Assembly (NCBI GenBank): GCA_008080745.1
Contig: SHMX01000003.1
Location: forward strand, 90,001 to 122,000
Length of the DNA stretch: 32,000 nucleotides
From: Candidatus Thorarchaeota archaeon
GTDB lineage: Archaea; Asgardarchaeota; Thorarchaeia; Thorarchaeales; Thorarchaeaceae
Reading direction: 5' to 3'
In this document: one piece after another, positions 1-32,000 of the stretch
Numbering within the stretch: position 1 is the first letter of the stretch
Layout: each line of letters starts with the position of its first letter
Position numbers and translations under genes: made by a program
The notes under the pieces: model-generated
Database searches by the model: none
What the model was told of the DNA's origin: nothing
Seen by the model: only the letters and a program-made list of their open reading frames with translations

Positions 1-8
1 GAAGTAGA

Positions 9-3000
9 TTACTTAACAACATCTCGCTTTGGAATATGAATCAAAAAACTAATCGTCCGAGACTGGTCTAAGTTTATTTTCCATCCATGCGCCTCAATAA
101 TACGTTTAACGATTCGCAAACCAAGTCCCCCATGTTCCTTAGTACTTACTTGGGAATAGAACAATTTCTCTCGGATACCCTTTGGAATTTCCTCACCATC
201 ATTTGAGATAATTATTACAACCCTATCTTCACGTTGTTCCGTTCTTATTCTGATTTCCTTTGGTTGACCATGCTCCACTGCATTACTGATAATATTTTGG
301 AAGACTTGGACAATCTTTGCCGAGTCACATTCCACTAGTGGAAGTTCAGACATTTTTATTTCAATTGATGAGGGAATAGTTGTGTCTATTATGGACTGAA
401 GAACATCTTGAAGATTACAATGCTCACGTTCACCTATTATTAGACCAGCATCGGCCAGCTGGATAGATTGTTTCAATAAAATCTCCATCTGTTCAACCAT
501 CATTTTCATTCTTGATAGATGTTCTTGGTTATAGTCATCTTCCAGCAGAGAAATCAGACCCATCATGTTATGCAAAATATTAGTCACATCATGTTTCATT
601 TGATGCGTAAACTTAGATAGTTCATCTCGTTGTGCTTCTAGAGCAATTTTAGCCTCCATTTCTGCAGTTACATCTCGTGCTGACCCAATTATTCGAATCT
701 TCTCAGAGTCGGTGTCCACTTCCTGTACTGATCCAAAACCATGAATCCACCGCCAATTTCCATCAGGCATGTGAATTCGATAAATCAAATTCACCACATC
801 TATGGGGTATTGCAGTTGAAGAAGCTGTATGAAACGCTCTTGATCATCTGGATGTACCACTGATAAAAACCACTCCCATAGTTTTCTTGGGTTCTTGGAA
901 ATCGTTTCTCTAGTTAGTCCATGAAGTTCACGCCACTGTTTGCTGATATACGCATGACTCAGATCTGACCATAGTTCAAAATATCCGATTCCGGTTGCCT
1001 TCAGAGCGATACTCAATCGCTCCTGACTTTTGTTGAGAGCCTCTTCGGCCTTTACGTGGTCGGTTATATCTGTAGCAATCATTAATAGAATATCATCACT
1101 TACCTTTTTGAATTGCCAGATTAGGTGAAGACTATGGTCTTGTGTTATCATCTGATAGTGCGTATCAAAACGAATTGTATCATCGCTATGCATAGCTTCC
1201 CGTATTTTCTCTATGTATTGAGGACGCTCTTTGTACACCTCACCAAGACTCATTCCAATCAGATATTCCACTTTTCCATTTGACGCCTCGTATAGACTAG
1301 AATTGACTGCAATAAGCCTAATAGTTCCATCATCTTCTCTTTCCCAAACCTGAACATAGTCAGGAATTGAATTGAATAATGCTTTGAAAAATGCCTTTCG
1401 CTCAGATAATTCGGATGAAAGTTTCTCCCGCTCAGTAGTATCTCGAATACTGGTTCTGAATCCTAGCAGTTCACCAAATTCATTTCTCATCGGATTGAAT
1501 GACAGTGCCATCCATCGCTCTTCTCCGCTTTTATTGATGATTCGGAATGGAATGTCATTACCTTGAGAATCCCCTTTGGATGCCTCAGTAAGTATCTGAT
1601 GAATACGACTTCGGTCGTGCGGGTGGATAATAGGTAAGGGGTACTGTTCCATATCCATGCATTCATCTGTACTATAACCGGTGTGATTTTCAACCGCTTC
1701 ATTTACCCAAATCAGCTTGCCATCACAGCCTATCCAGCTTTCCCAATCATAGGTAGAATCTGCAATTATTCGGAAATATTGGTCCTGTATTTGTGTAGCC
1801 AATCCATCCAAATCACTGGTCACATCATGGATTATACAGTGACTCATTTCATAGGTACCATCTTTATTGTAAGATATTCGTCCATAAGCAGCTATATTTC
1901 TAATTTTACCATCCTTTCTAACCATTGAATATCGCACATCATCAGCTTTCCCAGTATCCTTGAAAAGATTGAAGTTTTCTTTGAAGAGTTCTCGATGGAT
2001 TTCAACAAGAAACTCTGAAAAATTACGACCTATAACCTCTTCTCGATCGTACCCCATTAATTGCTGCCATGCATCATTAACAGTGATAATCAATCCATCA
2101 ACATCTAGAGATTGATATGGTAATGGGGCTGATTCAAATAATGCCTTGAAATATGCAGTACGCTGCTTTATCATTTCCTCAGCATGAAATTCCTCGGTTC
2201 TATCTCTGAATACCACAAGTGCTGACTTTTGTCCATCGTAGTAAATTGGATTTAGATATGCTTCTAACCATTTTGTTTCCCCCGAGGGAGTGATTATCTT
2301 GTAATGTTTTTTCAGTGGCTCCTTGAACCCTTCCAGATACTCATCGTAATTGCGTGCAAGTTTGAGATGTTCGGATTTGTCAAGAAGTTCAGATAGAGAT
2401 TTCGAAGTCAGTTGATGCATCTGTTCTTGAGAGTACCCAAGCATATTGCTAGCTAATTCATTAGAAAACAATATTTTTGGTGGACTCAACCGAATAACCA
2501 GAATTCCTTGTGGGGATGAATGGATCAATGAATTTGCTAAATCCTCAATCATTCTTCTGGATTGGATTGCTTCTCTTTCAGTTGTAATATTGGATGCCAA
2601 GACAATAATACTCTTTCCATCTTCGTGCAGGCTTAGGTATGCCCGATACCACAATATTTCGCCATCGATTTCTAACCAATATTCCATTTTTTCAGTTGTT
2701 CCAGTATTTCGAATTCGTTCTGCTCGTTGAATATATACCTCAGAGATTCTTCTAGGCATTATTTCCTGAATTCGTTTTCCAAGAAACGTATCTATAGATA
2801 AAAATGGTCTAGAGGTAGGTGAACCTATGAATTCCACATACCTTTCTTGTTCATCTAAAACGAAAACCATATCTTGCATTGATTCTACCAAGACACGATT
2901 CAATAATCTAGTTTCTTCTAGGTCTCTTTTGATTCGAGTAAGAAGTATTGAAGATTGGATTGAGTGAGCCAATTCGGAATACATTGATTGAGGGTCTGCA

Positions 3001-3317
3001 TCCTTTTTGATATAGCGAGTTGCACCTCTATTCAGAGCTTCGATTGCCACGTCCTCTCTTGACTTGCCTGTAAATAGTATAAAGGGAATCTCAGAATCAT
3101 GTTTACGTACAAAATCAAGTACATCTAGCCCATTATGTTCTGGCATCTCAAAATCAGAAATTATTGCATCGAATTCATCCATAGAAAACAATTGAAGTGC
3201 TTCCGAACTAGAAGAAACTGTGATTATATCCATACCTGTGAGTTTAGCTAAGAATTTCTCTGCAATTATACATGTTGATTCATCATCATCGATGAATAAT
3301 ACCTTTGCAGAGTTCAT
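9..3317 (-). CDS. Hybrid sensor histidine kinase: REC - 6x PAS/PAC - HisKA - HATPase
   Basis: REC motifs (FIDDD, ISDFEMP with phospho-acceptor Asp, FTGK, YIKK). Six PAS/PAC units ending in D/N-I/V/T-T motifs. H-box HQMKHDV, N-box VFQNIISNAVEHG, G2 GGLGL; the G1 box is atypical (NDGEEIP). SD GGTGGTGA at 3322-3329 on the - strand. Confidence 0.95.
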   Translation of the reverse strand: MNSAKVLFIDDDESTCIIAEKFLAKLTGMDIITVSSSSEALQLFSMDEFDAIISDFEMPEHNGLDVLDFVRKHDSEIPFILFTGKSREDVAIEALNRGATRYIKKDADPQSMYSELAHSIQSSILLTRIKRDLEETRLLNRVLVESMQDMVFVLDEQERYVEFIGSPTSRPFLSIDTFLGKRIQEIMPRRISEVYIQRAERIRNTGTTEKMEYWLEIDGEILWYRAYLSLHEDGKSIIVLASNITTEREAIQSRRMIEDLANSLIHSSPQGILVIRLSPPKILFSNELASNMLGYSQEQMHQLTSKSLSELLDKSEHLKLARNYDEYLEGFKEPLKKHYKIITPSGETKWLEAYLNPIYYDGQKSALVVFRDRTEEFHAEEMIKQRTAYFKALFESAPLPYQSLDVDGLIITVNDAWQQLMGYDREEVIGRNFSEFLVEIHRELFKENFNLFKDTGKADDVRYSMVRKDGKIRNIAAYGRISYNKDGTYEMSHCIIHDVTSDLDGLATQIQDQYFRIIADSTYDWESWIGCDGKLIWVNEAVENHTGYSTDECMDMEQYPLPIIHPHDRSRIHQILTEASKGDSQGNDIPFRIINKSGEERWMALSFNPMRNEFGELLGFRTSIRDTTEREKLSSELSERKAFFKALFNSIPDYVQVWEREDDGTIRLIAVNSSLYEASNGKVEYLIGMSLGEVYKERPQYIEKIREAMHSDDTIRFDTHYQMITQDHSLHLIWQFKKVSDDILLMIATDITDHVKAEEALNKSQERLSIALKATGIGYFELWSDLSHAYISKQWRELHGLTRETISKNPRKLWEWFLSVVHPDDQERFIQLLQLQYPIDVVNLIYRIHMPDGNWRWIHGFGSVQEVDTDSEKIRIIGSARDVTAEMEAKIALEAQRDELSKFTHQMKHDVTNILHNMMGLISLLEDDYNQEHLSRMKMMVEQMEILLKQSIQLADAGLIIGEREHCNLQDVLQSIIDTTIPSSIEIKMSELPLVECDSAKIVQVFQNIISNAVEHGQPKEIRIRTEQREDRVVIIISNDGEEIPKGIREKLFYSQVSTKEHGGLGLRIVKRIIEAHGWKINLDQSRTISFLIHIPKRDVVK

Positions 3318-3452
3318 AATGTCACCACCAAAAGGGTTCTTGGGAAGAACTCTATTGGTAAGGTTCCCAGGACTATAGTAAATATAATACAGAATGTAAT
3401 TTATTTCTGTTTATTGAGTAGTTTAGGAATTAATGGTCTATCAGCGGAACAT

Positions 3453-3464
3453 ATTTGTACAAAT
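3453..3464. promoter_or_regulatory. Perfect 12-bp palindrome ATTTGTACAAAT in a divergent intergenic region
   Basis: Seen in sequence between the divergent kinase and SNAP-like genes. A binding-site role is inference. Confidence 0.3.
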
Positions 3465-3525
3465 CATTTCAAATAGGCAACTGACCTCAGGCTTGCAGAG
3501 GGAACTATAACGGGTCGGAATAGCA

Positions 3526-4257
3526 ATGGAAGACGAATGTAGCCAATGGGAAAAACTTGCGGGTGAATTCGCAGAGAAGGAGAAATACTATCAAGCAGCA
3601 AACCAATATAGAAACTCTGCTGCATGCCACCTCGATAAGGTTCTGGAGATGACTAGAAAGGCAGCTGAGTATTATCATATGCATGCCGAAGCTAGTGCTG
3701 AAGCAGATGATCATAAATCTGCTGCAAGGTCATACTTTGAGGCAGCTAATCAATATCGGCAAGTTAGTGACTTTGCTACTGCTCTGACCCTCTTTGAAAA
3801 TGCAGCTTCTGAAGCCCTCGATGAAGGAATGACAGAAACCGCCGCATCTTCCTATCTTTGGGCAGCCTTTGCTTGCCACAAGCTGGGAAATACCGATTAC
3901 TTTCTAACTTGTGCTGAAAATATGGCCAATCTATATGACAAAGCAGCTGAGTCAGTTCTCGAAGAAGGAAAGGCAGAGAGAGCTGTCATCAACCTCTCAT
4001 TATCAGCCATGGGTTTTGCTACCATTGAAAAGGTTGATGAAGCAAAGAAACGCATTGAAAAGGCAAAACGAGTTATCGATAAGACTAGTTGGCCATGGCT
4101 AAAGACGCTTCTCTCGTTCAGTGACGACTTGGCAGAGGGACGCCTGATTGAAGCTGAAGATCAATGGAAGAGTTTCAAAGAAGAAGAAACCATCCAAGAG
4201 GTTATGAAGGCCTGCCATAGTATTATCGAGGACCGACAGAGAAGAGGGAAGAAGTGA
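3526..4257 (+). CDS. Alpha-SNAP-like / TPR alpha-solenoid protein
   Basis: Repeated AAxxYxxAA helical-hairpin pattern (AANQYRNSAAC, AARSYFEAANQY, AASSYLWAAF), typical of SNAP/TPR-like solenoids. Confidence 0.75.
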   Translation: MEDECSQWEKLAGEFAEKEKYYQAANQYRNSAACHLDKVLEMTRKAAEYYHMHAEASAEADDHKSAARSYFEAANQYRQVSDFATALTLFENAASEALDEGMTETAASSYLWAAFACHKLGNTDYFLTCAENMANLYDKAAESVLEEGKAERAVINLSLSAMGFATIEKVDEAKKRIEKAKRVIDKTSWPWLKTLLSFSDDLAEGRLIEAEDQWKSFKEEETIQEVMKACHSIIEDRQRRGKK

Positions 4258-4258
4258 C

Positions 4259-5506
4259 CTAAGTAACCTTGACGGTTACGGTCTTTGAAACCTCTTCACC
4301 AGTTTTTGTATCGATGAGTTTTAGTGTGGTAATTTGGTCACCAACATCCTCCGCCATGATGTATACTTGGAAGGACATTCTTTCACCAGCACCAAGAAAT
4401 TGTATGCTCTTCTCAGTTCCACCAAGGGAAATCCTTAGTCCATCTGATAGTTCTGTCCTAACAGTGATGTTTCCAGCAGGTCCATCTCCAGTATTTTGAA
4501 TCATAACATCAAATACAACTTCGTCACCAATATCTGCAGATACCCTTTGAGGGCTTACATCTAGAGCCAGCTTGGAAGGAGCCTTCCCAATTCTAAATTC
4601 AATAGCGTTACTATGTTTATTGACTAATACAGATTCTCCTTGAAGAGTTAATACAAAGGGACCTATTTTCCCATCTCCGCTTAATACTGGATTTACTACC
4701 AAGAGCCAGGATTCTTGGGTCTGATTCACGGCATTTAATGCAATATCATTTGCAAAAGAGAGGCTATTTGATAGATTGTATCTATAATCTACAATACTCA
4801 CGGGGACGGGGCATGAAAATTTTAGTTCAAATTCGATAGGGGTTTTTGCACTAACTTCGTATTGTTTTTGACCGGCCCATTGCAACTCTACTTCCGTCTG
4901 AATTGCAACCTTCACACTCTCAGCAACATAGTTTACCAAATAACTCTCAACTTCAGTAGGTTTTGCAGATGAGATGGCTTTTTGTATCTCCTTCAAAGTT
5001 GGTTCCTCACCATGGCACAACACACGTACACACAATTGGGCAAGTTCCATCATACCCTCTCTAGCCTTGATTGATTTGTATCGTTTGTCAGTCTTTTTGG
5101 TGATGTTGACACAGGTATCGAAGTTTCTTGTACCAAGATAACAAATGACTGCGAGTCCATTAGCTCGCATCGATTGTCTGATTTTCTTCTCTTTGAATAA
5201 ATGATCAGATGCCTCAGAATATAGGACTGCAGCCTCATCAAATCTCGCCTCAGTCAGGAGGGTACCAGCAGCAGCTAATTTCATCTCCGCAACTTTTACA
5301 TGATCATCAAAGTCTAGGGCAGCCCAAGCAGCCTCGCGAAAATATTTCACAGCAAAATCTGGACGGTCTGCCTCCTTGAACAAACGAGCAGCCTTCTCAT
5401 ATTCAGAACATGCATAGTCAGGATATCCTTCTTCGAACTCTTCGATGGCTTTCTCTACATGTTTTTTAGCTTTTGAAATCGGGTCTCTTTTAAAGAACTT
5501 GAACAT
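4259..5506 (-). CDS. N-terminal SNAP/TPR-like solenoid plus two C-terminal Ig-like beta-sandwich domains (DUF11/CARDB-like)
   Basis: N-terminal YEKAARLF / YFREAAW / LYSEAS repeats. C-terminal VVFDVMIQNTGDGPAGNITV...FLGAGERMSFQV matches the NTG/LxxGE pattern of CARDB/DUF11 Ig folds. No signal peptide or TM helix seen. Confidence 0.75.
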   Translation of the reverse strand: MFKFFKRDPISKAKKHVEKAIEEFEEGYPDYACSEYEKAARLFKEADRPDFAVKYFREAAWAALDFDDHVKVAEMKLAAAGTLLTEARFDEAAVLYSEASDHLFKEKKIRQSMRANGLAVICYLGTRNFDTCVNITKKTDKRYKSIKAREGMMELAQLCVRVLCHGEEPTLKEIQKAISSAKPTEVESYLVNYVAESVKVAIQTEVELQWAGQKQYEVSAKTPIEFELKFSCPVPVSIVDYRYNLSNSLSFANDIALNAVNQTQESWLLVVNPVLSGDGKIGPFVLTLQGESVLVNKHSNAIEFRIGKAPSKLALDVSPQRVSADIGDEVVFDVMIQNTGDGPAGNITVRTELSDGLRISLGGTEKSIQFLGAGERMSFQVYIMAEDVGDQITTLKLIDTKTGEEVSKTVTVKVT

Positions 5507-5586
5507 ACTTTAGTCCTCGAATATCTCTATGGCTTAGTCTTGAGATTTCAAGCTCCGCTATATCGGTTTCGGCTGATGTGATTACA

Positions 5587-6792
5587 ATGATGAATGAACC
5601 CCCATACTGGCGAGAACCACTACATGAAGTCTTCACAGTCACAGTAAGGTCTTGTATCAAAGAGAAGAAGGAATATCTCATAGAAATAGCAGAAGATGTT
5701 ATTCGAGCTGCTGGTGGGGGACAGGACGGAGATAGAGGGATATTGAGAATTAATGGTCAAGAGGTTTCAATACTGAACACCGCAAAGCAGGATAGTCGTT
5801 TGCTACTAATCACAGAAGAGCCGGTTGAGCCAGACCAAGTAGTTCAATTGGTGATAGACCTCAAGTGGCGAAAAGCTATGATGCAAAATCATACTGCTGA
5901 ACATCTGTTTGTTGCAACGATGAAAAAAATCAGCCCGTCCTACAAATTGGGATATATTTGGATTGACGGAGAGAAAGGTGTTGTAGATATTATGGGTCCT
6001 CCTTTAGACTTTGAAACAGTAGTAAAAGCAGAGAAAGAAGTCACGAGATTGATAGAGGCTAGGATACCCGTAGAGATAGAAATTGTAGATGCTGCGGAAT
6101 TGGATGACGAGGTACGCGCAAGAGAGGGGTTAGCTAGCAAACATGAAAAAGTCAGGATAGTACAGGTAGGGGACTATGACAGCTCGGCTTGCTCGGGGAC
6201 ACATGTCTTTAACACATATGATATTGAAGCATTCAAAGTAATCGATTATCGAACTGTTGAAGGCGGCACTCGAATAGAATTTCTAACTTCGTCCAGAGCT
6301 TTAGAGGAAATGGTAAAGGTGTATAACACGACCTTGGAAAAAAAACATAGTTATCCATATGAGATGGACCAATTAGGAGACATACTCGATAAAGCAAAAG
6401 AGCTAATACATGAACGCCAGTGGATTGTGCAGCATCTTAGTAGACTAATGACAGAGGGTAAGAATATCGAATCAATTGAAAACACAGATTTCTGGACGGA
6501 ATACCTCCCAGGTCTTGATATGAAAGAGGTTAGGTCTATAATTAGGGACTATCCAATGGAGGGCAAACTAGCAATTCTGTTCTTTCTGCCTGGTGTGAAG
6601 TCAAGTCTAATATTCTGGACTAATGAACTGCCTGAAGATGCTTCACATTATATCTCAGATATTGTGACCAGTTTGGGTGGCAGAGGTGGAGGAAGCAGAG
6701 ATGTCTATACGGGAGGATTTGCTGATTCACCAAACCCAGAAGAGATCTATAATGAAATCATTAGCCAACTACGAAAGCGATTGACTTCTTAG
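5587..6792 (+). CDS. alaX: AlaX-L alanyl-tRNA editing protein (trans-editing domain plus C-Ala/DHHA1)
   Basis: GGGQDGDRG, zinc-binding HTAEH (HxxxH), CSGTH (CxxxH) and C-terminal GGRGGG. The ORF track starts at GTG 5578; ATG 5587 is preferred. Confidence 0.93.
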   Translation: MMNEPPYWREPLHEVFTVTVRSCIKEKKEYLIEIAEDVIRAAGGGQDGDRGILRINGQEVSILNTAKQDSRLLLITEEPVEPDQVVQLVIDLKWRKAMMQNHTAEHLFVATMKKISPSYKLGYIWIDGEKGVVDIMGPPLDFETVVKAEKEVTRLIEARIPVEIEIVDAAELDDEVRAREGLASKHEKVRIVQVGDYDSSACSGTHVFNTYDIEAFKVIDYRTVEGGTRIEFLTSSRALEEMVKVYNTTLEKKHSYPYEMDQLGDILDKAKELIHERQWIVQHLSRLMTEGKNIESIENTDFWTEYLPGLDMKEVRSIIRDYPMEGKLAILFFLPGVKSSLIFWTNELPEDASHYISDIVTSLGGRGGGSRDVYTGGFADSPNPEEIYNEIISQLRKRLTS

Positions 6793-6794
6793 GA

Positions 6795-7259
6795 CTACTC
6801 TAAGCTATGCTTGCTAGCCACCTCTGTCCAGAACTTTTTCACCGCCCATGGCACAGCAAGAAATTCTTCTCGAAACATATCGAAATTGAGACCCTGTACC
6901 ATCATCTCTTGTGAGGTTCCAATAATCTCACGAGACTCATCGAAATCAAAGCATACCTCAGCATATCTGCGGTTACATGCTAAAAGGTCCAAGAATACTT
7001 CTCGCCGAATGGCCTCTGGAATTTTCTCAAGGGGGTATACATCACAAAAGACCTGAATCCACTTTTCATCGGGTTTCACTGTAATGGTATATCTGAAATG
7101 TTCCTCAGCCTCTTCAGGAAGTGGACTTGCAGGTAATTCGTCTTTTCTTTCACTGAATACCAGTTCGAATATCCCCTCACGCTCATTCCAAGTATGTTTC
7201 AGTTTGAGCAATTCAAGGTAATCCTCTATCTGAGTCCTAATTTCTACCATAGCTTTCAT
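6795..7259 (-). CDS. YbjN / type III secretion chaperone-like domain protein
   Basis: 154 aa alpha-beta layout, with LLACNRRYAEVCFDFD matching the YbjN LLxxN...F pattern. Confidence 0.65.
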   Translation of the reverse strand: MKAMVEIRTQIEDYLELLKLKHTWNEREGIFELVFSERKDELPASPLPEEAEEHFRYTITVKPDEKWIQVFCDVYPLEKIPEAIRREVFLDLLACNRRYAEVCFDFDESREIIGTSQEMMVQGLNFDMFREEFLAVPWAVKKFWTEVASKHSLE

Positions 7260-7313
7260 CTCTTGGAATCAAATCATCAGATGGTTTGATTTAAGCGTAT
7301 TGTGAAATTAGAA

Positions 7314-8921
7314 TTAGAGAGTATATGAATCAAGAATTGAAACCTTACTCCAATTTACATAGTATACAGACATGGTGTCACGGCCACTAATCACATTATC
7401 ATCAAGATGAACTGTCAGTAGAATTTCTAGTCCAGAGCCAAGGAGAAAAGAATAGTAAACCATCAATTCATTGAAGAATACAAAATATTCACATCCATGT
7501 TCACGGAGATAGATCAGAAGTTCAATAGAACTCATATTTCCATGTATGATATCTGGACTTACAAGTCCTGCCAAATCAATTATGCTTCTATTTGAAAAGA
7601 ACCTGATAGCACCAGCGTCATGAATTGCCAATACTGCATCCTCTGGTGTGTTTTCTGATAACCACTTTCCAATGTATACCTGCTGTTCGTTTATATTTTT
7701 AACAGAGTTGCCAAACAGATTTGCTTGGAATAAATATTCTGATAGGAGGGGAATAATCATTACCAACAGAATAACGAATACAGTCAATAACTGACGGTCA
7801 GCAGGTCGCTTTATTCCAATGTCAACTTCTAGGATATATGGAGCAATCTTAGCAATCGCAACAATAGCTGTGATGAAGAAAAAGCTGAATACAGGAACCA
7901 AATATCTGCCATTATTTATCAATGCATTATATGGAAGATTCAAACGATAAAGCAGAACGAGTCCAACAGCGATTAGCCAAGTGAACGGCTTTTTGTTCAC
8001 TACAAGTGCTAACCCCAAAATCCCTCCTATCAAGATGAATGGATATTCAATTAGCCATATATTCCACCAAAACCTCCACACATCGATTTCATACTCTGTA
8101 GGGGTATGCACTTTAGCATAGAATGTATCAGGTAAGGGATATCCCGTAGTATTCAGACAATGTATAATCCATGGAGAAACGATAAGGAGAGCGATAACAG
8201 CCATAAGAACAAAAGAAACCCATCGTTTCCAATTTGTTAGTTCTTCTCTGTCCAATAGGAAAAATCTTACAGGAACAAAGAGAGCTAAAATCACCCCCTC
8301 TGGACGTGCTAAGAAAGCTAATCCTACCGTAATACCCAGAAGCGGATCGTATCGGATATCCTTCTTATCAAGCAAAACAACACCAAAGACCAAAAGGAAC
8401 ATGAAAAGCGGAGTCTCCATTCCAGAAAGCATCAACCATGTTGTTCTTGGGACAATAACAAAGCCTACCATTCCAGTTATCGCTATCAGAAGCCTCTCGG
8501 AATAATTGAAGATAATATATCCAACAAGAAGTGTGGTCAGAAAATAGAATAGCCCAGCAATGAGATAGGTACCATAAATCAGGCTGATAGGATCTTGAGT
8601 GATAAAGAAGAGCGTTGAGAGAATTACAGACCAGAGGGGGCTTGTTGAACCAGTGCTTGGATGACCCGGTGAATATTCCCAAGGTATGCCTTGATATATA
8701 GTCCGAGCATATTGGAGATGAATCCAAGAATCATCTAACGTGAACCCAGGAGAAGTCCATGCAATCATGGTAGTGAGATAATGGACACATGAAACTGTAG
8801 TAATTATCAATGCTGATATGAACAAACGTGTAATCGCAGATGACTCTTTGAACCTGTGACAGATTGATACCAGAAAACCTGGAAAGGCATACCTCCTCAA
8901 GCTCTGTTCTTCCTCGTTCAT
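7314..8921 (-). CDS. Polytopic GT-C-fold glycosyltransferase-like membrane protein
   Basis: DDSWIHLQYARTIYQG after TM1, SGMET, RPEG, GRY and C-terminal DAGAIRFFS...IDLAGLV motifs. About 11-13 hydrophobic segments. Confidence 0.75.
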   Translation of the reverse strand: MNEEEQSLRRYAFPGFLVSICHRFKESSAITRLFISALIITTVSCVHYLTTMIAWTSPGFTLDDSWIHLQYARTIYQGIPWEYSPGHPSTGSTSPLWSVILSTLFFITQDPISLIYGTYLIAGLFYFLTTLLVGYIIFNYSERLLIAITGMVGFVIVPRTTWLMLSGMETPLFMFLLVFGVVLLDKKDIRYDPLLGITVGLAFLARPEGVILALFVPVRFFLLDREELTNWKRWVSFVLMAVIALLIVSPWIIHCLNTTGYPLPDTFYAKVHTPTEYEIDVWRFWWNIWLIEYPFILIGGILGLALVVNKKPFTWLIAVGLVLLYRLNLPYNALINNGRYLVPVFSFFFITAIVAIAKIAPYILEVDIGIKRPADRQLLTVFVILLVMIIPLLSEYLFQANLFGNSVKNINEQQVYIGKWLSENTPEDAVLAIHDAGAIRFFSNRSIIDLAGLVSPDIIHGNMSSIELLIYLREHGCEYFVFFNELMVYYSFLLGSGLEILLTVHLDDNVISGRDTMSVYYVNWSKVSILDSYTL

Positions 8922-9124
8922 ACAATGTCACACAGACCAGAAACCAAGTGTTATGGCAAAAAAGTTTGCTTATCAGGTACCTTGTTTTTTGATGATAATA
9001 CTTTCGGATATCCCTCTCCCGGCGTTGATTATCTGTTTAAATGAACGTTGTTAACAGAGAAGTATCTTAGGATTAGAGTTTTCTATTTGCATAAAGGTCC
9101 ACCTTTTCAGAAGGGGGTATAACT

Positions 9125-10273
9125 ATGGCAATTGGTCAAACTCTGTCTGCGCAACTACAATTAGAGCCGCAAGAGGCAGGATCAAATCATACTGTATTCT
9201 CTCCTCCCGGTGTTGCTGTTGAGACCGCTAAGTACCCAATTATGTGGGCCGGAGTACTAGCTTCAACTCAAGCCTCAGAATGGCTCTCAATTTATGACCA
9301 CCCCATTGCGTGGGAAGGAATTCAAAGAGAAGCAATCTTAGCTATGCGTGAGCATCTTTATCGGTTTGTGGTCCCTATTAACGCCCGAGAGATGATGCCC
9401 AACGATAACGTTGAGGTTCTTCAGACCGTAGCCCTATCCGTGTCTCCTGTTACACTGAATGTGGAGGTAGGACCGCTACCTCCACGTACCCTTCAAACAA
9501 TTGGAGGCCTACTCCCTTCTAGTCCCCGTATTCAAGCAAAATCAATGAAGATTGTATCAGATCCTGAGATTAGTATTGTTGCAGAAAAAATCTCTCAAAG
9601 AGATGTACCTGCATCAGAGTCAATCTGGACCCTTCTTGATTTCGAGTATACTCTAGATCAAGTTGCAAAAATGACATCCCTTGGTTTGCTGGGTAAACTT
9701 AAGAGAAGAAGAATAATTCCCCTTAGGGCTGCCTATAAGGTGGTCATTGATAATTTCATTGATCGTGCTATTGCTGAGCTTCTAGATAAACCTGAAAGCA
9801 ATGACAGTAAGCTGTACATCTCAGATTTTCTTGGTGATTCTTTTGTTGTGGTTGTAAATCCGGGATCCCCAAAAGTAGATTATATACATCTCAACGATAC
9901 CGATATGATAAGAAAAAGAACTCTGAGTATTGACGGTGAACCTAGTGCCTTTTCCGAACCTAAGACCATGGTCTACGCAGATCATGCTCGATTCGCCTCA
10001 TATTCCTATATGTTAGAGGAGAAAAAGAACTCACATATCACAATTTTTCACCATTCACGACACAAGAAGAATGAGGTTCTTGGTCCATGGGTAACGAGAG
10101 CGGGAGTTGCTGATGCTTTCAAGAAGTCATCAGTCCACCTCGGAGACCCTGAAGTCACAAAGACCATACTAGACTCTCTACTTGCACCAAACTTAGAATA
10201 CTGGACAAAGGACACAAGAATTCTGAATAGAATGAATCTTGAGGAAACTCCTTATGGACTCGTTTTGAAGTAA
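9125..10273 (+). CDS. Nre (DUF650/DUF651) DNA-repair family protein, divergent
   Basis: SPPGV...YP, DHPIAWEG, ALSVSPV and SLGLLG..RRRIIPLR align by eye to Nre motifs SPPSV..GYP, D.P..W.G, AlS.kPV and SaGLLG..RrlVPTRW. Confidence 0.8.
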   Translation: MAIGQTLSAQLQLEPQEAGSNHTVFSPPGVAVETAKYPIMWAGVLASTQASEWLSIYDHPIAWEGIQREAILAMREHLYRFVVPINAREMMPNDNVEVLQTVALSVSPVTLNVEVGPLPPRTLQTIGGLLPSSPRIQAKSMKIVSDPEISIVAEKISQRDVPASESIWTLLDFEYTLDQVAKMTSLGLLGKLKRRRIIPLRAAYKVVIDNFIDRAIAELLDKPESNDSKLYISDFLGDSFVVVVNPGSPKVDYIHLNDTDMIRKRTLSIDGEPSAFSEPKTMVYADHARFASYSYMLEEKKNSHITIFHHSRHKKNEVLGPWVTRAGVADAFKKSSVHLGDPEVTKTILDSLLAPNLEYWTKDTRILNRMNLEETPYGLVLK

Positions 10274-10290
10274 AAAAAAGAAAAAAAGAA
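10272..10290 (-). terminator. U-rich terminator tract for the zinc-ribbon membrane operon
   Basis: A-rich run on + (T-rich on -) just downstream of the stop at 10305. Confidence 0.55.
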
Positions 10291-10304
10291 GAGAGGAACT
10301 AGTC

Positions 10305-11264
10305 CTAAATCTCTTCCTTTGCTTCCTTTCTGGATACACCCTTGTACAGAAGGGCTATACCAATGACACTGAAAAGTGAACCACCAACATATCCTCCGCC
10401 TGGGAGAATATTGAACTGGTAGGCTGCTGCAATCAGTACAATACCAATGAGAAGCATAATCAGACCAAAACCAATACCCATTGCTCGGAAAGCCATGGAT
10501 CTTGGATATTTACTCTCAATGACATAACCTGTTGCGGCTGCAACGGATGCTTTGTACTTCTTCTTACCATAACGATAAGTCAATTCCCAGACCGGTACAT
10601 GAATCAAGAAGGTCTCGCCGACATCTATATTGTCGTTTCGTGACTCAATCTTGTCAACCTCGTCAAGAACCAAAGCTGTCTGCTTATCAAAAGCGGTTTG
10701 ATGGGCTTTCTTCTTAGCCTCTTCCTCTCCAATTTTACTATGGAGTACTTTACCATCGTATTCCTCTGCATGAGCGTGACTAAAGTATTCCTTCGCTCTA
10801 GAGGGAATGGGAAAGTTCTTGATATCTTCATCAATCGTTTCAATTCCAGGGATATTGATTTCGTGTCTCCTTGTGAACTGACCAGATTCGGGTTTATAGA
10901 AGAAATCAATTCTCTTGTAAGCACCACGTCGCTGGGGCCATTCATCGTAGAAGTTTGCATCTCTACCAAGACCTTTGTAGGTAGTGTGAGCATCCACTCT
11001 ACTTATCCAGAACGGATAGAATATGAGCTCGTACTTCACGAAGTGTGCTGCAATTGGTAGGTCCTGAGGAGCCCCTAACTGCTTTGAACACCAGTCTAAC
11101 AAGGTGGTCTGAGCTGTGTGTTGATCAAAGTGAACACGAATCATGTAGTGATCTTTGAACTTGGCACCCTCTTGGGTCTGAGCAGTCCCACAATAGGGAC
11201 AAACTAAGAGTACATCACCAGGTCCGGTCTCAAAATTTGCTGAACAAAATGCACATGTAACCAT
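10305..11264 (-). CDS. YdjG-like zinc-ribbon membrane protein (paralog 2)
   Basis: N-terminal CAFC..CPYC, central FYPFW, C-terminal HVPVWELTYRYGKKKYKASVAAATGYV, then two TM helices. SD GGGGTGA 4 nt upstream. Confidence 0.8.
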   Translation of the reverse strand: MVTCAFCSANFETGPGDVLLVCPYCGTAQTQEGAKFKDHYMIRVHFDQHTAQTTLLDWCSKQLGAPQDLPIAAHFVKYELIFYPFWISRVDAHTTYKGLGRDANFYDEWPQRRGAYKRIDFFYKPESGQFTRRHEINIPGIETIDEDIKNFPIPSRAKEYFSHAHAEEYDGKVLHSKIGEEEAKKKAHQTAFDKQTALVLDEVDKIESRNDNIDVGETFLIHVPVWELTYRYGKKKYKASVAAATGYVIESKYPRSMAFRAMGIGFGLIMLLIGIVLIAAAYQFNILPGGGYVGGSLFSVIGIALLYKGVSRKEAKEEI

Positions 11265-11268
11265 TTGA

Positions 11269-12294
11269 TCACCCCTTCTTCTCCCGCTGAGTCATCAGCA
11301 AAACGCGAATACCGAAGAATGTCATAACTACACCAACAATGGCCATTACAATTCCAATGAGTAAGGTTGTCGTTTCGGTGGCAAGTCCTATGAATCCAAG
11401 CTCTCCACCCACAGTTGCTAAGACAATGCCGATAAGACCCAACAAGGTCCAGAGCATTCTCTGTGCCTTTGTGATTGGTATTTCTCCCAACACAACCTTA
11501 CCAGTCTTGCCATCAATAGCGCATTTGTATAGGTCGCCTTCAAACTTGTATCTTATCAACGAGAATGGTGCTTGTAAATATGTAGTCCCACTGACATTTG
11601 TCTGGGTTCTACAATCGAACAGCTCGGTCAAGCCACTTTTCGCCTGACTCCTATGTCTGTCAGCAACTCGTCCATGAACCGTAGATTCAAACTCTTCTTG
11701 CCCAATCTCTGCATTTAGCATGTCTGGTTCCAAGTCTTTGATTGACTCGAAATTATATTTCACTGTCTTAGACAGATCTATCTCTGCAAGATATTCTTCA
11801 AGCCCATACAACCGAGCCCCTTTTCGGGCCAGCAATCTCTCATCAGTATTGCTGTGTATCTCGTCTTGTACTGGCACATATCCAGTTTCGTAATCCGTGT
11901 ATGTTTCTGTTCGCCAATTACCATCCGAGTCTCTGACTCGTCTGGTCTTCTGGACTGGTACTTGGACTGTTTTATAGCCTTTATACCAACTATCTGCTTT
12001 TACTTTGGCTGTCCAGACCGGGACATAGATAAGTCGATTTTCAACCACCTCAGCGCCCGTAATCAGGGAACTGTTGATTCCTTTGTTTTTATCAAGGAAC
12101 TTTCGGAAGGCCTCAAGACGCGAATCTGCATCCACGGCCACTTCCATCAGGTGTTCTCCGATCTCCTTTCCATCGATTGTGGTAGTACTACCACAATAGG
12201 TACAGGTGATCACAACATCATCCGGCCCGACTTTGACATTACCATTGCAGACAGGACACTTGAACATATCCGGTGCCTGTGCTTCAGATGCCAT
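11269..12294 (-). CDS. YdjG-like zinc-ribbon membrane protein (paralog 1)
   Basis: CPVC..CTYC, YVPVW, APFSLIRYKFEGDLYKCAIDGKTGKVVLGEIP, then two TM helices. ATG 12294 is preferred over TTG 12300 from SD spacing. Confidence 0.8.
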   Translation of the reverse strand: MASEAQAPDMFKCPVCNGNVKVGPDDVVITCTYCGSTTTIDGKEIGEHLMEVAVDADSRLEAFRKFLDKNKGINSSLITGAEVVENRLIYVPVWTAKVKADSWYKGYKTVQVPVQKTRRVRDSDGNWRTETYTDYETGYVPVQDEIHSNTDERLLARKGARLYGLEEYLAEIDLSKTVKYNFESIKDLEPDMLNAEIGQEEFESTVHGRVADRHRSQAKSGLTELFDCRTQTNVSGTTYLQAPFSLIRYKFEGDLYKCAIDGKTGKVVLGEIPITKAQRMLWTLLGLIGIVLATVGGELGFIGLATETTTLLIGIVMAIVGVVMTFFGIRVLLMTQREKKG

Positions 12295-12323
12295 CGTCAA
12301 ATCTCCATAATCAGTAACTGACA

Positions 12324-12350
12324 GAACTCAGTCTGGAGTTCTATTTAAGC
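12324..12350 (-). promoter_or_regulatory. TATA box (TTAAATA, 12344-12350 on -) with adjacent inverted repeat AGAACTC-N6-GAGTTCT (12324-12343)
   Basis: Perfect 7-bp arms abut the TATA element, upstream of the YdjG-like operon. Confidence 0.55.
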
Positions 12351-12394
12351 TTACGTAGATATAGTCCGTACACGTTCGCAGCCCTTCATACCAA

Positions 12395-12592
12395 TTAAAT
12401 ATCAAATTTCTTCTTTCCAATCAGTAATAGCACAATTACGAGAAAGATATAGAAAGAATAGAAGAGAGTCCAATATGATATCTCTCTGTGAAGCATTAGC
12501 AAAGCTAAAAATATCAGAGATCCTACCACCCATGCTACCACTTGATTGAAATTTTCAAGCTTGGGATAGTCTTCTGCCATAAGCATTAACAT
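12395..12592 (-). CDS. Small two-TM membrane protein
   Basis: Two hydrophobic segments and a KKK positive-inside tail. GGAG SD at 12597-12600; the true start may be 12586 or 12580. Confidence 0.6.
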   Translation of the reverse strand: MLMLMAEDYPKLENFNQVVAWVVGSLIFLALLMLHREISYWTLFYSFYIFLVIVLLLIGKKKFDI

Positions 12593-12959
12593 CTGACTCC
12601 GAGAAATCGCTTCTGTTTCTCAAAGAAATGCCTGCCTGGTCTTGTCAAAAAAAGTTTGACTCAAGTCCTCAAGTGTGGATTTTGAGAACAGTCTTTTTCG
12701 TTTATTTGTTGAGTGGGATTCCTGTAATTATTTTGGCGAGAATTTTTTTCATAATATCATGAATTCTCTCTATCATAATTAAAAGTAAGGTGTACAAAAC
12801 ACAAATACCATAGTGAGTACAAGGACTACCACTCTTTCCTTGTTTATCCATAGGAAATTTATCCAAAAGAGTAAGATCATTAAATTTGTAGTTATTCCAA
12901 GTTATATGACTACGAATACTACATCTAAATATCAATTTCTCCTCAACACAACATTACTA

Positions 12960-12978
12960 TATCCTTTTTTCAAGGATA
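12960..12978. promoter_or_regulatory. Inverted repeat TATCCTT-N5-AAGGATA directly upstream of the HTH-PAS gene
   Basis: Perfect 7-bp arms ending 6 nt before ATG 12985. Confidence 0.4.
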
Positions 12979-12984
12979 AATAAC

Positions 12985-15900
12985 ATGCCTCAATCATACC
13001 AAAGAGAGTTAGAAAAAATCAAAGAAGTTCTTAGAGAGAATCCAAGAGGCATGACTATTCTCGATGTTGCAAATAGTATCGGTATGAATAGAAATACAGT
13101 AGCTCGCTATCTTGATGTCCTCAGAATTTCAGGTCAGATTGAGATGAGAGCATTTGGCTCAGCAAAAGTATTCTTTCTCTCACATAGAGTTCCAGTTTCA
13201 GCACTCATAGATTTTTCATCAGATGCCCTAGTAGTAGTAGATGAGCATTTGAAAATCATTCAGGTAAATGAGAACTTTCTAAATATGATTCAGATGAAGA
13301 GAAAGGATGTTGAAGGACTATATTTGACCGATTTGAAGTCTTCACTTTTTAGAAAATCATCGATAGTAACTAAAATAAAAGAGGCATTCGATGAAAAAAC
13401 GAATCAGGATATACCATTTGAAGCGTCCAGTGGTTCACAATATTTCTTAGTTAGGACTATTCCAACGTCTTTTGATACGGGTAGTCCTGGAGTAACAACT
13501 ATTTTTGAGGATATAACAGAGCATAAGAGAGCAGAGGAAGAACTACGAAGGAGTGAGGAAAAGTACAGGACTCTGGCGGATGAATCTCCCGTGGGTATCG
13601 TGATCTTTATTGGAAACGATATAAAATACATCAATACTGCTTTTTCAAAGATGGTGGGACGGAATAGGGAGGAGATATTAACCTTTCAAATCAACGATAC
13701 ATTACAATATGTTGATGAACGAGACCGTGAGAGAATTATAAAAAGAATAGAAAAATCAGATATATCGTTTAAGGAAATGGAACTCATTCGGATCATAAGA
13801 CCGACCGGGGAAACGCGCTGGATTGAAGCACGAAGTAACACCATAATATATGAGGGACAACAAGCAATTCAGGTGCTTCTAATAGACGCAACCGATAGGA
13901 AGCTTGCTCAAGAGGCACTGGAGGAGAGTGAAAAGAAACATCGTACCCTTGTTGAATCCATGTCAGATATGGTTTTTGTGTTTGATAAAGATGATAGATA
14001 TGTAGAGTACTATTCGTCCAAAGATGCTGAATTGTATGCAGAACCAGATGAGTTTCTAGGCACTCATATTTCCAAGACATTACCTCCAAATGTTTACAAA
14101 CCATACATCGAGTATGCAAAAGTAGTAAGAGATACTGGACAAAAAGCTCAGTATGATTATGAATTGAAGATAAATGGCAAAAACCAATGGTTCGCATGTG
14201 TCCTAACGAGATCTGAAGAACAAGGCAACATAATCGCTTCTGTCCGGAACATAACTCAGAGAAAAGAAATTGAGCAAGAATTAAAGCAGGTTTTAGAAAG
14301 AACCCAGAAACTGGAAAGTATTGTTAACAGAGGACCAGTAATTGTGATATCACTTCTCATTGATAAAAAATTAACAGTCAAATTCGTTTCTGAAAATATC
14401 AGCCGTTTAGGTTATTCAGCGGTAGATTTTATCAAGGAAGATAGAAACTGGATTGACATAATCCATCCAGAAGATATTGGAATGGTGAGAGAGCAACTAA
14501 ATCAGCTTGAATATTCTAATCAGGAATCTAATCAGATTTATCGGATAATAACCAACGAAGGTGATATTCGATGGGTGTCTGTGGCAATTAGAGTGCTATC
14601 AAATCGAGATGAAAAACCTGTTCATATTCAAGGAATTATCCACGATATCACTGAACAAAAAGAAGTATTACAAGCTCTTGAGGATAGCGAACAGAAATAT
14701 CGCTCTCTTGTAGAGGAGTCTTTACAGGGAATAGTTGTTTTGCAGAATGGGAAAGTTGTTTTTGCAAATGATGCTTATTGTAAAATCACTGGCATGCATA
14801 GAGAAAAATTGTATGCTATGGAACCAGAAGAAACCTGGAAGGTAATACATCCAGAAGATGTAGCTAAACTGAAAAAACGGAATAAAACTCGTGCACAGGG
14901 AGGTTATGTGAACCCATATTTTGCATTTCGATACATCATTTCTGATGGCAGTATTAGATATGTAGAATCATACTCCAGTATCATCAACTACGGAGGTAAG
15001 GAAGCCTTACAAGTTCTCGTAATTGATGTGACTTCTCAGACTGAGGCTGAGGTCGCTTTAGAAGAATCAGAAATCAGATATCGTTCCTTAGTCGAGACCT
15101 CACTTCATGGAATAATTATCATGCAGGGGGATAGATCCATCTATGTCAATAATGCGTTTTGTCAGATTATTGGACTTGCAAGGGAAGAACTACTTGATAT
15201 GAAATTCGATGAGATCAAGAGATATATCCACCCGGATGATAGAGAAGAAAGGGTGTTGAGATTTAGGAAATGGATTGATGGTATAGCGACCGAGAATAAA
15301 TCAGAGTTTAGATTGATTAGACCATCTGGAGAAATCCGTTATGTCAAAGCCTACCTTTCCTCTATGGAAGTTAGAGAAGATCGAATGATGCAGGTTCAAA
15401 TCATAGATATCACAGAACGAAGATTAGCCGAAAAGAAATTAGATATGGCTCAAGAATCCAAACAATGCCTATTAAATACAATTCAAGACTTTCTCTTCGT
15501 TCTTGATGTTGACGGAAAAATTATCGAGATAAATCCTACAGTTACTAAGCATCTTGGATATTCAAGTGGAGACCTTATTAACACTGATTTTTCGAAATTG
15601 TTTTCAAAAGAAGAGCAAATCAAAACAGTTCTAGAAATTGTTCTCCACAAAGGCTCCGCAAAAAGAAAACAGATAATCAGGTCCAAATATGGAAAAGATA
15701 TTCCTATCGAAACAAATTTTTCGATAGGTCCTTGGCTGGGAAAAGATGCCATCCTGGTACTAGCTCAAGATATCACGGAACAAGTAGAAACAGATAAGCT
15801 GATGTCCCTTCAGCGTGAATTAGGATTCAAACTAAGTTTCATGTCAGATCTTACTGAAGCATTATCATATATTCTAGAAGTTATTTTGAAGGAAGGAGGA

Positions 15901-16287
15901 TTAGATGCAGGTGGAATCTATCTGACAAATTTCGAAGAAAGAAAACTGGAACTCTTTGTATCAAGAGGGCTCTCCGCCAAATTTACCAGCAATATTATTT
16001 CCGTTGATTTTGATAATGATTTGGCTCAACCAGTTCTCACAGGTCAAAAGTCATCTTATGTTTTTGCAGAGGATGACCTACCTTATGAAATACAGAAAGA
16101 GGGCATTAAATCTGCAGTTTCAATTCCCATCATTCTGGTTGGAAAAATTGTAGCAATTATTAACCTTGCTTCAAGAAAAGAAGTAGCACTAGCTGAAAAT
16201 ACTCTGAGAATAATCGAAGCTATTTCTAACTTGGCTGGAGAAACAATTCTTCGAATGCAGAATAAGGGAATATCTCTCGATATATAG
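12985..16287 (+). CDS. One-component regulator: winged HTH - 7x PAS/PAC - GAF, no kinase domain
   Basis: N-terminal NPRGMTILDVANSIGMNRNTVARYLDVLRISGQIEMRAFGSAKVF (wHTH), seven PAS/PAC units, and a C-terminal GAF (GGIYL...SIPIILVGKIVAIINLAS). Confidence 0.92.
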   Translation: MPQSYQRELEKIKEVLRENPRGMTILDVANSIGMNRNTVARYLDVLRISGQIEMRAFGSAKVFFLSHRVPVSALIDFSSDALVVVDEHLKIIQVNENFLNMIQMKRKDVEGLYLTDLKSSLFRKSSIVTKIKEAFDEKTNQDIPFEASSGSQYFLVRTIPTSFDTGSPGVTTIFEDITEHKRAEEELRRSEEKYRTLADESPVGIVIFIGNDIKYINTAFSKMVGRNREEILTFQINDTLQYVDERDRERIIKRIEKSDISFKEMELIRIIRPTGETRWIEARSNTIIYEGQQAIQVLLIDATDRKLAQEALEESEKKHRTLVESMSDMVFVFDKDDRYVEYYSSKDAELYAEPDEFLGTHISKTLPPNVYKPYIEYAKVVRDTGQKAQYDYELKINGKNQWFACVLTRSEEQGNIIASVRNITQRKEIEQELKQVLERTQKLESIVNRGPVIVISLLIDKKLTVKFVSENISRLGYSAVDFIKEDRNWIDIIHPEDIGMVREQLNQLEYSNQESNQIYRIITNEGDIRWVSVAIRVLSNRDEKPVHIQGIIHDITEQKEVLQALEDSEQKYRSLVEESLQGIVVLQNGKVVFANDAYCKITGMHREKLYAMEPEETWKVIHPEDVAKLKKRNKTRAQGGYVNPYFAFRYIISDGSIRYVESYSSIINYGGKEALQVLVIDVTSQTEAEVALEESEIRYRSLVETSLHGIIIMQGDRSIYVNNAFCQIIGLAREELLDMKFDEIKRYIHPDDREERVLRFRKWIDGIATENKSEFRLIRPSGEIRYVKAYLSSMEVREDRMMQVQIIDITERRLAEKKLDMAQESKQCLLNTIQDFLFVLDVDGKIIEINPTVTKHLGYSSGDLINTDFSKLFSKEEQIKTVLEIVLHKGSAKRKQIIRSKYGKDIPIETNFSIGPWLGKDAILVLAQDITEQVETDKLMSLQRELGFKLSFMSDLTEALSYILEVILKEGGLDAGGIYLTNFEERKLELFVSRGLSAKFTSNIISVDFDNDLAQPVLTGQKSSYVFAEDDLPYEIQKEGIKSAVSIPIILVGKIVAIINLASRKEVALAENTLRIIEAISNLAGETILRMQNKGISLDI

Positions 16288-16350
16288 AAAACTATTCGTA
16301 AAAATAAATAATGCTGCAAGGCAGCAATGCATAACAATCTGCACGCTAAT

Positions 16351-16365
16351 CGAAGGGTTTTATAA
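16351..16365 (+). promoter_or_regulatory. Archaeal BRE/TATA-like promoter (CGAAGGG-TTTTATAA) pointing into the intergenic hairpin cluster
   Basis: TATA at 16358-16365. Canonical spacing places the start site near 16386-16388, the first base pairs of hairpin 1. No + strand ORF follows. Confidence 0.55.
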
Positions 16366-16384
16366 CTTCAATATAGGTACCAAA

Positions 16385-16591
16385 CGTGAACAGCAGCTGC
16401 ACAAAATCTGATGGTCCCTTAGGCACACACCAAAATCATCAGAAGTAGCTGTTCGTGACTTGCTCGCATCAAAGTGGTTCGGCCTCTCCGCCGAGCCACA
16501 CACTATCTATCTTCTTTAGGGGCTAATATACACTATCCACATCATATCGAAAGATAGTGTGACAGAATCACATATGGACTCTGTGATTTTG
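16385..16591 (+). ncRNA. Candidate structured non-coding RNA (four hairpins), family unknown
   Basis: Helices 16385-16457, 16474-16499, 16530-16560 and 16563-16591. Six G-U pairs on + would be A-C mismatches on -. An upstream TATA is present. Confidence 0.55.
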
Positions 16592-16602
16592 CATCTAAAG
16601 TA

Positions 16603-17748
16603 TTACTTTCTAACAAGATTACGAAGTTTATCTGCTGAGAACTCGTGAAGACGTTCTTTAGCTTCCTCACGTGCAGCTTGATGCTTCTCAAGAAACTCCA
16701 TCATTCTGGGTACGAGAATCTGCTTACAAGCACCACAGAGAATATCTCCACTTACACATTTCATTCTAATATCAGCAAGTTCTTTGTCATCAGGCATGAA
16801 GATGAAAGTGTAATACTTGAAAACAGAACAAATCTCTGGATTAGCTCCAAGTTCTCGTTGTTCTTTGGCAGTCGTTCTTCCACCCGTAAAGGCAGCTAAC
16901 ACCTTCTTCTTAGCCTTCTTTGGAGAATCGGTCGTATAAATAGCAGACATAGGATCAGAAGATGACATCTTTCCCCCTTCTTGAAGACCAGGAACAAACT
17001 TGTTTTGGATAGATGCTGGTTTATAGTAGCCAAGTTTTTCCGCTACGTCTCGCGTAATTCTCCAGTATGGATCTTGATCAATAGCACAGGGAATAATACA
17101 TGGTGTCTTCCTTTCATGAATCCAAGAGTGTAAGAAGGCAGGAACTGCTTGCATAGATGGATAGAAGATACCCCCAATATTCATGCTATTCTCAAATCCA
17201 AAAACAGCGCGTGCTGTAGAAAACGTGACTTTCTTCGCCACTTTTACAGCTAATTCATACATCAAATCGATATGCTTAATGTCATCCAAGATGAATGTTT
17301 TCTCAGGATCGAATCCTGTGGCGATGACATCTAGTGCATTATCTCTAGTCAATTCATGAACCTGTTCATAGGTCATATCTTGATCGAACCAGAACTTCTC
17401 ATCATTGGTTAACTGGAAGTAGAGTGGGACTTTGAAACAATCTTGCATCCATTTTGTGAACATCCAGGGAACGAGGTGACCGATATGGACATCGCCACTG
17501 GGGCCTCTTCCAGTGTAAAGAATGAACTTATTGCCCTTCTCATATTCTTTCATGACCCAATCAAGATCCCGATGGGAAAAGAATAACTCTCGGTCTAGAA
17601 GGATATGGCTTTCTCCGGCAATTTTCTCAATCTTTTTTCTTAATTTCTCATCGATTCTTTCAGTACCAAATTCTTCGATGAGACGATCGTAGTCGATAGT
17701 ACCCTTGACTTCCCAAGGGGTGACTAGCATATCATCTTCGTTAGTCAT
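16603..17748 (-). CDS. trpS: Tryptophanyl-tRNA synthetase, archaeal/eukaryotic type
   Basis: VTPWEV, YTGRGPSGDVHIGH (HIGH), PCAIDQDPYW and KMSSS. Confidence 0.98.
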   Translation of the reverse strand: MTNEDDMLVTPWEVKGTIDYDRLIEEFGTERIDEKLRKKIEKIAGESHILLDRELFFSHRDLDWVMKEYEKGNKFILYTGRGPSGDVHIGHLVPWMFTKWMQDCFKVPLYFQLTNDEKFWFDQDMTYEQVHELTRDNALDVIATGFDPEKTFILDDIKHIDLMYELAVKVAKKVTFSTARAVFGFENSMNIGGIFYPSMQAVPAFLHSWIHERKTPCIIPCAIDQDPYWRITRDVAEKLGYYKPASIQNKFVPGLQEGGKMSSSDPMSAIYTTDSPKKAKKKVLAAFTGGRTTAKEQRELGANPEICSVFKYYTFIFMPDDKELADIRMKCVSGDILCGACKQILVPRMMEFLEKHQAAREEAKERLHEFSADKLRNLVRK

Positions 17749-17913
17749 GGATGTTCACCTTTTTGTTATTCTCGTTGCATATGAGGGGGCAATTAAGCAT
17801 AATGGTGAGAAAGATATGGTTATTGGCACATCCAACTAACTTAAGAGTGATAATGCAAAATGGAAATTCTAGCGAACCTTTGGAGTTCATTCATAATAGC
17901 AGGTGGAAATTTC

Positions 17914-18156
17914 TTGCGTATAGACGAATTCGAGTTCGAAGAAGAAAAGACCCTCAGTGCAGTCGCAGAATTGCTTGAGAAGATGGCAAAAGAAATCCGT
18001 GATGGGGAAACATTGGAGCTTCCGATGCCCAGTCTAAAATCAGAAGTAATTGAATTACCCCTTGGCGAACCAATAGAGACCAGCCTTGAAGTGAATATTC
18101 GAAAGAAGGCAATTCGGCTCAATCTGGTTATGCGTTGGAATGCCAGAGAGGAGTAA
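17914..18156 (+). CDS. Amphi-Trp domain protein
   Basis: AVAELLEKMAKEIRDG...IETSLEV...LNLVMRW with a terminal Trp. TTG 17914 with SD AGGTGG (17901-17906) is preferred over ATG 17860. Confidence 0.75.
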   Translation: MRIDEFEFEEEKTLSAVAELLEKMAKEIRDGETLELPMPSLKSEVIELPLGEPIETSLEVNIRKKAIRLNLVMRWNAREE

Positions 18157-18168
18157 GGAGGTGATATT

Positions 18169-18789
18169 TTGAGCAAAGTTAACAAAGACAGAGAAATTAT
18201 CATCAAAGGATTGGGAGAAATTGGTGGAATCTTAGTTCAAGTTGCTTCTGCCGTAGACACCGAACTAAGCTGTCCTACGAGATGTACGAACTCAGAATGG
18301 AAGGAAGTCCGTAAAAAGACCATTAGGCATTTACAGGAAGTTATACCCAAATACTCAATGTCACTTACACTACCTCAAGATGAAATGGGTATTAGCGCAC
18401 AAGCAGCTATTGCTACGCTCATGAAAATCCAATATGCATATACTCACATCATCGTGATGCTGGATATGATTAGAGGAGAGGAGTTTAGAGAGGTATACTT
18501 GGACTCATTAATCGATATCTCGAAAAAAGTAAATGAAGCAATGCTCACATTCCATTCATCAATGCTGAGTTATGATGCAACCCAGCAGTCTCTAAAAAGT
18601 GGTCTGGAAATCATTAAGAAATTGGAGAGGCAAATAGATGAGGAGAACATAATCATCTGCCGTCAGATATCTGTTGCCACAGGAGGAGATTCAGGGTTCA
18701 TATCGTATATCATGAGAAAGATAGTTGGTGAGCTTGAACATATTTCTGATTATCTTGAAGACTGTATGGAAATTATCGAGGATCTTTGA
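18169..18789 (+). CDS. DUF47 / PhoU-like helical protein
   Basis: IKKLERQIDEE...IVGELEHISDYLEDCMEII matches the DUF47 E..aD...E.iaD..ed repeat. SD GGAGGTGA before a TTG start. Confidence 0.7.
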   Translation: MSKVNKDREIIIKGLGEIGGILVQVASAVDTELSCPTRCTNSEWKEVRKKTIRHLQEVIPKYSMSLTLPQDEMGISAQAAIATLMKIQYAYTHIIVMLDMIRGEEFREVYLDSLIDISKKVNEAMLTFHSSMLSYDATQQSLKSGLEIIKKLERQIDEENIIICRQISVATGGDSGFISYIMRKIVGELEHISDYLEDCMEIIEDL

Positions 18790-18800
18790 GGTGTCTATGA

Positions 18801-20468
18801 GTGGCAGCAGAGCAATACCTGATTGTGGGAGTGCTGATAGTTGGAGCTGCTTTGGCAAAAGTAGCTGAGAAATACCGATTGCCCTACCCCATACCCCTAA
18901 TTATAGCAGGAATAGTGCTTGGACAGGCATTACCAAATGAGGGTATACCAGAAGCGTTGGGGCTCGAATTCATTGCACAACTGACTCTGGCAACAGTTTT
19001 GTTCTATGCTGGACTGACTATGAATCTCAAAGAATTACGATTATCTCTACCGGTGGTAGCACTATTAGCATCGGTAGGTGTTCTTCTCACATCAATAATT
19101 GCGGGCGGCGCAATATACCTAGCATTCTCTGGAATTGGTCTAACAGCATTTCTCATCGGAGCTATTCTATCACCTACTGATCCTGCAGCCCTTTTTTCGG
19201 TTCTTGAGTCGGGAGGGGTTAGAGTAAAGCGAAAAATATACTCTATTCTCGAAGGAGAAGCAGTTTTCAATGATGCTACATCAGTCATTTTGGTCATCAC
19301 AGTTTTCGAACCATTGATAGCAGTAAATCTGATAGGAGACCCCAGTCTAGCTCAGCCATGGTTCATTATTTTGGCTCAATTTATTGGTAGTTTAATCTTT
19401 GGAGTAATTATTGCGTTCGTAATAGCTCGTATCATTGGAGATGCAATACTCCGAGCAGGTGACCAAACTAATATCACTATTCTGACTGCAACAACACCTA
19501 TACTCGCATATGGCGTCGGAGAGATGTTGACATTTCTTGGATTTCATCCTGGTGCAATGGCTGCAGTCTTTACAGGAATATTCATGGCTAATGCCAAATC
19601 GGTCAATCTTGATGTTCTACCACAGCAATCCATGAGAAACACCACAAAAAATGTTTCATTTGCCTTTGAAATAGTAGTATTCATATTAATGGGTTATACG
19701 CTCAATCTTGAATTTGTCACTGGAGTATTTGTAGGAACTCAAGTGCCAGTATTATTGGTCGGTGCTGTAGTTGCATTCCTTGTGATATTCGTCGCAAGAC
19801 CTGTATCGGTGTTCTTAATTACAGCATCGGATAGGACTATGGATTGGAAAGATCGATTCTTTATCAGCTGGGCAGGGGTCAAAGGTGTAGCAAGTGCTGC
19901 TTTGGCAGCTATTGCGGTTTCTGTATTGGTTCATTCAATTCCTGAAGGTACTCCACAGTTGATTGTTGATCAGGTTCATATTGCAGCGGATACGATCACC
20001 GGAATCGTCTTCATTGTCCTGATGATAAGTTTGGTAGTCCAAGGAGTAACTGCCCCCATTTTCGCTAAACGCCTTGGTTTGGAAGAAGAAATGGATGTCT
20101 TTGACGAATTATCTGCAAGGCGTAATGCTACCCGTCATGCTCTACTTCGACTGGTTGACGAGTACACCGAAGGAAAGATAGATCCAGAAATTTATCGTAG
20201 ATTAAAATCTGAACTTGAAGAAGAAATATATCAATTGGAAGATGAATTGAGAAAGATGGTTCAAGAGAAACGTGCCAGACTTCTGGAGATAGCTATGCGT
20301 GAGGAGATTTGTAAGAGCAAGCTCTCCTACTACGAGGAAGAATATGAAAAGGGTAAAATCCCAGAGGTCGTCTATGATGATAGAAAGGATGAAATCGAGG
20401 CTGAAATCAATGAGCTCTCAGTTATGAGAAGACATTGTGCTGAGGGAAAAACCGAACCTCAAGATTAG
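18801..20468 (+). CDS. nhaP: CPA1 (NhaP-type) cation/H+ antiporter with acidic coiled-coil C-terminal tail
   Basis: LFYAGL, LSPTDPAAL, LEGEAVFNDA, VARP and WAGVKGV motifs, about 13 TM segments. SD GAGGTG before a GTG start. Confidence 0.9.
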   Translation: MAAEQYLIVGVLIVGAALAKVAEKYRLPYPIPLIIAGIVLGQALPNEGIPEALGLEFIAQLTLATVLFYAGLTMNLKELRLSLPVVALLASVGVLLTSIIAGGAIYLAFSGIGLTAFLIGAILSPTDPAALFSVLESGGVRVKRKIYSILEGEAVFNDATSVILVITVFEPLIAVNLIGDPSLAQPWFIILAQFIGSLIFGVIIAFVIARIIGDAILRAGDQTNITILTATTPILAYGVGEMLTFLGFHPGAMAAVFTGIFMANAKSVNLDVLPQQSMRNTTKNVSFAFEIVVFILMGYTLNLEFVTGVFVGTQVPVLLVGAVVAFLVIFVARPVSVFLITASDRTMDWKDRFFISWAGVKGVASAALAAIAVSVLVHSIPEGTPQLIVDQVHIAADTITGIVFIVLMISLVVQGVTAPIFAKRLGLEEEMDVFDELSARRNATRHALLRLVDEYTEGKIDPEIYRRLKSELEEEIYQLEDELRKMVQEKRARLLEIAMREEICKSKLSYYEEEYEKGKIPEVVYDDRKDEIEAEINELSVMRRHCAEGKTEPQD

Positions 20469-21121
20469 TATGAAGCCTTCTTGTAAATATCAGGTATCCG
20501 GATGCCAGTTTTCCCATTAAAGACGTCTCGTAGAAGTTCAAAATGCTCATCAAGGTCTTTCAGGAGTTTCTCTAAAGCATTTGGCTCTATGTTTGGCTCA
20601 GCAGTCCAGATTGTAAGATAATTACTCACAACACCGAGTTCAACTCCACCTTCCTCAAGATCACGGAAAATGGTGATTTTAACAAGGAACTCAGCCTCAA
20701 ACATGTCCAATACTTCATGCACACTGATAATAATAAGGTCAAGAAAACCAATTAGGTCTTCAAGTTCTGGAGAATTCTCTATACTTCCTCTAAGTGATTC
20801 CGTAAAAGTTTGAATTGTTGAAGCCTTTTGCTTCAAGGTCTCGAACATCCGCATTAGTTTTGAGAATTCTTTTATTGAAGATTCGAGAGCAGGAACCAAT
20901 TTATCGAATAGATTTACAAGAAGTTTGCCACGTGCATTCTCGCGGATATTTTGATATCCATCAAGTTTACCTAGTGGCCCGTCGAGATGTTCAATCTGAA
21001 CTAGAGTGTTTGTAACAGCTTGTATAGACTTGACAGAGCTACGTTGGATTTTAGACCAACGTTCAACAAATGAATCGATGCCTTCACGCAAATCTTCAAG
21101 GATTTCTAACTCTCTGGCCAA
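20465..21121 (-). CDS. Putative CINP / C1orf109-like helical protein
   Basis: C-terminal HEVLDMFEAEFLVKITIFRDL...YLTIWTAEPNIE resembles the recalled human CINP HKLLEMYRKELLLKRTVAKEL...YLSMWLHQPYVE. SD GGGTGGAGA at 21129-21137, TTG start. Confidence 0.7.
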   Translation of the reverse strand: MARELEILEDLREGIDSFVERWSKIQRSSVKSIQAVTNTLVQIEHLDGPLGKLDGYQNIRENARGKLLVNLFDKLVPALESSIKEFSKLMRMFETLKQKASTIQTFTESLRGSIENSPELEDLIGFLDLIIISVHEVLDMFEAEFLVKITIFRDLEEGGVELGVVSNYLTIWTAEPNIEPNALEKLLKDLDEHFELLRDVFNGKTGIRIPDIYKKASY

Positions 21122-21212
21122 GGTATATTCTCCACCCTTACCAATGTATTACAGCATATAACTCATTCTGCGTTGGCATTACAGACATGGAAATTATGTT
21201 GAAAGTACCATA

Positions 21213-23687
21213 CTAGGAGATTCCAGAAGTATCGACATCGCCTTTGACTCGTCCAAATACAGCTCGGAGTACATCATAGCCCCCTGTTGCTGCACCAACT
21301 ACATCACCTGTAAATAGAGACAGCAAGACATTAGCAGCTTTGGCAGGTGTGCTGGTCTTCTTTCTAAGATCTTTTACGCGAGTTGAAAAGCTATGCCATA
21401 ATTCACGGGTTGTACCTCGTTCAAGCACACCTTCTTCCTCTAGTGCTTTGATGAGATTTGAACCAACTTGTCCCTCAGTCGCAAAGCCACATACCAGCTC
21501 CAGAGCCTCTCTCGCTTCCGGATCGTCTGAAGACCGTTCCATTAAATCAACAAAAGCTCTTGTGGTGGATTCCACGGTGTCAAAAAGATCAAGTAGTTTA
21601 ATCTTCTGAATCGCAGATAAATCGGATTGAAGTGTAAGATCAATTGTTCGTTCAATATCACCAAAGTCCACAAATGAAAGGTCTCGGCCCTTCAAACTAT
21701 GTTTCATAGAATCAGTAACACTGGTTATGAGCCCAACGAACTTGTTTCCACGAAGGACTTTCAATATATTCTGAACAGTTCGTTTTTCTTTATCAGATAG
21801 TATCGCTTCATCAGATTCAAGATGGATTAAGAAATCTCTGAAATTCGGTTCGAACATTTCTAGTTCCATCTTCAATCGGTCAACACTCTTGCGGCTTTTT
21901 GAGTCGTAGGATAAGTCATCCTGTTGATGCACATATATTAAAGTTGAATATTCAATTGCTTGCTTCCAGACTGGTTCTAGTGCATTATCAAGAATACCTT
22001 TAGCAAGCACAGAGTCAATTTCCTGTTCATAGAACTTCTGTAGTTCATCATCTAGTTCTTTTTTCTTTGCTAGACGTCCTCGTTCCAGAAGAGCAACATG
22101 ATTAAGCAGGAGGAGAATATCAAACTCAGTAGGTTCGGAGCCATTTTCAGCGATAATATTGAGACCCTCAAAGAACCTTGAAATCTGTTCATGCGAAAGA
22201 TTACTCTCAAATGCATATCCTCCCAATGGAGTTAATTGTAGCTCTCCGTTCTTCTTTTCAATGAGAGGTTGTTTCATTTTCAACATCTGTTTGAGAACCC
22301 TAGAGGTTGACCCTTTTTTATAGAATAATCCAAGAGCTTTTGATACCTCCTTTCTTTCATCATCCTTACTCAATAATCCGAGACCAATATTGCCTAACAG
22401 AATCTTCGAAAGTTGACTATTATTCAAAAAACGAGTTGGTAGCTTTGGTGAGCTGTAGACACGCTCTAATTCACTAACATCCGTGATACTCTTAGTGAAG
22501 ACGGTACAGTCTCCAGCCCTTCCTTTTCCTCTACGCATTCGTACAGCACGAGCCATCATTGATTGTCTAAATATTTCATCTATGCCAGGCGCACCCATCA
22601 CAACGTGAGAAACGGGAGTATTAACACCGTAAGCTAGAGCCTCTGTACCAAATAGAAATCGTATGTATTTTCTTCTGAATGCCCATTCAATGAACCAACG
22701 TTGAGCCTCGTCCATCTGACCGTGATAGCATCCAATACCCTGCTCAATCTGAGGATAATTAGGATATTCCAATTCTTTCAGAACACTTGATACTTTTTCT
22801 AATCGCTCTCGGATGATGTGTTCTATATCATAGGATACAGCCTCACCAAGTTCAGGACCATTCTCCTCGACGAAGTTTGTAATTTGATCTATCGAGTTAA
22901 TGTAGACAAGAGTACGCGATCCGTCATCAGCTAAATCAAGTAGATGTTCAGTGAATTTCGTTTCTTTTTCCTTTGTTGATTTATAATTTACTAGACGTAT
23001 ATCTGGAGGATCGTACTCCTTGTCATCAATAATCATTTTCACATCAAATGCTTTAGCTAGACGGTCAGGTTCATCAAATTGTGCTGATAGAACAAGCAAC
23101 CGTGGAGAGCTTGCAACCTGAGCCTTGACAAATTTGATAATCTCGAAAAGCATTGGTCCTCTAATAGGATCATGAATAATGGAATGTGTATCATCAGCAA
23201 CCAATACGCGAAGGTTTCTTGTTAGGAGCCAATCACGGGTTTGTTTTATTCGAATCATCTCAAGCATAGCATCGGGAGTAGCAACAATCACATTGGGAGT
23301 GAAGCCCTTTGATATCTGCAGAACAGATTGGTTGTCGCGTATTTCACCCACTACAACCATTGGACGTAAGAACCAACCAAAGAACTGACTGATAGTTGCA
23401 GATGTGTCGCGTGCAGATGCATGAAATGGCGCTAAAATAATGGCTAATTCATTTGCCTCACTATCAGAAGATTCTTCCTTACGCTTGCATATTGCCTTGA
23501 ATATCTCATTAGCTATCAACAAACTTCCAGCAAAGCTTTTTCCTGTTCGAGACATGGACACAATACCAAAATCATCGGTAGTCGTGTATAAGCCAGCTTT
23601 GGCTGCAACTCGTTGAACTTCATTCAATTTTTTTATTCCTAAAGCTTCGGATATTTTTGCAAGTGATGGCTCAAGAACGTCAATCAT
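21213..23687 (-). CDS. Hel308/Ski2-like SF2 helicase homolog with degenerate catalytic motifs
   Basis: Q motif (LNEVQ), motif I SRTGKS, VATPD, motif II DDTH, motif III SAQ, GIGCYHGQM...IEWAFRR, TEALAYGVNTP and motif VI SMMARAVR. Confidence 0.88.
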   Translation of the reverse strand: MIDVLEPSLAKISEALGIKKLNEVQRVAAKAGLYTTTDDFGIVSMSRTGKSFAGSLLIANEIFKAICKRKEESSDSEANELAIILAPFHASARDTSATISQFFGWFLRPMVVVGEIRDNQSVLQISKGFTPNVIVATPDAMLEMIRIKQTRDWLLTRNLRVLVADDTHSIIHDPIRGPMLFEIIKFVKAQVASSPRLLVLSAQFDEPDRLAKAFDVKMIIDDKEYDPPDIRLVNYKSTKEKETKFTEHLLDLADDGSRTLVYINSIDQITNFVEENGPELGEAVSYDIEHIIRERLEKVSSVLKELEYPNYPQIEQGIGCYHGQMDEAQRWFIEWAFRRKYIRFLFGTEALAYGVNTPVSHVVMGAPGIDEIFRQSMMARAVRMRRGKGRAGDCTVFTKSITDVSELERVYSSPKLPTRFLNNSQLSKILLGNIGLGLLSKDDERKEVSKALGLFYKKGSTSRVLKQMLKMKQPLIEKKNGELQLTPLGGYAFESNLSHEQISRFFEGLNIIAENGSEPTEFDILLLLNHVALLERGRLAKKKELDDELQKFYEQEIDSVLAKGILDNALEPVWKQAIEYSTLIYVHQQDDLSYDSKSRKSVDRLKMELEMFEPNFRDFLIHLESDEAILSDKEKRTVQNILKVLRGNKFVGLITSVTDSMKHSLKGRDLSFVDFGDIERTIDLTLQSDLSAIQKIKLLDLFDTVESTTRAFVDLMERSSDDPEAREALELVCGFATEGQVGSNLIKALEEEGVLERGTTRELWHSFSTRVKDLRKKTSTPAKAANVLLSLFTGDVVGAATGGYDVLRAVFGRVKGDVDTSGIS

Positions 23688-23743
23688 AAACGTGCTCTCC
23701 TATACTAGATGAAAAATCAAATAGAAATAAAGATTGCCCGAAA

Positions 23744-24283
23744 TCACGAGATGCCCAAACGTAGAAGATCGGACCTAGTAATAATCCCACTTAATCGCCC
23801 CTGACTAAGTATAAGAACAGCCTGATACATATCGAACAACGGAAGAATAGAATCGATAGGGGTATGCTCATCAACTCTTGGAGGACCACTGGATTCGATA
23901 GCTGCGCCCACTGATATTTTTGTTAGATCATGGCGAAGATTTCTAATGATATCACGCTCAGTTATCATTCCAACAATTCTACCACTACGTACTACAGGTA
24001 ATTGAGAATAACCATATTTTTGCATATCTTCAATTGCAGAAGCTACACTATTCCGTGCATCCATCGTCTTAGGATCGCGTGTCATAATATCCTCACAACG
24101 AATCTCTCTAGCCCTAGAAACAATATCCACTATTTTATTCACTATTGATAGTTTAGGGTCTAAAGTCCCTCTCTCCATTCTAGCAATATACGGTTGAGTA
24201 ACTCCAACTGCTTCAGCCAAATCCAGCTGGGTAAGGCCCGCCACTTCTCGTAAATGTTTAAGTTTCTCTTTTGAAATGAGCAT
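23744..24283 (-). CDS. XRE-family HTH plus tandem CBS domain transcription regulator (COG3620-like)
   Basis: LREVAGLTQLDLAEAVGVTQPYIARMERGTLDPKLS, followed by two CBS repeats (YSQLPVV...GMITERDI; GIITRSDLL). Confidence 0.93.
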   Translation of the reverse strand: MLISKEKLKHLREVAGLTQLDLAEAVGVTQPYIARMERGTLDPKLSIVNKIVDIVSRAREIRCEDIMTRDPKTMDARNSVASAIEDMQKYGYSQLPVVRSGRIVGMITERDIIRNLRHDLTKISVGAAIESSGPPRVDEHTPIDSILPLFDMYQAVLILSQGRLSGIITRSDLLRLGIS

Positions 24284-24306
24284 AATTTATCACTTAATGA
24301 CTGTAG

Positions 24307-24343
24307 GTAATATTATTTTATGTAATATAACCAATAGTAATAT
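24307..24343. repeat. Three GTAATAT direct repeats with exact 15-bp period in the HTH-CBS / mat divergent promoter
   Basis: Copies at 24307-24313, 24322-24328 and 24337-24343. Confidence 0.7.
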
Positions 24344-24410
24344 GCTAACAAAAGGTATTTAACGTTATAGACGCGGCACAAAAGGAAAGCAGTAGACTAA
24401 GGTGACTGTT

Positions 24411-25610
24411 ATGTATTTGAAAGTTACACGAGGAGACGGAAGACCCGTCGCAAAAAGAGAAGTCGAAATAGTAGAACGAAAAGGAAAGGGGCATCCAGAC
24501 ACATTATGTGACAAGGCTGCGGAAGAATTGTCAGTTCGTCTTAGTGAGTTTTACCTTGAAAAGTTTGGTAGAGTCATGCACCATAATGTAGACAAGGTAC
24601 TACTAGTTGGTGGACAGTCTAATGCTCAATTTGGAGGTGGAGACGTCATTGAACCAATCTACCTACTGCTCAGTGGAAGAGCAGTTGATGTTGTCGACAG
24701 AGATTATGAAAGACAAGTTCCTGTAGGAAAGTTCGCTGTTGAGCATACAAGACAATGGTTGAGTGAAGATTTACCCCATCTTGATGTTAATTCAGACCTA
24801 ATTGTTGATTACAAGATACGCGCAGGAAGTACAGATCTTGTGGGTAACTTTGATCAGGACATTGAAATACCCAAAGCAAACGATACTAGTTTTGGTGTCG
24901 CATATGGGCCCTACTCAGCAACTGAGAAAGTTGTTCTGGAATCAGAACTCTTGTTGAACTCAGATGCCATGAAGAAGAAATATCCCCAGATTGGTGAAGA
25001 CATCAAAGTCATGGGTACACGAGTCGGAAAGGATCTTCACATTCAGGTAGCAGCCGCTATCATTTCTACTGAAACAAAAGATGCTGATGAATATGCCAGT
25101 ATCATGCAAGCTATTAATGATGAGGTTTCTGACCTTGCTGTCAAATTAACAGACTTGAACATTAATGTTGCTGTCAACACTGCAGATGTAGCTGCTGAAG
25201 GACTCTATTATCTCACTGTAACTGGAACATCTGCAGAACACGGAGATGACGGACAGGTTGGTAGAGGAAATCGAGCTAATGGGCTAATCACACCCTATAG
25301 GCCAATGACTCTTGAGGCAGCAGCAGGCAAGAATCCTGTATCTCATGTTGGTAAGACCTACAATGTTGCAGCTAGAGAGATTGTTGAACGTGTTGTAAAA
25401 GAACATCCGGACATCCAACAAGTTTACTGCTATCTCGTTAGCCAAATTGGAGCTCCTATCACTGAACCACAAGCAGTTAATGTCGAACTCTATGGTGAAT
25501 GTGATATTGAAGAGATTAAGAAGTCAGTAGAGAGTATTTCAGAAGAAATTATTTCAAAGCTCCCCAAAGTTTGGGAGGGCTTCGTCAAGAGAGAATATCA
25601 GCTCTGGTAA
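24411..25610 (+). CDS. mat: S-adenosylmethionine synthetase, archaeal type
   Basis: EIVERKGKGHPDTLCD, HHNVDK, ANDTSFGV, GEDIKVMG, GTSAEHGDDGQVGRGNR and GKNPVSHVGK. SD GGTGA at 24401-24405 favours ATG 24411. Confidence 0.97.
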   Translation: MYLKVTRGDGRPVAKREVEIVERKGKGHPDTLCDKAAEELSVRLSEFYLEKFGRVMHHNVDKVLLVGGQSNAQFGGGDVIEPIYLLLSGRAVDVVDRDYERQVPVGKFAVEHTRQWLSEDLPHLDVNSDLIVDYKIRAGSTDLVGNFDQDIEIPKANDTSFGVAYGPYSATEKVVLESELLLNSDAMKKKYPQIGEDIKVMGTRVGKDLHIQVAAAIISTETKDADEYASIMQAINDEVSDLAVKLTDLNINVAVNTADVAAEGLYYLTVTGTSAEHGDDGQVGRGNRANGLITPYRPMTLEAAAGKNPVSHVGKTYNVAAREIVERVVKEHPDIQQVYCYLVSQIGAPITEPQAVNVELYGECDIEEIKKSVESISEEIISKLPKVWEGFVKREYQLW

Positions 25611-25617
25611 TACCTAG

Positions 25618-25650
25618 GCAAGGCACTTAGTGCCTTTGCTCTCTATTTTT
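25618..25650 (+). terminator. Hairpin plus U-rich tract after mat
   Basis: GCAAGGCAC-TTA-GTGCCTTTGC followed by TCTCTATTTTT. Confidence 0.6.
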
Positions 25651-25735
25651 ATACCAGATTTTCAGTATATCAGAGATTTTCAATCAGTAGGTACTACACC
25701 GATGAATAGCACCAATAATAGGAATCCGCAACTGT

Positions 25736-27352
25736 CTATTCTATCAAACGTTCAATAATGGATGTAAGCAGAGTCCTGAGTTCAGGTTTCAAATCTTTTC
25801 CATGACTAAGCTCTACAAGAGCAGTAGCACCATCCTTGTCCATTCTAAGAACTTCTATTGCATCTCCCATTTCATCAACGTGTGCCTGAAACTTAGCTCC
25901 TCCAGTTGCCTCCGGAATGGCAATTATGCCCATTTGAGCGCCTCCAGCGTCAAGCTGATCCTTCACTCTTTTAGCTGAATAATAAGCTGCCACCCCACCA
26001 CTGCGGTCCCAGTCTCGAACATTAGGTACATCAATACAGAGTTTGGTTTTGGAAGAGTCCTTAGTTACTTCGAGTACTGCCGATGAAGCACTGGAACTAT
26101 CATCTGCCTCGACAACAAGTCTAACCTCTGCACCAATCTCACGAGAGGCTTCCTGCAATCCTGCCATTATTGCTCCCAAGACAGTAGTTGAGGTAAGTTT
26201 AATGACATAATCTGGTTGTGGTTCTGGCTCAACAGGAGCTCTATCATATACAATCGAGTCGAGTTTTGGAATCAGTCGTTTGATTGCCTCACGAGGAACC
26301 CCCTGTGATTCAACAAAAACCTCATCCAAATCATCTTCGGTGAAGGGGAAAATAGGATCAGGTGGTGCAACTACGTTTTGTTGTTGCCAATAATCCTCCA
26401 TTGTTTTCTTTACAAATTCAACAACATCTTCCTTTGTGAAAGGTCTAAGATTAGCCGGAACCTCCATTCTTGAACGCATGGGCGCATCTGCAATGTTGTA
26501 GATACGGTCCCAAATTTCAGTCAAACATGAAGCGACAATGACCATATTCTTGCATTCATTGTACAATCGTTTTATGACCTCTAAGAAATGGCGCTCTCCC
26601 TCTTCACCATGAGTGTTGTAGGGACCCTCCATCTCATCAACAAATAAGAGAATTGGCTTATTATATCCCTCAGCTAATAAGCGAAGTGTGGCTAGAGTGA
26701 CGTCATCCTCTTCAAGAATGGTTCGCACCCCTAATTTTTCAATTTCTTCCTCACTCAATGAGTTACCAAATAGCCAACGTCTGGCAAGATGTTTCAAATC
26801 AGGATCTAACCGATATCTCAAAAGAACAGTCACTACATCAGCGGATATGCCAGGATATTCTCCTAAAAGTCGATCCATAGCATAAGAGAAGTCCATTTGT
26901 TCGTGGGTGGACCCCTTAACTCCACCAAATCGCGTTATCAACATGTCTACTGCTTTCTCAAAGATGTCATCACCAGCTTCATCCACAAGACAAGCATGGA
27001 AATGTAATGGAACTCTTACTGGTGCCGGTGGGGATGGAACATAAACTGCAAGATATCCTTGATGCCCAACTTCATCTTCTTGGTCTTTGAGTACCCAGAA
27101 TAAGTGAGTCTTTCCGAGACCTGCACTACCAAGAACTGGTTGAAATCGTGTGCGGTTATCTTTCAGTGTAAATCGAATAGCTCTCTCAATTGCTCTGTCA
27201 GCATTCTGATGCGGACCTACAATATCAATCTCATCACGAGTATCACCTCGTGAAACATAGCTCTTCATTGGTAATTCTTCTTTGAGTATATCAAAGTAGA
27301 TTCCTTTCTCAAAATCATCCGAATGGTCGGCGCGTTCCTCCATCTCTCTCAT
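25736..27352 (-). CDS. Single-domain AAA+ (Cdc6/STAND-like) ATPase with uncharacterised C-terminal alpha/beta domain
   Basis: Walker A GSAGLGKT, Walker B LLFVDEME, arginine-finger-like MRSRM and sensor-2-like GVPRE. Confidence 0.85.
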   Translation of the reverse strand: MREMEERADHSDDFEKGIYFDILKEELPMKSYVSRGDTRDEIDIVGPHQNADRAIERAIRFTLKDNRTRFQPVLGSAGLGKTHLFWVLKDQEDEVGHQGYLAVYVPSPPAPVRVPLHFHACLVDEAGDDIFEKAVDMLITRFGGVKGSTHEQMDFSYAMDRLLGEYPGISADVVTVLLRYRLDPDLKHLARRWLFGNSLSEEEIEKLGVRTILEEDDVTLATLRLLAEGYNKPILLFVDEMEGPYNTHGEEGERHFLEVIKRLYNECKNMVIVASCLTEIWDRIYNIADAPMRSRMEVPANLRPFTKEDVVEFVKKTMEDYWQQQNVVAPPDPIFPFTEDDLDEVFVESQGVPREAIKRLIPKLDSIVYDRAPVEPEPQPDYVIKLTSTTVLGAIMAGLQEASREIGAEVRLVVEADDSSSASSAVLEVTKDSSKTKLCIDVPNVRDWDRSGGVAAYYSAKRVKDQLDAGGAQMGIIAIPEATGGAKFQAHVDEMGDAIEVLRMDKDGATALVELSHGKDLKPELRTLLTSIIERLIE

Positions 27353-27457
27353 CTCCAGAAACGTAGCTTTTGGTATACATGGAAGAATAAGAATCTTTCA
27401 GAAAAAGAATAGTGTCGATATCAGAATCATACCGACACAAAGTAAAGTTTTGAGAGT

Positions 27458-28354
27458 TCAAGATTTTAGTTCAACCTCATTCTCTTCAAGTTGCTTAAGA
27501 GCAGGTTTATTCTTACGTAACCAATTGGAACCAATAGCAGAGAACAACACGTAAGCGGGTATCACCACAAGCATTGCATGAAAGGGAATAAGAAAGACAC
27601 TGATAGCATCAAAATCGAGTCCAACACTCATGAAATAATCATACATCACAAACAGCGACAGAATTGTAGAAAATCCAGCAAATCCTTTCAGATAACTAGA
27701 ATATGATCTATATACGGGTTCGATTTCATACAGCTGTCCAGACTCTTTGGGAGGTAATTTATAATGTATAAGACCCGCATCTTCTAGAGCCCACCCAACA
27801 GACCATAGAGCAACAGTAATCGGTGTAGCAATCCCAGCTATACAGAAAATGTACGATATATTATAGAGGGGATTTATCCCACTAGTAAAGACATCATTGG
27901 TAAGAAACAATTGAGGGTCAAATAGATTGAGTAGAGTAGTAAGTAGACCTACCACTAACAAATAGACATAGACCAAACGCATAATCATTCTAGTTGTACT
28001 GAAACCGGAGATATTCATAGGTACGTAACCATCATTATACCCGCGTCTGAGTACTTTTTTAATTATCATAAACAATGGCGTCAATATCCGGGGGAAAATA
28101 AGAACCGCGAGAATACTTCCGCCTAAAGGAATGGCAATCCAAAAAATCAGATAGGTAATGGATGAATCCAGATTGAAGATAGGAACTATTCCAGCCGGGG
28201 CAAGACTACCGCTAGATAGTCCCACAGTCACTAGGGAAAGTTCCGCAATTGCAATGAACAGTAGAATGATTGCAGGGATATTCTTTGTCAAATAATTAAA
28301 ACCTCCAAGTCGCGACATCATAGAAGATGCACGATATAAAAAAATGGGATACAA
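27458..28354 (-). CDS. Polytopic membrane protein, unknown function
   Basis: About six hydrophobic segments. The start may lie a few codons downstream (MMSR at about 28322). Confidence 0.7.
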   Translation of the reverse strand: MYPIFLYRASSMMSRLGGFNYLTKNIPAIILLFIAIAELSLVTVGLSSGSLAPAGIVPIFNLDSSITYLIFWIAIPLGGSILAVLIFPRILTPLFMIIKKVLRRGYNDGYVPMNISGFSTTRMIMRLVYVYLLVVGLLTTLLNLFDPQLFLTNDVFTSGINPLYNISYIFCIAGIATPITVALWSVGWALEDAGLIHYKLPPKESGQLYEIEPVYRSYSSYLKGFAGFSTILSLFVMYDYFMSVGLDFDAISVFLIPFHAMLVVIPAYVLFSAIGSNWLRKNKPALKQLEENEVELKS

Positions 28355-28465
28355 TGCACAATAAATCTCTTGTTTATATCTACTTTCTTCAGGAAAAGAA
28401 ACAGTTAGAGGTCAACGACAAATAACTTTTTACTGATTCACGACAATAATGGCTAGGTGTAGAAA

Positions 28466-29179
28466 TTGGCACGTAGACCAACATTTCTAACAGTTTCATA
28501 TTCTGGTTCAGGCCTAGATACTATGGACCATGAAAAGCGTATGGTACACGAGAAAGATGTCAAATTCGATAACGAAGATGGCTCAATGGAAGTTACCGAT
28601 GTACGTCTTGTATGGTTCAAAAAACCATCGAGATGGGGTGGTGCAAAGAAATTTGGAGCACTCGCTGGTGCTATTGCTGGAGCTGCTATTCTTGAGGGGG
28701 TTGGAAGAGAAGTGGGAGGAATTGGCGGTAGAGCAATCCGTGGTGTCGGACGTGGGATTGGATATGCAGCTGTAGGTACAGCTATCTCTTCGTGGACTCG
28801 GGATTCATTTTACAACAAGGATTCAAATGGTAATACAGAAAGTATTGCAATCCCATTGATGGCAATTGCTACTGCGGAACAGAGTGGGAATAAACTTGTT
28901 GTAGATCTTAAAGCGGGTGGAAATATGATCTTTGAGTTTAAACAGAAGAAGGTCATTCCAAGTTTTAAGGCAAATATCACCCAAGCAATGCAAGTGGGTA
29001 AATGTCCTTATTGTGGCGCAAAAGCAGGAAATGCAGCTAGTTGTCCTCAATGCGGAGCTCCTATCGAAGGAGGCGGTGTGGGTGGAGAATCCGGCGGTGG
29101 CGGAGGTTTCTGTACCAACTGCGGTCAATCAATTCCAGCTGGTGCAAAATTCTGTGGTGGCTGCGGACAAAAAGCATAA
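28466..29179 (+). CDS. PH/GRAM-like domain split by a glycine-zipper segment, plus C-terminal double zinc ribbon
   Basis: GSMEVTDVRLVWFK and IAIPLMAIATAE (PH-like halves), a GxxxG-rich insert, and CPYC..CPQC and CTNC..CGGC knuckles. Confidence 0.7.
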   Translation: MARRPTFLTVSYSGSGLDTMDHEKRMVHEKDVKFDNEDGSMEVTDVRLVWFKKPSRWGGAKKFGALAGAIAGAAILEGVGREVGGIGGRAIRGVGRGIGYAAVGTAISSWTRDSFYNKDSNGNTESIAIPLMAIATAEQSGNKLVVDLKAGGNMIFEFKQKKVIPSFKANITQAMQVGKCPYCGAKAGNAASCPQCGAPIEGGGVGGESGGGGGFCTNCGQSIPAGAKFCGGCGQKA

Positions 29180-29180
29180 G

Positions 29181-29224
29181 ATAAGTTATGGGGTTCCGAC
29201 CCCATCTTATTCTCTTTTTTTTTT
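29181..29224 (+). terminator. Hairpin plus T10 tract
   Basis: ATAAG-tt-ATGGGGT-TCCG-ACCCCAT-CTTAT, then TCTC and ten T. Confidence 0.75.
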
Positions 29225-29281
29225 AATCTAATTCATAAATAGAGAGCGGAGAATGGTTCTATAAAAGAACCATTTCCTGTA

Positions 29282-30109
29282 CTAAAAACTTCGTGCTACC
29301 CTTCCAAGACCATTATAATCAACTGGACTGGTATCAAAGCCCTGTAGCTCTGCTAATGTTAGTAGATATGGAATCTGGTCTACCTCAATCATTATCCTTC
29401 TGGATAACTCAGTATCAAGAATTGATTCATCAATCTCAGAAAGAATCTCTTTCAGTTTCTTATAGGAGTAGAGTATCTTACTAACCTGATATGTAAACCG
29501 GAAATATGAACTATCCTCCTTCAGACTATCTTTTATCATGTCCTCAACCACCTTGGTCTTGCAATCCACACACTTGTTCATGATTTTCTTCATTTGGAGG
29601 GAGAAGACTAATGAATCAGATGGCATATTAGCGATTTCATTATGAGAAATCACATCAATTAGATTCATCTGATCAGAGAAAAGTTTCTCTATTCTTCCTT
29701 GCACAGCTTTACCAATTGAGAAGTCGTCATGTACTAAATAGATAGGCTTGCTGAGAAGTACATGCGTAATTAAGATGCTGAAATTTCGTATCGCATTTTT
29801 CCGTTTATCTCCAAAGGTATCAATCAGAGTACCAAAACTGATATCGGATTCCTCAAATGAGGTTGCAACAGTAGATTCGATTATAGTGGTTCTCTTCCGT
29901 TCCACTCGTAATTGTGAGGGATACTCGATACCCCTAACACGATATTCTTTGTCAATATACACAACGATTCCATGTTCCGGTTCTCCATGGATAGAGAGCA
30001 CCGTGGCTAGTCCTGAGGATTGAGATTGAACCTCACCTTCATTAACATCAATTCCAATGTTCTCTTGGCACTTTTTACAGTAAGCAAATACAGTTCTTTT
30101 TTCTGTCAC
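29282..30109 (-). CDS. CxxC...H..H putative metal-binding domain plus possible DENN-like alpha/beta domain
   Basis: YCKKC...IHGEPEHGIVVYIDKEYRVRG, then ITHVLLSKPIYLVHDD...RIEKLF. GTG 30109 has SD GAGGTGG overlapping the upstream stop; the ORF track start is 30139. Confidence 0.7.
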   Translation of the reverse strand: MTEKRTVFAYCKKCQENIGIDVNEGEVQSQSSGLATVLSIHGEPEHGIVVYIDKEYRVRGIEYPSQLRVERKRTTIIESTVATSFEESDISFGTLIDTFGDKRKNAIRNFSILITHVLLSKPIYLVHDDFSIGKAVQGRIEKLFSDQMNLIDVISHNEIANMPSDSLVFSLQMKKIMNKCVDCKTKVVEDMIKDSLKEDSSYFRFTYQVSKILYSYKKLKEILSEIDESILDTELSRRIMIEVDQIPYLLTLAELQGFDTSPVDYNGLGRVARSF

Positions 30110-30119
30110 TAATACCACC

Positions 30120-30785
30120 TCATTCACGAAGAATACCATATGTCATAGTCAAAAGTCCAACCATGCTGACAAGTGGTACAATAACAGCCAAGTGCGCAAT
30201 TGAATCAATCATCTCAGCAGTAATGAAAATAGTATATCCCACAAGAAGTATCAGAGTTCGGGTTCGGAAGGTAGGATCCTTTTCACGAAGGACTACAAGT
30301 AAAAGAATGCCGATATTAACAAACGACTCAAATATAATTACACCAAGTATTGCCATTGGCATTCTAAAATTCGAAGCACCATCAACGACACCTGTGAATT
30401 CGATTTCCAATGTCCCCAAAATAAATGCAGCATAGCCAGCCAAGAGCCACATTGCCGCCATAACCACCAGAATAATTTTCTGCTTAGTGGTTTCTCGGTA
30501 TTGAACACTCAGAGGATAGAGTAAGAAGCTACTGAAGAGCGCTGTAACTATCAAACCTAGACTCAGTCCAGCCTTCGATAGCAAAGCATCTTCGATACCT
30601 GCAGGTTCAAAAAAGCCTTTTGAGAAGTTTAGTAGCATGGAAACTGCAAATAGAAGAATAAAAATAACAAAGACTAGAGTTAAGGGATTTCTATTGGAAG
30701 CATATTTTTTTCCCACTGCAGCAGTGGCTATGAAAAGAGCTACAGCAGAAATGAGAGATATATAATGTATAAGTGCAAATGCCAT
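30120..30785 (-). CDS. Stand-alone seven-TM membrane protein (HisKA_7TM-like sensor module)
   Basis: Seven hydrophobic segments across 221 aa, a basic loop after TM1 (KKYASNRN), and no cytoplasmic output domain. Confidence 0.75.
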   Translation of the reverse strand: MAFALIHYISLISAVALFIATAAVGKKYASNRNPLTLVFVIFILLFAVSMLLNFSKGFFEPAGIEDALLSKAGLSLGLIVTALFSSFLLYPLSVQYRETTKQKIILVVMAAMWLLAGYAAFILGTLEIEFTGVVDGASNFRMPMAILGVIIFESFVNIGILLLVVLREKDPTFRTRTLILLVGYTIFITAEMIDSIAHLAVIVPLVSMVGLLTMTYGILRE

Positions 30786-30960
30786 ATTTATGACCCAACA
30801 TAAATATCATTCAACCAAACTATTAACCATTATGTGTCTGTTCTCCTTTTGATACCTTGAAGTCCTTCGTGAGATATTTTAAAAGTACTCGCGACACAGA
30901 AAACGTAGGTTGACCCTAGTATTCAACAGGGTCGTTGAACCAAGTCAGGAGACATAACAG

Positions 30961-31521
30961 ATGGGCAAAGTCAAAGACCCAATCGCTAAGCGCATTCGGA
31001 AGAAAGCTGCTAAAGATATCAAAGGTGGCTTCTTTGGGAAGATTACACACTATATCCCCGGATGGCACGGATATCAAGAGAAAGAAGAACGCCGAGCCGC
31101 TGATAAAGTACTTCGAGAGTTTATTGCAGATCAGCTTAGACTGGTCAAGCAGGATCTTGAGAAGCTTCAGATGATGGCTGTGGATTATGACCTAAGCAAG
31201 ACTTGGGAAACGTTCGATAGGATGCTAAATCTGTGCGATAAGATGGAATCATCAATTAGATATGCAGATTACGGCTATGCCGCTTGGGGAAGCAAAGAGA
31301 AAGTCAATGAAGGCGAGCTTGACAATATGTACGAGTTCGATGCTACACTGATTGAGGACATCGGTGCAATCAATGATGTTGCAGAAGAGTTCCTGGATCA
31401 GATGAACCAAGGGCAGTTCGACCAAGCTTGGAACTACACCTACCGAATGTGGCAGATCATGCAGCGTCTCGAAGAGAAATGGAATCAGAGAGAAGGCTAC
31501 ATGAAAGGTTATCAGGATTAA
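30961..31521 (+). CDS. Conserved helical hypothetical protein (IPGxxGYxxKExRRxADKxLR motif)
   Basis: Clean ORF with CAGGAG SD and a TATA-like TTTTAAAA at 30877-30884. The motif is recalled from prokaryotic hypothetical proteins. Confidence 0.8.
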   Translation: MGKVKDPIAKRIRKKAAKDIKGGFFGKITHYIPGWHGYQEKEERRAADKVLREFIADQLRLVKQDLEKLQMMAVDYDLSKTWETFDRMLNLCDKMESSIRYADYGYAAWGSKEKVNEGELDNMYEFDATLIEDIGAINDVAEEFLDQMNQGQFDQAWNYTYRMWQIMQRLEEKWNQREGYMKGYQD

Positions 31522-31525
31522 AGCT

Positions 31526-31566
31526 CTGGGGGTTTTCCCCCAGTTCTTTATCTTATTTTTATTTTC
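31526..31566 (+). terminator. Hairpin plus U-rich tract
   Basis: CTGGGGG-TTTT-CCCCCAG, then TTCTTTATCTTATTTTTATTTT. Confidence 0.75.
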
Positions 31567-31674
31567 TAATAACTAAACTATTCATACTAAATGGATATTG
31601 AAATCAAATCAACACAGCGTATCGATTTATTGTCACAAATAAATTCTTAATTTGAATTCCAAATTCGTTATCAC

Positions 31675-31986
31675 ATGAGCAATCCCATTGATGCCATCAA
31701 AACCACATGCATTGAGCTAATAGAAGCTCTAGAACAAGACTCCTGTCCGGATTTGAATAAATTCGCAATATCATTCTCAAAAGCTGTTGATCGAGCAATG
31801 GAGGCGTATAATGCAGGACAAATCTCGGTGGATATGTCAACTCTTCCAAGAGTTATGCATCAGTTTGCTACAGAGGAATTACCGAAGCTCTGTGCTGGAA
31901 ATTCAGATGATAGGAGAATAGCTAGAAAGCAATGTAAATTATTTCTAGTCACTATGGAAGAGTTAGTTCAGCCTGAAACAAAGTGA
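31675..31986 (+). CDS. Small helical hypothetical protein
   Basis: 103-aa ORF with amphipathic helical pattern after an AT-rich promoter-like region. Confidence 0.65.
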   Translation: MSNPIDAIKTTCIELIEALEQDSCPDLNKFAISFSKAVDRAMEAYNAGQISVDMSTLPRVMHQFATEELPKLCAGNSDDRRIARKQCKLFLVTMEELVQPETK

Positions 31987-32000
31987 ATTAACTTCTTTTA

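Follow-up and report, generated by a model that had tools for sequence, protein, structure and literature searches.

The window analysed here is a stretch of 32,000 nucleotides (G000:C3:90001-122000) from G000, a metagenome-assembled Thorarchaeota genome of 3.16 Mb that is 98% complete, with roughly 38% G+C and an estimated contamination of 4.8%. Three of its contigs (C14, C17 and C18) have start regions much richer in G+C than the remaining genome, and these may be part of the estimated contamination. The runs listed for positions 15600-17400 of the window were only two, both of DNA and none of RNA, from one marine-sediment study, and they are probably the source of the assembly; contigs from both runs are identical in sequence to the window locus, with zero variants. 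For G001, the sole congeneric genome (contig WJMJ01000018.1), the name on record is 'Promethearchaeota archaeon', and that of its trpS is 'Lokiarchaeota archaeon'; the closest homologues of the G000 trpS carry Thorarchaeota names.

A gap of 315 bp (16288-16602) separates a gene for an HTH-PAS-GAF sensor regulator from a convergent trpS gene, both lying where a preliminary description of this DNA had placed them. That description proposed that the gap encodes a novel, promoter-led RNA on the + strand. From the regulator to trpS, the features of the locus are as follows.

12985-16287, + strand: HTH-PAS-GAF one-component sensor regulator of 1100 aa (Pfam: N-terminal winged HTH, multiple PAS domains, C-terminal GAF)
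16288-16320: stretch after the PAS-GAF stop, poorly conserved between G000 and G001
16321-16344, + strand: upstream block GCAGCAATGCATAACAATCTGCAC, which contains an imperfect inverted repeat (TGCAT-N7-CTGCA), near-identical in G001
16349-16365, + strand: BRE/TATA element ATCGAAG-GG-TTTTATAA, with ATCGAAG and TTTTATAA both identical in G001
16388-16506, + strand: RNA core of 119 nt, identical to G001 (L009:1571-1687) at 112 of 119 positions (94%)
16388-16454, + strand: hairpin 1, made up of a lower stem, an asymmetric internal loop (8 nt on the 5' side vs 1 nt on the 3' side), an upper stem and an apical part
16455-16473, + strand: linker GUGACUUGCUCGCAUCAAA, 100% identical in G001, with weak structure in both the MFE and the centroid fold
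16474-16499, + strand: hairpin 2, of 10 bp with the loop CUCUCC, whose stem holds all four core-helix substitutions, with pairing kept
16500-16517, + strand: 3' tail ACACUAU and, behind it, the T-rich tract CUAUCUUCUUU, a probable termination region
16507-16602: core end to trpS stop, essentially unalignable between G000 and G001
16530-16591: two species-specific hairpins (16530-37/16553-60 and 16563-72/16582-91), unconserved in G001
16603-17748, - strand: trpS (tryptophan-tRNA ligase, Pfam PF00579), the downstream convergent neighbour

When the gap was compared by BLASTN with 60 relatives, as the preliminary description had suggested, it proved to be conserved in one of them, G001, where it is flanked by the orthologous regulator and trpS in the same gene order. 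The two regulators share 50-62% protein identity, with an identical HTH recognition helix (NRNTVARYLDVL), and the two trpS genes are 91% identical in protein, with identity falling to 55% at third codon positions and to 42% at 4-fold sites. The identity of the core thus lies far beyond the 42% that the trpS 4-fold sites give as the neutral level, and is in the range of the stable RNAs of the two genomes (RNase P RNA, 91%; SRP RNA, 95%; 5S rRNA, 100%). Set against a neutral background that is saturated, the core shows the constraint of a housekeeping RNA, and the comparison of the two genomes shows it to be under strong purifying selection. This constraint is not that of a protein. The gap contains no + strand ORF of at least 40 aa, in keeping with the earlier statement that it lacks a credible ORF, and its two short - strand ORFs are spurious. 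A small protein encoded on the - strand across the core was rejected, since its start and end differ between the species (47 aa in G000, 92 aa in G001) and a 2-nt indel breaks the frame; the four substitutions in this ORF include two non-synonymous and no synonymous changes. Judged by its reading frames, the core is non-coding.

Archaeal TATA boxes are centred about 26-27 bp upstream of the transcription start, with the BRE directly upstream. The BRE/TATA-like sequence reported earlier, CGAAGGGTTTTATAA, is present at 16351-16365, and the TATA centre lies 26.5 nt from G16388 (29.5 nt from the conserved block in G001), so that at the level of motifs the candidate has its own BRE/TATA at about -26, as expected for an independent archaeal intergenic sRNA. 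With G16388 the conserved block begins and hairpin 1 has its base, and this position is also part of a T/G pyrimidine-purine step. Identity between G000 and G001 is only 44% in the spacer from the TATA box to the start (16366-16387) and returns exactly at the expected start. The preliminary description had put the start at about 16386, at the base of the hairpin; the geometry of promoter and hairpin base stands, and the predicted 5' end moves to G16388. The tRNA, RNase P and SRP genes of G000 have the same type of promoter, (C)GAA[AG]-N-TTTATA, and a genome-wide regex search for the composite BRE/TATA motif returned 24 sites, 16 of which fall in the intergenic 10% of the genome, a strong enrichment.

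The conserved block upstream of the promoter reads GCAGCTTTGCATAACATTCTGCAC in G001, with different adjoining bases, and the pattern shared by both species across 16321-16344 is GCAGC..TGCATAACA.TCTGCAC. Archaeal activators bind upstream of the BRE, and the block may serve the RNA promoter as an operator or activator site. A second copy was not found in the G000 genome, where the sole look-alike (C3:238176) lies within a small GTPase ORF. Being unique in the genome, the block has no regulon to back its role as an operator.

Folding of positions 16380-16600 (221 nt) with RNAfold, on both strands as had been proposed, gave a z score of -4.38 on the + strand, where none of 200 dinucleotide shuffles was as good, and -2.11 on the - strand. 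For the core itself, the scores were -5.32 on + and -1.48 on - in G000, and -3.97 on + and -0.95 on - in G001. In these models, the core is shown to fold strand-specifically on +. The hairpins of the preliminary description were reproduced, including the long hairpin (16388-16454), the 10-bp hairpin (16474-16499), the 16530-37/16553-60 helix and the distal hairpin (16563-16591). In hairpin 1, an upper stem of 9 bp (16407-16415 with 16435-16443) carries the apical part CCC-UUAGG-CACACA-CCAA; G001 differs in the internal loop only (A16401 to G; 2 nt deleted at 16403-16404), and both strands of the stems are invariant. The helices described earlier for this hairpin hold, except for the lowest three pairs (16385-16387/16455-16457), which are not kept in G001, and the conserved helix begins at G16388. 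Two registers of the lower stem are possible because of the CAGCAGCUG repeat. On the 5' side of hairpin 1, positions 16393-16400 (GCAGCUGC) form a perfect palindrome; palindrome and CAGCAG repeat together give rise to the two registers, and the MFE register differs between G000 and G001.

The linker between the two hairpins forms at most a weak 4-bp hairpin, and the predicted folds make it a candidate single-stranded interaction site. In hairpin 2, the changes from G000 to G001 convert pair 16481-16492 from G-C to A-U, 16478-16495 from U-G to U-A and 16479-16494 from U-A to U-G, so that on the - strand each species would have an A-C mismatch. The core fold contains four G-U pairs on the + strand, and, as the preliminary description had argued, the non-Watson-Crick pairs of the core helices are G-U on + and would be A-C on -. 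Covariation between the two available sequences carries no statistical weight, as its single compensatory pair was reached by 250 of 500 shuffles, and it serves here to check consistency only. The predicted structure therefore leans mainly on thermodynamics and strand asymmetry.

The core is directly followed by CTATCTTCTTT (16507-16517), where G001 has UAUAUUCUC, and T/pyrimidine-rich tracts such as tcttcttt follow the 5S, SRP and tRNA genes of G000. U-tracts serve as the terminators of archaea (PMC8716108). Based upon the likeness of the T-rich tract to those behind stable-RNA genes, the 3' end is probably near 16515-16518, which would make the RNA about 128-131 nt long. Read-through to a T4 run at 16587-16590 is possible. 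Beside its trpS stop, G001 has a different, unrelated hairpin (GGTGAGAT...ATCTCACC), and in G000 the stretch from 16507 to 16602 folds better on the - strand (z -3.34 vs -1.96 on +). The hairpins at 16530-16591 are probably the trpS 3' UTR or a terminator region between the convergent transcripts, outside the conserved RNA. Since conservation is limited to 16388-16506 and the T-rich tract comes directly after, the RNA is likelier to be about 120-130 nt than 205 nt. The lower end of the size proposed earlier (about 130-205 nt) is thus retained, whereas the 205-nt extent goes beyond the point at which conservation stops. A 3' end approaching the trpS stop, also part of that proposal, is not supported, given the unconserved hairpins at 16530-16591 and the T-rich tract already present behind the core. 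Two segments of the G000 sequence, CACACUAUC (16499-16507) and ACACUAUC (16530-16537), are each able to pair with GAUAGUGUG (16553-16561); because the 3' partners are missing in G001, this alternative pairing does not count among the conserved features of the RNA.

Could the candidate belong to a known class of RNA? A search of the whole window with Rfam 15 at gathering thresholds gave 0 matches, and at E values up to 10 the region 16200-16700 gave only a 14-bit match on the - strand, to a nematode snoRNA; in this check with covariance models, which had been proposed at the outset, no family matches the candidate. ARAGORN found 0 tRNA or tmRNA genes in the window. Identity with SRP RNA, RNase P RNA or 5S rRNA is ruled out by the G000 copies elsewhere (C2:303444-303753, C12:4769-5102 and C2:514232-514351, respectively). 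The SRP RNA among these scores 94.1 bits against the Archaea_SRP gathering score of 96.5, and would therefore be missed by annotation at the gathering threshold. Across G000, ARAGORN reported only 22 tRNAs, perhaps because intron-containing genes are missed.

Three further classes were considered by their motifs. C/D box sRNAs are about 50-70 nt long, and their K-turn is formed by a C box (RUGAUGA) close to the 5' end together with a D box (CUGA) close to the 3' end; reading of the candidate found no terminal C/D pair, and its sole CUGAUGG is internal and fully Watson-Crick paired in the 9-bp upper stem, which rules this class out. H/ACA guide RNAs resemble the candidate in their hairpin-hinge-hairpin-tail layout and their length of about 120-130 nt, and the candidate has an ACA (16500-16502) right after hairpin 2, so that an ACA box 3' of a hairpin is there. 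The candidate differs from them in lacking, in the hairpin with the ACA, a two-sided pseudouridylation pocket (about 5-8 nt on each side) topped by a K-turn/K-loop. Its hairpin 2 is an uninterrupted 10-bp stem without an internal loop; the loop in hairpin 1 has 8 nt opposite 1 nt (no more than 4 on the 3' side, in the other register); there is no K-turn/K-loop or tandem G-A; and hairpin 1 is followed by GUGACU rather than ANA. No Rfam H/ACA match was found on the + strand. The view that the hallmarks of tRNA, SRP RNA, RNase P RNA and C/D and H/ACA guides are missing is thereby borne out, the ACA after hairpin 2 being the only fitting element. Archaeal SECIS elements belong to the 3' UTRs of genes that contain an in-frame UGA, and they carry a GAA/A internal loop beneath a short helix of G-C pairs. 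SECIS was ruled out since the flanking ORFs are without UGA and end in TAG or TAA, and the candidate has a GCACAAAA/A internal loop below an A-U rich upper helix of 9 bp. Outside the window, ARAGORN called a tRNA-SeC gene (G000:C5:28105-28195), which makes selenocysteine decoding in G000 probable.

In order to follow the candidate beyond the two species, we built a covariance model (R1) from the two copies. Within the class (87 genomes), the model matched G000 and G001 only; about 125-150 further Asgard genomes gave no match, and with filters off nothing rose above noise at 24 syntenic trpS loci of other genera. In all, about 210 Asgard genomes other than these two gave no credible match. Two marginal matches (19.6 and 17.2 bits) fall within long ORFs and were regarded as chance. 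An exact scan of genome contigs for a 19-mer apical motif found nothing outside G000 other than G001; scans of viral contigs and JGI metagenomes for the same motif were empty, as were a scan of JGI metagenomes for a 20-mer linker motif and one of viral contigs for a gapped pattern of the upper stem. The 90% cluster of trpS among about 15 billion proteins holds G000 and G001 only, with next relatives at most 78% identical, so that this collection has just these two genomes of the genus. As the covariance model is of little reach, not finding the RNA beyond the genus does not prove its absence there; the best reading of these searches is that the candidate is genus-restricted.

We also looked for mRNAs with which the RNA might pair. 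The longest antisense match to it in the genome is 14 nt, as chance would give, and segment-wise duplex energies in translation-initiation regions showed no excess over in-gene control windows. Scoring of full-length duplexes was dropped, as it yielded unrealistic duplexes genome-wide. The Shine-Dalgarno motifs GGAGG and GAGGT are in use in G000, and by complementarity the CUCUCC loop and the apical sequence CACACACC could pair with Shine-Dalgarno regions. One such pairing lies at the following gene.

G000:C6:23596-25065 (- strand) and G001:C125:2202-3668 (+ strand): FAD amine-oxidase-like gene, with a Shine-Dalgarno complementary to the apical part of hairpin 1

The predicted duplex of UUAGGCACACACC with this Shine-Dalgarno region has an energy of -20.7 kcal/mol in G000 and -18.7 kcal/mol in the G001 orthologue. 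The two sites use different bases (GGUGUGUGUUUAA vs GGAGUGUGCCUUAA), and they are not independent, being homologous in the two genomes. By predicted energies, the gene may be a weak lead to a target. Pairing of the linker with the start region of a C4 gene (-24.4 kcal/mol in G000) was set aside because it is lost in G001.

Taken together, the conservation pattern, the strand-specific fold, the geometry of the promoter and the lack of Rfam, tRNA or transposon identity bear out the proposal of a novel promoter-led RNA on the + strand, and the sequence comparisons support a real, undescribed gene for a structured small RNA of no known class. Within G000, the comparisons show a genome-typical promoter and a terminator-like tract at a single-copy, syntenic locus. 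We favour, with moderate confidence, the reading that 16388 to about 16517 (+) forms a gene of its own, encoding a structured, non-coding RNA of ~120-130 nt that is a trans-acting regulatory sRNA restricted to the genus. The invariance of the linker, the apical loop and the C-rich loop, one stem free to covary and the restriction to a genus together form the pattern of a lineage-restricted regulatory sRNA; a comparable pattern is seen in enterobacterial sRNAs. We infer its transcription, its exact ends, its control by the neighbouring regulator and its trans-acting mode. Transcription would start about 26 nt 3' of the BRE/TATA element (16349-16365), itself preceded by the operator-like sequence at 16321-16344, and would most likely stop at the T-rich tract 16510-16517. 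The product would have four parts: an interrupted hairpin with a CACACA apical loop, a linker of ~19 nt, a hairpin with a CUCUCC loop and an ACACUAU tail. A signal could control its synthesis via the operator, with the neighbouring HTH-PAS-GAF protein as a possible sensor, and the RNA may use the unpaired segments that do not vary (the linker and the apical and C-rich loops) to act on mRNAs, plausibly near the Shine-Dalgarno, or on a protein.

The main rival accepts that the RNA is real and independently transcribed and makes it the scaffold of a lineage-specific ribonucleoprotein or a protein-sequestering RNA. Between G000 and G001 the candidate is as constrained as SRP RNA, its changes are confined to the hairpin 2 stem and one internal loop while the stems of hairpin 1, the loops and the linker are invariant, and no mRNA target stands out. 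The invariance of the hairpin 1 stems exceeds the need of a purely base-pairing sRNA and hints at protein binding; it fits a protein-bound RNA at least as well as a regulatory sRNA. A housekeeping RNP RNA would, however, be expected beyond one genus, yet the model was blank in 85 family genomes, 24 trpS loci and ~125 Asgard genomes, and no K-turn or known protein-binding motif was recognised by reading. We consider this alternative possible but unlikely. A bolder form, in which the RNA is the core of an unseen ribonucleoprotein of this Asgard genus, with SRP-like constraint and a hairpin-hinge-hairpin-ACA layout and unrelated to known RNP RNAs, strikes us as distinctly improbable. Another alternative dispenses with the independent gene, making the block a structured 3' UTR of the HTH-PAS-GAF mRNA, either as a stability or termination element or as a processed, 3'-UTR-derived sRNA. 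The block has the orientation of that gene and lies 100 nt 3' of its stop codon, an arrangement kept in G001, and since no oligo-T terminator (no T-run of at least 4) lies between the stop and the RNA, read-through from the regulator gene is possible. Such a 3' UTR would not account for a BRE/TATA of the stable-RNA type conserved at the right distance, nor for an identity that falls to 44% between TATA and block and returns at the predicted start, and the 100 nt from stop to block are otherwise poorly conserved. This leaves the 3' UTR, in our estimate, quite doubtful.

Two other explanations do away with a + strand RNA. The block could act on the - strand, as a distal trpS 3' UTR element, given that in G000 and G001 alike the trpS stop is 97-215 nt upstream of it on that strand and that the adjoining stretch 16507-16602 folds better on -. 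On that strand, however, the core is no better than shuffles (z -1.48 and -0.95), the G-U pairs and G-U/A-U switches turn into A-C mismatches, the 96 nt in between are unconserved and the conserved + strand BRE/TATA is left unexplained, making this very improbable. Finally, an intergenic stretch rich in inverted repeats might be a feature of the DNA or of a mobile element, such as an IS200/IS605 end or omega RNA, a MITE, an attachment site or a protein-binding array. IS200/IS605 omega RNAs and MITEs are likewise structured non-coding intergenic DNA of 100-200 nt, from which the candidate differs in being single-copy and syntenic, with no gene for TnpB or TnpA next to it. That the block is a repeat or the end of a transposon is rejected on its single copy in a 98%-complete genome and its place in the same syntenic gap in both species. 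In addition, no transposase or TnpB gene is adjacent, the block is absent from viral contigs, and the wobble-preserving substitutions fit pairing in RNA and not in DNA. The preliminary description had named an IS200/IS605 or MITE end as what would overturn it, and the sole significant match in the genome is the locus itself; we give this explanation next to no credence.

As a trans-acting regulatory sRNA, the candidate has among its closest known systems the trans-encoded intergenic sRNAs of archaea, such as sRNA154 and sRNA162 of Methanosarcina mazei and the Haloferax sRNAs. With these it shares a BRE/TATA unit in the gap, a length of about 100-150 nt, several hairpins, conserved unpaired segments, a T-rich 3' flank and conservation only among close relatives; it differs in having no homology of sequence or structure to curated families and in its uncultured Asgard host. 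The bacterial sRNA genes beside their own transcription factor, oxyR/oxyS and gcvA/gcvB, are a close parallel to its setting. As in these, the sRNA gene adjoins a sensor-regulator gene and a conserved operator-like block lies upstream of the sRNA promoter. Unlike these, the pair is tandem and not divergent, its host is an archaeon, regulator binding is only putative and the block is unique in the genome. That the HTH-PAS-GAF protein regulates the RNA promoter, the two forming a sensor-to-sRNA module, is plausible but speculative. A full-text literature search found no described Asgard sRNA or regulatory RNA, nor this RNA. On present evidence, the candidate is one more orphan sRNA, in two genomes. 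Asgard archaea are the closest known prokaryotic relatives of eukaryotes, and the locus offers a well-delimited sRNA candidate for which a promoter, a start, a fold and a probable end can be named; should the neighbouring PAS-GAF sensor control the RNA, this would be a first sensor-to-sRNA module in the lineage.

The regulator gene itself is preceded by a conserved element. Directly 5' of its start codon, both species have the block TCAACACAA[C/A]ATTACTA...TTTTTCAA[G/A]GA (12943-12978), surrounded by DNA that is otherwise unalignable between G000 and G001. This block does not resemble the operator-like sequence upstream of the RNA, and may be the promoter or leader of the HTH-PAS-GAF gene.

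Follow-up and report, generated by a model that had tools for sequence, protein, structure and literature searches.

Known Ski2-like proteins and comparison with the thorarchaeal protein

To our knowledge, the Ski2-like pseudo-helicases described so far are for the most part the inactive second cassettes found in eukaryotic Brr2, Slh1 and ASCC3. The C-terminal cassette of Brr2 binds ATP and ADP tightly without hydrolysis and has a scaffolding or regulatory role (PMC8220420). For archaea, a survey of Ski2-like proteins gives only the groups Hel308, ASH-Ski2 and Brr2-Ski2 (PMC10946056). Hel308 separates strands with a β-hairpin located between motifs V and VI (PMC5473145, PMC2636818). In reverse gyrase, which belongs to another SF2 subgroup and has a DEAD-box-like core fused to a topoisomerase, the helicase-like module reads DDVD in motif II and is an ATP-hydrolysing nucleotide switch (PMC4117796).

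The gene described here lies in a window of 32,000 nucleotides from a Candidatus Thorarchaeota archaeon (contig SHMX01000003.1, positions 90,001 to 122,000). The encoded helicase-like protein has the same RecA1-RecA2-winged helix-ratchet architecture as Hel308/Hjm (PDB 2p6r, 2va8, 2zj2/2zj8; NF040935, NF002654), with which it also has in common the Q motif, the GK[ST] of motif I, the Asp and His of motif II and the R-G following it, the S-A of motif III, motif V, and the Gln and Arg of motif VI. It differs from Hel308 in a DDxH instead of the DExH motif, an Arg in the P-loop, the absence of the motif III Thr, and a motif VI which has no glycines and contains inserted residues. In addition, the β-hairpin and the HhH domain 5 are absent, about 170 extra residues are present at the C-terminus, and the genome encodes a canonical Hel308 as well.

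Like the C-terminal cassette of Brr2 (and Slh1/ASCC3), the protein consists of four domains of the Ski2-like type and combines non-canonical catalytic motifs with a nucleotide pocket that is kept. Unlike that cassette, it stands alone as a single cassette of 824 amino acids lacking an active partner cassette, and it is archaeal, restricted to one family and of independent origin, its branch in the tree giving no sister group. Nucleotide binding by the thorarchaeal protein is predicted from conserved binding residues. The Sec63 Pfam domain gave no match in the protein. With the reverse gyrase module it has in common an Asp in place of the catalytic Glu of motif II (DDVD as opposed to DDxH); reverse gyrase has neither winged-helix nor ratchet domain, and there is no specific sequence relationship between the two.

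Gene, domain layout and predicted fold

The gene lies on the reverse strand. Its reading frame is open over 824 codons, as a sequence-only reading of the window had stated, and a GGAG ribosome-binding site is located 8 nt upstream of the ATG. Two runs, both of DNA and from a single marine-sediment study, contain the stretch; this study is possibly the source of the assembly, so that the runs give no independent support for it. They were the only sequencing runs listed for the stretch, with no RNA run and hence no expression record among them. The Pfam families DEAD (PF00270; residues 23-205, 3.8e-12, 46.7 bits against a cut-off of 26) and Helicase_C (PF00271; residues 315-383, 2.6e-6, 28.1 bits against a cut-off of 23.5) were both detected, and with these two RecA-like domains the protein belongs to the Ski2-like/DExH group of superfamily 2. 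The features are compiled in Table 1.

Table 1. Coordinates in the window of the helicase-like gene, its domains and motifs, and the adjoining genes.
Feature	Residues	Window position	Strand	Basis or remark
Whole gene, Hel308/Ski2-like protein, 824 aa		21213..23687	(-)	stop codon 21213-21215
RecA1 domain; Q motif (Q25), motifs I, Ia, Ib, II, III	1-215	23043..23687	(-)	Pfam DEAD, alignments, hhalign, motif census
RecA2 domain; motifs IV, IVa, V, VI	216-400	22488..23042	(-)	Pfam Helicase_C, alignments, hhalign
Winged-helix domain, basic, pI 9.7	~401-495	22203..22487	(-)	AF2 and VIA alignment to Hel308 2p6r and Brr2, hhalign, charge
Ratchet-like helical domain	~496-655	21723..22202	(-)	structural alignment to Hel308, Hjm and Brr2 domain 4
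Acidic helical extension, family-specific	656-778	21354..21722	(-)	unalignable to canonical Hel308 past the ratchet
C-terminal tail, GxxxGxxxG stretch, V-D-T-S-G end	779-824	21216..21353	(-)	conservation, hydropathy
Motif I / P-loop, S-M-S-R-T-G-K-S	44-51	23535..23558	(-)	motif census and canonical comparison
Motif II, D-D-T-H	165-168	23184..23195	(-)	catalytic Glu replaced by Asp
Motif III, S-A-Q	201-203	23079..23087	(-)	motif census
Site of missing β-hairpin, 5-residue loop between motif V strand and motif VI helix	G365-I369	22578..22595	(-)	
Remodelled motif VI	Q375-R385	22533..22565	(-)	Gln and two Arg kept; both Gly replaced by Ala and Val
Upstream neighbour, HTH (XRE-type) + CBS-pair regulator, co-oriented		23744..24283	(-)	Pfam; 56 nt before the helicase-like gene
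Downstream neighbour, CINP-like protein (CINPL), co-oriented		20465..21121	(-)	91 nt after the helicase-like gene

The full-length AF2 model (pLDDT 78.8, pTM 0.79) gave Hjm (2zj8), Hel308 (2va8), the PolQ helicase domain and Brr2 as top Foldseek matches with E-values of about 1e-20. VIA alignments to Hel308/Hjm extend over 560-590 residues with Z-scores of 23-25 and cover the model up to residue ~660 (for Hel308 2p6r, residues 2-661 of the model, 569 aligned, Z 23.9), those to the Brr2 cassettes reach a Z of ~25, and hhalign against Hel308 gives a probability of 99.9 for residues 4-562. Together with the Pfam matches, this bears out the sequence-only reading that the protein is of Hel308/Ski2 type with non-canonical motifs. 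In the predicted structure, the winged-helix and ratchet domains complete a ring with the RecA pair. The RecA1 and RecA2 domains of the model superpose with the cores of DEAD-box proteins in the closed state (Z 29, rmsd 2.9 Å, 346 residues) and resemble clamps closed on RNA and an ATP analogue, namely eIF4A1 (9avr, Z 29) and eIF4AIII in the exon junction complex EJC (Z 27.5). The closed conformation is a feature of the predicted model, and its likeness to the DEAD-box clamps is only suggestive of a clamp function.

ATP-site motifs

The motif census comprised 36 full-length relatives of the helicase-like protein, in which SRTGK[ST] and DDxH occur without exception. In motif I, the residues S46, R47, T48, G49, K50 and F52 are found in all 35 members having the column, and the invariant R47 occupies a position at which Hel308s have Gly, Ala or Ser. 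D165, D166 and H168 of motif II are present in 36/36, compared with DE[VI]H in the canonical paralogues. Motif III retains S201 in every relative, while position 203 is hypervariable (V14, E10, Q4, K4, R2, H1) as opposed to the Thr of all 11 canonical Hel308-like sequences. Motif Ib reads TPDA (residues 137-140) and motif IVa YHGQM as opposed to the canonical HHAGL; the nucleic-acid-contacting positions P87, T137, R146 and T348 of motifs Ia, Ib and V are kept.

The register of motif VI is ambiguous, with MAFFT, hhalign and HMMER giving three different placements. D370, E371, Q375, S376, R380, R385, G387 and G392 are present in 36/36 and R383 is Arg in 29/36. In the hhalign register, Q375 corresponds to the canonical Gln and R380 and R385 to the two Arg, S376 and R383-M384 being insertions; the number of extra residues is 3 by hhalign and 4 by the spacing count from the alignment. 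The SMMARAVR noticed in the sequence-only reading does occur, as residues 376-383, at nucleotides 22539-22562 and thus one base off the approximate position given (22540-22563). The Gln-to-Ser replacement claimed there holds in the MAFFT register and disappears under hhalign, in which the invariant Q375 takes the place of the Gln. DDTH was located exactly, and SAQ, SRTGKS and TPDA are present as described.

Altogether, between 34 and 36 of the 36 relatives carry Q25, S46-R47-T48-G49-K50-[ST]51, D165, D166, H168, D370, E371, Q375, R380 and R385, and in a family whose members are 41-54% identical overall, the motifs of the ATP site rank with the best-conserved blocks. Judged by this invariance, the nucleotide pocket appears to be under the tightest constraint in the protein. 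To speak of a "coordinated loss of catalytic residues", as had been proposed, is therefore an overstatement, because Q25, G49-K50-S/T51, D165 and R380/R385 remain invariant.

Unwinding elements and the C-terminal module

At the site where Hel308 carries its β-hairpin, the alignment leaves a loop of 5 residues as opposed to 10-16 in canonical Hel308-like sequences, hhalign opens gaps of 5+2+4 columns (11 total), and the AF2 model contains no strand pair. The ratchet is the least conserved region of the protein, with a mean column entropy of 1.96 compared with 1.16-1.26 for the RecA domains. The Pfam families HHH_5 and Helicase_dom4_arc were not detected in the protein, whereas the genome's own Hel308 has both, and beyond the ratchet the C-terminus can be aligned to canonical Hel308 neither by MAFFT nor by hhalign. 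HhH domain 5 is replaced by the acidic helical extension and a conserved Gly-zipper tail. The deleted hairpin, the replaced HhH domain and the poorly conserved ratchet are stronger signs of lost unwinding than those noted in the sequence-only reading, which had missed them.

The acidic extension has a net charge of -7, and 12 of 81 columns are invariant in residues 656-736. The tail (residues 779-824) has the lowest entropy of all regions (1.03) and contains a Gly-rich hydrophobic stretch at residues 787-811 as well as the most hydrophobic segment of the protein (Kyte-Doolittle 19-residue maximum of 1.24 at 784-802). A transmembrane tail was considered and rejected, as this maximum is below the usual 1.6. 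A degenerate pattern resembling a PIP box, centred on an invariant Phe of the tail, was also considered, and we make no claim for it. Searches with the C-terminal region gave no usable feature match in the ESM Atlas (residues 656-824; all structural rows with TM <0.4), only noise in Pfam at E-values up to 10 for the last 175 and 60 residues (GPP34 at 0.043), and no further copy of the tail in the window's own genome. The region alone (residues 650-824) was modelled by AF2 with a pLDDT of 48.3 and a pTM of 0.39, too poor for a fold search, and the tail has a pLDDT <50 in the full-length model.

Family, selection and phylogeny

About 36 relatives have uninterrupted frames of 813-846 amino acids and identical motif deviations, and because the deviations are fixed in 36/36 full-length relatives, they are more than chance. 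Compared with an 85%-identical orthologue, pN is 0.097 and pS is saturated at 0.82; residues 656-824 show the lowest pN (0.037, pS saturated). Divergence is slightly faster than that of canonical Hel308 between the same genome pairs (47-54% as opposed to 55-62% identity). The non-canonical motifs are fixed and under purifying selection, and do not represent decay. The sequence-only reading had asked whether the substitutions are fixed across relatives, which they are, with pN far below pS, and had reserved decay or an assembly error for the case of relatives with canonical motifs, a case which does not arise among the 36 full-length members.

The family is sharply delimited, scores dropping from 909 to 101 bits in a search of 1.84 billion representative proteins; the search was unrestricted in length, and among the best matches there were no fused relatives of greater length. 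The best sequence matches in the PDB are Slh1, ASCC3 and Brr2. Against the NCBIfam equivalogs of Hel308, with cut-offs ranging from 887 to 1216 bits, the protein scores 36-56 bits (NF002654: 56 bits, cut-off 887; NF040935: 35.7 bits, cut-off 1200). It is consequently not an archaeal Hel308/Hjm orthologue: an equivalog-level score, canonical motifs II, III and VI, the hairpin and the HhH domain are all absent. In a tree including Hel308, the SWIM paralogue clade and a eukaryotic Brr2-like clade, the family is attached through a stem 2.4 substitutions per site long, which joins a row of long branches, and no sister group is claimed. A canonical Hel308, the presence of which had been suggested as a check, is encoded elsewhere in the same genome beside MCM and reaches 817.6 bits on NF002654, so the role of a repair helicase is already covered. 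No description of the helicase-like family was found in the literature searched on Asgard and Thorarchaeota Hel308, Ski2-like proteins and pseudo-helicases.

Locus, distribution and inheritance

The HTH-CBS regulator adjoins the gene in all loci that include the upstream flank, and CINPL follows directly 3' in every locus that includes the downstream flank. CINPL shows a weak match to the Pfam family CA109-like and has been published as an Asgard homologue of CINP (PMC12962969). It is present in 81/86 genomes of the thorarchaeal family, including about 70 that lack the helicase-like gene, which makes the adjacency weak evidence of a partnership. The helicase-like gene itself occurs in 11/86 genomes of this one family, within few genera, in addition to a deletion relic in one genome (G317), and the slot between HTH-CBS and CINPL also receives other insertions. 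The tree of the gene is congruent with that of the flanking MAT and CINPL genes, which together with the relic indicates vertical descent with repeated losses. The gene is accessory and dispensable; the ancestor of the carriers already had it at this locus, and its vertical inheritance was accompanied by repeated loss.

Possible function and alternative explanations

As the ATP pocket is kept while the strand-prying parts are lost, the protein is probably an ATP-gated clamp or adaptor. A highly derived, lineage-specific Hel308 paralogue that acts in this nucleotide-gated manner and not as a motor is the explanation we favour, by a modest degree of confidence, and of the roles proposed in the sequence-only reading, that of a clamp or scaffold is also the most plausible. 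We infer the following mechanism from the conserved residues and the losses described above. On binding of ATP, RecA1 and RecA2 would close around single-stranded or branched nucleic acid, and the Asp in place of Glu, the lost coupling Thr of motif III and the remodelled motif VI would make hydrolysis slow and uncoupled. In this state the protein may persist as a nucleotide-gated clamp or switch, in the manner of the helicase module of reverse gyrase and the C-terminal cassette of Brr2, while the acidic helical extension and the Gly-zipper tail would recruit or regulate a partner. The earlier proposal of an "ATPase-dead or strongly attenuated" protein fits in its second half, attenuated and nucleotide-gated; a dead ATPase does not follow, because the same Asp-for-Glu exchange exists in reverse gyrase.

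That exchange is compatible with a real ATPase, and by analogy the protein could still be a turnover enzyme. Such a working ATPase, translocase or strand-annealing enzyme, in which DDxH, the P-loop Arg and the Arg-rich motif VI form an alternative competent site, is possible, if somewhat doubtful. It agrees with the invariance of all nucleotide-contacting residues, with the Gln and both Arg of motif VI being kept under hhalign, with the nucleic-acid contacts P87, T137, R146 and T348, with a constraint similar to that on canonical Hel308, and with ATP hydrolysis by reverse gyrase through DDVD (PMC4117796), owing to which Asp-for-Glu alone is no proof of a dead ATPase. However, the hairpin needed by Hel308 for strand separation is missing, the position of the coupling Thr in motif III varies freely, conservation is lowest in the ratchet and the HhH domain is gone, points that argue against processive unwinding and not against ATP turnover. 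A scaffold independent of nucleotide, whose pocket is conserved for structural reasons only and could be occluded by R47 and the motif VI insertions, is decidedly unlikely. The P-loop of pseudo-enzymes decays once nucleotide binding has been lost. In this family, Gly-Lys-Ser/Thr, the Mg-binding Asp and the adenine-reading Gln do not vary in any member despite the 41-54% overall identity.

The patchy distribution, in 11/86 genomes, and the slot that takes other insertions might also be explained by an anti-virus defence helicase, for example similar to Hachiman HamB, or by cargo of a mobile element, and PADLOC gave weak HamB matches (best 1.8e-11, partial, ~165 residues). These matches do not, however, exceed the similarity expected of any SF2 helicase, HTH-CBS and CINPL flank the gene in every locus with no adjoining HamA-like (DUF1837) or nuclease gene, the chromosomal position between housekeeping-type genes is constant, and the congruence of the gene's tree with the MAT+CINPL tree and the G317 relic speak for vertical descent with losses, so that we regard this explanation as very improbable. 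The probability of a recently decaying pseudogene or an assembly error is negligible in view of the intact frames of 813-846 amino acids in ~36 relatives, the shared deviations and the low pN.

With regard to the favoured clamp or adaptor, a Hel308 ring has apparently been converted once, acquiring a rewired and conserved ATP pocket and a new C-terminal module and losing the unwinding pin. The fixed position beside CINPL provides a concrete partner hypothesis. In its furthest form, this hypothesis makes the protein a stand-alone pseudo-helicase gated by ATP, which Thorarchaeota derived from Hel308 separately from eukaryotes and whose tail docks onto CINPL or replication-fork factors; we consider this unlikely. 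If it is true, the inactive Brr2/Slh1 cassette would have a free-living counterpart, and the docking would tie an Asgard homologue of a eukaryotic cofactor of genome maintenance and ribosome biogenesis to a nucleic-acid clamp. The importance of the gene is limited by its being dispensable and confined to few genera of one family. It may nevertheless offer a simple single-chain system for studying the conversion of a helicase into a nucleotide-gated clamp or adaptor, and the family adds to the expansion of Hel308 paralogues in Asgard archaea.

Family boundary and fold

The helicase-like gene is a single unbroken ORF with a GGAG 8 nt upstream of its ATG, in a 3.16 Mb genome that is 98% complete; the nearest records to the window are Asgard MAGs labelled Promethearchaeota or Thorarchaeota, and its source is marine sediment. 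In its product, the Pfam domains DEAD (residues 23-205) and Helicase_C (315-383) both exceed their gathering scores. A word-indexed search retrieved 40 relatives, mostly of 813-846 aa, one of them 85% identical and the others 41-57%. The family shows a sharp boundary: when 1.84 billion representative proteins were searched exhaustively with a profile, full-length members scored at least 909 bits and the next proteins, ordinary Hel308-like proteins of about 700 aa, ~100 bits.

The AF2 model (pLDDT 78.8, pTM 0.79) is confident as far as about residue 735, and its quality is poor from residue 737 on. Foldseek ranked Hjm (2zj8), Hel308 (2va8 and 2p6r), the PolQ helicase domain and Brr2 highest (E about 1e-20), and VIA aligned 560-590 residues, within model residues 1-660, to Hel308 (Z 23-25) and to both Brr2 cassettes (Z about 25). 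According to these matches, Hel308 domains 1-4 are present; domain 5 (HhH) is absent, and ~170 family-specific residues take its place. For the modelled RecA pair by itself, the best superposition is with closed DEAD-box proteins bound to RNA and an ATP analogue (eIF4A1 9avr: Z 29, rmsd 2.9 Å, 346 residues).

Coordinates of the features discussed (window numbering unless another sequence is named)
Feature	Position	Strand	Remark
Window	C3:90001-122000		
Helicase-like gene	21213-23687	-	824 codons
Motif I, S-R-T-G-K-S			inside residues 44-51
Motif Ib, TPDA			residues 137-140
Motif II, DDTH	23184-23195		residues 165-168
Motif III, SAQ			residues 201-203
Motif VI, SMMARAVR			residues 376-383
CINPL	20465-21121	-	
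T-rich gap	23688-23743		56 nt
HTH-CBS regulator	23744-24283	-	
ORF in the slot, genome G353	L057 (C25) 3173-3844	-	223 aa
Deletion relic, genome G317	L055 (G317:C9:57500-62500) about 3704-3937		
Partial copy, genome G326	L008/L017 (C341) 2038-2467		residues 676-824
MCM gene and canonical hel308	L002:51-3384 (G000:C2)		window's genome
Second Hel308-like paralogue	L003:1468-3675 (G000:C4:148379-150583)		735 aa
Further frame	G000:C2:74859-76043		739 aa

Motif changes and constraint

The motifs of 36 full-length members were compared with canonical Hel308-like sequences by MAFFT and by profile-profile alignment, which matched canonical Hel308 over residues 4-562 with a probability of 99.9. The five altered motifs listed by the sequence-only reading were all recovered as described (see table). 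Its wider claim, a coordinated loss of catalytic residues, stands only in part: a fixed Asp166 occupies the place of the catalytic Glu, and the motif VI glycines are replaced by fixed Ala379 and Val382, with inserted extra residues, but Gln25 of the Q-motif, Gly49-Lys50-Ser/Thr51 of the P-loop and Asp165 and His168 of motif II are kept and invariant, as are Ser201 of motif III, T/S348 and G354 of motif V and, around motif VI, D370-E371, Q375, R380, R385 and G392. After motif II, R176 is invariant and G177 is found in 34 of the 36 members. Also fixed are Arg47 within the P-loop, at a position that is Gly, Ala or Ser in Hel308s, and YHGQM in place of HHAGL. The substitutions are common to all 36 relatives except at the motif III Thr position, which is freed from constraint in the family (V14, E10, Q4, K4, R2, H1) and is Thr in 11/11 canonical sequences.

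The stretch linking the motif V strand to the motif VI helix has 5 residues in the family, compared with 10-16 in canonical sequences. In Ski2-like helicases the strand-separating β-hairpin emerges between these motifs (PMC5473145; PMC2636818), and the segment holding it is deleted here. The register of motif VI is ambiguous: MAFFT places Ser376 opposite the canonical Gln; hhalign places the invariant Gln375 there, matches R380 and R385 to both arginines and takes Ser376 and R383-M384 to be inserted; the HMMER alignment to Slh1 has yet another register. QxxGRxGR is restored under none of the three, and in the best-supported register the Gln and Arg side chains are available.

Mean column entropy is lowest in the tail (1.03), followed by the C-terminal extension (1.10-1.24), RecA2 (1.16), RecA1 (1.26), the winged helix (1.58) and the ratchet (1.96). 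The gapless alignment with the 85%-identical orthologue (L004) revealed constraint, with pN 0.097 against a saturated pS of 0.82; pN reaches its minimum of 0.037 in the C-terminal 169 residues and its maximum of 0.146 in the winged helix and ratchet. In the same genome pairs canonical Hel308 is 55-62% identical and the helicase-like protein 47-54%, which means that the latter is constrained almost as strongly as a real helicase.

Proposed function

Conservation of the protein peaks in the ATP pocket and in the new module at the C-terminus, and the parts that turn hydrolysis into translocation and strand separation (motif III Thr, hairpin, ratchet and HhH brake) are lost or relaxed. Reverse gyrase carries the same Asp-for-Glu exchange in motif II (DDVD), and its helicase module hydrolyses ATP and acts as a nucleotide-regulated affinity switch (PMC4117796), while Brr2's inactive C-terminal cassette illustrates that a Ski2-like unit can be used as a nucleotide-bound scaffold (PMC8220420). 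Taken together, this pattern and these precedents favour, with modest confidence, a nucleotide-gated clamp or adaptor, in which ATP hydrolysis would be slow and uncoupled, and a partner would be engaged through the acidic extension and the Gly-zipper tail.

The main rival, a still competent ATPase with an unorthodox site, shares the conserved pocket and is a possible but less likely reading. A scaffold working free of nucleotide is improbable given the invariant pocket residues, and a defence helicase is very improbable, the similarity to HamB being only generic. The selection results exclude recent decay or assembly error, and a pseudogene has practically no probability.

Distribution and history of the locus

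Across 400 genomes of the phylum, the helicase-like family is confined to the family to which the window belongs; there, the specific C-terminus alone, used as query, recovered the same 11 of 86 genomes (genera g1, g5 and g9, and 3/28 in g11), together with a remnant in G317 (g3). Each of the 20 loci whose flanks could be used, among them that of the most divergent member (L073, 41% identity), has one order: a divergently oriented SAM synthetase, then co-oriented HTH-CBS, helicase-like gene and CINPL, the last two separated by 77-118 nt with a single exception of 422 nt. CINPL occurs in 81/86 genomes of the family (23/23 high-quality ones), and in loci without the helicase-like gene it follows HTH-CBS directly after 90-290 bp. 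An obligate three-gene unit is weakened, because CINPL and HTH-CBS do without the helicase-like gene, which is accessory.

The slot between HTH-CBS and CINPL appears variable: in G353 it is occupied by an unrelated ORF on the opposite strand, whose product has a C-terminal membrane anchor, and at locus L072 about 2.8 kb lie between HTH-CBS and the helicase-like gene. G317 has a deletion relic in this slot, in which the first ~26 codons run into the last ~52 in another frame, with the join at a short V/I-Q-K microhomology within an A-rich run, the tail frame having no start codon. The helicase-like tree and that of the flanking MAT and CINPL recover the same well-supported clades, with helicase-like branches 4-5x longer. 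These data indicate that the gene arose once at this locus, long ago, descended vertically and was cleanly lost repeatedly.

CINPL surpasses its neighbours in conservation by a wide margin (97% identity with the sister genome and 70-84% within the family). In G326 an additional, partial copy of the C-terminal ~150 residues, whose frame is broken, lies just upstream of the complete gene. Metagenomes contain stand-alone tail ORFs (P0050, 80 aa; P0055, 104 aa; P0076, 59 aa) and a chimera (P0052) of a carbamoyl-phosphate-synthase-like N-terminus and the tail; all of these may be either relics or functional mini-proteins.

Classification and other helicases of the genome

Elsewhere the genome encodes a canonical 748-aa Hel308, as the earlier reading had proposed to check (NF002654, 817.6 bits; DEVH, SAT, standard motif VI, dom4 and HhH Pfam domains). 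It begins 20 nt past a co-oriented MCM gene (P-loop and lid domains), with which it forms a replication/repair gene pair. The second paralogue has canonical-looking motifs (GSGKT, DEIQ, SAT, standard motif VI) and, following its winged-helix region, a large insertion whose Cys/His pattern is SWIM-like. The genome contains several additional SF2 ORFs, and the 739-aa frame shows 23% identity.

Unlike Hel308 orthologues, the helicase-like protein fails the equivalog scores and lacks the canonical motifs, hairpin and HhH domain, and was rejected as an orthologue; a Brr2-type cassette was rejected since the protein consists of one cassette only and lacks a Sec63 domain. In the RecA-core tree a stem of 2.4 substitutions per site leads to the family, and the tree does not fix its placement with respect to Hel308, the SWIM-paralogue clade or eukaryotic Brr2/Slh1-like proteins, so that "Hel308-derived" applies to architecture only. 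A survey of archaeal Ski2-like proteins recognised only Hel308, ASH-Ski2 and Brr2-Ski2 groups (PMC10946056), and the papers describing Asgard CINP homologues mention no helicase. We class the protein as a putative Ski2-like pseudo- or attenuated helicase, whose significance is limited by its narrow, dispensable distribution and by a function predicted from sequence and model.

No intrinsic-terminator-like hairpins were found in window 20300-24500. The T-rich gap that separates HTH-CBS from the helicase-like gene, with a TATA-like TTTATTT ~45 nt before the ATG, could be a terminator, a promoter, or both.

What the first reader, a model, noticed from the sequence alone, without database searches (positions are those of the whole stretch)
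29282..30785. Stand-alone 7TM protein translationally coupled to a CxxC/His plus DENN-like cytoplasmic protein: candidate receptor-to-GTPase module
Seen: the 7TM gene's TGA (30120-30122) overlaps the SD GAGGTGG of the next gene (GTG 30109), indicating coupling. The 7TM protein has no output domain. The partner has CKKC...HGEPEH...YIDKEYRVRG, then ITHVLLSKPIYLVHDDFSIGKAVQGRIEKLF, and a helical, HTH-like end. Established: the core DENN module has a helix-strand-helix signature (roughly LxxLLLExxIxxxS...LxxLL) and DENN proteins act as GEFs for Rab-type GTPases. DENN/longin-type proteins and many small GTPases are reported from Asgard archaea. Inference: a membrane sensor signalling through a DENN-like partner would be a prokaryotic analogue of receptor-to-small-GTPase signalling. 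The DENN resemblance is weak and by eye only.
Basis: partly seen in the sequence, partly recalled or inferred. Interest (0 to 1): 0.7.

Follow-up and report, generated by a model that had tools for sequence, protein, structure and literature searches.

The report
Asgard 7TM plus DENN-fold GTPase regulator
An Asgard archaeon carries a tightly packed gene pair, a seven-helix sensor-like membrane protein and a zinc-binding protein whose core folds like eukaryotic DENN GTPase regulators; sister copies of the pair sit beside a dedicated Rab-like GTPase, which gives a concrete, testable membrane-to-GTPase module.

Summary
The two minus-strand genes (7TM 30785-30120; partner 30109-29282) lie 10 nt apart, with the stop codon inside the next gene's Shine-Dalgarno sequence. 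The partner has three parts: a Zn-binding beta domain (C-x2-C...H-G-x-P-x-H), a compact alpha/beta domain and a helical end. The last two fold like cDENN plus dDENN: the six best solved structures are all DENN modules (Z 6.9-10.0), and an independent ESMFold model gives the same answer. No sequence method sees DENN, and the N-domain is not shown to be a longin. The 7TM protein resembles the HisKA_7TM input module of bacterial sensor kinases (TM 0.75-0.82) but has no output domain. The pair is adjacent in 11 of 16 readable loci, and the two protein trees agree. In 6 loci a Rab-like GTPase of one distinct subfamily is also adjacent. The window's own copy has none, but its closest outgroup does. 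The Zn-beta domain is an Asgard-wide module found beside GTPase genes. Asgard DENN-GTPase operons were published in 2020/21, and this scan has noted similar 7TM-GTPase modules in other genomes. This is a new variant of a known kind. GEF or GAP activity and 7TM-partner binding remain untested.

The parts
30120..30785 (-). Gene for a stand-alone seven-helix membrane protein (221 aa, P0001). It is predicted N-out/C-in and has conserved cytoplasmic loops (KKYxxxRNxLTL after TM1, RExDPxFRxR after TM5).
   Evidence: ORF and translation; seven hydrophobic segments; family alignment A3. The Atlas model matches HisKA_7TM input modules at TM 0.75-0.82. P0001 has no Pfam hit.
30110..30122 (-). Junction between the two genes: stop TGA (30122-30120) overlapping the SD-like GAGGTGG, then a 5-nt spacer before GTG 30109.
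   Evidence: Sequence read directly. Gaps in the window clade are 8-13 nt.
29282..30109 (-). Gene for the cytosolic partner (275 aa from GTG 30109, P0003; stop at 29284-29282). An alternative in-frame ATG lies at 30139.
   Evidence: AF2 model: pLDDT 83.4, pTM 0.80.
29912..30109 (-). N-terminal Zn-binding beta domain (residues 1-66; strand-strand-helix-strand-strand-strand). C11, C14, H41, G42 and H46 are invariant; P44, D53 and R59 are nearly invariant.
   Evidence: Alignment A2 of 44 domains. Stand-alone model has pLDDT 94.6. No clear solved relative. The nearest named fold is bacterial Zn_ribbon_21, TM 0.63. In other proteins the domain is found beside small-GTPase genes.
29846..29911 (-). 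Variable linker, predicted disordered (residues 67-88).
   Evidence: pLDDT below 50 for residues 68-88; poorly conserved columns in A1.
29522..29845 (-).
   Evidence: Structural matches to DENND10, DENND1A, FLCN, C9orf72 and SMCR8 over model residues 88-260; Atlas matches.
29285..29521 (-). Helical C-terminal region (residues 197-275). It aligns with dDENN in the DENN matches and on its own also resembles winged-helix domains. It ends in the conserved tail NGLGRVARSF (29314-29285).
   Evidence: The tail is present in all partners that have an adjacent 7TM gene and absent in the clade without one.
29252..29274 (.). Perfect 9-bp inverted repeat 7 nt past the partner's stop codon. It may mark the end of the transcription unit; this was not tested.
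   Evidence: Inverted repeat I2.

Best explanation
The two genes form one unit: a membrane-coupled regulator of small GTPases. The first product is a stand-alone seven-helix membrane protein with the shape of the HisKA_7TM sensor module that bacteria fuse to kinases and cyclases. Here it has no output domain of its own. The second product is soluble. Its N-terminal zinc-binding beta domain is an Asgard-wide module that accompanies small GTPases and is most likely the part that docks the GTPase. The rest is a compact DENN-fold module, most likely the part that acts on the nucleotide state, by analogy a guanine-nucleotide exchange factor. The membrane protein would hold or control the regulator at the membrane, possibly through its conserved cytoplasmic loops and the regulator's conserved C-terminal tail. 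The regulator would switch a Rab-like GTPase of one particular subfamily. In this copy the GTPase gene is not adjacent. The candidates are the genome's five members of that subfamily, above all the three tandem genes on contig C1 at 529-531 kb. Shown here: the gene anatomy, the folds, the conserved linkage and co-divergence of the 7TM and partner genes, and the linkage of both the family and its N-domain to one GTPase subfamily. Inferred: physical binding, the direction of signalling, GEF rather than GAP activity, and what the membrane protein senses.
For: Fold. The model has pLDDT 83. The top Foldseek hits are DENND1B-Rab35 (E 1.8e-4, prob 0.99), DENND1A, DENND10 and FLCN. The six best of 48,161 chains are all DENN modules, Z 6.9-10.0 over 155-171 residues. 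An independent ESMFold model gives TM 0.71 to a Heimdall folliculin-like cluster and 0.58-0.61 to eukaryotic DENN clusters.

7TM protein. It matches HisKA_7TM input modules of histidine kinases and GGDEF/EAL proteins at TM 0.75-0.82. One of 8 family members has a weak Pfam HisKA_7TM hit, E 0.018.

Linkage. The 7TM gene lies directly upstream of the partner in 11 of 16 loci. The cassette is 7TM-GTPase-partner in L002, L006, L011 and L012. The closest outgroup of the window clade (L026) has a divergent GTPase next to 7TM-partner. The 7TM and partner trees share the same supported clades. The genome has exactly two clear 7TM family members, both next to partner paralogues. A third, divergent partner paralogue (hhalign prob 84% over 237 columns) follows another seven-helix protein and faces three tandem GTPases.

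GTPase subfamily. Five of the genome's 31 Ras-like ORFs form a separate group (170-305 bits against 95 or less), and all five lie next to a protein with the N-domain.

The N-domain is fused elsewhere to a borderline DUF742-like end and to V4R domains. DUF742 (MfpC) is reported as a GEF in PMC11343762, and V4R is the fold of TRAPPC3 (PMC10933270).
Against: No sequence method links the protein to DENN. No A1 member has a Pfam DENN or folliculin hit at E up to 10. PF02141 finds nothing in 151 Asgard genomes. Comparison with Asgard folliculin-like proteins gives hhalign probability 0.1. The PDB sequence search is empty. The rmsd of the DENN alignments is high (4.3-5.6 A), and the alpha/beta core is a common three-layer arrangement (secretion ATPases score Z 6.2). 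The N-domain is not a recognisable longin, so the eukaryotic uDENN-cDENN-dDENN architecture is incomplete. The window's own pair has no GTPase within the 32 kb; the nearest on the contig is about 116 kb away. Three orthologous loci have the partner alone, next to msrA. DENN-family proteins in eukaryotes are GEFs, GAPs or scaffolds, so the fold does not fix the activity. The loci sampled are close relatives and are not independent.
Confidence: 0.6

Rival explanations
1. Same module, different chemistry. The partner is a GTPase-activating protein or a non-catalytic scaffold or effector rather than an exchange factor. The invariant arginine of the Zn-beta domain (R59 in the VRG motif) would serve as an arginine finger, as in the longin domains of FLCN, SMCR8 and NPRL2.
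For: D53 and R59 are at least 90% conserved in 44 N-domains. FLCN, C9orf72 and SMCR8, which belong to GAP complexes, are among the best structural matches. Eukaryotic longin GAPs use an arginine finger, and Asgard longins keep it (PMC12290439).
Against: The arginine sits in a zinc-ribbon-like sheet, not in a longin. The classical DENND1 Rab GEF scores as high as FLCN. The other fusion partners of the N-domain (DUF742-like, V4R) point to exchange-type complexes.
Confidence: 0.25
2. The 7TM protein is not a receptor. It is only a membrane anchor or platform that localises the regulator, as LAMTOR1 anchors Ragulator, or it is a transporter-like protein whose state is not relayed.
For: No ligand site or extracellular domain is evident, and the outside loops are short. 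Family conservation is concentrated in the cytoplasmic loops. Pfam does not recognise the protein as HisKA_7TM.
Against: Its closest structural relatives are input modules of bacterial signalling proteins. It co-diverges with the partner, which a generic anchor need not do.
Confidence: 0.3
3. The partner is a membrane-controlled transcription factor. The zinc ribbon and the C-terminal winged helix would bind DNA, and the 7TM protein would sequester or release it. GTPases would not be involved in this copy.
For: Residues 208-268 match many winged-helix DNA-binding domains at Z 4.6-5.9. Zinc ribbons are common in archaeal DNA-binding proteins. This copy has no GTPase neighbour.
Against: The same C-terminal helices are covered by the higher-scoring DENN alignments, which reach residues 254-267. 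The N-domain tracks GTPase genes, not regulons. Orthologues and paralogues carry the GTPase inside the cassette.
Confidence: 0.07
4. The DENN likeness is convergence on a common alpha/beta-plus-helices arrangement and says nothing about homology or function. The family would be a lineage-specific protein of unrelated role that happens to neighbour GTPases in some genomes.
For: No sequence-level signal; high rmsd. A published search also called the DENN fold widespread across life (PMC13392464).
Against: All six top matches belong to one superfamily, and they stand above the unrelated chains in three searches and two independent models. The genomic link to a dedicated GTPase subfamily is just what a DENN-type regulator predicts.
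Confidence: 0.12

Closest known systems
Asgard DENN-domain proteins and the predicted operon of Roadblock (LAMTOR1-like) protein, Rab-like GTPase and DENN protein (Liu et al., bioRxiv 10.1101/2020.10.19.343400; published in Nature 2021)
   Same: An Asgard archaeon, a DENN-fold protein, and a Rab-like small GTPase encoded in the same cassette (seen here in paralogous and orthologous loci). The predicted role is GTPase regulation.
   Different: The cassette's first gene here is a seven-helix membrane protein, not a Roadblock protein. The DENN-fold protein starts with a zinc-binding beta domain instead of a longin and is invisible to Pfam DENN and folliculin models. The held text of that paper does not mention a transmembrane partner. 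Its Figure 5b and tables could not be read, so I cannot exclude that this architecture is drawn there.
Eukaryotic DENN modules: DENND1A/B-Rab35 (PDB 3tw8, 6ekk), DENND10 (8p0v), folliculin C-terminal domain (3v42, 6nzd), C9orf72-SMCR8 (7o2w, 6lt0)
   Same: The fold of residues 88-260 (alpha/beta core followed by helices), Z 6.9-10.0, and the association with Ras-superfamily GTPases.
   Different: About half the size and only 6-14% identity. There is no longin/uDENN domain and no sequence-profile relationship. The activity is unknown.
Actinobacterial conservon, or actinobacterial G-protein system (CvnA sensor kinase-like membrane protein, CvnB Roadblock, CvnC DUF742, CvnD Ras-like GTPase; PMC13343842, PMC13621833; MfpC as GEF, PMC11343762)
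   Same: [quoted passage not shown] The related N-domain protein at L003 has a borderline DUF742-like end.
   Different: No kinase domain and no Roadblock gene in these cassettes. The regulator is DENN-fold, and the membrane protein is a bare 7TM bundle. The lineage is archaeal.
HisKA_7TM (Pfam PF16927), the N-terminal seven-helix input region of bacterial histidine kinases and GGDEF/EAL proteins
   Same: Seven helices and the predicted bundle shape (TM 0.75-0.82).
   Different: It stands alone, without a fused output domain. The Pfam model does not detect the window's protein.
Other 7TM-small GTPase-longin/DENN modules noted earlier by this scan in Heimdall-group and Thorarchaeota genomes (for example e1-5394819, e1-2482984, e1-5448455)
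   Same: The theme: seven-helix membrane proteins encoded with an Asgard small GTPase and a longin- or DENN-fold regulator. Small zinc proteins occur in some of them.
   Different: The gene families and gene orders differ. Those notes are unchecked AI readings and were not used as evidence here.

Membership tests
DENN superfamily (uDENN/longin + cDENN + dDENN; includes FLCN, FNIP, SMCR8, C9orf72) | cDENN alpha/beta core followed by a helical dDENN region | tested here: met
   VIA-align: DENND10 Z 10.0 (159 aa, rmsd 5.0), DENND1A 9.9, FLCN 9.3 and 9.2, C9orf72 7.1, SMCR8 6.9; the next unrelated chain scores 6.2. Foldseek prob 0.99-1.00. ESMFold-model matches TM 0.58-0.71. This is fold level only.
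DENN superfamily (uDENN/longin + cDENN + dDENN; includes FLCN, FNIP, SMCR8, C9orf72) | Detectable sequence or profile similarity to DENN or folliculin families | tested here: not met
   None of 17 family members has a Pfam DENN, uDENN, dDENN or Folliculin hit at E up to 10. PF02141 finds nothing in 151 Asgard genomes. hhalign against Asgard folliculin-like proteins gives prob 0.1. The PDB profile search is empty.
DENN superfamily (uDENN/longin + cDENN + dDENN; includes FLCN, FNIP, SMCR8, C9orf72) | N-terminal longin (uDENN) domain | tested here: inconclusive
   The N-domain has the longin strand order (strand-strand-helix-strand-strand-strand) but lacks the two C-terminal helices and binds zinc. 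The best solved match is Z 3.9 and no longin is listed. The nearest named fold is Zn_ribbon_21, TM 0.63.
DENN superfamily (uDENN/longin + cDENN + dDENN; includes FLCN, FNIP, SMCR8, C9orf72) | Acts on a Ras-superfamily GTPase (GEF or GAP) | not testable with these tools
   Genomic association only: a GTPase of one subfamily is adjacent in 6 of 16 loci, and all 5 subfamily members in this genome lie beside N-domain proteins.
Asgard Roadblock-Rab-like GTPase-DENN operon (Liu et al. 2020/21) | Three co-directional genes: Roadblock-superfamily protein, Rab-like GTPase, DENN protein | tested here: not met
   The GTPase and DENN-fold genes are adjacent in L002, L006, L011 and L012, but the first gene is a 7TM protein. 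The window copy has 7TM plus DENN-fold only.
HisKA_7TM (PF16927) | Seven-helix bundle of that shape | tested here: met
   Seven hydrophobic segments. Atlas structure search TM 0.75-0.82 to clusters in which 35-94% of members carry PF16927.
HisKA_7TM (PF16927) | Match to the Pfam model | tested here: not met
   P0001 has no hit at E up to 10. One of 8 family members scores E 0.018, below the threshold.
HisKA_7TM (PF16927) | N-terminal input fused to a cytoplasmic output domain (kinase, GGDEF/EAL) | tested here: not met
   The protein ends 4 residues after TM7.
Actinobacterial conservon (CvnA-D) | Sensor kinase-like membrane protein, Roadblock protein, DUF742 protein and Ras-like GTPase in one operon | tested here: not met
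   No kinase domain, Roadblock or DUF742 hit in the window pair. hhalign relates the partner to the DUF742-like L003-type proteins only through the N-domain. It is analogous in logic, not a member.

The most novel reading that the evidence does not exclude
A stand-alone HisKA_7TM-type receptor directly controls, through the partner's conserved C-terminal tail, a minimal DENN-fold exchange factor. The zinc-beta domain of that factor is a previously unnamed GTPase-docking module specific to one Asgard Rab-like subfamily. This would be a complete archaeal receptor-to-GEF-to-small-GTPase pathway. It would also show that the DENN core existed with a non-longin GTPase-binding domain before, or beside, the eukaryotic longin-DENN architecture.
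Probability: 0.2. Interest if true: 0.8.

Novelty: new variant of a known kind. Interest (0 to 1): 0.58.

Why it matters
Asgard archaea encode dozens of small GTPases, but it has been hard to say which regulator serves which GTPase. One published structural study states that gene order rarely helps (PMC10933270). This family is an exception. The same three components recur as a cassette, duplicate together and co-diverge: a seven-helix membrane protein, a DENN-fold regulator and one distinct Rab-like subfamily. That names specific proteins to express together. It also gives a direct test of whether DENN-fold proteins already regulated GTPases at membranes before eukaryotes arose, and of whether a bare bacterial-type 7TM input module can signal through a non-covalently attached partner. 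Finally, it picks out a small zinc-binding domain that marks GTPase-associated proteins across Asgard genomes and that no domain database names.

Tried and rejected
Complex prediction of the 7TM protein with the partner (both as alignments): median score 0.20, no verdict. It is not used either way.

Expression: no RNA holder is listed for the stretch. Only two DNA runs hold it, and they are probably the source sample.

Sequence routes to DENN all failed: Pfam and NCBIfam on the window proteins, Pfam on all 17 family members, a PDB profile search, PF02141 across 151 Asgard genomes (and the control genomes did not ring either), and hhalign against nine Asgard folliculin-like proteins found with PF11704.

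N-domain as longin or roadblock: the stand-alone model (pLDDT 94.6) found no solved relative. VIA best Z was 3.9, and Foldseek found nothing below E 1.

C-terminal helices as a DUF742 relative: hhalign against L003-type proteins aligned only the N-domain.

Homology of the third seven-helix protein (P0045) to the 7TM family: hhalign prob 2.8%. I call it only 'another seven-helix protein'.

dN/dS against the sister species: synonymous sites are saturated, so there is no ratio.

N-domain proteins of about 280 aa from other lineages (P0032, P0043) share only the N-domain, and their contigs were too short to be informative.

The word-indexed homologue search found only the sister-species orthologues of both proteins.

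Literature: no paper in the held library links a 7TM protein to an Asgard GTPase or DENN cassette. The Nature version of Liu et al. and its supplements are not held.
Full report
**Anatomy**

The finding covers two co-directional genes on the minus strand. The upstream ORF (30785..30120) encodes 221 residues. A 19-residue hydropathy scan gives seven hydrophobic segments. The Lys/Arg-rich loops fall after TM1, TM3 and TM5 and at the C-terminus, which implies an N-out, C-in topology, and there is no soluble domain.

The minus strand reads ...CGT GAA TGA GGTGG TATTA GTG ACA GAA.... The stop codon (30122-30120) therefore lies inside a GAGGTGG Shine-Dalgarno-like motif, 5 nt ahead of GTG 30109. An in-frame ATG at 30139 also exists. 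However, the database gene model (275 aa) and every homologue begin at the GTG position.

The unit is bounded by a divergent gene upstream (30961, plus strand) and a convergent gene downstream (ending at 29179). A perfect 9-bp inverted repeat (29252-29274) lies 7 nt past the partner's stop codon.

Neither protein matches any Pfam or NCBIfam model.

**The partner protein**

An exhaustive HMMER search found 40 relatives, of which about 14 are full-length cluster representatives. In the alignment of 17 full-length sequences (A1), H41, G42, H46, D53 and R59 are invariant and C11 and C14 are nearly so.

AlphaFold2 on this alignment gave a confident model (pLDDT 83.4, pTM 0.80) with three parts:
- a strand-strand-helix-strand-strand-strand domain (residues 1-62), in which the CxxC knuckle and the HGxPxH hairpin face each other;
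- a disordered linker (68-88);
- an alpha/beta domain (92-196) followed by helices (201-275).

Foldseek against the PDB ranked DENND1B-Rab35 first (E 1.8e-4, prob 0.99), then DENND1A, DENND10 and folliculin.

An aligner that does not depend on Foldseek compared the model with 48,161 chains. Its six best rows were all DENN modules, each covering model residues about 88-260:
- DENND10, Z 10.0
- DENND1A, Z 9.9
- folliculin C-terminal domain, Z 9.3
- FLCN in the lysosomal complex, Z 9.2
- C9orf72, Z 7.1
- SMCR8, Z 6.9

The first unrelated chain was a secretion ATPase at Z 6.2.

The ESM Atlas holds its own ESMFold model of this protein. Residues 88-275 of that model match a Heimdall cluster in which 23% of members carry Pfam Folliculin (TM 0.71), and eukaryotic DENN clusters (TM 0.58-0.61). 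Unrelated rows stay at or below 0.35.

So two predictors and three search methods agree that the middle and C-terminal parts have a compact cDENN-plus-dDENN fold.

**Limits of the DENN assignment**

The likeness is at fold level only:
- None of the 17 family members hits a DENN or folliculin Pfam model, even at E 10.
- PF02141 finds nothing in 151 Asgard genomes.
- A profile of nine Asgard folliculin-like proteins, collected with PF11704, does not align with A1 (hhalign prob 0.1).
- The PDB sequence search is empty.
- The rmsd values are high (4.3-5.6 A).

The C-terminal 60 residues on their own also resemble winged-helix domains (Z 4.6-5.9).

**The N-terminal domain**

I modelled this domain alone from 44 sequences (A2). 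C, C, H, G and H are invariant, and P44, D53 and R59 are at least 90% conserved. The model is very confident (pLDDT 94.6).

It has no clear solved relative: the best VIA score is Z 3.9 and Foldseek finds nothing below E 1. In the Atlas it matches several Asgard-only clusters at TM about 0.85, and the bacterial Zn_ribbon_21 family at TM 0.63.

It has the strand order of a longin core but lacks the longin helices. I therefore do not call it a uDENN.

Its genomic behaviour is the informative part:
- Short proteins carrying it sit next to small-GTPase genes in nine further loci from several Asgard families (L003, L017-L022, L024, L025).
- It occurs fused to a borderline DUF742-like winged helix.
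- It occurs fused to V4R domains.
- It occurs in tandem copies.

DUF742 (MfpC) has been reported as a GEF in the mycobacterial conservon (PMC11343762). V4R is the fold of TRAPPC3 (PMC10933270). From this I infer that the zinc-beta domain is a docking module that brings different exchange-type domains to a GTPase.

**The membrane protein**

The Atlas model of the 7TM protein (pTM 0.78) matches, over its whole length, clusters whose members carry HisKA_7TM (PF16927) ahead of histidine-kinase or GGDEF/EAL outputs (TM 0.75-0.82). At sequence level, only one of eight family members gives a weak HisKA_7TM hit (E 0.018).

Within the family, conservation is strongest in the cytoplasmic loops after TM1 and TM5.

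**Linkage**

In the window's own genome the partner has a 34%-identical paralogue. There the cassette is 7TM, then a 173-residue Ras/Rab-like GTPase with intact G motifs, then the partner. The two 7TM proteins are homologous (27% identity, E 7e-19), and they are the only two clear members of the family in the genome.

Full-length partners were found in 10 of 25 genomes of the same taxonomic family, the window's genome included, and in none of the 16 genomes searched outside it.

Reading 16 loci gave the following arrangements:

| Arrangement | Loci |
|---|---|
| 7TM-GTPase-partner | L002, L006, L011, L012 |
| 7TM-partner | window, L009, L008, L010, L013, L027 |
| divergent GTPase, then 7TM-partner | L026 |
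| split GTPase-partner, no 7TM | L028 |
| partner alone, beside msrA | L014, L015, L016 |
| contig too short to read | L029 |

L026 is the closest outgroup of the window clade.

The partner tree and the 7TM tree recover the same supported groups, so the two genes have diverged together. The GTPase gene has come and gone within the clades.

A conserved C-terminal tail, (D/N)GLGRAxRS(I/F), is present in every partner that has a 7TM neighbour, and also in L028. It is missing from the msrA-adjacent clade. Because that clade is a single lineage, this counts as one event and is only a lead.

**The GTPases**

Of 31 Ras-like ORFs in the genome, five form a separate subfamily: 170-305 bits against a profile built from the cassette GTPases of five loci, versus 95 or less for the rest. 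All five lie beside a protein with the N-domain:
- one is in the paralogous cassette;
- one is next to the N-domain/DUF742-like protein of L003;
- three are in tandem on contig C1.

The three tandem genes face a 262-residue protein that is a distant full-length relative of the partner (hhalign prob 84% over 237 columns). That protein is itself preceded by another seven-helix membrane protein.

None of the 32 Ras-family (PF00071) matches in the genome falls within the 32-kb window; the nearest on the same contig is about 116 kb away. The window pair therefore either acts on one of these unlinked GTPases or has lost its client.

**Mechanism proposed**

I propose that the unit encodes a membrane-coupled small-GTPase regulator:
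- The sensor-shaped 7TM protein holds or controls the soluble partner at the membrane.
- The partner's zinc-beta domain docks a Rab-like GTPase of the dedicated subfamily.
- The DENN-fold part changes the GTPase's nucleotide state, most simply as an exchange factor.

What is shown: the folds, the linkage and the co-divergence. What is inferred: binding, the direction of signalling and the enzymatic activity.

A GAP or scaffold role is a serious alternative. FLCN and SMCR8 are among the best matches, and the N-domain has an invariant arginine. A role of the 7TM protein as a mere anchor is another.

**What is known already**

DENN-domain proteins in Asgard archaea were published by Liu et al. 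(bioRxiv 10.1101/2020.10.19.343400), together with a predicted operon of a Roadblock (LAMTOR1-like) protein, a Rab-like GTPase and a DENN protein. That paper also mentions further DENN paralogues with non-eukaryotic architectures. Its held text does not mention a membrane-protein partner, and I could not read its Figure 5b or its tables.

The logic of sensor plus regulators plus small GTPase is that of the actinobacterial conservon (PMC13343842, PMC13621833).

Earlier notes of this scan describe related 7TM-GTPase-longin/DENN modules in Heimdall-group and Thorarchaeota genomes. They also flagged the paralogous partner as DENN-like. Those notes are unchecked and served only as leads. They do mean that the theme has been seen before on other DNA. 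The same notes call this genome Thorarchaeota, while the sister genome's NCBI label reads 'Candidatus Lokiarchaeota archaeon'.

**Verdict**

It is a new variant of a known kind. The new points are:
- the coupling to a bare HisKA_7TM-like membrane protein;
- the zinc-beta domain in the place of a longin;
- the clean genomic pairing of regulator, membrane protein and one GTPase subfamily.

Interest is moderate to high for those who work on Asgard cell biology. It is limited by prior publication of Asgard DENN-GTPase operons and by the absence of any biochemical evidence.

Noticed in passing
L044 (G000 contig C1 525000-534500): 4249-6261 (+), 6310-7098 (-), 7114-7782 (-): Three tandem Rab-like GTPase genes of the cassette subfamily converge on a second unit. 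That unit is a seven-helix membrane protein (P0045, 222 aa) followed by a 262-aa distant relative of the partner (P0046), in which HGxPxH is replaced by ECDH. They are candidate client GTPases for the window's pair.
   Followed up: partly
L003 (G000 contig C6): 2284..1685, 1788..1234, 1232..621, all minus strand: A GTPase is followed by a protein with the same Zn-beta domain and a borderline DUF742-like winged helix (26.5 bits, cut-off 27). Next comes a protein with a sub-threshold V4R hit (E 1.6e-5). The arrangement resembles a conservon or TRAPP-like set built around the same N-domain.
   Followed up: partly
P0033, P0037, P0042; P0036, P0038: The Zn-beta domain is also fused to V4R domains (E 1e-13 to 1e-17). 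In two proteins it occurs as a tandem pair.
   Followed up: no
G000: C6 33738-33992 (-), C1 364201-364428 (+), C1 161339-161542 (+), C2 30568-32787 (-): These are weak hits of the N-domain HMM to small (67-84 aa) CxxC proteins and to one 739-aa protein. Two of them directly adjoin other Ras-like GTPase genes (C6 34047-34607, C2 32819-33670). They may be the 'small zinc proteins' of the GTPase-longin-double-7TM operons noted earlier by this scan.
   Followed up: no
L028: 2387-2635 and 2647-2916 (+): The cassette GTPase upstream of partner P0008 is split into two ORFs, through a stop codon, a frameshift or an assembly error. No 7TM gene is adjacent there.
   Followed up: no
window 29527-29568 (-), partner residues about 181-194: A second CxxC (CVDC) occurs inside the cDENN-like domain. 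It is present only in the window clade (window and sister species) and gives a weak second hit of the N-domain HMM.
   Followed up: no
window 30961-31521 (+): The divergent upstream neighbour (186 aa) has a sub-threshold match to the NCBIfam LIMLP_15305 family (E 8.7e-10, 38.8 bits, cut-off 210). Otherwise it is unannotated.
   Followed up: no
window 25736-27352 (-) and 27458-28354 (-): A 538-aa protein has weak archaeal ATPase_2/STAND-like hits (E 2e-4), and next to it lies a 298-aa multi-pass membrane protein with no family match. They lie on the same strand as the finding but are separated from it by a plus-strand zinc-ribbon gene.
   Followed up: no
window 29170-29216: An imperfect 13-nt inverted repeat followed by a run of T lies at the end of the convergent plus-strand gene (28466-29179). 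It looks like that gene's terminator.
   Followed up: no
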